This document shows positions 1 through 40,000 of a stretch of 40,000 bases of DNA, in pieces. The notes below the pieces were generated by a model. That model was not told where the DNA came from and ran no database searches. It saw nothing but the letters and a program-made list of their open reading frames with translations. Position 1 is the first letter of the stretch, and the number at the start of each line of letters is the position of its first letter. A program made the position numbers and the translations under genes. The stretch is from Vibrio porteresiae DSM 19223 (lineage in GTDB: Bacteria; Pseudomonadota; Gammaproteobacteria; Enterobacterales; Vibrionaceae): assembly GCF_024347055.1 (NCBI RefSeq), contig NZ_AP024895.1, positions 3,405,607-3,445,606 of the forward strand. Reading direction: 5' to 3'.

Positions 1-930
1 TTCCATCAGGTTTTCTGCCATCACCACCTCTTCGGCAATGATGTTCATGTCTACAGCGACAAAGGTCTCAGTGTCGACTGGTTTTAGGTAATCCATGAAT
101 TGACTAATAATCTCGTTACACTCTTCGGTGTCTGAAATGATGCCTTCGGCGAGATAAGAGTCCTCTGGTGACATCATTTCCGTAGCTAAGCGGATGCGAG
201 TCAGCGGTGTACGTAAATCATGACTGATCCCTGCCATCAACAAAGCGCGATCCTCCTCCAACGCTTGGATACCTTTGGCCATTTGGTTAAAAGCGCGAGT
301 TACTGAGCGTATTTCCAAAGCTCCTTTCTCGGGTAATGGCTCAGGATATTCACCTTTACCAACGGCTTTAGCGGCTTTTTCCAAGGCGATCAAAGGTCGG
401 TTTTGCAAACGAATAAATAGCCAACCGCCTAACACGATGAGAAACGCCATGATCAAACTGTTGCGAAATAGCGGAGCAAAATCATCCTCTTGCAACTCAG
501 AAAGAGGAATACGAATCAACTGTCCTGGTAGGTTTTCAATCTTAATCCACAGCACATAACTTTCTTTGCCAAGCGCCATTCGTACATCGGTTGGAGAGCC
601 AAGGTCTTCGCTCATCTCTTCGCTCATCAAATCGATGCTCACACCATGGCGATACTCTTTTGCCTCTGGGCTATTTTCACTATGAACCGTCACCCCTAAT
701 TGCTCCAAAACGCGCTGACGCTGCGGAGCATCTAAAGCAAGATGGTTATTCTTCACCGACACATCGAGCATGAGGTTGATTTCATGCCCAAGGATTTTAT
801 TAAACTGCTGCAAGCTGGGCATCAAAGCGTAATTGAAGACGGCATAGTAGGAATAGACTTGGCTGGCGATCAGTAACGTTAAAAACAATAAAATGGATTG
901 AGTAAAAGAACTACGGACACGCAAACGCAT
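1..930 (-). CDS. envZ: Osmosensor histidine kinase EnvZ, partial (3' end lies beyond the window start)
   Basis: My minus-strand translation from the ATG at 930-928 gives [24 protein letters not shown]..., with a second hydrophobic segment. It also contains the H-box '[21 protein letters not shown]' (around 190-250). The gene lies directly downstream of ompR. It is absent from the ORF track because its stop is outside the window. Confidence 0.85.
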
Positions 931-967
931 AAGACACCTTTGTAGGTCGTATCTTAAAAAGAGAGTG

Positions 968-996
968 GAGAAGAAAAAGGTGCCCTAAGGCACCTT
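968..996 (-). terminator. Stem-loop plus T-run in the ompR-envZ spacer (possible intra-operon attenuator)
   Basis: The minus strand reads AAGGTGCC-TTAG-GGCACCTT followed by TTTTTCTTC. It sits in the 74-nt gap between the ompR stop (1005) and the envZ ATG (930). Confidence 0.4.
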
Positions 997-1004
997 CATT
1001 ATCA

Positions 1005-1724
1005 TTAGCTTAGCTTACCATCTGGGACAAAGACATAACCGAGTCCCCAAACCGTCTGAATATATCGCGGTTTACTTGGGTCAACTTCCAGCATTCTGCG
1101 TAGACGTGAAATTTGCACATCGATAGAACGTTCCATCGCTGAGTACTCACGACCACGGGCCATATTCATTAACTTATCACGGGATAACGGTTCACGGGCA
1201 TTGAGCACTAGTGCCTTTAATACAGCAAATTCACCCGAGGTCAGTGGCATGGCTTCATTACCACGGAACATTTCTCGTGTACCTAGGTTTAAGCGAAACT
1301 CGCCGAACTCAACCACAGACTCTTCAGCACTCGGTGCTCCCGGCGCTTCAACCACTTGGCGACGCAGTACCGCTTTAATACGCGCGAGCAATTCGCGAGG
1401 GTTAAATGGTTTAGGTAGGTAATCGTCCGCGCCGACTTCTAACCCCACAATGCGATCAATCTCGTCGCCTTTTGCCGTCAACATCAGAATTGGCAATGTG
1501 TTATTGGCGTTGCGTAGACGACGACAAATAGACAAACCGTCTTCGCCCGGTAGCATTAAGTCCAACACCATGAGATGAAAGGTTTCACGGGTCAACAGAC
1601 GATCCATCTGCTCACCATTTGCCACGCTACGTACCTGAAAACCTTGCTCAGAGAGATAACGTTCCAACAAAGCTCTTAGGCGTGCATCATCATCAACAAC
1701 CAGAATTTTATGATTTTCTTGCAT
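1005..1724 (-). CDS. ompR: Response regulator OmpR
   Basis: 'MQENHKILVVDDDARLRALLERYL' closely matches the E. coli OmpR N-terminus. A receiver domain and a winged-helix C-terminus ('YIQTVWGLGYVFVP') are present. I moved the start to the internal ATG at 1724, which has GAGGG 5 nt upstream; the track ORF starts 4 codons earlier. Confidence 0.95.
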   Translation of the reverse strand: MQENHKILVVDDDARLRALLERYLSEQGFQVRSVANGEQMDRLLTRETFHLMVLDLMLPGEDGLSICRRLRNANNTLPILMLTAKGDEIDRIVGLEVGADDYLPKPFNPRELLARIKAVLRRQVVEAPGAPSAEESVVEFGEFRLNLGTREMFRGNEAMPLTSGEFAVLKALVLNAREPLSRDKLMNMARGREYSAMERSIDVQISRLRRMLEVDPSKPRYIQTVWGLGYVFVPDGKLS

Positions 1725-1867
1725 GAAAGCCCTCACCGACTATCGACTTTACCCTGTTATACTTGGCTCACAAATGTAACACTGTGATCGAGACTTCGTA
1801 TAAAACAATTGTTAATGATTGTTTCCTTTGCAACAAACTTCACTTTTACAAGCCAAGCTTGGCAACC

Positions 1868-2209
1868 TTATCCTGCTTTTTGATACTCAATTTTGTTGAT
1901 GAACCATACTTTCTTGCCTGAAGGGGTTTCGACTTCGACTTCATCATCCACTTCGCGTTTTAGCAACGCACGCGCCATCGGCGAGTCGATAGAGATATAG
2001 TTTTTTACTTCACCATAGATCTCTTCTGGTCCAACAATCCGAAAACGCTTGGTTTCCCCTTCTTCGTTTTCAATTTCGACCCACGCGCCAAAAAAGACTT
2101 TGCCATCTTGCTGTGGTGAATAATCGACCACTTGAACTTCAGGGAGAAATTTACGTAAGAAGCGTACACGGCGATCAATTTGACGTAGTAAGCGCTTATT
2201 GTATTGATA
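1868..2209 (-). pseudogene. greB: 3' fragment of the disrupted resident greB (codon 50 to stop)
   Basis: The minus-strand frame reads YQYNKRLLRQIDRRVRFLRKFLPEVQVVDYSPQQDGKVFFGAWVEIENEEG...IEYQKAG*. This is collinear with E. coli GreB from 'ENAD|YQYNKK'. No start codon or N-terminal coiled-coil is attached. The reading frame breaks at 2209/2210. Confidence 0.9.
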
Positions 2210-2392
2210 TTAGTTCTACTCTTAAGACCGTACTAATAGGTGCAATACTACTTTTAAATATCTGATATAGACAGTTCTGATTTCAAAGTTCAGTCATTTG
2301 AATTAGTGAGAACCATCAACTATATACTAATAAGTATATTAAGGAATCCTTAATTTTTATGAAGGTAATGTCACTTAGTTATAGGAGTTAGT

Positions 2393-2542
2393 ATGTCAAA
2401 ATCAAAATTCTATCCTAGCTATCAAGAAGCATGTGAAGCTGCAAGAAAGTTGAAGATTAAGACGGCGAAGGAGTACAAAAATCTTTCAGGCAAGACTGAT
2501 CGCGACACCAACGATTCAACGTCACCGAAATCAAGTGAGTAA
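2393..2542 (+). CDS. 49-aa ORF carrying a partial copy of the repeat motif found in the 1325-aa recombinase
   Basis: The ORF is below the track threshold, so I translated it myself: MSKSKFYPSYQEACEAARKLKIKTAKEYKNLSGKTDRDTNDSTSPKSSE. AGGAG lies about 8 nt upstream. The stop is 2 nt before the next ATG (2545). 'FYPSYQEACEAARKL.I.TAKEY' parallels 'FYSTYAEASEAAIGLGIQSAPEY'. Confidence 0.4.
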   Translation: MSKSKFYPSYQEACEAARKLKIKTAKEYKNLSGKTDRDTNDSTSPKSSE

Positions 2543-2544
2543 GA

Positions 2545-3840
2545 ATGGCTTATACACTTAAAAGAAGAGTTTCTTATAAGGCTAGTGCGGCGTCTTTATC
2601 ACATAACCTTCCTGCCATCTTCACTAAGAGTGGCTTGCTGATTTCTCATTTGAGGTACTTATATTCTAACCGAGGTAAATCACCATCTTGGATGGAGAGA
2701 AATACCTTTGCGGTAGAGCTTCTTTTAAAGTTTATAGAGCGCCAAGTATCAAACTTCTCATCAGCTACAGAGTTGCTCAGAGCGTTTGTTGAAGCATTAC
2801 AGTTTGGAACAATTCAAGATGGGCAAGACAGCTCTGGGTTGTTCTGGTCGACTCGCAGAAATGAAGACGTAAATGTTCTTCTTCACCATATTACGGATTA
2901 TTGCGACTACCTCGATACAGTTTATGGAACTGACTTGCCCAAGCTAAATCCCTTAAGGAAAGCAACTCATGCAGAAGAGCGTTTGCAATGGTGTGCTTAC
3001 TACAGGAGGCACAGTCGTAGCTTTCTGAATCATTTAGCTAATCCATCCCGACAGCAATTCTCAGTTGTTAGAATGATTCGAGGGCCTGAGAGGCACCTAG
3101 TCGATATCGAAGCAGTATATCGCTTTCCAGAAAACCGAATTGAAGACTTACTGCTACATGGTTTTGTTTTTCCGTCAGGAGAACCGGATTATGCTAGCCA
3201 GTTGATTGTAATGTTGATGCATTTCGGTGGGTTGAGATTGTCGGAGTGTTTTCATATATATGTCCATGATGTGCATCTAGACCAGAAATCAGGCTCAGCT
3301 CTCATATCGGTTTTTCATCCTAGTGATGGACAGTCGCCAGATGAACGTTTCTGTAAACGAAATGAATACTTGGCTACCAAATACCGACTAAATCCAAGGA
3401 ATGAGTATTCGAGAAGCCATAGACTATATGCTGGCTGGAAAGGACCTTTGCTTACAAATCGCAACCTATCCTTTGATGTGATGTTTTATCCAGCTAGTAA
3501 AGCTGTTGAATTTACTCTGGTACTACAAAAGTACCTTGCGACTAAACCCTCTTCAGAATCTCCGTTCCTTTTTGTTAACTCAAAAGGAAATCCAGAGAGT
3601 AAAAAAAATTTCTATCAGAAGCATAATAGAGCCGTTCGTCGAATTGGACTAGAACCATCCAAGTCATTAGGGACAACCCCACACGCTCATCGCCATTCCT
3701 ACGGCTATAGATTAAGCCAAGGAGGTTTTTCTCAGCTAGAGATTCAAAAAGCGATGCACCATAAAAGCCCTGAGAGTTGCTTGGTTTATTTGAAACCTTC
3801 TGACGATGAGGTTCGTCGTCAAATGAGAGACACTCACTAA
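2545..3840 (+). CDS. Tyrosine recombinase/integrase (431 aa), first of the trio (TnpA-like)
   Basis: Tyrosine recombinase catalytic signatures are present: 'GGLRLSEC' (box I Arg), 'HAHRHSYGYRL' (H-x-x-R) and 'CLVYLKPS' (nucleophile Tyr). The stop overlaps the next start (TAATG at 3838-3842). Confidence 0.85.
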   Translation: MAYTLKRRVSYKASAASLSHNLPAIFTKSGLLISHLRYLYSNRGKSPSWMERNTFAVELLLKFIERQVSNFSSATELLRAFVEALQFGTIQDGQDSSGLFWSTRRNEDVNVLLHHITDYCDYLDTVYGTDLPKLNPLRKATHAEERLQWCAYYRRHSRSFLNHLANPSRQQFSVVRMIRGPERHLVDIEAVYRFPENRIEDLLLHGFVFPSGEPDYASQLIVMLMHFGGLRLSECFHIYVHDVHLDQKSGSALISVFHPSDGQSPDERFCKRNEYLATKYRLNPRNEYSRSHRLYAGWKGPLLTNRNLSFDVMFYPASKAVEFTLVLQKYLATKPSSESPFLFVNSKGNPESKKNFYQKHNRAVRRIGLEPSKSLGTTPHAHRHSYGYRLSQGGFSQLEIQKAMHHKSPESCLVYLKPSDDEVRRQMRDTH

Positions 3841-6800
3841 TGAAAAAGTTTTACGCAACTATAAACCAAGCAAGTAAAGCGGCGATAAGATTGGGCATTC
3901 AATCGGCACAAGAATATAAGCAGCGTTACAAAGAAGATGAGCATCTTCCCGCGAATCCAAATACGCTTTATGCCGCTGACTGGGTTGATTGGTTTAGTTT
4001 TCTGGATAAAGCGAAGCGGTCTTTATATTCGACATACGCAGAGGCCAGCGAAGCCGCGATAGGATTGGGCATTCAATCGGCGCCAGAATATCAGCAGTAT
4101 TACAAAAAAGATGAGCGTCTTCCCGCGAATCCAAATACGCTTTATGCCGCTAACTGGGTTGATTGGTTTAGTTTTCTGGATAAAGCGAAGCGGTCTTTCT
4201 ATTCGACATACGCAGAGGCCAGCGAAGCCGCGATAGGATTGGGCATTCAATCAGCGCCAGAATATCAGCAGTATTACAAAAAAGATGAGCGTCTTCCCGC
4301 GAGTCCAAATATGCTTTATGCCGCTGACTGGGTTGATTGGTTTAGTTTTCTGGATAAAGCGAAGCGGTCTTTATATTCGACATACGCAGAGGCCAGCGAA
4401 GCTGCGATAGGATTGGGCATTCAATCGTTCCTAGAATATAAGCAGCGTTACAAAGAAGATGAGCGTCTTCCCGCGAGTCCAAATACGCTTTATGCCGCTG
4501 ACTGGGTTGATTGGTTTAGTTTTCTGGATAAAGCGAAGCGGTCTTTATATTCGACATACGCAGAGGCCAGCGAAGCTGCGATAGGATTGGGCATTCAATC
4601 GTTACTAGAATATAAGCAGCGTTACAAAGAAGATGAGCGTCTTCCCGCGAGTCCAAATCAGGTTTATGCTGCTGACTGGGTTGATTGGTTTAGTTTTCTG
4701 GATAAAGATAAGCGGTCTTTCTATTCGACATACGCAGAGGCCAGCGAAGCAGCAATAGGGCTGGGTATTCAATCGTCGCCAGAATATAAGCAGCGTTACA
4801 AAGAAGATGAATGTCTTCCCGCAAATCCAAATCAAATTTATGCCGCTGACTGGGTTGATTGGTTTAGTTTTCTGGATAAAGCGCAGCGGTCTCTCTATTC
4901 GACATACGCAGAGGCAAGCGAAGCAGCGATAGGATTGGGCATTCAATCGTCCCATGAATATAAGCAGCGTTACAAAGAAGATGAACGTCTTCCCGCAAAT
5001 CCAAGTCAGGTTTATGCCGCTGACTGGGTTGATTGGATTCACTTCTTATTGCCCAGAGATATATCTAATCTAAAACAGTTCAAAACAGCATGTGCGATTC
5101 TAAGAATCAAAGACTCATCTCAATACAGAGTTACACAAAAGAACTATCCTCAATTACCCTCCAAGCCTGAAAAAAGAATACCTGACTGGAGCAATTGGTA
5201 TGACGCTCTCGATATACCAAGGCTTTATGGATATGACGAACTAGCAGCTTTGGTTCAAAGCAAAGGAGTTTGCAGCCTTGCAGAGTATGCGAAACTTCGA
5301 GCTGAATCCAATGATCCTAGAATGCCAGCAAAACCAGAAGAGAATTATCAAGGAAAGGGTTGGACTAACACCTTTGACTTCTGGGGAGTTAAACGACCGT
5401 ATCAAGTGAAATACTTTACTGATGAATGGTCTTTGTGGGCGGCGACGATAAAAGAGTTTCTCAAGTCTGCACGTGGCGGAGATACCAAAGCGAAAGACTT
5501 ATGTGAATTTGTTCGTGAATACATTGAGCCAAATGGTTTTGAAACATCCCCGTTGGAGTTTCTCACACGTGGCTCGACAAACATTCAACCAATGCTGAAT
5601 CTGTTTGAACAAGTTCCAGTGACACGAAGAAAAAAATGGGCGTTTTCAATCAATGAGTTCTTAGATTGGATTATCTCTAGTTATCTTATTTTGGAAGACA
5701 CAGAGACCGGAGAAATTACTCACATCAAGGACGCCAAAAACCCATTTAGTCACATTAATTTTAATGGAGAAACTGCGCCTCAAGTTGTCAATGAAACAGA
5801 TAAGATGGCTCTGCCTTATCAATATGTAAAAGCAGGGCGAGAGTGGATATTTCCATTAGACTCCGTAGAGAAAAAGCTAAATTATTGGGATTTAGCTCAT
5901 TTGCATCCTTTTTCATCAGACTGGGTGCAGATCAACGATAGCTCTCTCCTAGATAAAAACGACCCTGATTGCGTTTTCAAAGTTGAAAATGGGAAAACCT
6001 ATCTTTGGTTTCCAACATACTGGACCTATACGTACTCACTCATGCAACTCCCTGCAAGAGGGATGCAAATCGTCTATTGCGACTCTGGGGAGGCAGATCA
6101 AGAACTCGCCGACTTTAAGAACAATAAAGTCGTTTGGAAGAAAAATAGGACTATGTTAGCTGGCCTAACCAATCGTCAGAGCATGGTGAGTAAGTCAGGG
6201 CAAGGAGAGTTCGGTGTCCATTATACATCCAACAAAACTAAGTTTGATGGTTCAGGCTACACTATTCCCTTCATGCCCATAGAACTGGCATATTGGTTGG
6301 TAAAGCTTAGAAAGTGGCAACAGAAATATAATCCACTAAAGGAGCCAACGAAATGGCTTGATTGTGAGCGCACCAATCTAAACGAAGTTCAGCGTAAGCA
6401 AAAAGGGGCGAATTGCTTTTTATTCCGCGACTATCTAGAAAAAGAGCCAGGCACATTTAGTGGCAGACTAGCGACACGGCTTGCTGCTGCACTATATTTT
6501 TCTGCCAAGAATGATATTACAACGGCTACCTACAAAGGATTAAAATACAATCAATCGATGAAAGAATTGGAAAATAGTCAAACGATACCACTTTCACGCT
6601 TTAAATCCCCTTACACTCCACACTCAATGCGCGTCAGTTTGATCAATGCTTACGCGTATGAGTTCGGCATTCCTTTGGAAGTCATAATGAAATTGGTCGG
6701 CCATTCCAGCATCATAATGACCATCTACTATACCAAGAGCGATAAAACAGGCAGCAACTTACGAGAGAAAATGGAGTTGGGTGAAAAGGAGGCGATGAGC

Positions 6801-7817
6801 AAAGCAACGCAAACGCTCAAATCCTTTGTGGAACAGCAGAGAATTGAAGAAGTTAAATCACAGTTAGTAGGTTCATCTTTGGATCTACTAAGTTCACTCG
6901 ACAATGCTCGCCCGGCCTCTAGCTATTTATGGAAAGACTTTGGTATCTGCCCTGTAGGAGGTGCTTTTTGTTCAGAGGGGGGCATTCCTGTAGCTACCAA
7001 AGCCAACATATATCACTCTGTACCAGCAGGTTATTTGGGTGAGCAGAACTGTTTTCAGTGTCGATTTTTTATTACCGGCCCTGCTTTTTTGGTTGGACTT
7101 ACTGCCATATTCAATGAGATAAGCCTAGCCGTAAACACGCAATCTATACGTTACACTTCTCTTGAGCAGGAGATTGATAATATTGCAGAAAAGATAGATG
7201 TCATTGATCACCAACTTTACAAAATAAAAGCGGATAGCTCAGAGAAGTCTGCTCTGGAGTCTGATAGACGTAAGTTAGTTGGACAACGTATGCACTTGAA
7301 CTCGGCAATTGAAACACGAGCGAAGAAGCTAGATTTGTACCTTTCAGACATGAACGCAATTCACCGACATATACATAATTGTCAAACTCTTATGCGTAAC
7401 CCTAAAGAAAACACGGAGAATCACTATCAGCTTATTGTTCCGCATGAATTCACATTAGGTGTAGAGTTGGATGAAGTAAGCAATTTTCATCAACTATCAG
7501 AAGTGTGTTCGAATGCAGAGCTGTACCACAGCTGTAGCGACGACTTAGCGGTAACAAGACGCTCCCAAATGATCGACAAAATGATGGTCGAAAACGGTAT
7601 TCAGCCGCAACTTTTTTTACTGTCAGAAGCAGAGCAACTCTTAGTGGGGAACCAGTTAACAGAGTTGATGCTGGCAAGGTTGAAAGGCTGGGAGAACGTC
7701 GACCGTCTTATGGATGGGAGTTTGACTTTAAAGGACCTATCGATAGATAACAATTTTGATGAAAAGACTATTCGAGAATTGTTTGAGAAGTCGAAACCAC
7801 TAAAAAGGATCGGTTAG
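3840..7817 (+). CDS. Giant tyrosine recombinase (1325 aa) with N-terminal 58-aa repeat array, a Cys-rich segment and a coiled-coil C-terminus (TnpB-like)
   Basis: 'YTPHSMRVSLINAY' (H-x-x-R) and 'VGHSSIIMTIYYTKSD' (His and Tyr) indicate a tyrosine recombinase core at about aa 910-965. A Cys cluster follows: 'FGICPVGGAFCSEGG...EQNCFQCRFF'. There are seven near-identical N-terminal repeats and two degenerate ones. Confidence 0.85.
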   Translation: MKKFYATINQASKAAIRLGIQSAQEYKQRYKEDEHLPANPNTLYAADWVDWFSFLDKAKRSLYSTYAEASEAAIGLGIQSAPEYQQYYKKDERLPANPNTLYAANWVDWFSFLDKAKRSFYSTYAEASEAAIGLGIQSAPEYQQYYKKDERLPASPNMLYAADWVDWFSFLDKAKRSLYSTYAEASEAAIGLGIQSFLEYKQRYKEDERLPASPNTLYAADWVDWFSFLDKAKRSLYSTYAEASEAAIGLGIQSLLEYKQRYKEDERLPASPNQVYAADWVDWFSFLDKDKRSFYSTYAEASEAAIGLGIQSSPEYKQRYKEDECLPANPNQIYAADWVDWFSFLDKAQRSLYSTYAEASEAAIGLGIQSSHEYKQRYKEDERLPANPSQVYAADWVDWIHFLLPRDISNLKQFKTACAILRIKDSSQYRVTQKNYPQLPSKPEKRIPDWSNWYDALDIPRLYGYDELAALVQSKGVCSLAEYAKLRAESNDPRMPAKPEENYQGKGWTNTFDFWGVKRPYQVKYFTDEWSLWAATIKEFLKSARGGDTKAKDLCEFVREYIEPNGFETSPLEFLTRGSTNIQPMLNLFEQVPVTRRKKWAFSINEFLDWIISSYLILEDTETGEITHIKDAKNPFSHINFNGETAPQVVNETDKMALPYQYVKAGREWIFPLDSVEKKLNYWDLAHLHPFSSDWVQINDSSLLDKNDPDCVFKVENGKTYLWFPTYWTYTYSLMQLPARGMQIVYCDSGEADQELADFKNNKVVWKKNRTMLAGLTNRQSMVSKSGQGEFGVHYTSNKTKFDGSGYTIPFMPIELAYWLVKLRKWQQKYNPLKEPTKWLDCERTNLNEVQRKQKGANCFLFRDYLEKEPGTFSGRLATRLAAALYFSAKNDITTATYKGLKYNQSMKELENSQTIPLSRFKSPYTPHSMRVSLINAYAYEFGIPLEVIMKLVGHSSIIMTIYYTKSDKTGSNLREKMELGEKEAMSKATQTLKSFVEQQRIEEVKSQLVGSSLDLLSSLDNARPASSYLWKDFGICPVGGAFCSEGGIPVATKANIYHSVPAGYLGEQNCFQCRFFITGPAFLVGLTAIFNEISLAVNTQSIRYTSLEQEIDNIAEKIDVIDHQLYKIKADSSEKSALESDRRKLVGQRMHLNSAIETRAKKLDLYLSDMNAIHRHIHNCQTLMRNPKENTENHYQLIVPHEFTLGVELDEVSNFHQLSEVCSNAELYHSCSDDLAVTRRSQMIDKMMVENGIQPQLFLLSEAEQLLVGNQLTELMLARLKGWENVDRLMDGSLTLKDLSIDNNFDEKTIRELFEKSKPLKRIG
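3849..5040 (+). repeat. Seven tandem 174-bp (58-aa) in-frame coding repeats
   Basis: The period was measured from recurring 'ctttatattcgacatacgcagaggccagcgaagc' at 4021, 4195, 4369 and onward. The unit is (F/L)YSTYAEASEAAIGLGIQS.(P/L)EY(K/Q)Q(R/Y)YK(E/K)DERLPA(N/S)PN..YAA(D/N)WVDWFSFLDKAKRS. The copies are very similar at the DNA level. Confidence 0.95.
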
Positions 7818-7818
7818 C

Positions 7819-8442
7819 ATGTCAACAATTACTCCTGATCAAGTTCTGAATCAACTAAAAAAGAAAGCCTCACCTCGAGTACAAAACTCACTAGAGGCAG
7901 TGTTCACCATATGCAAGGAACAACAAGAACGTGGATTGAATGACTTTAGCTATTCCACGATAGCCCGCCTTGGAAAAGGGCGAGGAGTTCCTGCGGCACA
8001 AAGTATCCGAAACAAAACCGGTGAATCGTACCGAACCTTAATTGAAAGCTTCAACTCTTCAACAAAAGACCAACCAAAGCCAGCACGAAACACCTCAAAA
8101 GGTAAGATGCACGCTTGGATAGATGAATTAGAAGACCCAGTAGTTAAACTTCAAGCCAACATTCTCTATGCGCAAAAAAAAGAAGCAGAACGACTACTTA
8201 ATGAAATAGTGCCAATCAACCAGGTCATTGAAGTGTTCGATAACGTCGATGTCTCTGTTGCGTCGATTAAGCTCACTGAGCTGGAAAGAAGCGCATTGGA
8301 GTACCTCATTTCTAGTGAGTTTTTACGTAGACATCAATTGGAGGTTGGAAAAAATGGCAGTATAGTTTCGAGTGATACTCAAAAGTCTTTTTTCCGTGTT
8401 GCAACCATCGATGCAATCAAAAAGGCGCTAAAAAACTTATAG
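7819..8442 (+). CDS. 207-aa recombinase-operon accessory protein (TnpC-like position)
   Basis: It starts 2 nt after the stop of the 1325-aa gene and has no catalytic motif I can see. Position and size fit the third gene of Tn554-type trios. From memory, RefSeq names similar triplets 'gamma-mobile-trio' GmtX/Y/Z; this is unverified. Confidence 0.55.
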   Translation: MSTITPDQVLNQLKKKASPRVQNSLEAVFTICKEQQERGLNDFSYSTIARLGKGRGVPAAQSIRNKTGESYRTLIESFNSSTKDQPKPARNTSKGKMHAWIDELEDPVVKLQANILYAQKKEAERLLNEIVPINQVIEVFDNVDVSVASIKLTELERSALEYLISSEFLRRHQLEVGKNGSIVSSDTQKSFFRVATIDAIKKALKNL

Positions 8443-8460
8443 ATAACTTGGACTGTAGAA

Positions 8461-8937
8461 GTGAAAACAAAACTAATCACCAGAGAAGGTTACAACAAAC
8501 TGAAAGCTGAACATGACCACTTATGGAATGAAAAACGACCTGAAATTACTAAAATTGTAACTTGGGCTGCAAGCTTAGGTGACCGCTCTGAGAATGCTGA
8601 TTACACCTTCAATAAGCGTTTACTTCGCCAGATAGATAGGCGAGTCCGGTTTCTAAGAAAGTTTTTACCTGAAGTAACCGTTGTTGATTACTCTCCTCAA
8701 CAAGAAGGTAAAGTGTTTTTCGGAGCCTGGGTCGAAATTGAAAATGAATCCGGTGATGTGATGAAATTTCGTATTGTTGGTCCAGAAGAAATCTATGGGG
8801 GCGCTAAAAATTATATATCTATTGATTCCCCAATGGCGCGAGCGCTCTTGAAGAAAGAAGTTGATGACGAGTTTACCGTTCAGACTCCTGATGGGGATAA
8901 AGAATGGTTTATCAACTCAATTACATACGAAAAATAA
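8461..8937 (+). CDS. greB: Complete island-borne transcript cleavage factor GreB (158 aa, GTG start)
   Basis: It is full-length and collinear with E. coli GreB: 'TREGYNKLKAEHDHLWNEKRPEITKIVTWAASLGDRSENADY...DYSPQQEGKVFFGAWVEIEN...ISIDSPMARALLKKEV'. It lies 18 nt downstream of the trio, on the same strand. It differs from the resident greB at many synonymous sites. Confidence 0.9.
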   Translation: MKTKLITREGYNKLKAEHDHLWNEKRPEITKIVTWAASLGDRSENADYTFNKRLLRQIDRRVRFLRKFLPEVTVVDYSPQQEGKVFFGAWVEIENESGDVMKFRIVGPEEIYGGAKNYISIDSPMARALLKKEVDDEFTVQTPDGDKEWFINSITYEK

Positions 8938-8996
8938 ACTTGATTGGTTAATCTCGAATACAATCCAAAGTGCTGAAATAGAGCTGTTTATTGCTA

Positions 8997-16972: not shown

Positions 16973-17344
16973 ATGGAGTGTGTCTTAAAATCGCCTAAGA
17001 TTAGGTTGGCTGTGACATTATTTCTCACGATTGTGATAGGAGTTTTTTCTAGCTTATTTGCTACAGAAATAACACCAAATGGGATTGTTGAATGGAATAG
17101 AACATTTAAGACGTATTCTTTTTGGATATTGATAATATTAAGTATCATTTGGTTATGGATACATATTAATTTGATGGAGTATGATAATAGTATATTGGCT
17201 TTTTCTGATGATGAATATTGTAAGGCTTACATGAGAAAAGCTCAGCTTGAAGCATATGTATTAAATATTAAAGAAAATCCCAAAGAAGTAAATACTATGG
17301 AGTTGAATGAATTTAAATCAAAGTTGGAAGGATATAAAAAATGA
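16973..17344 (+). CDS. Two-TM membrane protein with a C-terminal amphipathic helix (123 aa), first gene of the AT-rich operon
   Basis: AGGAG lies about 12 nt upstream. The TM helices are 'LAVTLFLTIVIGVFSSLFA' and 'YSFWILIILSIIWLWIHI'. The stop overlaps the next start (ATGA at 17341-17344). Confidence 0.6.
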   Translation: MECVLKSPKIRLAVTLFLTIVIGVFSSLFATEITPNGIVEWNRTFKTYSFWILIILSIIWLWIHINLMEYDNSILAFSDDEYCKAYMRKAQLEAYVLNIKENPKEVNTMELNEFKSKLEGYKK

Positions 17345-17607
17345 GTGTTTTGGTTTCCAGTAAATTTGCCGATGAGTTACGTGGTTATAAACTAGATTCG
17401 CAAGTTTCTGAAATTTTCAGTTTATTAGAAAACATGGATTATAATAGTCCTTCGCAAATGCATAACGTAAAGATTATAGACGGTGAAAAACAGTCAATAT
17501 ATGTTTTAAAACATAAAAACTGGAGGGTTTTCTTTACTAAACAAGAAAATGACATTGTATTATTAAGCATCACAGATAGTAAAGTGATAAGACATTTCAA
17601 TGGATAA
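17341..17607 (+). CDS. Small RelE/ParE-fold-like protein (88 aa)
   Basis: 'IYVLKHKNWRVFFTKQENDIVLLSITD' resembles the RelE/ParE core pattern (l)YrlRvGdyRviY.i.d..i.il.i. It is preceded by a helical segment. It is translationally coupled to the upstream membrane protein rather than to a soluble antitoxin. Confidence 0.45.
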   Translation: MSVLVSSKFADELRGYKLDSQVSEIFSLLENMDYNSPSQMHNVKIIDGEKQSIYVLKHKNWRVFFTKQENDIVLLSITDSKVIRHFNG

Positions 17608-17713
17608 ATATAGTATTCTTGGTTTTAAGTTACTTAATTATTGCAATGTTGGTATTTATGCACCATTGAATTATACGTGATAGGGAACATCCTTGAATGG
17701 AGTAGCATTGAAT

Positions 17714-18127
17714 ATGGAAAATAAAAAAGTAAAATGGCTGATTTACACTGTTCTAGTGGGGCTGATTCCTATCCTATCAAGGATATTTGTCTGGAGTGTC
17801 ACTGAGGTTGGGGTAGTCAGTTTAATAATGCCAGCAGACTTTATTGCTTTTGGTTTAATTTTACATATTTCTAATATCAATGAAATTGAACATCTAACAG
17901 ATGATGAAAAATCGTGGAAAACTATTCAAAATGGAACCTCTATAGCCTTCATTGCTTTTTATAGCGTTTTATTTTCATTGATAATGATAAGTGAGAGTAT
18001 TCCAAACTTGATAGACATGGGAGCAATCAAATTTTGCACTATAGGTTTATCTGTGGTCTCTTTTTTAATTAGTTTTTCTGTATTCCATAGAATTTCGAAA
18101 ATTGCAGCTAATGAGGTAACAGTATAA
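17714..18127 (+). CDS. Four-TM membrane protein (about 138 aa)
   Basis: The helices are 'WLIYTVLVGLIPILSRIFVW', 'VVSLIMPADFIAFGLILHI', 'SIAFIAFYSVLFSLIMI' and 'FCTIGLSVVSFLISFSVF'. The ATG at 17714 has GGAG 11 nt upstream; the track starts at a TTG at 17693. Confidence 0.6.
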   Translation: MENKKVKWLIYTVLVGLIPILSRIFVWSVTEVGVVSLIMPADFIAFGLILHISNINEIEHLTDDEKSWKTIQNGTSIAFIAFYSVLFSLIMISESIPNLIDMGAIKFCTIGLSVVSFLISFSVFHRISKIAANEVTV

Positions 18128-18258
18128 TGGTTACTACAATTATAATTGCATTAACTTTGGTTATGGTCTTTGTTGGTATTTCCACTGTTGTCTGGTCAAT
18201 AATTAATACAAGAAATAAATTTTACGAAGAATACAAGGCAAGGAATAAAAATAAATGA
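18127..18258 (+). CDS. 43-aa single-TM peptide
   Basis: The ORF is below the track threshold, so I translated it myself: MVTTIIIALTLVMVFVGISTVVWSIINTRNKFYEEYKARNKNK. Its start overlaps the upstream stop (TAATG). Its stop overlaps the downstream start (ATGA at 18255-18258). This double coupling argues that it is translated. Confidence 0.5.
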   Translation: MVTTIIIALTLVMVFVGISTVVWSIINTRNKFYEEYKARNKNK

Positions 18259-19196
18259 TAAAGAATTTTATATACTTAGACGAAGATAAAATGTATTCAT
18301 TATCATCTCAAATATTTGAAGGGATAACTGAATATGTTTTAAATGAAAGCTCTTCAGATAATCAAGAAAGTGAGACTCAAAAAGGCCCAGTAGGAAGTGG
18401 TAAGGTTTTAGCTGATGTAATTATTTCAAGTAGTAAGGCAACTGAGAAAAAGTTTTTTCATGACTACTCATTTACATTATTTGAAAATCATCTAATGGAG
18501 CAAGGCCGGGTTTTAGATCTAACAAGTGCAACACTTTCTTTAGAAGATCTTAAAGCATCCATTACTGACTTTTCTTTTATAAAAACAAAAGCTAAGTCAA
18601 CATTTAATGATGTGAATAAAATAACTGAGTTATTTTCCGAGTTTAATACGATTGGTGAAGCACTAGCACATATGGGAGCATTTTCCCGAATTAACGAACT
18701 AACTTCCGAGCTTGCATTGTTGAAGAAGCAAACACCAGATAGGAATAAAAGATCCCAACTCGAAGCTGAGTATAAGAAACTAACTAACCTCAAAGAATTA
18801 GCTAAAGCTGGCAGCCTTTATCAAGATCAAAAGTTTTTAGATAACTTAAGTTTATTAACTAAATATGGTTTTTCGGATCAATTTGAAATAACGCAACCTA
18901 TCGGCGAGGCACTTTTTACTTCATGTTTAAAACGTGATTTTCTGAGGGAGAGTGAGGATATATTAGTTAAAAAATATTCTCGAAAAACTGAAAAGAAAGT
19001 TGTTATCTTCGGAATAATATCTCAAGCATTTTCAGGTAATGAAATGGAATTAGATGAAAAAGGTAAAGATTATTCAAACATGAAGGCTGCACTGTTAAAC
19101 CTTGTCGATCATTTAACTAACATTGAACATTCTATTTCCGGAAAGCAAGAAAATGAAGTCGTCATTGATCCCATAGCCGTCTACTTTGAAGTGTAA
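18255..19196 (+). CDS. 313-aa soluble protein of unknown function, last gene of the AT-rich operon
   Basis: It is a long ORF in about 30% GC DNA with no TM segment. The N-terminus is 'MIKNFIYLDEDKMYSLSSQIFEGI' and the middle is coiled-coil-like ('LTSELALLKKQTPDRNKRSQLEAEYKKLTNLKELAK'). I recognise no catalytic motif. Confidence 0.7.
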   Translation: MIKNFIYLDEDKMYSLSSQIFEGITEYVLNESSSDNQESETQKGPVGSGKVLADVIISSSKATEKKFFHDYSFTLFENHLMEQGRVLDLTSATLSLEDLKASITDFSFIKTKAKSTFNDVNKITELFSEFNTIGEALAHMGAFSRINELTSELALLKKQTPDRNKRSQLEAEYKKLTNLKELAKAGSLYQDQKFLDNLSLLTKYGFSDQFEITQPIGEALFTSCLKRDFLRESEDILVKKYSRKTEKKVVIFGIISQAFSGNEMELDEKGKDYSNMKAALLNLVDHLTNIEHSISGKQENEVVIDPIAVYFEV

Positions 19197-19267
19197 TGCC
19201 TATAACAACCGATCAATGTATCAGCATACTTTTCCTAACCTGACAGAAACTCTTTAATGCGATTGTT

Positions 19268-19291
19268 CTAAACGGTTTCTGTCCATTTCCG
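19268..19291 (+). repeat. Cassette-boundary repeat, copy C (core only)
   Basis: 'ctaaacggtttctgtccatttccg' shares the core AAACG(n)GTTTCTGTCCAyTTyCG with copy B. Confidence 0.55.
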
Positions 19292-19379
19292 AGTTAAATT
19301 ATGGATTTTCTGCCTGTGATCACCAAGCGATTCTGTCGTACCTTGGCCGTGGTTAATTGTGTTTTGTTTAAGTGAAAAT

Positions 19380-19417
19380 AGTACATATGAATAGTATACA
19401 TACTATTCATATGTACT
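19380..19417. repeat. 38-bp perfect palindrome about 55 bp inside the island right end
   Basis: AGTACATATGAATAGTAT-AC-ATACTATTCATATGTACT has 18-bp arms that are exact reverse complements. Confidence 0.9.
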
Positions 19418-19453
19418 GTTTAATTAGTTGATTAGGTATATTTAGTATGTTTT

Positions 19454-19618
19454 TTATACTTCTAAAGCCATATCTGCATTTTCAGAGCGATCTCCTAGAC
19501 TGGCCGCCCAAGTCACTATTTTGGTGACTTCAGGACGCTGCTCATTCCACAGGTAATCGTGTTCTTCTTTGAGTTTATTGTAGCCCTCACGGGTGATCAG
19601 TTTGGTTTTCACTGACAT
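19454..19618 (-). pseudogene. greB: 5' fragment of the disrupted resident greB (codons 1-49 fused to 5 island-derived codons)
   Basis: The minus strand reads MSVKTKLITREGYNKLKEEHDYLWNEQRPEVTKIVTWAASLGDRSENAD, then MALEV* read from island DNA. The sub-threshold ORF was translated by me. Confidence 0.9.
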
Positions 19619-19680
19619 CTCTCACTGCTCACTGGAAATATAGAGCGACGTTATCGCTTTTAGTCTCAATTTTCTAGTGG

Positions 19681-20775
19681 TTAGGTCAGGCATAACTCTT
19701 CAAAACGTGGGCTGCACACCACTTGGTTACGGCCACCGTGTTTGGCGCAGTAAAGGTTATTGTCAGCAATATCGAGCCGCTGAACAAAGGAGCTTCCCTC
19801 TTCACTGTAACAGATACCAATACTGGTCGTGATTTGGCTGCCTTCATGACAAGTCAAACGACTGATAGCACGTCGCAAACGTTCGGCAAGCTGCCATACC
19901 TGCGCTGGACGAGCATCGAGGGTAACCACCAAAAATTCTTCGCCACCCCAGCGCCCCACGACATCATGGTCAGCCGTCAGCGATTTTAACGTGTGGGCAA
20001 AGTCCACCAGCACTTGGTCACCCGCTGAATGTCCATATTGATCATTAATCCGTTTAAAGTGGTCAATATCAAGCATCAAAATAGCGTAACGGCTCGAATC
20101 GATACTCTTTTCGTCATGCACATCACGCATTGCGCGCTCAATACCTCTTCTATTCAATAGGTTAGTCAGTGGGTCAACCTGAATATAGTACTCTAGTGCG
20201 ACAGCACGCGCCTGATGGCTATTGTTATCAACCCTTAATTTCAACGCCGTCCCTAGCAGCACAACATAGGCAAGATGGGCAATGCCAATATTCATCACCA
20301 CCCCCATCGTGTCCTCTAAAGAATAATGAGAACGCAAAGCGATAAAGTGCCCCACGATGGTCAACACAAAAACCACTATGGTAGTGGGCACCGCTTTTTT
20401 CACTTCTAAGAACAGATAGGCAATGACGTAGTTAAGGCCAAGCCACTGAGCCGCATTAGAAAACAGCCCATTAACACCGAGATGATGCCAAATACTGGTA
20501 CTGATAAGATAAGAAGAAACAACGACATAAGCCATAAAGTGCAATGACTGAGGGTTAAACCACTGGGTATAGGTCAGCAGATAAATCACACCGAAGAGCA
20601 CTATGCAGATAGGATAAGCCCACGCATCAAAATGAACGATAATGCCGCTGGTTTCATCCACTGTCCAAATAGCCGCAAAACAAAATATCGCAAACATCAA
20701 GAGTCGTCTGAACAGCACTGGAGAAAGTGGTGAATAAGTCGTAATAGGCGAATCCAGATTTTCCATAGAGAGCAT
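19681..20775 (-). CDS. Membrane-anchored diguanylate cyclase (GGDEF domain)
   Basis: The N-terminal half is multi-TM. The C-terminal half contains 'LDIDHFKRINDQYGHSAGDQVL' and the active-site 'RWGGEEFLVV'. Confidence 0.85.
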   Translation of the reverse strand: MLSMENLDSPITTYSPLSPVLFRRLLMFAIFCFAAIWTVDETSGIIVHFDAWAYPICIVLFGVIYLLTYTQWFNPQSLHFMAYVVVSSYLISTSIWHHLGVNGLFSNAAQWLGLNYVIAYLFLEVKKAVPTTIVVFVLTIVGHFIALRSHYSLEDTMGVVMNIGIAHLAYVVLLGTALKLRVDNNSHQARAVALEYYIQVDPLTNLLNRRGIERAMRDVHDEKSIDSSRYAILMLDIDHFKRINDQYGHSAGDQVLVDFAHTLKSLTADHDVVGRWGGEEFLVVTLDARPAQVWQLAERLRRAISRLTCHEGSQITTSIGICYSEEGSSFVQRLDIADNNLYCAKHGGRNQVVCSPRFEELCLT

Positions 20776-21070
20776 CTCTGGTTAAAAAAGTAGCAATCAC
20801 ATTTCTAGGCGGCGCATTATACTGATATTCACGATGAATAACTCCGAACTTGTTGAAATAACACTCACTTTTGTTTTGGTGTCTCATAAATACGGCGCAG
20901 CTATTCATTGTTGAGACAAATACAACCCCACTGAATGTAAAAGCTTTGCAAGAGGTGATAAATCTGAGTTATTCAACACAAATTCCCCCTCAATCCCTTT
21001 TTAACCCTAGAAAAACAGGCTAAAAAGCCCCATACATACAACTTGAATTCCCTATCAAAGAGTTACACGG

Positions 21071-23392
21071 ATGAGCCAAGCTATCTGTAAATTGATTGCT
21101 CAAGAGCTACAAGTTCGCCCTGAGCAAGTTATTGCTGCTGTACAACTGATCGACGACGGCAACACGGTTCCTTTCATTGCTCGTTATCGTAAAGAGGTAA
21201 CGGGTGGCCTAGACGACACCCAATTGCGTACTTTGGACAGCCGTCTTTCCTATCTAAGAGAGCTCGATGATCGTCGCCAAACCATTCTTAAATCCATCTC
21301 AGACCAAGGTAAGTTAACCCCTGAGCTGGAAAAAGAGATTCTAGAAACCGACAGCAAAACCCGTCTAGAAGATCTCTATTTACCTTATAAACCTAAACGT
21401 CGCACCAAAGGCCAAATAGCCATTGAAGCGGGGTTGGAACCATTAGCCGACACGTTGTGGAATAATCCACAAACCGATCCTGAGCAAGAAGCGGCTAAGT
21501 TCTTTAATACTGAGCACAATATTCTAGATACCAAGGCAGCTCTCGATGGCGCGCGCGCTATCATCATGGAGCGCATTGCTGAAGATGCAAACCTTCTGGA
21601 AACCCTACGCCAATATCTCACCCGTAATGCTGAGCTGGTTTCAAAAGTGATTCCCGGTAAAGAACAAGAAGGCGAGAAATTCAAAGATTACTTTGAGCAA
21701 CGTGAGCAAATCGCCAAAGTACCCTCTCACCGTGCTTTAGCGATGCTACGTGGCCGTAATGAAGGCTTCTTAACCCTCACAATGAATGCCGATCCCGGTC
21801 AAGAAGAGTCGAGCCGCGAGTCATACTGTGAAAGCTTAATTGCCCAGCACTACAATATTCATCTCAACAACGCTCCCGCTGATAGCTGGCGCAAACAGAC
21901 CATCAGTTGGGCATGGCGCATTAAAGTCGCTATGCACATGGAAACTGAACTAATGAGCGCAATGAAAGAACGCGCCGAGATCGAAGCCATTGATGTGTTT
22001 GCCACCAACCTAAAAGATCTTTTGATGGCAGCACCTGCTGGTCCGAAAGCCACGCTGGGGCTTGACCCAGGTCTGCGTACGGGTTGTAAGGTCGCAGTGG
22101 TTGATGCCACTGGTAAAGTGCTGGCGACCGACACCATTTACCCTCATGCACCACACAAGAAATATGACCAAGCGATGCAATCTGTAGCGAAATTGATCAA
22201 ACAGTTTGATGTGGATTTGATTGCCATTGGTAATGGTACAGCTTCTCGCGAAACCGATGCCTTTGCGGCTGACCTTATCAAGCGTGCTGGTCTGAAAATT
22301 CAGAAAGTCACCGTGAGTGAAGCAGGCGCTTCCGTTTACTCCGCTTCCGAGTTGGCTGCGAAAGAATTTCCTAATATGGATGTGTCGCTGCGTGGCGCAG
22401 TTTCGATTGCTCGTCGTCTGCAAGACCCTCTAGCTGAGCTGGTAAAAATTGATCCTAAATCGATTGGAGTGGGCCAATACCAACACGATGTAAGTCAATC
22501 TTTGCTCTCTAAACGCCTTGATGCGGTCGTGGAAGACTGTGTAAACGCCGTGGGTGTTGACTTAAATACCGCCTCTCCAGCGCTATTAACACGCGTTGCG
22601 GGGCTTTCTACTACTCTGGCGCAAAACATTGTCGATTACCGCGATGAAAATGGTCGCTTCCAATCTCGTGCAGAATTGAAAAAAGTGGCACGTTTGGGGC
22701 CAAAAGCATTTGAACAGTGTGCTGGTTTCCTACGCATTATGGACGGTAAAAACCCGCTTGATGCCTCCGCAGTTCACCCTGAAGCTTATCCAGTAGTGAA
22801 GAACATTGCCGAGAAGAACCACAAAGAGCTACAAACTCTGATTGGTAATAGCGATTTTCTGCGCCAATTACGCGCTGTTGATTACACCGATGAGCACTTT
22901 GGTGTGCCAACCGTGACAGACATCATCAAAGAGTTGGACAAACCGGGTCGTGACCCTCGCCCAGAGTTCAAAACCGCCACGTTCGCTGATGGCGTGACTG
23001 AGATGAAAGACCTCGAAGTGGGAATGATCTTGGAAGGTGTGGTTTCAAACGTGGCAAACTTTGGTGCCTTTGTCGATATCGGCGTTCACCAAGATGGTCT
23101 AGTGCATATTTCAGCTCTGACCGATCGCTTCATCTCTGACCCACGTGAAGTGGTCAAAGCGGGCGATATCGTCAAAGTAAAAGTGATGGAAGTGGATGTG
23201 CAGCGTAAACGTATTGGCCTATCCATGCGCCTAACCGATGAGCCGGGACAAGATAATCGAGCATCAAGTCAAACTCGCTCAACAGCGCCTAAATCATCTG
23301 AGCAGCGTCAGAATAAACGCCACGACAACCATAGCGACAATGGTGCAATGAGCGGTGCTTTCGCCGCTGCCTTTGCTAAAGCCAAGCGCTAA
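21071..23392 (+). CDS. tex: Transcription accessory protein Tex (S1 RNA-binding domain protein)
   Basis: It is 773 aa. '[17 protein letters not shown]' is the Tex N-terminal signature, the middle is YqgF/HhH-like, and the C-terminal S1 domain reads '[31 protein letters not shown]'. Confidence 0.9.
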
Positions 23393-23436
23393 CCGTTCAA
23401 GTTTAGATAAAGCAAACCAATTGCTCGATAAAAAAA

Positions 23437-23465
23437 GCCCCACGCATCGACGTGGGGTTTTGTTT
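23437..23465. terminator. Bidirectional rho-independent terminator between tex and the convergent gene
   Basis: The stem is CCCCACG-catcga-CGTGGGG, with AAAAAAA upstream and TTTTGTT downstream. Confidence 0.7.
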
Positions 23466-23503
23466 GCTAATCTAAGAAAAGAGCGTGGCAGATACCCTTT
23501 TCA

Positions 23504-23974
23504 CTACAAGACAGCAATCACTTCTGATGGCGTATTCGGTGCCACAGCATGACCGTAATGGAATTTAATCACGGTTCGCCTTCGAGCCATTTTGCCTTCA
23601 GTAATCACCGCATCAATGATCCGTCTTGGCAAACGAAACCGCATCGCATAGCCCTTACCCTGGCTTTCACTGTAAGAAGAGAGGGCCAACAGACCAAACA
23701 ATCTATCCAGTTCACTCTTTGGTTCCTCGTGATGAGAAGCCAGAGTCTCAGACTCTTCAGCTGTTTCATAACTCGGATGCTCCGAAGGATCCCAAGATGG
23801 ACGTCGTCTACGTTTCTCATCCTCTTTTATCTTACGTTCAGCGTTGGCTTTTGCTAACTCTTCAGGAGGCAATACAGGCTCTCTGACCCGATTATCTCTT
23901 GCCACCTGCTCCGTCTGCACATTCACTGATGGGGCGATAAGTGGCACGTTGACATTGGTCGGTGACACAATCAT
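23504..23974 (-). CDS. Conserved hypothetical protein (156 aa) with a highly charged middle region
   Basis: A strong GAGGAGG lies 7 nt upstream of the ATG. The overlapping plus-strand ORFs look like shadows. I recognise no motif. Confidence 0.6.
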   Translation of the reverse strand: MIVSPTNVNVPLIAPSVNVQTEQVARDNRVREPVLPPEELAKANAERKIKEDEKRRRRPSWDPSEHPSYETAEESETLASHHEEPKSELDRLFGLLALSSYSESQGKGYAMRFRLPRRIIDAVITEGKMARRRTVIKFHYGHAVAPNTPSEVIAVL

Positions 23975-24110
23975 AGCTGATACCTCCTCAGCATCGCCCT
24001 ACTCTTCGGAGTCACCTCCTATTGAGTTAGTTTATATATCGACCAATGAATAAAAAAGATGAGTCATTAGAAGGAAATAATTTAGGCGTTCTTAATACTG
24101 ATTATGTGTA

Positions 24111-24881
24111 TTAATACTGATGCACAAAGTCGATCAGACGATCGCAGAATGGCTCCAGTTCTGTCATAAAAGGCGCATGAGAAGAGTGCATGAATACCGT
24201 TTTATGACTGCGCGGATAGAGCACATCCAACTCGTCAGCCACTTTAACCGGCACTAACCCATCTAAGCGACCATACATACGAAGGAACGGTTGTTTAACC
24301 TGTTTTAAGGGTTCACGAACATCAACATCAGCAAGAATCTTTAGTCCAGCTAGCAAAGCTTCTTGATTAGGCTCAGGCCTGGTCAGTACCGATTTTTTCA
24401 ACAGTTTCACATCTTGACGTGCTGACGGGCTGCCCATCGCTTGCAAAGCCATAAAACGATCCACCGTGCCATGAAAATCTTGCATCAGTTGCTCGGTAAA
24501 GTTATCGAGTACTTGGGGCTGAATACCTCGCCAAGGACGCTCGGCGGCAAATTTAGGAGAAGAAGCGACCGTTACTAACTGGCTCACATAGTCAGGGTGA
24601 TGAATAGCAATATGAGAAGCAACTAAACCACCTAATGACCAACCAACCCACACGGCATTTTTGGGGGCTTGCTGCAAAACCGCTAACGCTATGCTCTCCA
24701 AATCAAAAGCCGGTGCGTTGGCACTCAAACCATACCCAGGTAAATCCACCACGTGCACGCGAACATAACGACTTAATACTTCTGCAGTTTGTTGCCATAC
24801 AGCACCGTTCATTCCCCAACCATGCAGCAATACTACATCCTGTCCTGTCCCTGACACCTGCCAGTACAACTCTGTGCTCAT
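24111..24881 (-). CDS. bioH: Pimeloyl-ACP methyl ester carboxylesterase BioH
   Basis: 'VVLLHGWGMNGAVWQ' and the nucleophile elbow 'GWSLGGLVA' match the BioH alpha/beta hydrolase. The gene is divergent from comF, as in enterobacterial and Vibrio synteny. Confidence 0.85.
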   Translation of the reverse strand: MSTELYWQVSGTGQDVVLLHGWGMNGAVWQQTAEVLSRYVRVHVVDLPGYGLSANAPAFDLESIALAVLQQAPKNAVWVGWSLGGLVASHIAIHHPDYVSQLVTVASSPKFAAERPWRGIQPQVLDNFTEQLMQDFHGTVDRFMALQAMGSPSARQDVKLLKKSVLTRPEPNQEALLAGLKILADVDVREPLKQVKQPFLRMYGRLDGLVPVKVADELDVLYPRSHKTVFMHSSHAPFMTELEPFCDRLIDFVHQY

Positions 24882-24964
24882 TCGCAAATTCTCCTACTTT
24901 TTTCCACCTCATCCAGCTCACAAGATACGCATAATCGAGGCATTTCTGTTGACTGGTCACCGCT

Positions 24965-25672
24965 ATGGTATCGAATTGGCTACAAAAAACCATCCGCTCA
25001 CTCTCTCCCGCGCAGTGCCATTTGTGCCGCTTGCCTTTAGCTGCCACCGATCAACACTACTTTTGCCAAGCATGCTTAATGCAATTCCCTGTGATTCCTC
25101 GTTGCAAACGGTGTGGGCTGGTGACCACAAAACCGGTAGAACAATGCGGCCGCTGCCTGAAAAAGCCGCCTATCTGGCACTCATTATCCTGCATTGGTGA
25201 TTATCACTACCCATTAAGCCAGCTTACTCACCAATTCAAATATCAGCGCGCGTTTTGGTTAGCGCCACCACTTTCTCAATTACTCACGCAACACATTGGT
25301 GAACCTGCCCCCGTGATTACTGCGGTACCACTCCATTGGCGTCGTTATCTTTGGCGCGGTTTTAATCAGAGCGATCTACTTGCTCGACAATTGAGTCAAC
25401 AGATGAATTGTGAATATTGGCCTTTTCTATTTCACCGCACACGAGCCACACCACATCAACAAGGACTGTCGCGCCATCAAAGGCTCACCAACTTAAAAGG
25501 GGCTTTCTATCTGCATTCTCTCCCTTATCCGGTTGAGCATGTTGCTATTGTTGATGATGTCGTGACCACAGGCAGCACAGTGAAACAATTGTGTCGCTTA
25601 TTACTTGATGTTGGCGTGCAAAGAGTGGATATTTACTGCCTATGTCGCACTCCTGAACCAACCGATTCTTGA
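24965..25672 (+). CDS. comF: ComF/GntX-family competence protein (phosphoribosyltransferase-like)
   Basis: The N-terminus has paired Cys motifs 'CHLCRL...CQACL...CKRCGL...CGRC'. The C-terminus has the PRTase loop '[14 protein letters not shown]'. Confidence 0.8.
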
Positions 25673-25766
25673 TCGGAAACAAGCCTTATTTAAAAAGGAC
25701 TGGATCATACGGAAGACAGGAGTAAAATGTGCTCTAATAGCCTACAAAATTACTCAGGTATTCGTC

Positions 25767-26354
25767 GTGTCAAATTCAATTACTATTACAGAATCCGCCC
25801 AATCACACTTTGCAAAACTGCTTGGGCAGCAGCCTGAAGGTACTAACATCCGCGTATTCGTAGTTAACCCAGGAACTCAAAACGCAGAATGTGGTGTTTC
25901 TTACTGCCCACCAGAAGCAGTAGAAGCGACCGATACTGAAGTACCATTTACAGGTTTTTCCGCTTATGTTGATGAACTTAGTCTTCCATTTTTAGAAGAT
26001 GCCGTTATTGATTTCGTCACTGACAAAATGGGTTCTCAGCTAACGCTAAAAGCACCTAACGCAAAAATGCGCAAAGTGTCTGACGATGCACCACTGATTG
26101 AGCGTCTTGAGTATGTTATTCAAACTCAAGTAAACCCTCAGCTCGCAGGTCACGGTGGTCACATTCAACTTGTTGATATTACTGACGACGGCGTTGCGCT
26201 TATCACCTTTGGCGGTGGCTGTAACGGCTGTTCAATGGTTGATGTGACGCTAAAAGATGGTATCGAAAAGCAGCTGCTTGCTGAATTTGCTGGTGAGCTC
26301 ACTGCGGTGAAAGATTCCACCGAACACGATCGTGGTGATCACTCATTCTACTAA
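25767..26354 (+). CDS. nfuA: Fe/S biogenesis protein NfuA
   Basis: '[15 protein letters not shown]...[27 protein letters not shown]...[16 protein letters not shown]' is collinear with E. coli NfuA. I trimmed the start to the in-frame GTG at 25767, because the track ORF's 54-aa extension overlaps comF. Confidence 0.85.
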
Positions 26355-26370
26355 GAATGATTTGAAAAAA

Positions 26371-26397
26371 AGCTGATGCCTTGCATCAGCTTTTTTG
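26371..26397 (+). terminator. Rho-independent terminator after nfuA
   Basis: GCTGATGC-ctt-GCATCAGC is followed by TTTTTTG. Confidence 0.75.
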
Positions 26398-26475
26398 TTT
26401 TGCGCCACCAACAAAATTTTCAAATGTCCTTGTTTTCTCATATAGTAAAAACAAACGATATTAGGAGCCGAAGCA

Positions 26476-27056
26476 TGCCACCAAAACCAGTACCCGAGAT
26501 CTTGGCTAAACAGACTGTTGCCAAATCACGTTTATTTTCTATCGAGTCGCTGGATCTGCGTTTTTCTAATGGTGTTGAACGCACCTATGAACGTATGGCA
26601 CCTTCGGGACGCAATGCCGTGATGATGGTTCCGATCACCGCTCAAGGGGATATTCTGTTAGTTCGCGAATACGCAGCTGGCACAGAAAATTACGAACTTG
26701 GTTTTCCCAAAGGGTTAATCGACCCCGGAGAGACACCGATGGAAGCCGCCAACCGAGAGCTCAAAGAAGAGATCGGCTTTGGCGCTGACCGCCTCACTCC
26801 GCTAAAAGAAGTGATTTTGGCACCATCTTATTTTTCTAGCAGAATGACTTTATTCATCGCTCAAGATCTCTATCCAGAGCAACTTGAAGGGGATGAACCT
26901 GAACCACTTGAGTTACTCCGCTGGCCATTAGCTCAAGCTGAAGAGCTTCTGACTCATCTCGATTTTTGTGAGGCTCGCAGTATCACAGCCTTAATGCTAA
27001 CGCTACGTCACTTAAAACTCATTGGTGAAGCTAGCGATTCAATGCCAAAGGACTAA
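26476..27056 (+). CDS. nudE: ADP compounds hydrolase NudE (Nudix)
   Basis: 'VAKSRLFSIESLDLRFSNGVERTYERM' and the Nudix box 'GLIDPGETPMEAANRELKEEIGF' are collinear with E. coli NudE. The start is set at the ATG with AGGAG upstream, because the track ORF's extension spans the nfuA terminator. Confidence 0.85.
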
Positions 27057-27060
27057 ACAC

Positions 27061-27888
27061 ATGCCAACAGCAAAAGATTTATCTCATCTCATCCCTGACG
27101 TTATCTCGATTGCACGTGCGGCTGGGCAGTTGATTCTCGATATCTATGAGAACAAGTCTTATGAAGCGTATACCAAAGCAGATCACACACCAGTGACCAG
27201 CGCCGACTTCGCTGCACACAAATTGGTCACCGAGCGCCTAAAAGAGCTAACGCCCGATATTCCAGTGCTGTCAGAAGAAGCCGCTAATATTGACCTTGAA
27301 ACTCGTGAAAAATGGGAACGCTATTGGTTGGTCGACCCGCTCGATGGCACTCAAGAATTCATCGCTCGTAGCGGCGATTTTGCGACCATTATCGCCTTAG
27401 TAGAACATAACCGTCCGGTCATGGGGGTCGTATACGGCCCAGTCTCTGGCGTGACTTACTACGCTTATTCAGGTAAAGGCGCGTGGAAAATTCCCGACAT
27501 GAACGACAGCATTCGCATCAACACTCACAAACACGAATTGCCACATCCTTCTATCGCTATTGCCATTAGTCGTCGCCAAGATATCAACCGTATCACCAGT
27601 CAACTCAGCGATGCTTGGAACTATGAATTGGTCCCACTGGGATCAGCTGCGCTAAAAGCCTGCTTAGTGGCCGAAGGTGCTGTCGATTGTTATCTGCGTT
27701 TAGGACCAACCGGAGAATGGGATACCGCCGCGACGCAATGTATCGTCCAAGAAGCCGGTGGCAACATTCTCAGCACCCTATTAAACCCGCTTTCTTATAA
27801 CGAACGGGACACCCTTGAGAACCCGAATTTCATTGTGTTAGGGGATCCTAACTTGCCTTGGAATGAGATTTTGCAAGTCGCCGAATAA
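27061..27888 (+). CDS. cysQ: 3'(2'),5'-bisphosphate nucleotidase CysQ
   Basis: It carries inositol-monophosphatase family motifs 'LSEE' and 'WLVDPLDGTQEF', plus 'WDTAA'. The start is at the ATG at 27061 (MPTAKDL...). Confidence 0.85.
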   Translation: MPTAKDLSHLIPDVISIARAAGQLILDIYENKSYEAYTKADHTPVTSADFAAHKLVTERLKELTPDIPVLSEEAANIDLETREKWERYWLVDPLDGTQEFIARSGDFATIIALVEHNRPVMGVVYGPVSGVTYYAYSGKGAWKIPDMNDSIRINTHKHELPHPSIAIAISRRQDINRITSQLSDAWNYELVPLGSAALKACLVAEGAVDCYLRLGPTGEWDTAATQCIVQEAGGNILSTLLNPLSYNERDTLENPNFIVLGDPNLPWNEILQVAE

Positions 27889-27921
27889 TCGGGACCACAC
27901 TCGAAACGGCAGGAAAAGCAA

Positions 27922-27942
27922 AAGGGACGCGAGCGTCCCTTT
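27922..27942. terminator. Hairpin between convergent cysQ and epsN
   Basis: AGGGACG-cgag-CGTCCCT is flanked by A-rich and T-rich runs. Confidence 0.55.
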
Positions 27943-27949
27943 CCTATGA

Positions 27950-28702
27950 TTAAAATCGGCCTTGTTGTTGGAAATGATAGCGTCCCTGACCATCAGGATT
28001 GGGCAAATGCTTTAACAAATCGCCTAACTCTTTGGGAAACTGGCTTCCAGGTTTAAACCATGCCTGAGCTTGGTAACGACGATTAGCCTCCACCGTCGCT
28101 GAAAACTCACTGCTTACCTCTTGGTTGCCCTGATTGCCTTTCACGTCGATACGACTATCTTTACACGTAACATCGGCAATCACTTGACCTAGATTGACTG
28201 CTCCGACAGGGCTACTCACCGCCCCCTTAGTCCAAGCTAGTGTGCCTTTTGCTTCAGAGCACCATGGCGCCGCATAATGATAGTCACGCAGGGTCAATTC
28301 AATTTGTCCCGTTAAATCGACTGGTTGACGGATATAACTCGTTACCTGAGCAGCAGGCAGAGAGACCAACAGGCTCTTAGCAAAAACGCCGCCAAAGCCA
28401 ATTCCAACCACACCACGACCACGGACATTCATTTCACTGCCCTGACCAAAGCGTGTTGAGACTGCTACTTTCCCAGTAAACAAAGACGCTAAGTGCATGT
28501 CCCAGTTCACGCTGCCGAGATCGTAACTTAACCATCGTACTTGTTCTGCTTGACCATGCCATACCGTGCCAGATACCCCATCAATTTTTAATTGGCGAGG
28601 CAATGGCAGGTGATTCAATGTCACGGTTGCTGGAAGATGGGCAATGACACTCACCACAAAAACAGCGATGAGAAGAGTGACCAATGCAATTGTCTTACGC
28701 AC
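27950..28702 (-). CDS. epsN: Type II secretion system protein N
   Basis: It is the last gene of the eps operon. It has an N-terminal TM segment and a 'GTVWHGQA' GspN-like segment. Confidence 0.8.
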   Translation of the reverse strand: MRKTIALVTLLIAVFVVSVIAHLPATVTLNHLPLPRQLKIDGVSGTVWHGQAEQVRWLSYDLGSVNWDMHLASLFTGKVAVSTRFGQGSEMNVRGRGVVGIGFGGVFAKSLLVSLPAAQVTSYIRQPVDLTGQIELTLRDYHYAAPWCSEAKGTLAWTKGAVSSPVGAVNLGQVIADVTCKDSRIDVKGNQGNQEVSSEFSATVEANRRYQAQAWFKPGSQFPKELGDLLKHLPNPDGQGRYHFQQQGRF

Positions 28703-28703
28703 C

Positions 28704-29213
28704 TCAAATACCTCGTTTAATTTGGAGACGTTTTACTTCAACAACACCCGGCTGCTTTGCTTGATCGATATCGAGGAACTGCACTGAGATCCCCTGATTT
28801 TCCTGCAAAAAAGCGATCCAGTTCAGCAGTTGATTAAATGGCAAAGGCTGCACCCATACCTGCATCGAGTCGTCATTACGTGGTTGCACACGAATCAAAT
28901 CGATATTGAAATCGCGTGTTGAAGTGGCAATCACTTGGTTGAGAGGTTGTTGTATCTGGCTTTTACCACCTTGCTTGCGTAAGGCGGTAATTTGATCCGC
29001 TTTATGGGAAACCCAACCTAACAATTGTTTTTCCGTGTGAATTCGCATTTGAGCTTGGTTTGCTCGCTCTTGAAGCGGCTGCCAAATTCCCCAATAAAAT
29101 CCACCAATGACTAGGCACACTGCGCCAATCATCACTAAACGCTGCTCACGTTGAGTGATACTTCCCCACCACTGTTTTGCTTGAGCCAATATAGGATCGA
29201 ATCGTTTTTTCAT
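28704..29213 (-). CDS. epsM: Type II secretion system protein M
   Basis: It is 169 aa with a single TM segment 'LVMIGAVCLVIGGFYWGIW'. Its position between L and N fits GspM. Confidence 0.8.
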   Translation of the reverse strand: MKKRFDPILAQAKQWWGSITQREQRLVMIGAVCLVIGGFYWGIWQPLQERANQAQMRIHTEKQLLGWVSHKADQITALRKQGGKSQIQQPLNQVIATSTRDFNIDLIRVQPRNDDSMQVWVQPLPFNQLLNWIAFLQENQGISVQFLDIDQAKQPGVVEVKRLQIKRGI

Positions 29214-29225
29214 CGTCTACTTGTC

Positions 29226-30452
29226 CTATTTCGCATGCAAGACAAACGAGCCTAACACGGCATCGCCATCTTTACTGAGTTGGCCTTGCTGAACTTGGTA
29301 ATGCTCTTCCAACTTCACGCGAGCCTGTTCAAAACTCTGAAAATCATTGCTACTTGCTTCAATCCGCAATTCACCTTTGTCACCATCAAATTTAATGCTT
29401 TTGATGTGCATCTCTTTCACACCACCAAGGGTGTCCGGTAATGACTGCAGCCAAGTCAATATGCCCTCTTCATTACCAGCGCCTGAGAGCAATCTCACTT
29501 CGCCTTCCATTTGGCGTTTCAAGTAGCTCACTGTTGGAATCTTACGTTTATCAGGGAAAATAGACCGGAAAATACGCTCACTTTCTGCATGGTATGCCTG
29601 TGCCTGATCTTCAAAACGGTACGCCATAAACGTGCTGTGCAATAGAGTAATCACCATCAGCAGGACGGCAGCGAAAGCAGGTAAACGCCAAACATGCCAG
29701 TGCTTACCCCAAGATGACTTGGTTTTAAACGAACCAGTCAACAGCGACATCCGGCTCTCTACTGCACCTTGAGCCAATAGCTTCATGACCATATCAGAAG
29801 GTTTTACCTCCCACGGCTGGTCGCTATCTAAAGGCAGTTTAGGTAAGTCAGTGTAAGCAGTTAGCGCCAATGGTGAATGATCTTCTTTCACCCATTCAGA
29901 ATCGACCATCACGGGTAACCACGATTCATCAATGGTCACACCTTCCCACTCACCTTTACGAATGAGCCATTGATGACCCAATTGCGCAGCAGTCAGCGGA
30001 GTATCCGCTTGAGGTAAAGCCAAAACATCAGGCATGACTCGTTTTACGGTAATGCCTACTTCATGGAATGCGGCCAAACAATCACGTAGCCACTGAGCTT
30101 CAACACCAGCAACATAAGCGATGCCATTAAGTTTGCCCAAGATAGCAAAATGCAGATCATCGACATCCTGCGCCACATCGTCTTCCACCAAATAAGGTAG
30201 CATGCTCTCAAACTGTCGATTGCCACCGGGGGGAACCGCCACTTGAGTCAACACCAGATCGCTCGCCGACAAGAGCACGAGCGTTGTCCGCTGCGCTGCA
30301 TATTCAGTCAGATCGTGAAGTTCACTCCAATCAGCGAGTTGCCCACTAGCAATAACATCTTGCTGATCTGTCGACCAGACTAACCATAAAATGGGTGATT
30401 CTTTTTGACTACTCAGCCGAACGGTCAGAAATTCGCTCACTGATTCCTCCAT
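29226..30452 (-). CDS. epsL: Type II secretion system protein L
   Basis: 'SEFLTVRLSS...PILWLVW' is the GspL/EpsL N-terminus. It is about 400 aa and bitopic. The start may instead be the GTG at 30440. Confidence 0.85.
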   Translation of the reverse strand: MEESVSEFLTVRLSSQKESPILWLVWSTDQQDVIASGQLADWSELHDLTEYAAQRTTLVLLSASDLVLTQVAVPPGGNRQFESMLPYLVEDDVAQDVDDLHFAILGKLNGIAYVAGVEAQWLRDCLAAFHEVGITVKRVMPDVLALPQADTPLTAAQLGHQWLIRKGEWEGVTIDESWLPVMVDSEWVKEDHSPLALTAYTDLPKLPLDSDQPWEVKPSDMVMKLLAQGAVESRMSLLTGSFKTKSSWGKHWHVWRLPAFAAVLLMVITLLHSTFMAYRFEDQAQAYHAESERIFRSIFPDKRKIPTVSYLKRQMEGEVRLLSGAGNEEGILTWLQSLPDTLGGVKEMHIKSIKFDGDKGELRIEASSNDFQSFEQARVKLEEHYQVQQGQLSKDGDAVLGSFVLHAK

Positions 30453-31428
30453 AGCGACGGCGAATAACCGTAGCGTTATCTTTGTCTTTACTGTAAATCA
30501 AGCTGCGCACCCGCAGGCGAGAATCATTAACGACCACTTGTGCATCTAATTCAAAGTACTGGCTATCTACCGCTAAGAATCCTTCGGCTTTACTCCGTAC
30601 CGTACTGTTGATCGCGGCAATTTGCGGCTCGGCCTCAAAATCAGAGACACTCGACCAACCCTTTTTAGGTCGGCTGCTAATCACCGCTTTCGCGTTTTCC
30701 AAACTTAAGTTCGGACTGTACATTGCCACCAGCAACAAAGCTTGGTTCTCGCTGATGGTATTAACGTTTAACTGCCAATCCGATGTTGGCAAAGCACAAA
30801 CCAATGGCATTAACTGCTGCATGGTCTGCCCACTCACTTGCTGTACCGCCCGTAATTCACTCGGTACTGCCATCATGCCATTTGGAGGTAAATACGCAGG
30901 AGAAAGAGAATCATAATAACTGTCCTCTACCCCATACGTTGTGCTGACGGTATCGTTACTATCCACAAACTCCCACGTGGAGTCTGCGATAATTTCAGCG
31001 GTAGCACCATCCACATTGACACTCTGAAGCAGGTTCTCAAAAAACTGTTTTACAAACGGAGTAGAACTTCCTGTTGAAGCTTCCAACCCATTAAATGCAT
31101 TCAAATTAAAGCAAGCTTGTTTATCAATGATGCTGCCTGTCAGTTCACCATAATCAAGAGGTAACTTGCGATTTTGCTGAGCCCAAGGTTGACTTAAGTT
31201 CACCGTGTCGCTGTCTTGTTTATGACTCTCTTTAATCAACGCAAGGGCTAAATTTTCCACCCCAACACTGTACCAATACGCTTGTTGGTAATTAATTTGA
31301 TGCGAAGCTCGCTGGAAACGAATAAACATCCGCTCCGACATAGACGCTGCCAACGACACCATAATGGCCAAAATCAGCAGTACCACAATGAGAGCCACAC
31401 CTTGCTGTGAGCTTCTATTCACTCTCAT
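30409..31428 (-). CDS. epsK: Type II secretion minor pseudopilin K
   Basis: 'QQGVALIVVLLILAIMVSLA' is a GspK-type N-terminus. The start is moved to the ATG at 31428, which has GGAG upstream and overlaps the epsJ stop. Confidence 0.85.
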   Translation of the reverse strand: MRVNRSSQQGVALIVVLLILAIMVSLAASMSERMFIRFQRASHQINYQQAYWYSVGVENLALALIKESHKQDSDTVNLSQPWAQQNRKLPLDYGELTGSIIDKQACFNLNAFNGLEASTGSSTPFVKQFFENLLQSVNVDGATAEIIADSTWEFVDSNDTVSTTYGVEDSYYDSLSPAYLPPNGMMAVPSELRAVQQVSGQTMQQLMPLVCALPTSDWQLNVNTISENQALLLVAMYSPNLSLENAKAVISSRPKKGWSSVSDFEAEPQIAAINSTVRSKAEGFLAVDSQYFELDAQVVVNDSRLRVRSLIYSKDKDNATVIRRRYGGISERISDRSAE

Positions 31429-32074
31429 TGGAATCTCCAGATGACGTCTTTTTCTTGTCATCACTGCCAGCGACGAGATAAATACGCTTAATATCGCCGT
31501 AATCTTGTAATTTGAGGGTAACTTCTACCGCTTTCGGCAAAGCGTCTGTTTCATCCCACTCATCACTCCACTTACCATCAAAGTAGAAACGCATTGACCA
31601 GCTATCCACACCGGTGAGCAGTGGCATCACCACTGGCGGTTCATTCAGAGTGGTGTCGGGGTATTGCCACCATAACCGCTCTAACACATGTTCCTTAAGT
31701 CGGTAGCCAACTTTGGTTAAATTACCGCGTGGAAATTGTTGCTGTGGATTAGGCCAACCTAGACGAACAAACATCACCCCTTGGCTATCAGAATCCAATA
31801 GATAATTTTGCCACTGTAAGTAGCCTTCGTTTGCCTCTTTGCCATTGGTACGAAACTGCCTCGCGGCAATTTGCCGAAAATCAGAGTCCATCATGACAAT
31901 CGCGCGCTGCATTTCATTCAAACGCTTTGAACGCTCTAGAGAAATATCGTTACTGCGCTGAACTTGATTCAATACTTGATAAGCCGCGATGCTCATACTG
32001 GCAAATATCGCCATGGCAACCAACACTTCAATCAGGGTGAAACCCGCGTGTGAACGCCTTCTAGCTGCCGACAT
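31415..32074 (-). CDS. epsJ: Type II secretion minor pseudopilin J
   Basis: It has the prepilin-type N-terminus 'GFTLIEVLVAMAIF'. Size and position fit GspJ. Confidence 0.85.
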   Translation of the reverse strand: MSAARRRSHAGFTLIEVLVAMAIFASMSIAAYQVLNQVQRSNDISLERSKRLNEMQRAIVMMDSDFRQIAARQFRTNGKEANEGYLQWQNYLLDSDSQGVMFVRLGWPNPQQQFPRGNLTKVGYRLKEHVLERLWWQYPDTTLNEPPVVMPLLTGVDSWSMRFYFDGKWSDEWDETDALPKAVEVTLKLQDYGDIKRIYLVAGSDDKKKTSSGDSNESE

Positions 32075-32420
32075 AACTACGCACCGTAATTAAAGGGCTG
32101 GCCTTTTTCTCTTTGGAGACCATGACATCAAATGCTTTCAACGTCCCCGAAGAGGTGTTCACTGGTTTTATCTGCCAATACCAATCTCGCCCAGCCATCG
32201 ACTCTTTCCCTTCTTTGGCTGCCAACAGCTTAGGTGCCAGCATCACTTTGGCCATTTGGTTATCCGCAACCATAGAGGCAAACATCTTTTCTTCTAAATA
32301 ATTCATGGTGTTAATGTGCTGACTTACCGCGCGCATCACACTAACGGCTGCAGTCGCAAAAATGGCTAAGGCTACCAACACCTCTAATAATGTGAAGCCA
32401 GCAGCTGATCGTTTTTTCAT
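32061..32420 (-). CDS. epsI: Type II secretion minor pseudopilin I
   Basis: It has the prepilin N-terminus 'GFTLLEVLVALAIF' and is 119 aa. Confidence 0.85.
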   Translation of the reverse strand: MKKRSAAGFTLLEVLVALAIFATAAVSVMRAVSQHINTMNYLEEKMFASMVADNQMAKVMLAPKLLAAKEGKESMAGRDWYWQIKPVNTSSGTLKAFDVMVSKEKKASPLITVRSYVGS

Positions 32421-32995
32421 TTGGCCGCTCCTGGTTCAACTAGACGGATATCGCCATTGTCTTGTGCAACGACTTGCCAAGCCTCTTGTGAGCTTTGCTC
32501 TGGCAAGGCAAAACTCAATGTGAATGGCGTGGTTTCGCCACTCGACAAAATAAAAATCTGTGGTGGTAAATCTTTCTTTTTCTTCTCTTGCGCAAACATA
32601 TTGTCATCAAACAACGAGTCATCAGAGAACAAACGATCATCGTCTTTCTGCCAAGCGCTACCACCCGCTTGGAAAGTCACGTTAAGGCGAGGATCGAGCA
32701 CGATTTGCGCTTTAAACTGCAAACGTTGTACAGGTTGCCACCCCTTTTCGGTGAGCTGCATAAAGTGCAACTGCGGCGGTGACTGTTTTTCATCGACGCG
32801 TAACCCATAATCCGTTCCAGATAACACCGCTTCTTCATTCAGTAACTGCAATTTTTCAAAAGCAGAACGAGCCGTTTGTTCGGCTAAATGATTTTTACTG
32901 GTGGGTATTGTTGAAATAACAGCGGCAGAACTCAGCGCTAACAGCACCAGCACCAGCATAATTTCAATTAGGGTGAAACCACGAATAGACTTCAT
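32417..32995 (-). CDS. epsH: Type II secretion minor pseudopilin H
   Basis: It has the prepilin N-terminus 'MKSIRGFTLIEIMLVLVLLAL'. The start is trimmed to the ATG at 32995, because the track extension overlaps epsG. Confidence 0.85.
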   Translation of the reverse strand: MKSIRGFTLIEIMLVLVLLALSSAAVISTIPTSKNHLAEQTARSAFEKLQLLNEEAVLSGTDYGLRVDEKQSPPQLHFMQLTEKGWQPVQRLQFKAQIVLDPRLNVTFQAGGSAWQKDDDRLFSDDSLFDDNMFAQEKKKKDLPPQIFILSSGETTPFTLSFALPEQSSQEAWQVVAQDNGDIRLVEPGAAK

Positions 32996-33032
32996 AGGGA
33001 TACGAGGGGCGAGCGTTGCTCGCCCTTGAATA

Positions 33033-33479
33033 TTATTGAAAATCTTGAATATTCCAGTTACCGATGTCGGAGTTAATTCCTTCACCGCCTTCTTGACCAT
33101 CCGCACCAAGCGTAAACACATCAATCGTGCCTTTATCACCAGGGCTTAGGTATTGGTAATCGTTACCCCAAGGATCTTTTGGTAGACGTTTAATGTAGCC
33201 ACCATCACGGTAGTTACGTGGCTCAGGACTGCTCGGTTTTTTCACTAATGCATCTAAACCTTGGTCAGTGGTTGGGTAAACGCTGTTATCCAACTTGTAC
33301 ATATCTAACGCGTTTTCTAACGCTACGATATCGGTGATTGCTTTTTGTTGATCGGCTTTTTCTTTGTTACCTAACAAGTTAGGCACAACAACACTGGCCA
33401 AGATACCCAAAATAACGACCACAACCATTACTTCAAGCAAGGTGAAGCCGGACTGCTTAGCCGCTGTACGTTTTTTCAT
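33033..33479 (-). CDS. epsG: Type II secretion major pseudopilin G
   Basis: 'GFTLLEVMVVVVILGILASVVVPNLLGNKEKADQQKA...DPWGNDYQYLSPG' is very close to V. cholerae EpsG as I remember it. Confidence 0.95.
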   Translation of the reverse strand: MKKRTAAKQSGFTLLEVMVVVVILGILASVVVPNLLGNKEKADQQKAITDIVALENALDMYKLDNSVYPTTDQGLDALVKKPSSPEPRNYRDGGYIKRLPKDPWGNDYQYLSPGDKGTIDVFTLGADGQEGGEGINSDIGNWNIQDFQ

Positions 33480-33520
33480 ATAGACTCCATAAAGCACAAG
33501 TCTTGATTATCCAAGCTTGT

Positions 33521-34744
33521 TTACTGACTAACTAAATTGTTCATTTCCAAAATTGGCATTAAGGTCGCCATAACGATAAACAGCACCAACCCCGCCATAA
33601 GAGCGATAAGTGCTGGCGTAAAAATACCAAGAGCAATGTTCACAGCTGATTCAAAGTTGGTGTCTTGGTTATCTGCCGCACGAGTCAGCATCGACTCCAA
33701 TTCACCACTTTGTTCTCCACTCGCGATCATATGTAACATCATTGGCGGAAAAAGTTTGGTCTGTTCTAGCGACTTCCTTAAGCTGGCCCCTTCACGGACA
33801 CTTTCTGCGGCCACTAACACTTTTTGCTTCACATATTGGTTGCTCATAACATCGACAGCAACACGCATCCCATCAAGAATGGGAATGGCACTTGAAGTAC
33901 AAATTGACAAGGTGCGAGCAAAACGTGAGGTATTTAAGCCCCGCGCAATTTTGCCAAATATCGGCATAAAGATGACTTTTTCATCCCACTTCAACCGCAT
34001 CTGTGGATTGCGTAATAAGCGACGTACCACAGCAATCATAATCAAAATCGCACACAGCAGCTGAATGCCCCAGTGCTGAATAAAATCACTCGAAGCCAGC
34101 AGAAATTCTGTCGATTCAGGCAAACGTTGACCCATTTGCACAAACTGCCCAACGATTTTAGGCACCACGGCAGCCAACAAAAAAGCCACAATCGCAACGG
34201 CAAACACCACCAGCACTATCGGGTAGATCATCGCTTGCAGCAATTTGGAACGCAGCTTTTGTCGATTTTCCGCGTAGTCCGCAAGACGTTCTAATACCGC
34301 ATCAAGATGACCTGATTTTTCCCCAGCAGCGACCATCGAACGAAATAGCTCATCAAAGACATAAGGGTAATCACCTAAGCTATCTGACAGGGTATAACCT
34401 TCAGTCACCTTAGAACGTACCGCCGCCATCATCGAACGAATACGCGGTTTTTCTGACTGTTCAGATACCGCTCTTAAACACTCTTCCAGTGGCATACCCG
34501 ATTGCACTAAGGTCGACAGTTGTCGGGTGATCAATGCCAAATCTGGGGTGCTAATTCCTCGTTGAAAAGTAAACGCACCACCAGCAGAAGAGTGCGATTT
34601 TTTCCCTTGGTTTTCGATAACTTCAACCGGGATTAATCCTTGCTCTTTTAAACGAGCACGCACTTGCCGAGCGTTATCGCCTTCAATAACACCCTTTTTC
34701 TGTTTGCCTTTACTATCGAGAGCCTTATAGTCAAACGCTGCCAT
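33521..34744 (-). CDS. epsF: Type II secretion inner-membrane platform protein F
   Basis: It is 407 aa with duplicated GspF domains and three TM segments. Its start overlaps the epsE stop. Confidence 0.9.
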   Translation of the reverse strand: MAAFDYKALDSKGKQKKGVIEGDNARQVRARLKEQGLIPVEVIENQGKKSHSSAGGAFTFQRGISTPDLALITRQLSTLVQSGMPLEECLRAVSEQSEKPRIRSMMAAVRSKVTEGYTLSDSLGDYPYVFDELFRSMVAAGEKSGHLDAVLERLADYAENRQKLRSKLLQAMIYPIVLVVFAVAIVAFLLAAVVPKIVGQFVQMGQRLPESTEFLLASSDFIQHWGIQLLCAILIMIAVVRRLLRNPQMRLKWDEKVIFMPIFGKIARGLNTSRFARTLSICTSSAIPILDGMRVAVDVMSNQYVKQKVLVAAESVREGASLRKSLEQTKLFPPMMLHMIASGEQSGELESMLTRAADNQDTNFESAVNIALGIFTPALIALMAGLVLFIVMATLMPILEMNNLVSQ

Positions 34745-36255
34745 TAGGACTCCCGAGTCACACGCATGACTTCTTCAAGCGAGGTAATGCCTTGCCGAAC
34801 TTTGTCTAAACCATCTTGACGGATACTTGGTGTATGAGATCGAACCGCATGTTCTATCTCTTGCTCTCCGGCCTCACCATGAATCAACGCCTGCACGTGG
34901 TCATCAATCATCAACAGCTCATGGATACCGGTACGACCTTGATAACCTTTATGGTTACACTGATCACACCCGTGTGGGCGATAAAGAACGAGATCATCGC
35001 TAGGCGTCAAATCAAACAGTTTTTTCTGTTCATCATTGGCTTGATAAGCTTCTCGACAATGAGGACACAAAGTACGAACCAAGCGCTGAGCCAGTACACC
35101 GAGAAGAGATGAAGAGATTAGGAAAGGCTCAATCCCCATGTCACGCAGACGGGTAATCGCACCTACAGCAGTATTGGTGTGTAAGGTCGACATAACCAAG
35201 TGACCGGTCAATGACGCTTGCACCGCAATTTGCGCGGTTTCCAAGTCACGAATTTCCCCGACCATGACCACGTCAGGGTCTTGACGCAAAATGGCACGTA
35301 GACCACGCGCAAACGTCATATCGACTTTCGGGTTAACTTGGGTTTGCCCAATGCCTTCAATATCAAATTCAATGGGGTCTTCAACGGTAAGAATGTTGCG
35401 CTCAATATTGTTGAGTTCCTGTAAGCCAGCATACAAGGTGGTGGATTTACCAGAACCGGTTGGGCCAGTCACTAGGATGATACCGTGCGGACGCGAGATA
35501 AGATGCTGAAAACGCTTATGGACCTGATCTTTCATACCCAAACTAAAGAGATCTAGCTGAGTCGCATTTTTATCCAGTAAACGCAATACCACACGTTCGC
35601 CATGTGACGACGGCATGGTTGAAACACGCACATCCACCGCTCGACCACCGATACGCAGTGAGATACGACCATCTTGTGGTACCCGTTTTTCAGCGATATC
35701 GAGTTTTGCCATGACTTTAACGCGCGAAACCAGCAGCGGTGCCAATTTACGACTAGGCTCTAACACCTCACGTAACACACCATCGACACGAAAACGAATC
35801 GACAACACTTTCTCAAAGGTTTCGATATGTACGTCCGAAGCGCCTTCTTTGATGGCTTCGCCTAGCATTGCATTGATCAGTTTGATGATAGGAGCATCGT
35901 CTTCTGACTCGAGCAAATCTTCATTTTGAGGTAACTCTTCCGCCAAGGAGAAAAAGTCATCACTGTCGACACCAATGTCTTGCATCAACTGGCGCGCCTC
36001 CGAGGAGTCGCGCTGATAAACCACAGTTAATTTGCTTTCAAATTCCGACTCAGATACCGCTTTAAGTGGAAATGAGGTTTTCGCTACGCGCTTAACCTCT
36101 ACTAAAGCTTCAATCGAGATCGGTGGAACATAACAGAGTTCACACTGAGTAAATTCTCGATTCCATTCGAGAACCACTTTAAAGCGATTAGCAAAGCTGA
36201 ACGGCAATCGGCGTAAGGTCGGTTGCACGACTTCTTCCGATAGAATATCACTCAT
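34744..36255 (-). CDS. epsE: Type II secretion ATPase E
   Basis: Walker A 'GPTGSGKST', the Asp box, and a tetracysteine motif 'CPHC...CDQC' are present. Confidence 0.95.
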
Positions 36256-38282
36256 TGCTTCTCTTCCATTTGATCGATAAAGGCTTGGATTTCAGCAGCA
36301 TGACGACGCTCATCACCAAATTTTGGTAATACAGGAATCGTCTGGTCTTCCATTAACTTCAGGCCTTTTTCAGATTTGTACAGCTGCTCAGCACGAATGT
36401 AGTTGTACTTGCGCTGAGTAATACCATCAGCCGTTACACCATTGCGAATAATGGTGGGCTTGATAAATACCATCAGGTTGCGTTTTTCTTTTTCGGTGCT
36501 GTTAGAGCGGAACAACTGACCAATGATCGGAATATCACCTAACCATGGCACTTTGGATTCACTTTCTGCAGTACGGTCATCAATCAAACCGCCGAGTACC
36601 AGCATTTGACCATCACGCACCATCACAGAAGTATTGAGCTGGCGTTTAGCAAAGCGCACGTCGACCGCTCCACTTGCGCCTAGCACGCTAGAAACTTCTT
36701 GCTCAATGTGCAACTGAACAGAATCACCTTCGTTGATCTGAGGGATCACTTTCAACTTGATACCCACTTCTTTACGGTCAACCGTTTGGAATGGATTACT
36801 GTTATCAGAGCCGGTGGTAGAACCGGTAATAACTGGCACCTCTTCACCAACGACAACCGAGGCTTCACCGTTATCCATGACGGTAATACTTGGTGAAGAC
36901 AGAATATTCGTATCTGACGTATTTGATACTGCGGTAATTAACGATTCCCAGTCACCCATCATGATGCTCACTGCAGCACCTGTCGTGCTTGATAAGGTAT
37001 CGGCCAGGTCTGAGTAGTCACCTGATTCCGTAGTATCGTAAGAGTGACGAACACCGCTGTTATCGTAGTAATAACTGGTGCTGGTTTGATCTTTTGCTTC
37101 TTCACGACCAATCATCACACTACTAATGGAAGTACCGCTGTTACCGTATTGAATAACCGAACCACTTTCTAGGGAGCCCCATTGCACACCCAAGCTCATA
37201 CCAGCAGTTTCAGACATTTCAACAATTAGCGCTTCAATCAGCACCTGCGCGCGGCGAATATCCAGTTGCTTAATAATGTCGAGCAGTGATTTCATCACAT
37301 CTTGCGGCGCACTGATCACCAATGAGTTGGTCTCTTTGTGAGCCGAGATAATCACGTCACTGCGTTGCGAACCAGAAGAGGCTTTATCGCCGCTGCCTTT
37401 TTTACTTTTCAACATGCTATCGGAGACACCCTTTAGCACATCCACTAAATCTTCCGCTTTCGCATATTTAAGGTAAACCACACGGTTATTACCTTGCACT
37501 GCCATCTCAACGTCCATCTTCTCGATCAGAGAACGCATACGAGCGCGAACTTTCGGATCGCCCGAAATCAAAATGGAGTTGGTGCGTTCATCAGCAACGA
37601 ATTTAGGTTGAAGAAATTCGGGGGTGTTCTTAGCATCGTTACTTTTGCTCAACGCTTCAACGATACGAACCATTTCTGAAGCGGAAGCATTTTTCAGTTC
37701 TACCACTTCAACGTCTTTATCGCCGGCTTGGTCAACACGGTGAACAATATCCGCGAGACGATTAACCACAGCAGCACGACCTGTCAGCAAGATAATGTTG
37801 GCAGGATCATAATGAACAACGTTGCCTGCGCCCGCGTTATCAATGAGTTGGCGTAACAGAGGAGAGAGTTCGCGCACTGATACGTTCTTCACCGACACCA
37901 CTTGTGTGATCACTTCATCGCCAGCAGCTCGGTCATTATCGCCAAGAACGGGAATAGCAGCCGTTTTCGCATCTTTCGATTTGACTACTTTCAATACACC
38001 ATTATCCATTGGGACAACAGCAAACCCATATACCTGCAACACGTTTAAGAAAAAGCTGTAATACTGCTTCTCATCCAAGGTATCGTAGCTGCGCACATCA
38101 ATTTTGCCGCGAACCGCTGGGTCAACAATGATGGTTTTCTCCAGATTACGACCAACAATGTTGATAAATTCTTGAATATCCGTGCCCTTAAAGCTGGCAC
38201 TGAATTCATTCGCCCATGCCGTAGGCGTCAACATGGTCGCGGCGGCAATAAGCCATGTGCTCTTCTTAAGCCAATGCTTCAC
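36252..38282 (-). CDS. epsD: Type II secretion secretin D
   Basis: It is 676 aa with a signal peptide, N0-N3 domains and a secretin C-domain ('[16 protein letters not shown]'). Confidence 0.95.
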
Positions 38283-38311
38283 TGATTACTCCTAGACTTG
38301 ATGCATCAGAT

Positions 38312-39244
38312 TTACAGACCAAACTGGATATCTTCTAATTGATCATCCCGCTCTACTGTTAAATTAATTTCTTGTGTATCGGACAAAGCACCTAGCACTT
38401 TGGTCAGGGCGTCCGCATCCTTTAAATCCACACCATTGATCGAAACAGCAACATCGCCGTCTTTCAAACCTACGGAGTCAAACAATGCTCGATCTGAGCC
38501 AGCAGAAAGGCGATAACCTTTAATGTCATCACCTTCTTTCACTATGCTCAATCGGACATATTTCAATAACGCTTTAGGATCGTTTTGTATCTCTTGATGA
38601 ATCTTAGCCAACTTATCTTGTGGATCAGGAGACTCATCATTGACCTCTTCATTGGCAACTGGTTCCACTCGAAGAGGTTCAGGATTATCCAGTGCAGGTT
38701 TAGAGTAGTCGACACCATCCAACATGAGCGTCTCGTCTCGGCCTTCATTGTCGAGAATCACTCGATCCACCAGCACCGCTTTGAGCTTCACTCGAGTGCC
38801 TTGAATCACTTCGTTGATACCATAAGTATCTTGAGCACCACGATTTGCAATGACGGCCAAACTCAGAGAGGGATCAGAACTTGCGACCACACCCGCCAAA
38901 GTCAAATTAAGTCGAGTCTTAGGAGCATCCACTTTCACGGAATTATTGACATCAGCTTGTTGATTCGGAACGTAATGACCAAATAAGTCTGCCTGTTTTA
39001 GCGAATCAATATCAATATTCGATTCGTTTTTGCTCACAACAACGTGAGCCGCAGCCCAAGTTGGAACTGCTTTGGCTTCATTAGGAATTAACCATATGAT
39101 TTCCCCTAAAATCCAAGCAGTTGCCACCAATATTAAGGTCGTTAATGTTTGACTCGTTGGCGATTGCCAAGGCCGGGTTTTAAACCACGCAGCCACTCCG
39201 TTAAAATGAGTCAAAAAATGCCAATTTAAATCCATCCGCTCCAC
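38312..39244 (-). CDS. epsC: Type II secretion protein C (PDZ-containing)
   Basis: It is the first gene of the operon. It has an N-terminal TM segment and a C-terminal PDZ-like 'GLKDGDVAVSINGVDL'. Confidence 0.85.
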   Translation of the reverse strand: MERMDLNWHFLTHFNGVAAWFKTRPWQSPTSQTLTTLILVATAWILGEIIWLIPNEAKAVPTWAAAHVVVSKNESNIDIDSLKQADLFGHYVPNQQADVNNSVKVDAPKTRLNLTLAGVVASSDPSLSLAVIANRGAQDTYGINEVIQGTRVKLKAVLVDRVILDNEGRDETLMLDGVDYSKPALDNPEPLRVEPVANEEVNDESPDPQDKLAKIHQEIQNDPKALLKYVRLSIVKEGDDIKGYRLSAGSDRALFDSVGLKDGDVAVSINGVDLKDADALTKVLGALSDTQEINLTVERDDQLEDIQFGL

Positions 39245-39448
39245 AGTTAAGAGAGTCCTTATTTAGAGAGTTGATAAGCAGGAACCTTTAAATTCAAGAT
39301 ATTAATAAAGCGCGTAAATATAACACAGGGTCATGACATAATCATGTTGCCCGATAAATTATGTACAGCGCTTGAAAATAGACTATCCCGACTCCATTGT
39401 TATCACTAATACAAGTAACAAAACAAATATTAGAGGTATTTTGCCGAC

Positions 39449-39835
39449 ATGAGTTCCAATTCTGAGGCAGTTAGACTCGATAAATGGCTTTGGGCTGCTC
39501 GTTTCTACAAAACACGCTCTATCGCCCGGAATATGGTCGATGGCGGTAAAGTTCACTATAATGGGCAACGCAGCAAGCCAAGTAAAGTGGTCGAATTAGG
39601 CGCAACAATTACCCTAAGATTAGGGTATGAAGAAAAAACCGTCATAATCGAACAAATTTCAGAGCAGCGTCGTGGCGCGCCAGAAGCGCAGGCAATGTAT
39701 CAAGAAACCGTTGAAAGCATTGAAAAACGCGAAAAAAACGCCTTAGCGCGTAAACTGCACGCGGTAAGCCCAAGTCCAGATCGTCGCCCGGATAAAAAAC
39801 AACGACGCGACATCATTAAATTTAAACATCAATAA
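39449..39835 (+). CDS. hslR: Ribosome-associated heat shock protein Hsp15 (S4 domain)
   Basis: 'VRLDKWLWAARFYKTRSIARNMVDGGKVHYNGQRSKPSK' is the HslR signature. hslO follows. Confidence 0.9.
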   Translation: MSSNSEAVRLDKWLWAARFYKTRSIARNMVDGGKVHYNGQRSKPSKVVELGATITLRLGYEEKTVIIEQISEQRRGAPEAQAMYQETVESIEKREKNALARKLHAVSPSPDRRPDKKQRRDIIKFKHQ

Positions 39836-39855
39836 TAGAGAGCCGGAGTTTCCTC

Positions 39856-40000
39856 AATGGCAAACAACATGCTAAATCGCTACCTTTTTGCAGATCTATC
39901 AGTACGTGGCGAGCTGGTACAACTGGATGAAACCTACCAGCAAATGATCACCGGTAAGGACTACCCAGCACCTGTTCAACGTCTCATCGGTGAGTTGGCG
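39856..40000 (+). CDS. hslO: Hsp33 redox chaperone, partial (5' end only)
   Basis: My translation gives [48 protein letters not shown]. This is the Hsp33 N-terminus ('RGE.V.L') and it runs off the window end. Confidence 0.85.

Follow-up and report, generated by a model that had tools for sequence, protein, structure and literature searches.

The chromosomal greB gene of Vibrio porteresiae DSM 19223 is interrupted between codons 49 and 50 by an element that we assign with high confidence to the Gamma-Mobile-Trio (GMT) islands. The six variable right-end bases of this island and its relatives, together with chromosomal, circular and plasmid copies of one island in Halomonas, suggest that GMT islands move by a strand-biased mechanism of the kind known for Tn554 and for SEs, integrative elements that circularize with a strand bias. 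The window analyzed is a stretch of 40,000 nucleotides, of which the island occupies positions 2210 to 19471 (Table 1). The split of greB in itself adds nothing new, as the element class, the greB target, the compensating greB copy and this very island are already published and annotated. The GMT study by Mahata et al. has reportedly since appeared in Nature Microbiology, in 2024. The sequence-only reading knew of no description of greB as an attachment site; it is in fact a documented GMT entry site, found in about 67 rows of Dataset S2 of Mahata et al., who described the class, including entries from Pseudomonas, Acinetobacter, Photobacterium and Vibrio, and the greB island of V. porteresiae DSM 19223 is row 253 (bioRxiv 10.1101/2023.03.28.534373).

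Table 1. Features of the V. porteresiae greB island and of its junctions (positions in the window)
Feature	Position	Strand	Basis or comment
Resident greB, 3' part (left flank); codons 50-162 and stop	1868..2209	-	Translation; 100% match to P0121 residues 50-162
Target core TTGATA, immediately left of the crossover	2204..2209		Reverse complement of Y50-Q51 TATCAA; core role proposed by analogy to Halomonas
Left terminal inverted repeat TTAGTTCTAC	2210..2219	+	Pairs with 19456-19465
Left subterminal RTACTAWW motifs	2230-2237, 2324-2331	+	Probable recombinase-binding sites
Conserved 49-aa ORF just upstream of gmtY	2393..2542	+	Same position in L001, L004-L007, L014, L016
gmtY, 431-aa tyrosine recombinase	2545..3840	+	NF040693 equivalog, 507 bits (cutoff 340); PF00589
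gmtZ, 1325-aa large integrase	3840..7817	+	NF047926, 727 bits (cutoff 600)
gmtX, 207-aa accessory protein	7819..8442	+	NF040692, 223 bits (cutoff 40)
Island-borne full-length greB, 158 aa	8461..8937	+	GreB equivalog models, 248 and 235 bits
HTH control protein	8997-9203	-	
VspR-like protein	9296-9838	+	
Truncated ResIII helicase, 163 aa	9832-10323	+	
Group II intron domain V/VI remnant	10715..10791	-	Rfam RF00029, 54 bits (gathering 40); adjoins truncated helicase
M78/capP-like peptidase	12357-12854	+	Candidate defence module
Beta protein	12841-13986	+	Candidate defence module
sce7726-family protein	14011-14808	-	Candidate defence module
RexA/RexB-like abortive-infection pair	15099..16590	+	PF15969 1e-38, PF15968; PADLOC RexA 1e-32, RexB 8e-15
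DUF6414 protein, last cargo gene	18255..19196	+	PF19952 6e-26
Right subterminal palindrome, 22-nt arms, three RTACTAWW copies	19376-19421		
Single TTTAGTAT motif, right subterminal region	19441-19448		
Right terminal inverted repeat ATACTTCTAA	19456..19465	+	Pairs with 2210-2219
Six extra bases AGCCAT between right terminus and greB	19466..19471		Proposed footprint
Resident greB, 5' part; codons 1-49	19472..19618	-	Translation

The insert comprises 17,262 bp and interrupts the resident gene exactly at D49/Y50. Translations of the two greB parts agree with the coordinates and frames claimed in the sequence-only reading, and public assemblies contain the rejoined 162-aa GreB as an uninterrupted protein (P0121, with identity and coverage of 100%). 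Four metagenome contigs (L008-L011) show Tex-GGDEF-greB-ompR-envZ synteny with an uninterrupted greB and are 98.4 to 99.6% identical to the joined window flanks over 3 kb, a near-identity that appears to be of conspecific level. They lack all 17,262 bp, and their empty-site joint is ...GAAAATGCAGAT|TATCAATACAAT..., with zero bases gained or lost. As these contigs read straight across the joint, the insert is exactly 2210..19471 and there is no target-site duplication, which bears out the earlier claim. The island has a GC content of 38.8%, compared with 46.3% in the flanks. On the right side, the 5' fragment of greB runs five codons (MALEV) into the island to a stop at 19454-19456, and its 54-aa product is present in four other assemblies. 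The left junction was seen again in five other assemblies and the right junction in four.

The gmtY-gmtZ-gmtX genes are co-oriented at the left (5') border of the island, gmtY starting 335 bp from the left junction. The NCBI name of the first product is GmtY of Vibrio porteresiae, a name borne by hundreds of homologues. GmtZ contains seven INT_rpt domains (PF14882), Integrase_2 (PF13009, 3e-65) and a C-terminal tyrosine-recombinase catalytic region (PF00589). GmtX had no Pfam match at E<=0.01, and a Pfam search with the 49-aa ORF upstream of gmtY gave no match. What had been called a recombinase trio is made up of two tyrosine recombinases and a small accessory protein. GMT islands such as VPaI-6 excise as circles and move by copy-and-paste, all three Gmt proteins being required, and islands inserted within a gene often bring along a homologue of that gene (bioRxiv 10.1101/2023.03.28.534373). 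With GMT islands such as VPaI-6 of V. parahaemolyticus, the greB island has in common the three genes at its 5' border, a cargo rich in defence genes, insertion at a specific naive site and an internal homologue of the gene it disrupts. The VPaI-6 target is an intergenic inverted repeat, whereas that of the greB clade is a coding sequence without an obvious inverted repeat. Nothing essential sets the V. porteresiae island apart from the GMT class, and it is a member of it.

The island-borne greB, which the sequence-only reading did not mention, is 83% identical to the resident gene in amino acids and 72% in nucleotides. Its core reads TACACC in place of TATCAA. A greB gene also follows gmtX in L014, L019 and L020 and in plasmid islands of Halomonas and Pseudomonas. 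Judged by its sequence, the island gene appears to be a target-gene-like copy that can replace the gene disrupted by the island.

The insertion is site specific, as had been proposed. The left junction lies at Y50 in every GmtY relative examined, down to 64% identity, the left flank beginning at that codon in L007, L014, L016/17 and L018-20. Twenty-four related right junctions fall at the same codon boundary, after D49 or, in three of them, E49. Members of the GmtY clade thus positioned come from Vibrio, Photobacterium and Shewanella and, by their right junctions, from Rheinheimera, Psychrosphaera and Enterovibrio. Two metagenome matches to the search pattern (L047, L051) were excluded, as they represent an intact Gre-family gene without island features. 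Plasmid-borne relatives were considered as insertions into a plasmid greB, and this was rejected: the sole greB there is the island's own copy.

The sequence-only reading saw no terminal inverted repeats, which is correct only when the right terminus is taken to include the last six bases. Without them, the ends are TTAGTTCTAC...ATACTTCTAA, an imperfect repeat of about 10 bp with the family consensus TTAGNNCYAY. TTAGT starts each of the seven related left ends, which comprise five distinct sequences, and CTAA ends all 24 related right termini; CTAA was required by the right-end search pattern, but its first sightings, in the window and in L018, were independent of that pattern. The ATACTA(A/T)T motif described earlier at the ends is real, clustered at both of them and found at the same offset in the 24 related islands. 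RTACTA is kept at nucleotides 21 to 26 of the left end in Photobacterium, V. fluvialis and Shewanella relatives, and TAGTAT, at -19..-14 from CTAA, carries 1.6 to 2.0 bits in the 24 islands, although it was no part of the search pattern. The 40-kb window has 11 RTACTAWW matches where 9.2 are expected, so that the motif is not enriched across the window; all that is meaningful is that six of them cluster within about 125 bp of the island ends and that relatives conserve the motif.

The bases between the right terminus and greB are variable, whereas their neighbours are conserved. The 24 related greB islands have 24 different right-end 6-mers, with 0.36 bit per position, flanked by the conserved CTAA on one side and the conserved greB flank on the other. 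The variable bases are always at the right end, never at the left. Pairs of islands with 20 to 23 of 25 identical subterminal bases share just 0 to 3 of the six; the window and L029, for instance, have 23/25 neighbouring bases in common and 0/6 of the 6-mer. The 6-mers show some positional bias, with A at position 6 in 18/24 and A or T at position 5 in 21/24, which fits a shared site preference and also a weak constraint on an intrinsic spacer. Two of 25 are exact greB cores: GGTGTA, and the TTGGTA of She_holmiensis, which is an exact greB Y-Q core. Reverse-complemented, the V. salinus 6-mer TACACC gives a greB core, something that a simple model of the 6-mer as a footprint of an earlier site does not predict.

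Three copies of one island in Halomonas sp. THAF12 bear on the origin of these bases. The deposited "plasmid" pTHAF12_b (47,894 bp) consists of the 47,888-bp island of pTHAF12_a, 100% identical, plus six bases, and its junction reads GGTTCTTT|GGTGTA|AAAGAACC. In pTHAF12_a, GGTGTA is the right-end 6-mer of the island, whose left flank is the unrelated TTTCAT. The same island is present in the chromosomal greB of this strain, around positions 893,056 and 940,847 of NZ_CP045399.1, and the naive site GAC|TACACC, taken from a related genome in Dataset S2, gives GGTGTA as the presumed left-flank core of the chromosomal copy. GGTGTA would therefore occur in three places in THAF12, namely this presumed core, the circle spacer and the right end in pTHAF12_a. 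It could in principle be that pTHAF12_b is an assembly product and not a true circle.

With reasonable confidence, we propose that a circle, when it forms, would copy six left-flank bases into its junction, where they serve as a spacer, and that on integration this spacer would come to lie at the new right end, with the target's own six bases retained on the left side. Such a transfer of the spacer would explain the absence of a target duplication. The next circle of the V. porteresiae island would carry TTGATA, and AGCCAT would be the record of a previous address outside greB, probably on a plasmid. Against this, few 6-mers are greB cores (2/25), and most would have to stem from secondary sites. 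A search of viral contigs for the circle junction of the V. porteresiae island gave 0 matches. With moderate confidence, we take the rule of Tn554 and SEs, from the six bases of the donor left flank to the circle spacer to the new right end, to be the way in which GMT islands, or at least those of the greB clade, transpose.

The authors of the GMT study left the transposition mechanism open and described the circle without flanking repeats and without mention of a carried spacer; the six carried bases and the TTAG...CTAA termini are absent from their description (bioRxiv 10.1101/2023.03.28.534373). A search of the available literature found no paper linking a footprint of the Tn554/SE type to GMT islands. 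If the footprint rule is true, the right-end 6-mer is a readable record of the previous address of an island, and pTHAF12_b is a captured circular intermediate. The greB islands would for the most part have come from sites other than greB, probably on plasmids, and the footprints could serve to follow defence islands as they move between plasmids and chromosomes. A single mechanistic class, present in Gram-negative as well as Gram-positive bacteria, would then unite GMT islands, SEs and Tn554.

The right-end bases may instead be an intrinsic, weakly constrained attP overlap or spacer that travels unchanged with the island and diverges by mutation, no flank being carried. We regard this as the less likely explanation, though a serious one. 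It is consistent with the WA bias at positions 5 and 6 and with the Halomonas circle, whose spacer equals the right-end 6-mer of pTHAF12_a and not the TTTCAT of its left flank; the chromosomal copy, however, supplies a donor whose presumed left flank is GGTGTA. Point mutation does not explain how 23 of 25 adjacent bases can be identical when none of the six is, and the two 6-mers that match greB left-flank cores exactly (GGTGTA and TTGGTA) also argue for carriage of the flank.

The resemblance to Tn554 raises the question of whether the element truly belongs to that family, as a member that has reached the Gammaproteobacteria. The two share a layout of small recombinase, large recombinase, small protein, target-gene-like gene and cargo, the lack of duplication and a putative donor-type sequence at the right end. 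Members of the Tn554 family (Tn554, Tn553/'Tn552-II') in staphylococci and enterococci resemble GMT islands in a left end that encodes two tyrosine recombinases and a third, small protein; they insert site-specifically and without duplication, 6 to 7 bases of the donor being "brought in" on the right, and form a spacer-bearing circle. In Tn552-II a target-gene-like gene follows tnpC, as greB follows gmtX. Their targets are radC or a yolD-like gene, whereas the present island is in greB and its kind in gammaproteobacterial hosts. The proteins speak against common membership. Compared with the tnpABC products of Tn552-II from pW51A, our Tn554-family reference (pW34A and pSAJ1 lacked a Tn554-family transposon), GmtY aligned with TnpA at 22% identity over 87 aa and GmtZ with TnpB at 28% over 78 aa (E = 4e-4 and 0.01, each for a single comparison), in both cases across the generic catalytic box II only. 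GmtX and TnpC gave no alignment, TnpC being a DUF6262 protein and GmtX having no Pfam match. GmtZ is twice the size of TnpB, which lacks its Integrase_2 (PF13009) and INT_rpt domains, and the V. porteresiae proteins pass the GMT equivalog cutoffs instead. Membership in the Tn554 family is therefore highly unlikely, and the earlier analogy to Tn554 stands for the mechanism, clean and duplication-free and, through a putative donor-type 6-mer at the right end, even closer than had been seen, but not for the family.

SEs are also likened to GMT islands by their described features, which are imperfect terminal inverted repeats, a 6-bp left-flank footprint at attR and a copy-out-like movement (PMC10214605). 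The repeats are about 10 bp in greB GMT islands versus the 13 to 19 bp reported for SEs (PMC10214605). The SE core consists of four genes, intA, tfp, intB and srap, while GMT islands have three, with no tfp-like ORF between gmtY and gmtZ. GmtY homologues on IncHI2 and Vibrio plasmids were considered as SEs and rejected, as they belong to ordinary three-gene GMT islands. GInts (ginABCD) and RIT elements resemble GMT islands in having a multi-recombinase module at one end of the island. They have three recombinase-like genes, with a fourth small gene in GInts, a gene content unlike that of the GMT island, and GInts generate flanking imperfect direct repeats.

It is extremely unlikely that we are dealing with a prophage remnant or a classical integrase/excisionase island, with a core shared between attP and attB and a target rebuilt from a carried fragment. 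Tyrosine recombinases, site-specific insertion into a conserved gene and a GC content below that of the flanks would all suit such an island. However, the junctions show no direct repeats or shared core, no base is duplicated relative to the empty site, greB is not rebuilt at the junction but carried as a whole separate copy, and a Pfam search of the island found no phage structural or Xis genes. An assembly artefact joining unrelated contigs would also give a split greB, but this is refuted, its probability being negligible, by independent assemblies of different sequencing runs and one complete chromosome, in which both junctions recur, and by the same architecture in many species.

By family matches, the cargo of the island is dominated by candidate anti-phage systems, among them the RexAB-like pair, the M78/Beta/sce7726 module and the HTH control protein. 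The putative M78/Beta/sce7726 module was recognized by Pfam PF06114 and PF14350, by NF033832 and by the PADLOC capP, beta and cll models. The truncated ResIII helicase corresponds to an intact protein of 460 aa in the Photobacterium relative L014. At the far end of the cargo, the DUF6414 gene adjoins the truncated GreB' in independent assemblies.

The minus-strand frame at 19618..19472 encodes GreB residues 1-49, ending ...SLGDRSENAD, and the minus-strand frame at 2209..1868 resumes at YQYNKRLLRQ... and runs to the natural greB stop. A protein search with the reconstructed 162-aa GreB gave an uninterrupted match at 100% identity in public assemblies (P0121). Four metagenome contigs (L008-L011) hold an intact greB with the neighbours seen in the window, Tex, a GGDEF protein, ompR and envZ, and they aligned with the joined window flanks at 98.4-99.6% identity over 3 kb. 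Their joint reads AGTCTAGGAGATCGCTCTGAAAATGCAGAT/TATCAATACAAT, with no base gained or missing, indicating that the insert is exactly 2210..19471 (17,262 bp) and generated no target-site duplication. Both the translations and these empty sites bear out the clean split proposed by the sequence-only reading, which had suggested this alignment: uninterrupted relatives join the flanks without extra or different bases. An assembly artefact is ruled out as the cause of the split, since five other assemblies share the left junction and four the right one. The truncated resident greB (19454-19618) keeps its start and promoter side and reads five codons (MALEV) into the island before a stop. Its 54-aa product, annotated by gene callers in several assemblies, holds the N-terminal coiled-coil part, including the conserved acidic motif GDRSENAD.

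The insert carries gmtY, gmtZ and gmtX, identified using curated NCBIfam equivalog models, each above its cutoff (see the table). The insert belongs to the GMT (Gamma-Mobile-Trio) islands, a class published by Mahata et al. (bioRxiv 10.1101/2023.03.28.534373). In their account, the 5′ border of an island is marked by the trio, excision yields circles, and copy-and-paste into specific naive sites requires all three Gmt proteins; islands that insert within a gene often bring a homologue of the gene they interrupt. Dataset S2 of the same preprint has approximately 67 rows with the entry site 'transcription elongation factor GreB', including Pseudomonas, Acinetobacter, Photobacterium and Vibrio, whose naive-site sequences centre on the same D/Y (or E/Y) boundary. 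Row 253 lists V. porteresiae DSM 19223: its GmtY is WP_261893950.1, the entry site is greB, and the flanking alignments stand 17,265 bp apart. As WP_261893950.1 is the GmtY encoded in the window, the finding was already on record, this individual island included, and the sequence-only reading, which was not aware of greB as a described attachment site, is outdated on this point.

Features of the greB island and of the Halomonas sp. THAF12 copies (slashes mark junctions)
Feature	Position	Description
Left terminal repeat	2210-2219	TTAGTTCTAC
gmtY	2545-3840	NF040693, 507 bits (cutoff 340)
gmtZ	3840-7817	NF047926, 727 bits (cutoff 600)
gmtX	7819-8442	NF040692, 223 bits (cutoff 40)
Island-borne greB	8461-8937	complete, 158 aa, begins 18 bases past gmtX
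Cargo		HTH control protein, VspR-like protein, ResIII helicase shortened to 163 aa beside group II intron remnant
Cargo		M78/capP-like peptidase, Beta protein, sce7726-family protein
Cargo		RexA/RexB-like pair
Cargo		DUF6414 protein
Right terminal repeat	19456-19465	ATACTTCTAA
pTHAF12_b circle junction		GGTTCTTT/GGTGTA/AAAGAACC; perfect 8-bp inverted repeats flank 6-bp spacer
pTHAF12_a left junction		...GGGGTTTTTTCAT/AAAGAACC
pTHAF12_a right junction		GGTTCTTT/GGTGTA, then GCCACTG
Chromosomal greB copy (NZ_CP045399.1)		naive site ...GAGAACGCCGAC/TACACCTAC... (Dataset S2 row 283)

Insertion between codons 49 and 50 of greB held in relatives. GmtY homologues of 98%, 87%, 70% and 64% identity were checked in V. 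eleionomae, Photobacterium, V. fluvialis and three Shewanella contigs, and at all these loci a greB fragment beginning at residue 50 lies directly left of the island. For the right junction, we scanned one genome per species and the JGI metagenomes with the pattern CTAA, 6 nt and the degenerate reverse complement of GDRSENAD/E. Counting the window and a Shewanella locus (L018), the scan yielded 24 true junctions, from Shewanella, Vibrio, Photobacterium, Enterovibrio, Rheinheimera, Psychrosphaera and uncultured sources. The L018 island (9863-18656, ~8.8 kb) is without gmtX and a carried greB, and the six bases at its right end, TTAGTG, resemble the beginning of an island left end; this island may have decayed or been rearranged.

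Among the related left ends compared, every one starts with TTAGT and has RTACTA at nt 21-26. Every right end has a TAGTAT-N-ATACTA palindrome ~50-65 nt from the end and a single TAGTAT at -19 to -14 (1.6-2.0 bits), a motif outside what the search pattern required, before a CTAA terminus followed by exactly six more bases before greB. The ATACTA motif noticed in the window is thus genuine and conserved in relatives. The reported lack of terminal inverted repeats is roughly true, except that the termini form an imperfect repeat, TTAGNNCYAY, once the six bases are excluded.

These six bases (AGCCAT at 19466-19471 in the window) differed in all 24 islands, with a mean of 0.36 bit per position between the invariant CTAA and the conserved flank. 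Between the window island and that of V. gelatinilyticus, 23 of the 25 bases before the hexamer are identical, but none of the six (AGCCAT versus TTGATG). Variable bases occur on the right side only; on the left, the Y50 codon abuts TTAG in every case. In the rule reported in the literature for Tn554 and strand-biased circularizing elements (SEs), the six bases native to the target stay at attL, while six bases of the donor left flank form the circle spacer and end up at attR. The hexamer pattern fits the signature reported for those elements. Under this rule AGCCAT would be the left-flank hexamer of an earlier, non-greB site, and plasmid-borne greB-type islands at non-greB sites were found. 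One Shewanella island carries TTGGTA, an exact greB Y-Q core. As caveats to this reading, most hexamers are not greB-like, and the hexamers as a set show a WA bias at positions 5-6. The V. salinus hexamer (L024), TACACC, does not fit simple left-flank carry-over. It is the reverse complement of GGTGTA, the greB core in Shewanella and Halomonas flanks, and is identical to the Y-T codons of the island-borne greB read in the sense direction.

In Halomonas sp. THAF12, a greB-type GMT island (gmtYZX then greB) is present on pTHAF12_a (NZ_CP045400.1, 121350-169237); its GmtY is 44% identical to that of the window. pTHAF12_b (NZ_CP045401.1) has the same 44 genes, and no replicon was identified on it; of its 47,894 bp, 47,888 reproduce the whole island at 100% identity and the other six are extra. 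Judged from its sequence, pTHAF12_b seems to be the 47.9-kb gmtYZX-greB island in circular form, unless the circle arose during assembly. The left-flank core of the chromosomal greB copy would be GGTGTA, going by the naive site in Dataset S2, and its identity with the circle spacer and the pTHAF12_a right end matches the Tn554/SE prediction. The pTHAF12_a copy lies ~60 bp downstream of the plasmid radC, just past a terminator-like hairpin (NZ_CP045400.1 ~120738-121452; L034 19287-20001), and the radC stop region includes GATGTA. radC is the classical Tn554 target gene; its proximity here is probably a coincidence.

We used Tn552-II from pW51A as the Tn554-family reference. Its layout is like that of GMT islands, with a split target gene, tnpA, tnpB, tnpC, a target-gene-like gene and cargo. 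Its proteins resemble GmtY (22% over 87 aa, E = 4e-4) and GmtZ (28% over 78 aa, E = 0.01) only in the catalytic box II segment, which is generic to tyrosine recombinases; the Tn552-II TnpC gave no alignment with GmtX, and TnpB lacks the Integrase_2 (PF13009) and INT_rpt (PF14882) domains, both present in GmtZ. The island is therefore not a Tn554-family member. SEs, for their part, have four core genes, whereas GMT islands have three. The interpretation in the sequence-only reading is thus partly supported. Its Tn554 analogy was good as a mechanistic likeness, since the mode of operation looks the same as that of Tn554, and wrong as a family assignment. The GMT preprint cites neither Tn554 nor SEs and leaves the mechanism open (bioRxiv 10.1101/2023.03.28.534373), and our literature search found no paper naming GMT together with either. 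What is possibly new is the footprint in the hexamers, along with what looks like a captured circle; together they argue for a Tn554/SE-type strand-biased mechanism in GMT islands.

Domain searches identified GmtY as a tyrosine recombinase and showed that the 1325-aa GmtZ combines seven INT_rpt repeats with an Integrase_2 domain and, at the C-terminal end, a catalytic region of the tyrosine-recombinase type. The repeats, near-identical 58-aa units, open the protein (window 3840-5100, residues 1-400); GmtZ of close relatives is 1150 to 1384 aa long, presumably owing to repeat number. Given the repeated RTACTA motifs at the island ends, we speculate that these units are candidate arm-binding modules. 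Immediately 5′ of gmtY is a 49-aa ORF (2393-2542) with no family match; ORFs of 44-72 aa occupy this position in several relatives, which makes it a candidate for a fourth small gene conserved in the GMT clade.

The island-borne greB, absent from the sequence-only reading, shares 83% protein and 72% DNA identity with the resident gene. Its crossover core is GAT/TACACCTTC (Y-T-F), versus GAT/TATCAATAC (Y-Q-Y) in the resident gene (window 8590-8625; relatives L014 and L019). The core of carried copies is YTF or YKE in Vibrio, Photobacterium and Shewanella, and YQY is kept in the Halomonas and Pseudomonas plasmid copies. The altered core could shield the carried greB from targeting. GC content is 38.8% within the island versus 46.3% outside. 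In the cargo, the ResIII helicase (9832-10791 region) has 163 aa, whereas its Photobacterium counterpart in L014 has 460 aa. About 390 bp downstream, the opposite strand carries the remnant of a group II intron (domain V/VI), which suggests an old intron insertion and a later deletion in this region.

Follow-up and report, generated by a model that had tools for sequence, protein, structure and literature searches.

The four-gene operon at positions 2393-8442 of the window (the whole 40,000-nt stretch of Vibrio porteresiae DSM 19223 that was analyzed, NZ_AP024895.1:3405607-3445606) is very probably the recombination module of a gamma-mobile-trio (GMT) island inserted between codons 49 and 50 of greB, with a circular-copy activity assigned by analogy and a strand-exchange chemistry that may be of the Tn554/SE type. 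The module is composed of gmtY, gmtZ, gmtX and a small leader ORF and, judged by sequence family, is an integration/excision module. The finding is genuine, yet it was already known: both Dataset S1 and Dataset S2 of Mahata et al. (bioRxiv 10.1101/2023.03.28.534373) include this very island. Dataset S2 gives the V. porteresiae island an intragenic greB site and a length of 17,265 bp, with no inverted repeat listed, and the published GmtY coordinates (3408151-3409446) correspond to positions 2545-3840 of the window.

Operon layout and the GMT proteins

All four ORFs are on the + strand (2393-2542, 2545-3840, 3840-7817 and 7819-8442; 49, 431, 1325 and 207 aa), with 2 nt separating the leader ORF from gmtY, a 1-nt overlap between gmtY and gmtZ (TAATG) and a 1-nt gap between gmtZ and gmtX (TAG-C-ATG). 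An earlier note on this DNA had described four coupled ORFs, and all four are present, tightly packed on the same strand; its first two junctions (2 nt and an overlapping TAATG) also stand, while the last, given there as 2 nt, is a single nucleotide. The genes form one operon, leader ORF first, which runs on into an island-borne greB beginning 18 nt past gmtX.

The name 'gamma-mobile-trio' (GmtX/Y/Z), given in the earlier note along with a proposal for HMM searches, was borne out by three NCBIfam equivalog models, all matched far above their curated cut-offs. GmtY scored 507.4 bits against NF040693 (cut-off 340; model positions 2-441 of 441), GmtZ 726.9 bits against NF047926 (cut-off 600; model positions 8-784 of 784, residues 523-1297) and GmtX 223.3 bits against NF040692 (cut-off 40), and tyrosine recombinase Pfam models were matched as well. 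All three proteins are identified by the GMT models, and the borders of the element coincide with the trio.

GmtY and GmtZ are tyrosine recombinases by both sequence and fold. GmtY (2545-3840, + strand; PF00589, E 2.3e-15) possesses the catalytic residues R231, H380-x-x-R383, H406 and Y415, as determined by alignment to XerA (4a8e), an alignment in which the catalytic Lys was not located. GmtZ (3840-7817, + strand; NF047926, PF13009 and PF14882) falls 0.9 bit short of the Pfam cut-off for PF00589 (26.2 bits vs 27.1), and its residues R740, K799, H928-x-x-R931, H955 and Y964 are invariant in an alignment of 37 homologues. On the evidence of alignment, an AlphaFold model and structure search, residues 523-964 of GmtZ (5406-6731, + strand) form its core-binding and catalytic domains; the core model matches XerH (VIA-align Z 12.3, rmsd 9.3, 275 residues) and also the whole two-domain IntI, Tn1549 Int and XerA at Z 10-12, with low model confidence near the catalytic Tyr and the Cys cluster.

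The N-terminal part of GmtZ is occupied by an INT_rpt array (3840-5405, + strand) of seven near-identical 58-aa units (aa 1-406) followed by two degenerate units to aa 522. The array was detected by TRF (3877-5036; period 174, 6.7 copies, 93% matches) and as seven stretches by Pfam, and it is modeled by AlphaFold with four short helices per unit at a pLDDT of 93, a fold for which searches of solved structures returned no match (structure search best Z 3.8; Foldseek E > 1). Downstream of the catalytic Tyr, four Cys residues (C1037-x6-C1044-x26-C1071-x2-C1074; 6948-7061, + strand) are invariant columns among the 37 homologues and probably form a zinc site, in a region where the single-chain model has a pLDDT < 50. 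These are followed by an antiparallel coiled-coil hairpin (aa 1081-1186; 7080-7397, + strand; helices 559-606 and 612-664 in model numbering), which matches the coiled-coil arms of seryl-tRNA synthetase, SMC and JetC at Z 10-11, and then by a helical C-terminal domain. The earlier reading of this protein from the DNA was accurate in its repeat array, its Cys cluster, its helical/coiled-coil tail (two long antiparallel helices plus the C-terminal domain in the model) and the R / H-x-x-R / Y signatures claimed for both large proteins, the residues of which align with XerA or are invariant. The protein that it called greatly enlarged is ordinary for its clade at 1325 aa: the lengths of homologues run from 918 up to 1838 aa, in steps of one 58-aa INT_rpt unit.

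GmtX (7819-8442, + strand) is a small accessory protein and probably binds DNA. There was no match to it among Pfam, PHROG or PDB sequences, and an StbA-like N-terminal DNA-binding domain has been described for GmtX, as has a requirement for gmtX (Mahata et al., bioRxiv 10.1101/2023.03.28.534373).

The leader ORF (2393-2542, + strand), annotated in Dataset S1 as a 49-aa hypothetical protein (Mahata et al., bioRxiv 10.1101/2023.03.28.534373), follows an AGGAG Shine-Dalgarno sequence and stops 2 nt before the gmtY start. Its 44% identity over 36 aa to the GmtZ repeat units marks it as what is left of an INT_rpt unit's N-terminal half. It is quite possible, if somewhat doubtful, that the ORF is not a gene and merely a chance open frame within such a decayed remnant, a reading consistent with the lack of any family match in NCBIfam and Pfam searches and with the wide variation in sequence and length (19-62 aa) among related islands. 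Against this, a small ORF sits at exactly that place in all five of the islands examined, its stop overlapping the gmtY start (ATGA) in related islands, and all of them have a Shine-Dalgarno-like sequence and stop at, or no more than 2 nt from, the gmtY start codon. Because a small ORF with these features is kept against the gmtY start, it may be the translation of the leader, rather than its product, that matters.

Island borders and the right-junction stretch

The island spans 17,262 bp (2210-19471) with the recombinase module at its left end, is present in the genome as one copy only, and splits the host greB between codons D49 and Y50. Its borders are base-exact, as the two flanks abut in the intact greB of three other Vibrio species (genomes G007, G012 and G009). 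The left flank holds the 3' fragment of the host gene (1868-2209, - strand; codon Y50 to stop), recognized by the Pfam GreA_GreB C-terminal domain (E 3.9e-25), and the right flank the 5' fragment (19472-19615, - strand; start to codon D49), recognized by translation and by alignment to naive sites. An intact greB of 158 aa with both GreA/GreB Pfam domains is carried by the island (8461-8937, + strand), and its product is identical to the reconstructed host GreB at 133 of 161 aligned positions; GMT islands that land inside a gene often carry a homologue of the gene they disrupt (bioRxiv 10.1101/2023.03.28.534373). The cargo includes RexA/RexB, a gop-beta-cII-like (beta/cII-like) module and an M78 peptidase. 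Nothing in the island looks decayed.

Both ends of the island are non-coding. The left end (2210-2392), 80-85% identical to the left ends of islands in G060, G005 and G245, begins with the terminus TTAGTTCTAC and includes ~150 nt conserved in related islands, with RTACTA at three places and a 7+7 inverted repeat. The right end (19197-19465) includes a perfect 18+18 palindrome (19380-19417) and a terminal block, TTAGTAT-N13-CTAA (19442-19465), that is conserved across nine islands. The motif TAGTAY occurs seven times in the 458 nt of the two ends vs 0.95 expected, a count reached by 2 of 20,000 shuffles. Comparison of the junctions with naive greB revealed no terminal inverted repeats and no target duplication, and the island joint and the target shared no sequence identity.

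The two junctions differ in kind. At the left, greB sequence ending in RTA runs straight into the invariant TTAGTTCTAC with no spacer in all six islands compared, the host bases abutting the terminus here being TTGATA (2204-2209). At the gmt-distal junction of nine greB-inserted islands, a non-conserved stretch separates the conserved terminus from greB, 6 nt long in seven of the nine; it is AGCCAT in V. porteresiae (19466-19471), which is neither greB sequence nor conserved between islands, and TCTCTA in the Shewanella island. Pairwise identity across these islands is 0.28 in the spacer, 0.69-0.71 in the right terminus and 0.79 in the greB flank. AGCCAT is a candidate footprint of the donor's flank, as in Tn554 and in SEs (strand-biased circularizing integrative elements), and TTGATA would then be the central 6 bp of the target that the next copy would carry away (Tn554/SE-type model, PMC10214605). 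TTGATG is the sole one of the nine 6-mers that looks like a left flank in greB (TTGATA), so on the footprint reading most donors must have been at sites other than greB. Alternatively, the variable 6-mer could lie within the element as a spacer under no constraint; the remaining unconstrained non-coding stretches of these islands cannot be aligned either.

Relationship to Tn554, SEs and GInts

The earlier note had drawn a parallel to the TnpA, TnpB and TnpC of Tn554, and as an analogy the parallel is sound, in layout and probably in mechanism; family membership did not follow. In both systems an ordinary tyrosine recombinase is accompanied by a large one and by a small protein that is required. 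The Staphylococcus transposon inserts site-specifically, its ends are asymmetric, it does not duplicate its target and 6-7 bp at its junction come from the donor site (PMC10214605), which compares with insertion here at a specific site, without terminal inverted repeats or target duplication and with a variable 6-7-nt stretch at one junction. That the trio should consist of enlarged TnpA/TnpB/TnpC homologues of a true Tn554 family member is nonetheless highly improbable. The NCBIfam and Pfam scans returned GMT-specific and generic Xer/integrase models alone, with no Tn554-specific match, the two being compared by description, and relatives of Tn554 have been reported from Staphylococcus and Enterococcus, a different phylum from the Gammaproteobacteria (PMC10214605). 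GmtZ possesses PF13009, the INT_rpt units, the four-Cys cluster and the coiled coil. TnpB is not known to have PF13009, an INT_rpt array, a four-Cys cluster or a coiled-coil tail.

It is just as improbable that the element is an SE or a GInt, despite several shared traits. SE-6283, SE-6945 and the GInts occur in the same hosts (Gammaproteobacteria, especially marine, including the Vibrionales), have translationally coupled core genes encoding two RHRY recombinases (one ordinary, one large) alongside a small accessory protein, and transfer replicatively, making a copy-out circle that leaves no empty site, with a 6-bp footprint adjoining the int-distal terminus. Further, the circular joint predicted for the V. 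porteresiae island, CTAA-N6-TTAG, has a 6-nt spacer flanked by a short inverted repeat, the feature by which SE ends are called (PMC10214605). Four core genes define the SEs and GInts, however, and one of these, located between the two integrases, encodes a recombinase-fold protein that is catalytically inactive (Tfp or GinC). Here nothing separates gmtY from gmtZ, which share 1 nt; the ORFs of 2393-8442 include no Tfp/GinC homologue and no further recombinase-like ORF, and the NCBIfam name for the trio is GMT. Neither SEs nor GInts are cited in the GMT preprint (bioRxiv 10.1101/2023.03.28.534373).

With the GMT assignment preferred, the island could still be a fixed remnant, no longer mobile, in which the recombinase genes merely happen to be open. 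The single copy in the genome and a greB site without an inverted repeat are in keeping with this, which we consider unlikely given that none of the four ORFs is broken and all catalytic residues are present, that both ends keep blocks conserved in the islands of eight other species, and that the 1.2-kb near-perfect in-frame repeat has neither collapsed nor suffered a frameshift. In contrast, decay is seen in a relative, G060, in which gmtZ is cut to 1089 aa, with a 532-aa ORF occurring twice downstream.

Proposed activity and place among GMT islands

The trio, described in the earlier note as mechanistically uncharacterised, has in fact been studied by Mahata et al., who showed circularization, site-specific insertion, replicative transfer and a need for all three genes. 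In VPaI-6, the prototype from Vibrio parahaemolyticus RIMD 2210633, gmtY, gmtZ and gmtX are each required for the circular form and for insertion, and transfer is replicative; a circular intermediate and site-specific replicative insertion have been shown for the VPaI-6 and 04.2548 islands only (bioRxiv 10.1101/2023.03.28.534373). By analogy with VPaI-6, GmtY, GmtZ and GmtX of V. porteresiae would together produce the island as a circular copy, and the circle would insert site-specifically at an empty greB while the donor copy stays in place, making the transfer replicative. Strand exchange may be of the Tn554/SE kind, with 6 bp of the donor's left flank traveling with the copy, since the ends are asymmetric and the 6 nt at the right junction lie outside both greB and the conserved terminus.

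The V. porteresiae island resembles the GMT islands, of which VPaI-6 is the prototype, in its site-specific insertion, in the placement of gmtY-gmtZ-gmtX at the 5' border, in its anti-phage cargo and in an intragenic insertion compensated by an island-borne homologue. It differs from VPaI-6 in having a leader ORF ahead of gmtY and a GmtZ of 1325 aa with 7+2 INT_rpt units, as opposed to 890 aa and none. The targets also differ, being an intergenic hairpin with a 10-nt spacer for VPaI-6, the published model for which stresses inverted repeats in the target (bioRxiv 10.1101/2023.03.28.534373), and a coding sequence here, with no exact inverted repeat ≥5 nt spanning the insertion point in the naive greB site. 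A naive-site inverted repeat of at least 5 nt accompanies 238 of 366 GMT islands and so is not obligatory (bioRxiv 10.1101/2023.03.28.534373).

Further greB islands in Datasets S1 and S2, from Pseudomonas aeruginosa, Acinetobacter seifertii, Photobacterium and Rheinheimera, are inserted at the same point, between GAAAAYGCNGAY and TAY, and have the same gene order with a replacement greB downstream. The GmtZ of A. seifertii (922 aa) has no Pfam-detectable INT_rpt unit and that of P. aeruginosa (1216 aa) has four, compared with seven plus two in V. porteresiae. Because greB-inserted islands differ in unit number, the array does not decide the target; the seven-plus-two INT_rpt units are an appendage of variable copy number and not what selects greB. 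To the published account of these islands, the present analysis adds the variable stretch at the right junction of nine greB-inserted islands, 6 nt in seven of them, and the observation that INT_rpt copy number does not track target choice.

The trio operon and its published family

As has been reported previously by Mahata et al. (bioRxiv 10.1101/2023.03.28.534373), Gamma-Mobile-Trio (GMT) islands are defined by a set of three genes, gmtY, gmtZ and gmtX, that marks the 5' border of the island. One such island, VPaI-6, circularises and integrates at a cognate site, the three genes are each required, transfer is replicative, and intragenic insertions often bring a homologue of the broken gene (10.1101/2023.03.28.534373). 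Dataset S1 of that study lists the Vibrio porteresiae DSM 19223 locus on NZ_AP024895.1, with GmtY at 3408151-3409446 (2545-3840 in the window), a 49-aa hypothetical protein 2 nt upstream of GmtY, a 1325-aa GmtZ whose domain coordinates agree with those here, and a 207-aa GmtX, while Dataset S2 gives an intragenic greB site and an island of 17,265 bp with no inverted repeat (10.1101/2023.03.28.534373). The roles of the individual proteins and the recognition of the target are left open by Mahata et al. (10.1101/2023.03.28.534373), whose text makes no mention of the INT_rpt repeat, the Staphylococcus transposon Tn554, integrative elements of the strand-biased circularizing type (SEs) or footprints, and a literature search found no later mechanistic paper on GMT. 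Both the operon family and this particular island are already published, as is the family's mobility, and the asymmetry of the island junctions is a modest, testable addition.

All three proteins scored above their NCBIfam equivalog cut-offs (GmtY, 507 bits against 340; GmtZ, 727 against 600, over residues 523-1297; GmtX, 223 against 40), so that the name gamma-mobile-trio, which the earlier note had given, proved correct. Pfam assigns Phage_integrase to GmtY, and Integrase_2 (PF13009) plus seven stretches of INT_rpt (PF14882) to GmtZ; a PDB sequence search with GmtX returned no meaningful match. Every feature open to testing places the element in the GMT family.

The operon lies on the forward strand and consists of a 49-aa leader ORF (2393-2542), gmtY (2545-3840, 431 aa), gmtZ (3840-7817, 1325 aa) and gmtX (7819-8442, 207 aa), with no terminator-like site of note between the four ORFs. 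The 2-nt gap between the leader and gmtY and the 1-nt TAATG overlap of gmtY and gmtZ are as the earlier note had described them; its third junction, given as 2 nt, is a single nucleotide (TAG-C-ATG). The leader reached no family model when scanned, and it resembles the N-terminal half of an INT_rpt unit (44% identity over 36 residues). A small ORF of 19-62 aa occupies the same position in four related islands, where the ORFs are differing INT_rpt-like remnants whose stop overlaps the gmtY start (ATGA). As far as these comparisons go, the position and coupling of the leader are conserved and its product is not, and the 49-aa ORF may act as a leader bringing ribosomes to gmtY.

GmtZ and its repeat array

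The structural features that had been read from the sequence, namely recombinase signatures in both large proteins and, in GmtZ, an N-terminal repeat array, a Cys cluster and a coiled-coil tail, were each borne out by alignments, tandem repeat detection (TRF) and AlphaFold models. In an alignment with archaeal XerA, residues R231, H380-x-x-R383, H406 and Y415 of GmtY coincide with the catalytic ones, and in GmtZ both the corresponding set (R740, K799, H928, R931, H955 and Y964) and the cysteines C1037, C1044, C1071 and C1074 are unchanged in 37 homologues that are 43-93% identical. The model of GmtZ 523-1325 (mean pLDDT 71.5) reaches ~80-94 over most of its first 420 residues and is poor around the catalytic Tyr and the Cys cluster. 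Its first 440 residues match whole two-domain tyrosine recombinases, among them XerH, with Z 12.3 (275 residues aligned at rmsd 9.3), and, with Z 10-12, IntI, Tn1549 Int and XerA, and residues 1081-1186 form an antiparallel coiled-coil hairpin.

The N-terminal array is encoded by an in-frame tandem repeat at 3877-5036 (period 174 nt, 6.7 copies, 93% matches). The genome, of 5.5 Mb in two contigs, has a single GmtZ and is otherwise free of INT_rpt. Among 522 GmtZ homologues at E below 1e-10, lengths range from about 918 to 1838 residues in 58-aa steps, and in close relatives from Vibrio and Shewanella the canonical units number two to twelve, with two degenerate ones after them in every case. 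The units are homogenised within one protein (mean identity 0.81 in the GmtZ of the window), and identity between lineages is about 0.45, although the catalytic cores are 91% identical. Differences within arrays cluster at positions 3-4, 23-24, 27, 39 and 41-43 of the 58-aa unit, while the hydrophobic core positions are fixed within homogenised arrays (3840-5405, GmtZ residues 1-522). In a model of four units (pLDDT 93), each unit has two 10-residue helices and two short helices. Comparison of this model with solved folds gave Foldseek E above 1 for all matches and a best Z of 3.8 in a wide VIA-align search, which means only that nothing was found and does not make the fold new.

A role for the array as the main target determinant was rejected. 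Pfam-detectable units number zero in the greB-inserted island of Acinetobacter seifertii (GmtZ of 922 aa), four in that of Pseudomonas aeruginosa (1216 aa) and seven in the window, and the number varies from two to twelve among close homologues. Since one and the same greB site is used whether the units number zero, four or seven, the array does not select the target. In the ESM Atlas, the clusters nearest to GmtZ residues 59-232 (4014-4535) that lack PF13009 are short INT_rpt-only bacterial and phage proteins, at scores of 0.89, short of the 0.9 level. PF26016 (ExoI_C) is present as well in 10-28% of the members of some clusters, a faint hint at a possible binding partner of the INT_rpt unit.

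An island within greB

The island is flanked on the left by a C-terminal GreA/GreB fragment on the reverse strand (1868-2209) and on the right by the matching greB N-terminal fragment (19472-19615). Since the two flanks abut to the base inside an intact greB in three other Vibrio species, the island spans 2210-19471 (17,262 bp), its insertion point falling between codons D49 and Y50. GC content falls across it from about 0.46 to 0.38-0.40. Beyond the trio, the cargo includes a helicase truncated to a stump with a ResIII domain (9832-10323), an M78 peptidase with a Beta protein and a convergent cII-like protein (11568-14808; PADLOC capP/RmrA-like, beta and cll matches), a RexA/RexB pair (15099-16590) and a DUF6414 protein.

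The island also carries its own intact greB (8461-8937, 158 aa), which begins 18 nt 3' of gmtX, and its product is identical to the reconstructed host GreB at 133 of 161 aligned positions. Around the insertion point the island copy differs at 10 of 42 nucleotides, many of them synonymous, and accepted greB sites in other genera vary as much as this site does, so these differences do not by themselves speak for immunity of the island copy to insertion. The published dataset file has greB 134 times, with examples from Pseudomonas, Acinetobacter and Photobacterium (10.1101/2023.03.28.534373).

Two side observations concern the surroundings of greB and a related island. The gene is co-directional with ompR in the window (1005-2209 and 19472-23392; loci L003-L013) and in the comparison genomes G007, G009 and G014, and divergent from ompR in most other sampled Vibrio species (e.g., G006 and G012), as it is in E. 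coli; inversion between resident and island-borne greB copies may account for the orientation. In a related greB-inserted island (L056, G060:C1:229500-243400), gmtZ ends at 1089 aa and a 532-aa ORF occurs twice, flanking gmtX on either side, which looks like a putative insertion sequence disrupting gmtZ.

Junction asymmetry and the mode of transposition

At the left, the outermost 150 nt of the island show 80-85% identity to the corresponding ends of islands in other Vibrio species; at the right, the islands have in common a palindromic block (AATAGTAC…TAGTAT…GTACTATT) and, at the terminus, the block TTAGTAT-N13-CTA(A/T). In the window the former is a perfect 18+18-nt palindrome with a 2-nt spacer (19380-19417), 54 nt inside the right end, whose arms hold TAGTAY motifs and whose outline (AATAGTAC…GTACTATT) recurs in eight other islands. 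Seven of the 22 TAGTAY hexamers in the 40-kb window fall in the two non-coding ends, 458 nt in all (expected, 0.95; seven reached in 2 of 20,000 shuffles), mostly in one orientation at the left end and in the other at the right end. Neither terminal inverted repeats nor a target duplication were found at the island, and no exact inverted repeat of at least 5 nt spans the insertion site. A classical homology-dependent att core was rejected, since at the crossover the inferred island joint and greB share no identity.

The two junctions differ in construction. On the left, greB (…RTA) is directly joined to the invariant terminus TTAGTTCTAC in all six islands compared. On the right, a stretch foreign to both greB and the terminus separates the conserved CTA(A/T) from greB. 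This stretch is exactly 6 nt in seven of nine islands, one of them from Shewanella, and 7 nt and 9 nt in the others; a pattern scan of genome contigs for the right junction gave six loci, of which the Shewanella locus was new. Pairwise identity is 0.28 among the 6-mers; the terminus beside them reaches 0.69-0.71 and the flank in greB 0.79. In the window the candidate footprint is AGCCAT (19466-19471).

In SEs and in Tn554, 6 bp taken from the donor's left flank are carried in the joint of the circle, with imperfect inverted repeats on both sides, and come to lie beside the int-distal terminus (PMC10214605). A strand-biased copy-out of this type would carry the 6 bp left of the donor copy in a joint of the form CTAA-N6-TTAG, predicted here as CTAA-TTGATA-TTAG, and would then leave them in the new copy as a footprint beside its gmt-distal terminus; in the window this footprint would be AGCCAT. 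Alternatively, the right-junction 6-mer may be merely an unconstrained spacer, and other unconstrained non-coding parts of the islands are also unalignable. An origin of the 6-mers as greB-derived coupling sequences was rejected, as none of the nine ends in RTA like the greB left flanks; only TTGATG resembles TTGATA, so direct transfer from greB to greB does not explain most of them. Partial support for the footprint comes from a second putative GMT lineage in the Vibrio genome G009, which has at least five copies of an 8.9-kb element with a PF13009 integrase gene, 98-99.98% identical. In these copies (L082-L086), an identical right terminus (…ACTGTATACTCC) is followed by GGGGGG (three copies), ATTTCG or TTTAGC and then by the flanks, three of which share TTGGGGAT; their left flanks are lost at contig ends, and the 6-mers may be of either donor or target origin. 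On balance, the chances are even that GMT islands, including that of the window, transpose by Tn554/SE-type strand-biased copy-out with a 6-bp footprint.

The GMT module has the same layout as Tn554 (TnpA/TnpB/TnpC), and a likeness in mechanism is possible. NCBIfam and Pfam scans of the trio proteins gave no Tn554-family link and membership of that family is unsupported; by analogy, that the module works like Tn554 is plausible, with the balance lying about midway. Identity with SEs or with GInts, other multi-recombinase islands of Gammaproteobacteria, was rejected, as both have a fourth core gene, Tfp/GinC, that the GMT module lacks.

Through GMT islands, anti-phage systems, T6SS effectors and resistance genes are disseminated among the Gammaproteobacteria. 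If the footprint reading is true, the analogy with Tn554 would be mechanistic, beyond layout, and GMT islands, SEs and Tn554 would together make up a single class by mechanism, of transposons that use two recombinases and need no homology.

Follow-up and report, generated by a model that had tools for sequence, protein, structure and literature searches.

A greB-inserted Gamma-Mobile-Trio island of Vibrio porteresiae carries a diverged greB as a conserved partner of its recombinase trio

Elements that carry a copy of the gene they disrupt

Gamma-Mobile-Trio (GMT) islands were defined by Mahata et al. (bioRxiv 10.1101/2023.03.28.534373) as elements with trio-dependent circularisation, site-specific replicative insertion and plasmid-mediated transfer, the circularisation and insertion experiments having been carried out only with VPaI-6 and with the island of V. 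parahaemolyticus strain 04.2548. According to the same study, a GMT island that sits within a gene "often" brings along a homologue of that gene, "possibly to compensate"; its Dataset S2 contains 67 rows with greB as the intragenic site, and in its Dataset S1 GreB comes after GmtX in Acinetobacter, Pseudomonas, Vibrio and Rheinheimera. Because both compensation and greB insertions are present in that work, the core of the finding reported here is already known. In its text and supplements we found no discussion of crossover-adjacent allele differences, of selection on the carried copy or of island relics, and our literature search found no paper on greB-targeting islands by name, nor on the crossover codons of the carried copy.

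A second described system is the recA mobile element (RME) of Vibrio cholerae S24, which splits recA, carries a foreign recA and excises as a circle (Rapa et al. 2015, PMC4405046). Its authors argued that disruption of the resident recA avoids mixed RecA filaments (PMC4405046), an argument that has no obvious counterpart for the monomeric GreB. Like the RME, the island described below sits in a conserved housekeeping gene and holds a complete, phylogenetically foreign copy of that gene, whereas the RME relies on a phage-type integrase and a XerS-like recombinase instead of the GMT trio, has its recA at the far end under its own LexA-regulated promoter, and possesses 9-bp terminal inverted repeats.

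Elements that target tRNA genes, dusA or prfC (e.g. SXT) rebuild the end of the target gene and in this way neutralise the insertion damage. In these elements the replacement terminus is found at the junction only, whereas the present island has a whole second gene, in opposite orientation and 6 kb inside. Tn7, Mu and Tn3 display target immunity, in which proteins bound at the element ends repel nearby insertions. The likeness to these transposons lies in an element being spared from self-insertion, for which the putative means here would be sequence divergence of the carried target copy.

The island and the split host gene

We analysed a window of 40,000 nt from Vibrio porteresiae DSM 19223, which is identical to GenBank record CP138203.1 and contains the following features (window coordinates):

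1868..2209, minus strand: 3′ fragment of the host greB, codons 48 to stop, adjoining ompR (tblastn; contiguous with the intact allele of locus L035)
2210..19471, no strand: GMT genomic island, 17,262 bp (blastn of the empty-site locus L035)
2545..3840, plus strand: gmtY, tyrosine recombinase (NCBIfam NF040693, 507.4 bits, cutoff 340; Pfam Phage_integrase)
3840..7817, plus strand: gmtZ, large integrase-like (NCBIfam NF047926, 726.9 bits, cutoff 600; Pfam Integrase_2 and seven INT_rpt)
7819..8442, plus strand: gmtX (NCBIfam NF040692, 223.3 bits, cutoff 40)
8443..8460, plus strand: gmtX-greB spacer, 18 nt, with a GGA Shine-Dalgarno-like core (sequence; no terminator-like site predicted)
8461..8937, plus strand: island-borne greB, GTG start, 158 aa, GreB equivalog
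8602..8610, plus strand: codons 48-50 of the island greB, TAC ACC TTC (Y-T-F), homologous to host TAT CAA TAC (direct reading)
8997..19196, no strand: cargo comprising an XRE-type HTH gene, VspR-like, a ResIII fragment, an M78 peptidase with P4 'beta'-like, P4 cII-like, RexA/RexB and DUF6414 (Pfam/PADLOC; genes called in L015)
19472..19612, minus strand: 5′ fragment of the host greB, codons 1-47 from GTG (tblastn; sequence; intact allele)

GmtY, GmtZ and GmtX all score above their NCBIfam equivalog cutoffs, which identifies the element as a GMT island. The trio is contiguous and co-oriented (2545-8442) and is located at the 5′ border of the island, the left end of which is at 2210. Two metagenome contigs (L035 and L036), the flanks of which are 98.8-99.4% identical to the window, lack the island and have an intact greB with an empty site; the protein encoded there (P0066) is 99% identical to the reconstructed host GreB. 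In blastn, positions 1-6147 of L035 map to window 25618-19472 and positions 6148-8356 to window 2209-1, the break GAT|TAT being clean, with neither target duplication nor loss.

The host greB is split at codon 47|48. With the island GreB as query, tblastn matched residues 48-158 to 2209..1877 on the minus strand (81% identity) and residues 1-47 to 19612..19472, and the latter piece adjoins a GGDEF gene and tex. The GTG of the 5′ fragment has an ATG 6 nt ahead of it, at 19618, and the fragment runs into the island for 5 codons before it meets a stop. At the crossover the host site reads GCAGAT|TATCAATACAAT, and the island greB allele reads GCTGAT|TACACCTTCAAT at the homologous point. The crossover is situated just 3′ of the invariant GDRSENAD catalytic-loop codons, and GmtY, GmtZ and GmtX together would direct site-specific insertion of the island to the boundary of codons 47 and 48 in the chromosomal greB, thereby destroying the gene.

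The cargo is of the defence type according to PADLOC and Pfam (RexA, RexB, P4 beta-like, cII-like and a capP-like M78 peptidase) and is typical of the GMT family. We classify the element, from its gene content and borders, as a GMT defence island of ~17 kb inserted in greB. It shares with the published greB-inserted GMT islands the same trio at the 5′ border, the intragenic greB site, greB after gmtX and the defence cargo, and no difference in kind was found. The arrangement is thus real, had been described correctly, and is an ordinary member of the published class.

Several further observations concern the island genes and termini. A tandem array (window 3877-5036; 6.7 copies of a 174-nt unit, 93% matching) occupies the 5′ part of gmtZ and encodes the INT_rpt units. 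Among relatives GmtZ varies in length, with 922 aa in Acinetobacter (published dataset), 1325 aa here and 1383 aa in Shewanella. A 163-aa ORF at 9832-10323 contains the N-terminal ResIII/DEAD helicase motifs only and is probably a decayed cargo gene; the P. aeruginosa plasmid L041 has a full-length DEAD/DEAH helicase gene upstream of gmtY, together with an HTH gene and a hypothetical gene. At both island termini (2210-2254 and 19427-19471, read inward) TTAG is present near the tip and TACTAW ~20-27 nt inward. The related islands L001 and L028 share this layout and L027 shares the TTAG motif, while the right tip starts with AT in the window vs TA in L001, L027 and L028.

A sigma-70-like match extends across the left junction (window 2198-2225, minus strand; TTAAGA, 16 nt, TACAAT; 9 of 12), with its -35 element in the island and its -10 element provided by the host codons CAA TAC AAT, and is aimed at the orphan greB 3′ fragment. 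This match is weak, and the promoter scan gave fewer sites than shuffled sequence. The naive site contains a single 6-nt inverted pair, ATCAAT/ATTGAT, both arms of which are 3′ of the crossover (+1 and +30), with none bracketing the crossover. Mahata et al. reported a naive site with an inverted repeat of at least 5 nt for 238 of 366 islands, and the inverted-repeat column is blank in several of their greB rows.

The orientation of the native greB relative to ompR and tex differs among genomes, with two arrangements found in a comparison covering the window, L001, L027, L028, L029, L031 and L035. In the window's species, as in V. fluvialis and Idiomarinaceae, greB and ompR point the same way; the two genes diverge in V. 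proteolyticus, in Shewanella and in the hosts of L027 and L028. The insertion orientation of the island relative to greB is identical in both native arrangements.

The carried greB and its place behind gmtX

A full-length GreB of 158 aa, starting with GTG 18 nt past the trio, had been proposed in the preliminary description and was confirmed by profile searches, in which it scored 247.6 bits (cutoff 188) for NF002506, the NCBIfam GreB equivalog, and 235.4 bits (cutoff 171) for TIGR01461. Both Pfam Gre domains (PF03449 and PF01272) are present, the protein aligns end to end with E. coli GreB (PDB 2P4V, E 3e-68), and this alignment demonstrates that the catalytic acidic residues D41 and E44 at the coiled-coil tip are retained (...SLGDRSENADY...). 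For comparison, the two split pieces of the host greB were joined in silico. The island and host proteins are identical at 133 of 158 residues (84%), close to the roughly 80% previously estimated by eye, and the DNA identity is 72%, with synonymous differences in 74 codons, a dN of 0.133 and saturated dS. Together with a separate clade in the neighbour-joining (NJ) tree, this divergence agrees with the earlier reading of the gene as a xenologue and not a recent duplicate. The position had been read correctly as well: the host pieces are on the minus strand, the island copy is on the plus strand, and at 6.25 kb inside the island (given earlier as about 6 kb) the inverted gene is not a junction hybrid.

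Relatives were collected by scans with GmtX, which yielded six genome and four metagenome loci, and by look-ups of GreB homologues, which yielded two Shewanella islands; more copies of the window's own island were also found. The hosts comprise Vibrio, Shewanella and Rheinheimera genomes as well as Chromatiaceae and Pseudobdellovibrionaceae MAGs, and the GmtX identities range from 59 to 92%. In this survey greB was kept in every one of the 13 distinct related islands, directly after gmtX and on the same strand. Where the left junction was available (8 of 8), the host greB piece starts at codon 48, inverted, just 5′ of gmtY. The gmtX-greB spacer, measured in 12 islands, is 18 nt long in 9, 21 nt in 2 and 22 nt in 1, and the greB start is a non-ATG codon (GTG or TTG) in 12/12; the thirteenth island (L032) was counted for gene order and is not among the 12 spacer measurements. 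Judged by this gene order and by its divergence from the host gene, the island greB is a diverged xenologue and a conserved partner of the recombinase trio.

The island L032 from Shewanella has the trio and greB as in L031 and is without the greB 3′ fragment at its left end (L032:2740-2830); an IS with an rve transposase is nearby, and either the flank has been rearranged or the site of insertion is a secondary one.

In the window gmtX stops at 8442, so that the spacer to greB is exactly 18 nt. The island-type spacer reads ATAACTTGGAYTGTAGAA. No terminator was predicted between gmtX and greB, and the promoter scan of the operon found no convincing promoter, with fewer sites than in shuffled sequence. 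The spacers of 18-22 nt, the non-ATG starts, the GGA motif and the lack of a predicted terminator fit co-transcription of greB with the trio, perhaps with translational coupling, and in view of the 18-nt spacer and the weak GTG start the island greB is most likely on the same transcript as the trio. We also considered a GmtX-GreB read-through fusion, as the two genes share a reading frame in the window, but a run of six codons without a stop would arise by chance in ~75% of cases; this candidate was rejected because L006 is out of frame with an extra stop and all three stop codons are used among the islands.

Among the island greB copies, dN/dS is 0.02-0.07 wherever dS was computable, many pairs being saturated at synonymous sites. 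The island copies are under strong purifying selection, and the combination of low dN/dS and saturated dS indicates that greB was kept protein-coding through long divergence and complete cargo turnover. These observations bear on a rival reading, in which a single imprecise excision brought in greB and the gene persists as a neutral passenger that is still to be lost. Capture of adjacent host DNA by mobile elements is known, and the island copy is related to Vibrio greB, but retention in all 13 islands despite saturated synonymous divergence and complete cargo turnover, the low dN/dS values, and a location inverted vs the target and 6 kb from the junction make a passenger hardly credible.

When codons 49-50 were masked, the NJ tree split the island copies into two groups, a Vibrio-type and a Shewanella/Rheinheimera-type clade, and placed neither with the disrupted host genes. 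The island greB is a separate lineage that moves with the trio as its conserved fourth gene and is not acquired anew in each host. Transcribed together with the trio, it would supply the lost transcript-cleavage factor and make insertion cheap for the cell. Compensation for the inactivated gene, as put forward in the preliminary description, is well supported by comparative data, namely the presence in 13/13 islands, the constrained protein evolution and the retained catalytic residues, and we infer from sequence comparison both expression of the carried gene and complementation by it. In E. coli, greB is dispensable, so a fitness need for compensation is an assumption.

Two plasmids, Halomonas pTHAF12_a (L040) and the P. 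aeruginosa megaplasmid pAFM-PA19-3158 (L041), also contain gmtY-gmtZ-gmtX-greB, at 40-42% GmtX identity. There, greB has an ATG start, spacers of 7 and 30 nt and the canonical YQY motif. No greB fragment was found within 8 kb of the module on either plasmid, which indicates that the island greB copy is kept even there. Plasmid relatives above 60% GmtX identity were not found, and a scan of viral contigs with the GmtX alignment gave no relatives. These plasmid modules without a nearby greB fragment, together with the tight coupling of greB to gmtX (18-22 nt) across lineages at only 59% GmtX identity, would agree with a greB that serves the island itself, e.g. by tuning RNA polymerase for expression of the trio or the cargo. 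However, the island GreB is a canonical equivalog with intact catalytic residues under strong purifying selection, the module was seen solely in greB-associated GMT lineages, the published survey links carried homologues to whichever gene is disrupted and not to greB specifically, and the plasmid copies may be islands in transit. We therefore consider such a role improbable.

Crossover codons and a probable island relic

The codons around the insertion point had been quoted exactly, with GCT GAT TAC ACC TTC in the island copy and GCA GAT TAT CAA TAC in the intact host allele (L035), and it had been suggested that this altered core may make the carried copy immune to insertion by a second element. 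At this point the carried GreB of the 7 islands in the Vibrio lineage reads ENADY-TF-NKR, and that of the 6 islands in a second lineage ENADY-KE-NKR. Of the disrupted host alleles, five read YQY; YHY was seen once, in the Vibrio lineage, and YQF and YTY once each, both in the second lineage. We defined fixed differences as positions, within 60 nt at the crossover, at which all targets and all island copies have no nucleotide in common. Such differences were found at +4, +5, +8 and +24 in the Vibrio lineage and at +7, +9, +22 and +24 in the second lineage, the nearest ones in both being 4-9 nt 3′ of the crossover, in a comparison that comprises two or three independent island lineages only. There were none in the 30 nt 5′ of the crossover, where the Vibrio lineage alone is comparable (4 targets with flank). 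DNA identity is not locally reduced at the crossover, with 22 of 30 nt identical there vs 15-26 elsewhere; what is informative is solely the pattern of fixed differences.

Among the published naive sites, which include QY, HY, IY and TY types, TF- or KE-type strings are absent on either strand. In the Pseudomonas lineage, the published target reads AEY-IY-GKK vs ADY-QY-NKK in the megaplasmid copy. For VPaI-6, Mahata et al. reported, from a construct with a mutated spacer, that the spacer of the site matters for insertion. These observations agree with a carried copy that does not serve as a substrate.

KE-type greB was also seen in assemblies labelled non-gammaproteobacterial, namely a Pseudobdellovibrionaceae MAG (L003) with the whole gmtZ-gmtX-greB module, and Galbibacter sp. 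(P0192/P0195). This may reflect binning contamination or wide transfer.

The part of the immunity claim that holds is the difference of the island copies from every disrupted allele and from every published naive site; the part that does not is the exclusiveness of the altered codons, as TF and KE are native alleles too. TF is native in V. fluvialis and V. mediterranei, and the usual tex-greB-ompR locus holds it both in V. fluvialis and in the Vibrio of record CP018308.1. Loci without GMT genes have HF in a marine gammaproteobacterium and KE in Idiomarinaceae, V. cholerae GreB entries read TY, and T49 and F50 each occur singly among the second-lineage targets. TF was therefore rejected as an island-only signature. 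Given T49 and F50 among the targets and TF, HF and KE at native loci, the altered codons are no proof of immunity, and the native TF and KE alleles mean that ancestry can explain the crossover difference as well as selection can. Self-immunity has only correlative support from the aligned alleles. The carried copy, differing 3′ of the crossover from the attacked alleles, is likely refractory to insertion and would probably be a poor substrate for a further one, whereas selection for such refractoriness is unproven.

Residues 49 and 50 (window 8605-8610) are the sole highly variable positions (1.70 and 1.51 bits) in the near-invariant block W35-D59, with T/K/H/Q/I at 49 and F/E/Y at 50 among 291 GreB sequences, a sample biased by its three search queries. 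The tolerance of variation that this implies, the native TF, HF, KE and TY alleles, the canonical QY of the more distant GMT-greB modules and the nesting of the island TF clade within native TF Vibrio sequences in the NJ tree all speak for inherited ancestry, in which greB was taken from a lineage that was already TF (or KE) and resistance is incidental or absent. Against this stand the differences of two island lineages from all observed targets at the crossover-adjacent codons, with none in the comparable 30 nt on the 5′ side, and the absence of TF or KE strings from the published naive sites; moreover, a replicative element with a good target in its own cargo would be expected to self-insert, and some filtering for non-targets would follow. 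We regard pure ancestry as a serious contender that falls somewhat short of being probable. A greB that acts as the conserved fourth gene of a greB-targeting GMT island, replacing the lost function and probably being itself a poor target for re-insertion, is the explanation we hold with high confidence.

A metagenomic Vibrio scaffold without GMT genes (L039) has the gene order tex(-), RimB-like(+), greB(+), ompR(+). Its greB is 93% identical to the window's island GreB, has a GTG start and the island orientation (L039:9861-10486, cf. window 8321-8937), and is preceded by an island-type 18-nt spacer, AATAACTTGGATTACAGCA, collinear with which is a 48-nt remnant of the gmtX 3′ end (81% identity, blastn E 9e-7). 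In occupied loci that share these flanks (L001, L027 and L028) the order is tex(-), RimB-like(+), greB-3′(-), [gmtYZX(+), greB(+), cargo], greB-5′(-), ompR(+), and the layout of L039 is the one expected if deletions removed all but the island greB. By these traces L039 is a probable island relic, and it suggests that the greB of a decayed GMT island can take the place of the host gene for good.

A subset of V. parahaemolyticus (P0003; L011-L014) has the gene order and orientation of L039, a TTG start and an allele that stands beside the island clade. A gmtX remnant is absent from the loci L011-L014, and a recent island origin of this TF allele was rejected, with a DNA identity of just 77-82% and no shared flanks. 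The TF allele of V. cyclitrophicus (L037 and L038), considered as a further candidate relic, is in one of the two native orientations, and no gmtX remnant was found beside it.

A more far-reaching, tentative view, which we consider rather doubtful, is that codons 49-50 are a site of conflict between islands and hosts, the carried copies having been recoded against their own recombinases and a refractory allele having been left behind by decayed islands as the sole greB of the cell. The relic locus L039 speaks for this view. If true, such a conflict would help to explain the hypervariability of these two codons within an invariant block of 25 residues, and would explain the island-type alleles at chromosomal loci in the V. 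parahaemolyticus subset.

The spare copy would allow a mobile element to land harmlessly in the most conserved stretch of a housekeeping gene, and to do so in many hosts. The principle is not new, having been described for the V. cholerae recA element and later for GMT islands. Our additions are the gmtX-greB order in 13/13 islands, the purifying selection, the fixed differences adjacent to the crossover and the relic locus, of which the crossover-adjacent differences and the relic constitute the residual value of this example. A permanent exchange of greB through decayed islands, if true, would make greB a misleading phylogenetic marker in Vibrionaceae.

Follow-up and report, generated by a model that had tools for sequence, protein, structure and literature searches.

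Kiwa, a membrane-associated defence system, is composed of the 4-TM protein KwaA and of KwaB (DUF4868). Phage lambda carries, directly 3' of cI in its lysogenic operon, RexA/RexB, a pair of a ~300-aa soluble protein and a ~140-aa 4-TM protein. Dodola (DolA + DolB) reportedly goes back to work of Millman and colleagues from 2022, in which DolA is reported to be a DUF6414 protein. According to a review, DolA of this validated defence system belongs to the DUF6414 family; activity of Dodola against the Bacillus phage SPP1 has been reported (PMC11514479). For Rst_2TM-1TM-TIR, a system of the P2-like phage AC1, the TM proteins are presumed to be the effectors (Rousset et al., 2022; PMC9122126), and the integrase-primase interval of P2-like phages has been identified as a minor defence hotspot (PMC13586616). 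In the Vibrio phage K139, orf2 and glo are situated between cI and int in the PL lysogenic operon, and glo bears the annotation “involved in phage exclusion.” Here we compare these systems with a stretch of five genes of Vibrio porteresiae (Table 1), located in a window of 40 kb (i.e., the whole stretch of DNA that was analysed). From sequence comparisons we conclude, with moderate confidence, that these genes represent two accessory modules, of which module B, a trio of genes, is most likely a prophage-type phage-exclusion or abortive-infection system and module A a separate pair.

Table 1. Features of the five-gene stretch and its surroundings (positions within the 40-kb window; TM, transmembrane helix).
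Feature	Position	Strand	Remarks
Left “boundary repeat”	16685..16760	+	AACGGCTTTTGTCCA plus degenerate hairpin
Module A gene 1, 123-aa protein (p123)	16973..17344	+	2 TM helices (12-30, 50-68)
Module A gene 2, 88-aa soluble protein (p88)	17341..17607	+	Divergent RelE/ParE-superfamily candidate; start overlaps p123 stop (ATGA)
Intergenic spacer separating module A from module B	17608..17713	.	Left edge of shared DNA at 17676
Horizontally shared mobile unit, module B only	17676..19208	+	blastn; G+C 0.32
Module B gene 1, 137-aa 4-TM inner-membrane protein	17714..18127	+	Predicted N-in/C-in
Module B gene 2, 43-aa single-TM micro-protein	18127..18258	+	Basic predicted cytoplasmic tail; overlaps both neighbours
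Module B gene 3, 313-aa soluble DUF6414 protein	18255..19196	+	PF19952
Right “boundary repeat”	19271..19330	+	AACGGTTTCTGTCCA..., within the island, next to its right end

The initial annotation had described the stretch as one very AT-rich operon, and its account of the gene layout was confirmed. All five ORFs are on the + strand at the positions it had listed, with stop/start overlaps at 17341-17344 (ATGA), 18125-18129 (TAATG) and 18255-18258 (ATGA), and the gap behind the 88-aa gene measures 85 nt if the next gene is taken to start at TTG 17693 and 106 nt if at ATG 17714. Hydropathy likewise agrees with two TM helices in the 123-aa protein, four in the 137-aa protein and one in the 43-aa protein, and with none in the 88-aa and 313-aa proteins. 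For the 4-TM protein, previously given as ~138 aa, the number of helices is right but the start had to be corrected to ATG 17714 (MENKK..., 137 aa), in agreement with all homologues; GGAG is present 11 nt 5' of this ATG. The gene for the 43-aa protein is missing from the NCBI annotation of the V. porteresiae genome. The G+C content is 0.31 across 16973-19196, compared to 0.46 in the core genome, and the values of 0.29-0.30 in 500-nt windows between 17001 and 18500 are, as the AT-richness noted earlier implied, the lowest of the 40-kb window. A genomic island of ~17 kb is inserted in greB, and both modules are packed side by side at its right end; the junction with the split greB is at ~19472. 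The left boundary repeat is related to elements at 10522-10590 and 14860-14930. The RexA/RexB and gop-beta-cII neighbours of the cassette proved to be real by Pfam and PADLOC, and a true RexAB pair lies 1.1 kb upstream, within this island.

If the five genes (three for membrane proteins, one for a RelE/ParE-like protein and one for a sensor) formed one operon-encoded defence system, this would fit their common strand and tight packing, the low G+C common to all of them (0.29-0.32), the two copies of the junction repeat that enclose the stretch, and the 106-nt gap between the modules, in which neither a promoter nor a terminator could be recognised convincingly (a single weak sigma-70-like match at 17708-17735 is not above chance). 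However, such a unit is hardly credible in view of the comparative loci. Genes for p123 and p88 are missing from all 60 trio-related loci, the p123/p88 pair was encountered three times, in metagenome loci, with the trio absent, and DNA homology to other hosts begins at 17676, i.e., 3' of p88. Taken together, these three observations largely refute a single five-gene system. Because the trio occurs without p123/p88 and the pair without the trio, the five genes are two independently conserved, unrelated modules and not one unit. The sub-module of the 138-, 43- and 313-aa proteins, which had been put forward earlier as an alternative, is indeed conserved as a set in ~60 loci.

In module A (16973-17607), p123 possesses a predicted cytoplasmic helical tail with a conserved motif, DDEYCKAYMR. 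This protein has no Pfam, NCBIfam or PADLOC family match; three metagenome relatives (33-38% identity) have the motif in common, and plasmid and phage searches yielded no relatives. Support for the earlier description of p88 as RelE/ParE-like stays below threshold, since ParE_toxin is matched with an E-value of 0.0048 (17.9 bits; cutoff, 23 bits). Some ten relatives of p88 were found among 1.8 billion representatives; weak ParE_toxin matches were obtained for 6 of 11 (best E-value 5e-4), all below the family thresholds, and YoeB was matched weakly over the full length of p88 in the PDB (E-values 0.6-1). In p88, the catalytic region that RelE has at its C-terminus is not apparent, the k-mer protein search gave nothing, and no loci of the p88 family were obtained in the metagenome and viral-contig searches. 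A p88-like ORF is present directly 3' of each p123-like gene in the three metagenome loci (L079-L081), the one of L080 aligning to p88 with an hhalign probability of 93.6%, and stop and start of the two genes overlap in all four occurrences of the pair. With RelE/ParE type II toxin-antitoxin (TA) systems module A shares the small (~85 aa) downstream protein with its RelE/ParE-like sequence pattern and the conserved pair of overlapping genes. It differs from them in that all matches of p88 are below the family thresholds and in having upstream, in place of a soluble DNA-binding antitoxin, a 2-TM membrane protein without family match. Module A probably represents an independent TA-like or defence pair.

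Module B is far more widespread than this pair. The trio has the same order (4-TM/1-TM/DUF6414) and overlapping stops and starts in 39 of 40 species-level genome loci from at least eight phyla, its hosts belonging to the Gamma-, Beta-, and Alphaproteobacteria, Campylobacterota, Bacteroidota, Ignavibacteriae, Poribacteria, Chloroflexota, Gemmatimonadota, and Cyanobacteria, and it occurs in 21 phage or prophage loci as well. The 4-TM gene is located directly 5' of the DUF6414 gene in 39 of the 40 genome loci and in all viral loci with upstream sequence, and in 56 of 61 loci the two larger genes enclose a small TM ORF equivalent to that of the 43-aa protein. The 43-aa micro-protein itself gives tblastn matches in at least 26 loci and is translationally coupled with both neighbouring genes. 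Pair by pair, identity among the 4-TM proteins is correlated with that among the DUF6414 proteins (r = 0.85; 1485 pairs), indicating co-divergence. There is no conserved fourth gene: no Pfam family is common to more than 3 of 144 neighbouring proteins (39 loci), and the flanking genes are all different where checked. With blastn, the DNA of module B is 90% identical to a Vreelandella copy over 17676-19200 (L001) and 87% identical to a Salinicola copy over 17676-19208 (L002), both Halomonadaceae, and no homology to these copies from other orders is detected outside 17676-19208. In all 13 other hosts checked, the G+C content of the trio is 10-30 points lower than that of its flanks. The trio is a horizontally mobile, self-contained cassette.

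Many genome copies of the trio are situated among housekeeping genes in small islets and not in clear defence islands. This situation, the fact that two of its three products are membrane proteins and the absence of matches to defence models would suit a lysogenic-conversion cargo with a non-defence role in the envelope or membrane (stress response, surface modification). We consider such a role very unlikely, however, since no transporter, glycosyltransferase, GtrA or other envelope family was detected, the trio is patchily distributed and horizontally transferred across at least eight phyla with a strong compositional deviation, its family is linked to Dodola, and RexAB and gop-beta-cII are co-located in the window.

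The gene order in Vibrio phage 10N.286.54.E4_PE001 is cI, 4TM, 1TM, DUF6414, int, with a gap of 10 nt after cI, and the same cI-trio-int arrangement is found in at least nine P2-like prophages of IMG/VR. In P2/186-like prophages the trio occupies the lysogenic slot between cI and int; it was further encountered at the margins of one PM2-like and one Pf-like prophage. The copy in the window lies in the island and not behind cI. The slot is the same as that of orf2-glo in the PL lysogenic operon of K139, both cassettes being located between cI and int in P2-like phages of Vibrio. We rejected homology of the trio proteins with Orf2/Glo: the proteins are unrelated, Orf2 having a BRCT match and Glo being periplasmic. 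Elsewhere, genes of RM, MADS, PARIS, Septu, Dnd and PD-T4-4 are scattered among the neighbours of the trio, and some copies adjoin TA genes (HigB, HipA, ParE).

These TA neighbours on prophages and islands, the strongly AT-rich, mobile and autonomous character of the trio and a translational coupling as tight as in TA operons may also suggest an addiction (TA-like) cassette that stabilises mobile elements, with a membrane toxin and DUF6414 as the antidote or the reverse, and without a primary anti-phage role. This seems improbable to us: three components, including a highly conserved 313-aa protein, are atypical of a simple TA system, not a single copy of the trio was present in 72,556 plasmids, where addiction modules abound, and the position straight after cI better suits exclusion cargo. 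TA and abortive-infection roles are, moreover, not mutually exclusive.

The three-gene make-up of the trio resembles that of Rst_2TM-1TM-TIR, since both are prophage cassettes of two small TM proteins and one soluble protein in P2-like phages. They differ in the soluble protein, which is DUF6414 and not TIR in the trio (no TIR match was obtained for the window proteins in Pfam or PADLOC), and in their place in the P2-like genome, i.e., cI-int for the trio and the Z/fun-tin-old hotspot for Rst_2TM-1TM-TIR. The PADLOC database does include systems of Rousset et al., as beta and cII in the window are recognised by PADLOC.

The 313-aa protein, initially regarded as unknown, is in fact a full-length member of DUF6414/PF19952 (E-value 5.9e-26; profile positions 1-283 of 283), as is its phage homologue (PF19952, E-value 4.6e-24), and 509 homologues were found. 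From its N- to its C-terminus it comprises a conserved segment, a helical hairpin in the centre and an alpha/beta part. The N-terminal segment is highly conserved (Y7, L8, D9, K12, S15, S17, S18, Q19, E22, G23, T25; QKGPxGSG). We rejected “QKGPVGSGK” as a Walker A motif because its K varies with R, no S/T follows and its glycines are not invariant. In the AlphaFold2 (AF2) model (pLDDT 71.8, below 50 for residues 1-66) long central helices at 120-206 correspond to the central coiled coil noticed earlier. Sequence profiles of the protein against the PDB yielded only coiled-coil noise, and Foldseek of the model against the PDB and BFVD yielded nothing with an E-value below 0.02. In PADLOC-DB 2.0 no family matches the window protein at E ≤ 1, and no PADLOC 2.0 family is common to 58 members of the DUF6414 family, the Dodola, Kiwa, Rex and Rst models included.

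For the 4-TM protein 627 homologues were found, and its invariant residues include W8, Y11, T12, G16, P19, R23, D42, G47 and E57; a predicted cytoplasmic loop (HISNINEIEH...SWKTIQNG) is also conserved. Its AF2 model (pLDDT 83) has four long helices, for which Foldseek finds nothing but generic helical bundles in the PDB. Sub-threshold signals are obtained for SLATT_5 in Pfam (E-value 0.49) and, with PADLOC, for RTasSLATT in 4 of 30 family members (best E-value 0.0025, on TM3-TM4); these 30 members have no consistent match in PADLOC 2.0, including its Dodola, Kiwa, Rex and Rst models. The tail of the 43-aa micro-protein has the consensus W-S/T-x-I-D-T-R-K/R-K-Y-Y-x-E-Y-x-x-R-K-R. NCBIfam and PHROGs gave nothing informative for the window proteins, the sole PHROGs matches being phrog_9699 and phrog_16607, both of “unknown function,” and in the literature searched DUF6414 is mentioned in a single paper and DUF2178 not at all. 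Foldseek and PADLOC reveal no named defence family or solved or viral structure for either the DUF6414 or the 4-TM protein, and no homology of the trio proteins to a protein of known mechanism was found.

A membrane-associated exclusion or abortive-infection system had been proposed for the five genes as a whole; the context argues for such a role for the trio (prophage carriage, the cI-int slot, the reported hotspot in the integrase-primase interval of P2-like phages, the island shared with RexAB and gop-beta-cII, the scattered defence genes near other copies, the reported DolA family and the sub-threshold SLATT signals), but the proposal is not borne out for the five-gene unit. Our best reading is that the trio is probably a membrane-coupled variant of a prophage- or island-borne exclusion/abortive-infection system. 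The 4-TM and 1-TM proteins would form a small membrane complex, and the DUF6414 protein, the putative infection sensor or switch, would dock on its cytoplasmic face via the invariant segment at the DUF6414 N-terminus, for which the monomer model shows no structure. Upon infection, DUF6414 might open or re-arrange the membrane component, resulting in a collapse of membrane integrity or in a block of the incoming phage. This assignment of sensor and effector roles is conjectural. This logic, a cytoplasmic sensor gating a membrane effector, would by analogy be the one proposed for lambda RexA/RexB, without homology. Like RexA/RexB, the trio combines a soluble protein of ~300 aa with a 4-TM protein of ~140 aa and, in PE001 and at least nine P2-like prophages though not in the window, directly follows cI in the presumed lysogenic operon; it differs in the reversed gene order, with the membrane protein first, and in the extra, obligatory 1-TM micro-protein. 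Identity of the 4-TM protein with RexB (PF15968) was rejected (no Pfam/PADLOC match; hhalign probability 5%), as was that of the DUF6414 protein with RexA (PF15969; no Pfam/PADLOC match; hhalign 0.2% against the RexA of the island itself).

The roles could also be distributed as in a Kiwa- or Sie-like system, in which the membrane proteins sense or obstruct the entry of phage DNA and DUF6414 is a cytoplasmic effector, e.g., by nucleic-acid binding, leading to exclusion without host death. The combination of a 4-TM protein with a ~310-aa soluble protein of unknown fold parallels KwaA/KwaB, although the trio has a third, 1-TM gene, and prophage cargo between cI and int is classically superinfection exclusion (K139 glo). 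In addition, the best Foldseek matches of the DUF6414 model, none of them significant, are repeatedly OB-fold nucleic-acid binders (OBody, Stn1-Ten1, the N-domains of AspRS/LysRS, MCM), and DUF6414 could equally be the constant effector because its partner in Dodola is not a membrane protein. Nevertheless, we regard this alternative as unlikely. No match to KwaA or KwaB (DUF4868) was found in Pfam, PADLOC or, by Foldseek, in the PDB, the OB-fold resemblance has E-values of 0.3-2 and a probability of 0.3 or less, and small TM proteins of known systems are usually effectors, with which the weak SLATT signals agree.

The large protein of the trio provides a link to Dodola. The initial annotation held that the genes match no named family; this is still true with respect to PADLOC models, but the 313-aa protein belongs to the reported family of DolA. 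The trio and Dodola share a large protein of the same Pfam family, DUF6414/PF19952 (for DolA as stated in the review), and both are small multi-gene cassettes on mobile DNA. In contrast to Dodola, the trio is without a ClpB-N-like DolB partner and has two membrane proteins (4 TM and 1 TM) upstream instead: in the window, the neighbours of the DUF6414 gene are those for the 43-aa and 137-aa TM proteins on the upstream side and the end of the island on the downstream side, and no Clp family recurs among the 144 neighbours of 39 trio loci. The Dodola models of PADLOC match none of the 58 DUF6414 members, and the trio differs further in its hosts, for the most part Gram-negative and marine bacteria along with their prophages. 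We tentatively suggest, as a plausible if not yet probable extension, that the trio is an unnamed anti-phage system, a “membrane Dodola,” in which DUF6414 is a modular infection sensor, connected to a ClpB-like partner in Dodola and to a small SLATT-like membrane effector complex needing the 43-aa micro-protein in the trio.

For the delineation of such loci, our results imply that tight packing and a shared base composition do not suffice to call an operon-level system. The 43-aa protein represents another conserved micro-protein overlooked by genome annotation, and the cI-int slot of marine P2-like prophages is a place to seek exclusion genes. Should the trio prove to be an exclusion system, it would be a common, currently unannotated defence cassette, with more than 500 protein clusters in at least eight phyla and several families of temperate phages. 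It would then also provide a second, contrasting set of partners for the DUF6414 protein of Dodola, and comparing both sets might reveal what this protein senses or does.

The five plus-strand ORFs at 16973-19196, which the initial annotation read as a single membrane-targeting defence operon, are present with the ATGA, TAATG and ATGA overlaps that it described. Since the TM counts and the base composition also agree, its observation was accurate. The region has a G+C content of 0.31, compared to 0.39 for the island and 0.46 for the core genome, and the 500-nt windows across 17001-18500 (0.29-0.30) are indeed the lowest of the whole window. The start of the 4-TM gene was placed at ATG 17714 because all homologues begin with MENKK; the TTG at 17693 was rejected as an over-extension. 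The 313-aa protein is 100% identical to a V. porteresiae NCBI protein (locus CP138203). The NCBI record of this genome does not list the 43-aa gene, and in several other genomes its equivalents are likewise unannotated.

Positions of the features discussed
Feature	Position	Strand	Remarks
Rest of chromosomal greB	~2200-1870	-	
Three tyrosine-recombinase genes	2545-8442		island left end, consecutive; one encodes an INT_rpt/Integrase_2 protein
Intact island greB	8461-8937	+	158 aa
Helicase fragment	9296-10323		163-aa ORF with the N-terminal ResIII/DEAD helicase motif region only; the span includes the overlapping 180-aa ORF before it
gop(M78/CapP-like)-beta-cII system	12357-14808		island
RexA/RexB	15099-16590		island
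123-aa ORF	16973-17344	+	2 TM (hydropathy)
88-aa ORF	17341-17607	+	0 TM (hydropathy); ATGA overlap with 123-aa gene
4-TM ORF	17714-18127	+	137 aa; 4 TM (hydropathy)
43-aa ORF	18127-18258	+	1 TM (hydropathy); TAATG overlap with 4-TM gene
313-aa ORF	18255-19196	+	0 TM (hydropathy); ATGA overlap with 43-aa gene
Chromosomal greB, N-terminal 49 codons	19618-19472	-	
Junction elements (related, 60-80 nt)	10522-10590, 14860-14930, 16685-16760, 19271-19330		between island cassettes

The unity of the five genes did not hold. The 313-aa protein is a full-length member of DUF6414 (PF19952; E 5.9e-26) with 509 homologous clusters. An alignment-driven scan with one genome per species yielded 40 loci in Gamma-, Beta- and Alphaproteobacteria, Campylobacterota, Bacteroidota, Ignavibacteriae, Poribacteria, Chloroflexota, Gemmatimonadota and Cyanobacteria, besides one archaeal fragment. 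The sub-module of 138, 43 and 313 aa singled out initially does co-occur: a 4-TM homologue lies directly upstream of the DUF6414 gene in 39 of the 40 genome loci, and a single-TM ORF of 35-64 aa (consensus W-S/T-x-I-D-T-R-K/R-K-Y-Y-x-E-Y-x-x-R-K-R) lies between the two, overlapping both, in 56 of 61 loci. The DUF6414 and 4-TM genes are inherited jointly and diverge in step, since their pairwise identities are correlated (r = 0.85; 1485 locus pairs). The 123-aa, 88-aa, RexA and RexB proteins, however, have no match in the 40 genome loci or in 21 phage/prophage loci carrying the trio, and nucleotide homology to the copies in Vreelandella (90%; 17676-19200) and Salinicola (87%; 17676-19208) begins at 17676 and does not extend beyond these limits. 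There is no conserved fourth gene among 144 neighbouring proteins, in which each Pfam family occurs at most three times, and the flanking genes compared are all unrelated. The G+C content of the trio is 10-30 points under that of its flanks in the 13 hosts checked (e.g., 0.34 vs. 0.60 and 0.40 vs. 0.70). It is this trio, not the five genes, that is a good candidate for a new defence-type system here. The sole genome locus without a recognisable 4-TM homologue, in a Sulfurovum MAG (L032, 1300-3650), has several different small TM ORFs upstream of the DUF6414 gene, so that the set of partners may be a variant one here.

Three metagenomic sequences are related to the 123-aa protein (33-38% identity, with the motif DDEYCKAYMR in common), each of them being followed by an ORF resembling that of the 88-aa protein, with overlapping stop and start; for one of these (L080) hhalign gave a probability of 93.6% (E 2e-7). 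The trio is absent from all three loci, and the pair is conserved independently of it. In the other two loci (L079, ~1010-1136; L081, ~1040-1301) the second frame has no stop and runs into tandem repeats of 8-aa (24-nt) units (NPRYNNLI / NPNFNTSL) till the contig end. Among 1.8 billion representatives, the 88-aa protein has some ten relatives, all small. Both its sequence pattern (IYVLRH..LRVFFT..DNDxVLLSI) and weak matches to ParE_toxin (6 of the 11 family members) and, over the full length, to YoeB (E 0.6-1) suggest a divergent RelE/ParE-like fold with a short C-terminal part, as initially proposed, although all of the matches are sub-threshold. Unlike in type II toxin-antitoxin systems, the partner that always accompanies it is a membrane protein with 2 TM helices and not a soluble antitoxin. 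We regard the pair as a candidate for a separate TA-like or defence module.

The five genes sit at the right-hand end of a ~17-kb genomic island that breaks the chromosomal greB, for which the intact island copy is apparently a replacement. The recombinase genes resemble a tyrosine-recombinase-trio mobile element; a 1325-aa recombinase-type protein among them contains seven INT_rpt units, underlain by 174-nt tandem repeats (3870-5039), and Integrase_2. PADLOC-DB 2.0 recognised RexA, RexB, beta and cII, confirming the RexAB-like and gop/beta-like neighbours proposed earlier; the "gop" slot encodes an M78/IrrE-type peptidase (top PADLOC match CapP, 1e-24). The helicase ORF, preceded and overlapped by a 180-aa ORF that matches no known family, is possibly what is left of a further, truncated defence gene. 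The junction elements, presumably the boundary repeats of the initial annotation, consist of AACGGYTTYTGTCCA, a hairpin CGTTTCAGCCAGCTCTGGCTGAAACG and TGCCCCA..ATCAT.CAG, the last copy being a weaker match than the other three; they could be terminators, regulatory sites or recombination sites.

The same PADLOC search gave no match for the three trio proteins and nothing above noise for 58 DUF6414 and 30 4-TM members. NCBIfam returned nothing, and the PHROGs families that matched have no assigned function. The DUF6414 protein was modelled by AF2 (pLDDT 71.8) as an alpha/beta body bearing a long helical hairpin (120-206), and this model has no significant match in PDB or BFVD; its N-terminal 66 residues are of low confidence, yet no other part of the sequence is as conserved. 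The 4-TM model (pLDDT 83) matches generic helical bundles only, and sub-threshold SLATT matches of TM3-TM4 in two libraries are the sole sequence hints. The 313-aa "unknown" has gained a family, but homology yields no mechanism, and any inference on the function of the trio therefore rests on context.

In the deposited P2/186-like Vibrio phage 10N.286.54.E4_PE001 the order is cI, 4-TM, 1-TM, DUF6414 and int, with 10 nt between cI and the 4-TM gene, and at least nine IMG/VR P2-like prophages carry the trio between cI and int on one strand. This slot equals that of orf2-glo in the PL lysogenic operon of Vibrio phage K139, where glo is annotated in phage exclusion (PMC4870250), although the K139 proteins are unrelated to those of the trio. 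In P2-like phages the integrase-primase interval is listed by a recent survey as a minor defence hotspot (PMC13586616). The trio is also cargo at the edges of a PM2-like corticovirus prophage of V. harveyi (CP154264; L049, 1-11000; P2_N/P2_C capsid, REP_ORF2-G2P) and a Pf-like inovirus prophage of Ectopseudomonas toyotomiensis (CP070505; L077, 900-11000; Zot, Coat_B) and is, therefore, common to three very different temperate-phage families. Elsewhere it adjoins an integrase (V. vulnificus), lies in small islets next to the toxin genes HigB, HipA or ParE, or has scattered neighbours such as type ISP/IIG RM, MADS, AriA, PtuA, NsnB, DndC and PD-T4-4, as well as plain housekeeping genes. This context consistently points toward exclusion or defence, which favours the earlier idea of membrane exclusion or abortive infection for the trio, but not for the five-gene set.

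The 4-TM protein is predicted to be N-in/C-in, which would put both its invariant loop HISNINEIEH...SWKTIQNG and the 1-TM peptide's basic tail on the cytoplasmic side. The two TM proteins may form a membrane complex controlled by the DUF6414 protein, which is acidic and soluble. The monomer model shows the invariant segment at its N-terminus as disordered, and this would be expected of a docking segment. On infection, the complex would change state and compromise the membrane or block the phage. Such control logic would be like that of RexAB, although there is no homology to the proteins of the trio. The main alternative is a reverse wiring as in Kiwa, with sensing membrane proteins and the cytoplasmic DUF6414 protein as effector, toward which repeated, non-significant OB-fold matches of the DUF6414 model are the sole hint. 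DUF6414 is the family reported in a review for DolA of the experimentally validated Dodola system, where the partner is ClpB-like (PMC11514479), whereas the trio combines it with two TM proteins. The trio is probably a prophage- or island-borne, membrane-associated exclusion system that joins DUF6414 to a novel set of partners.
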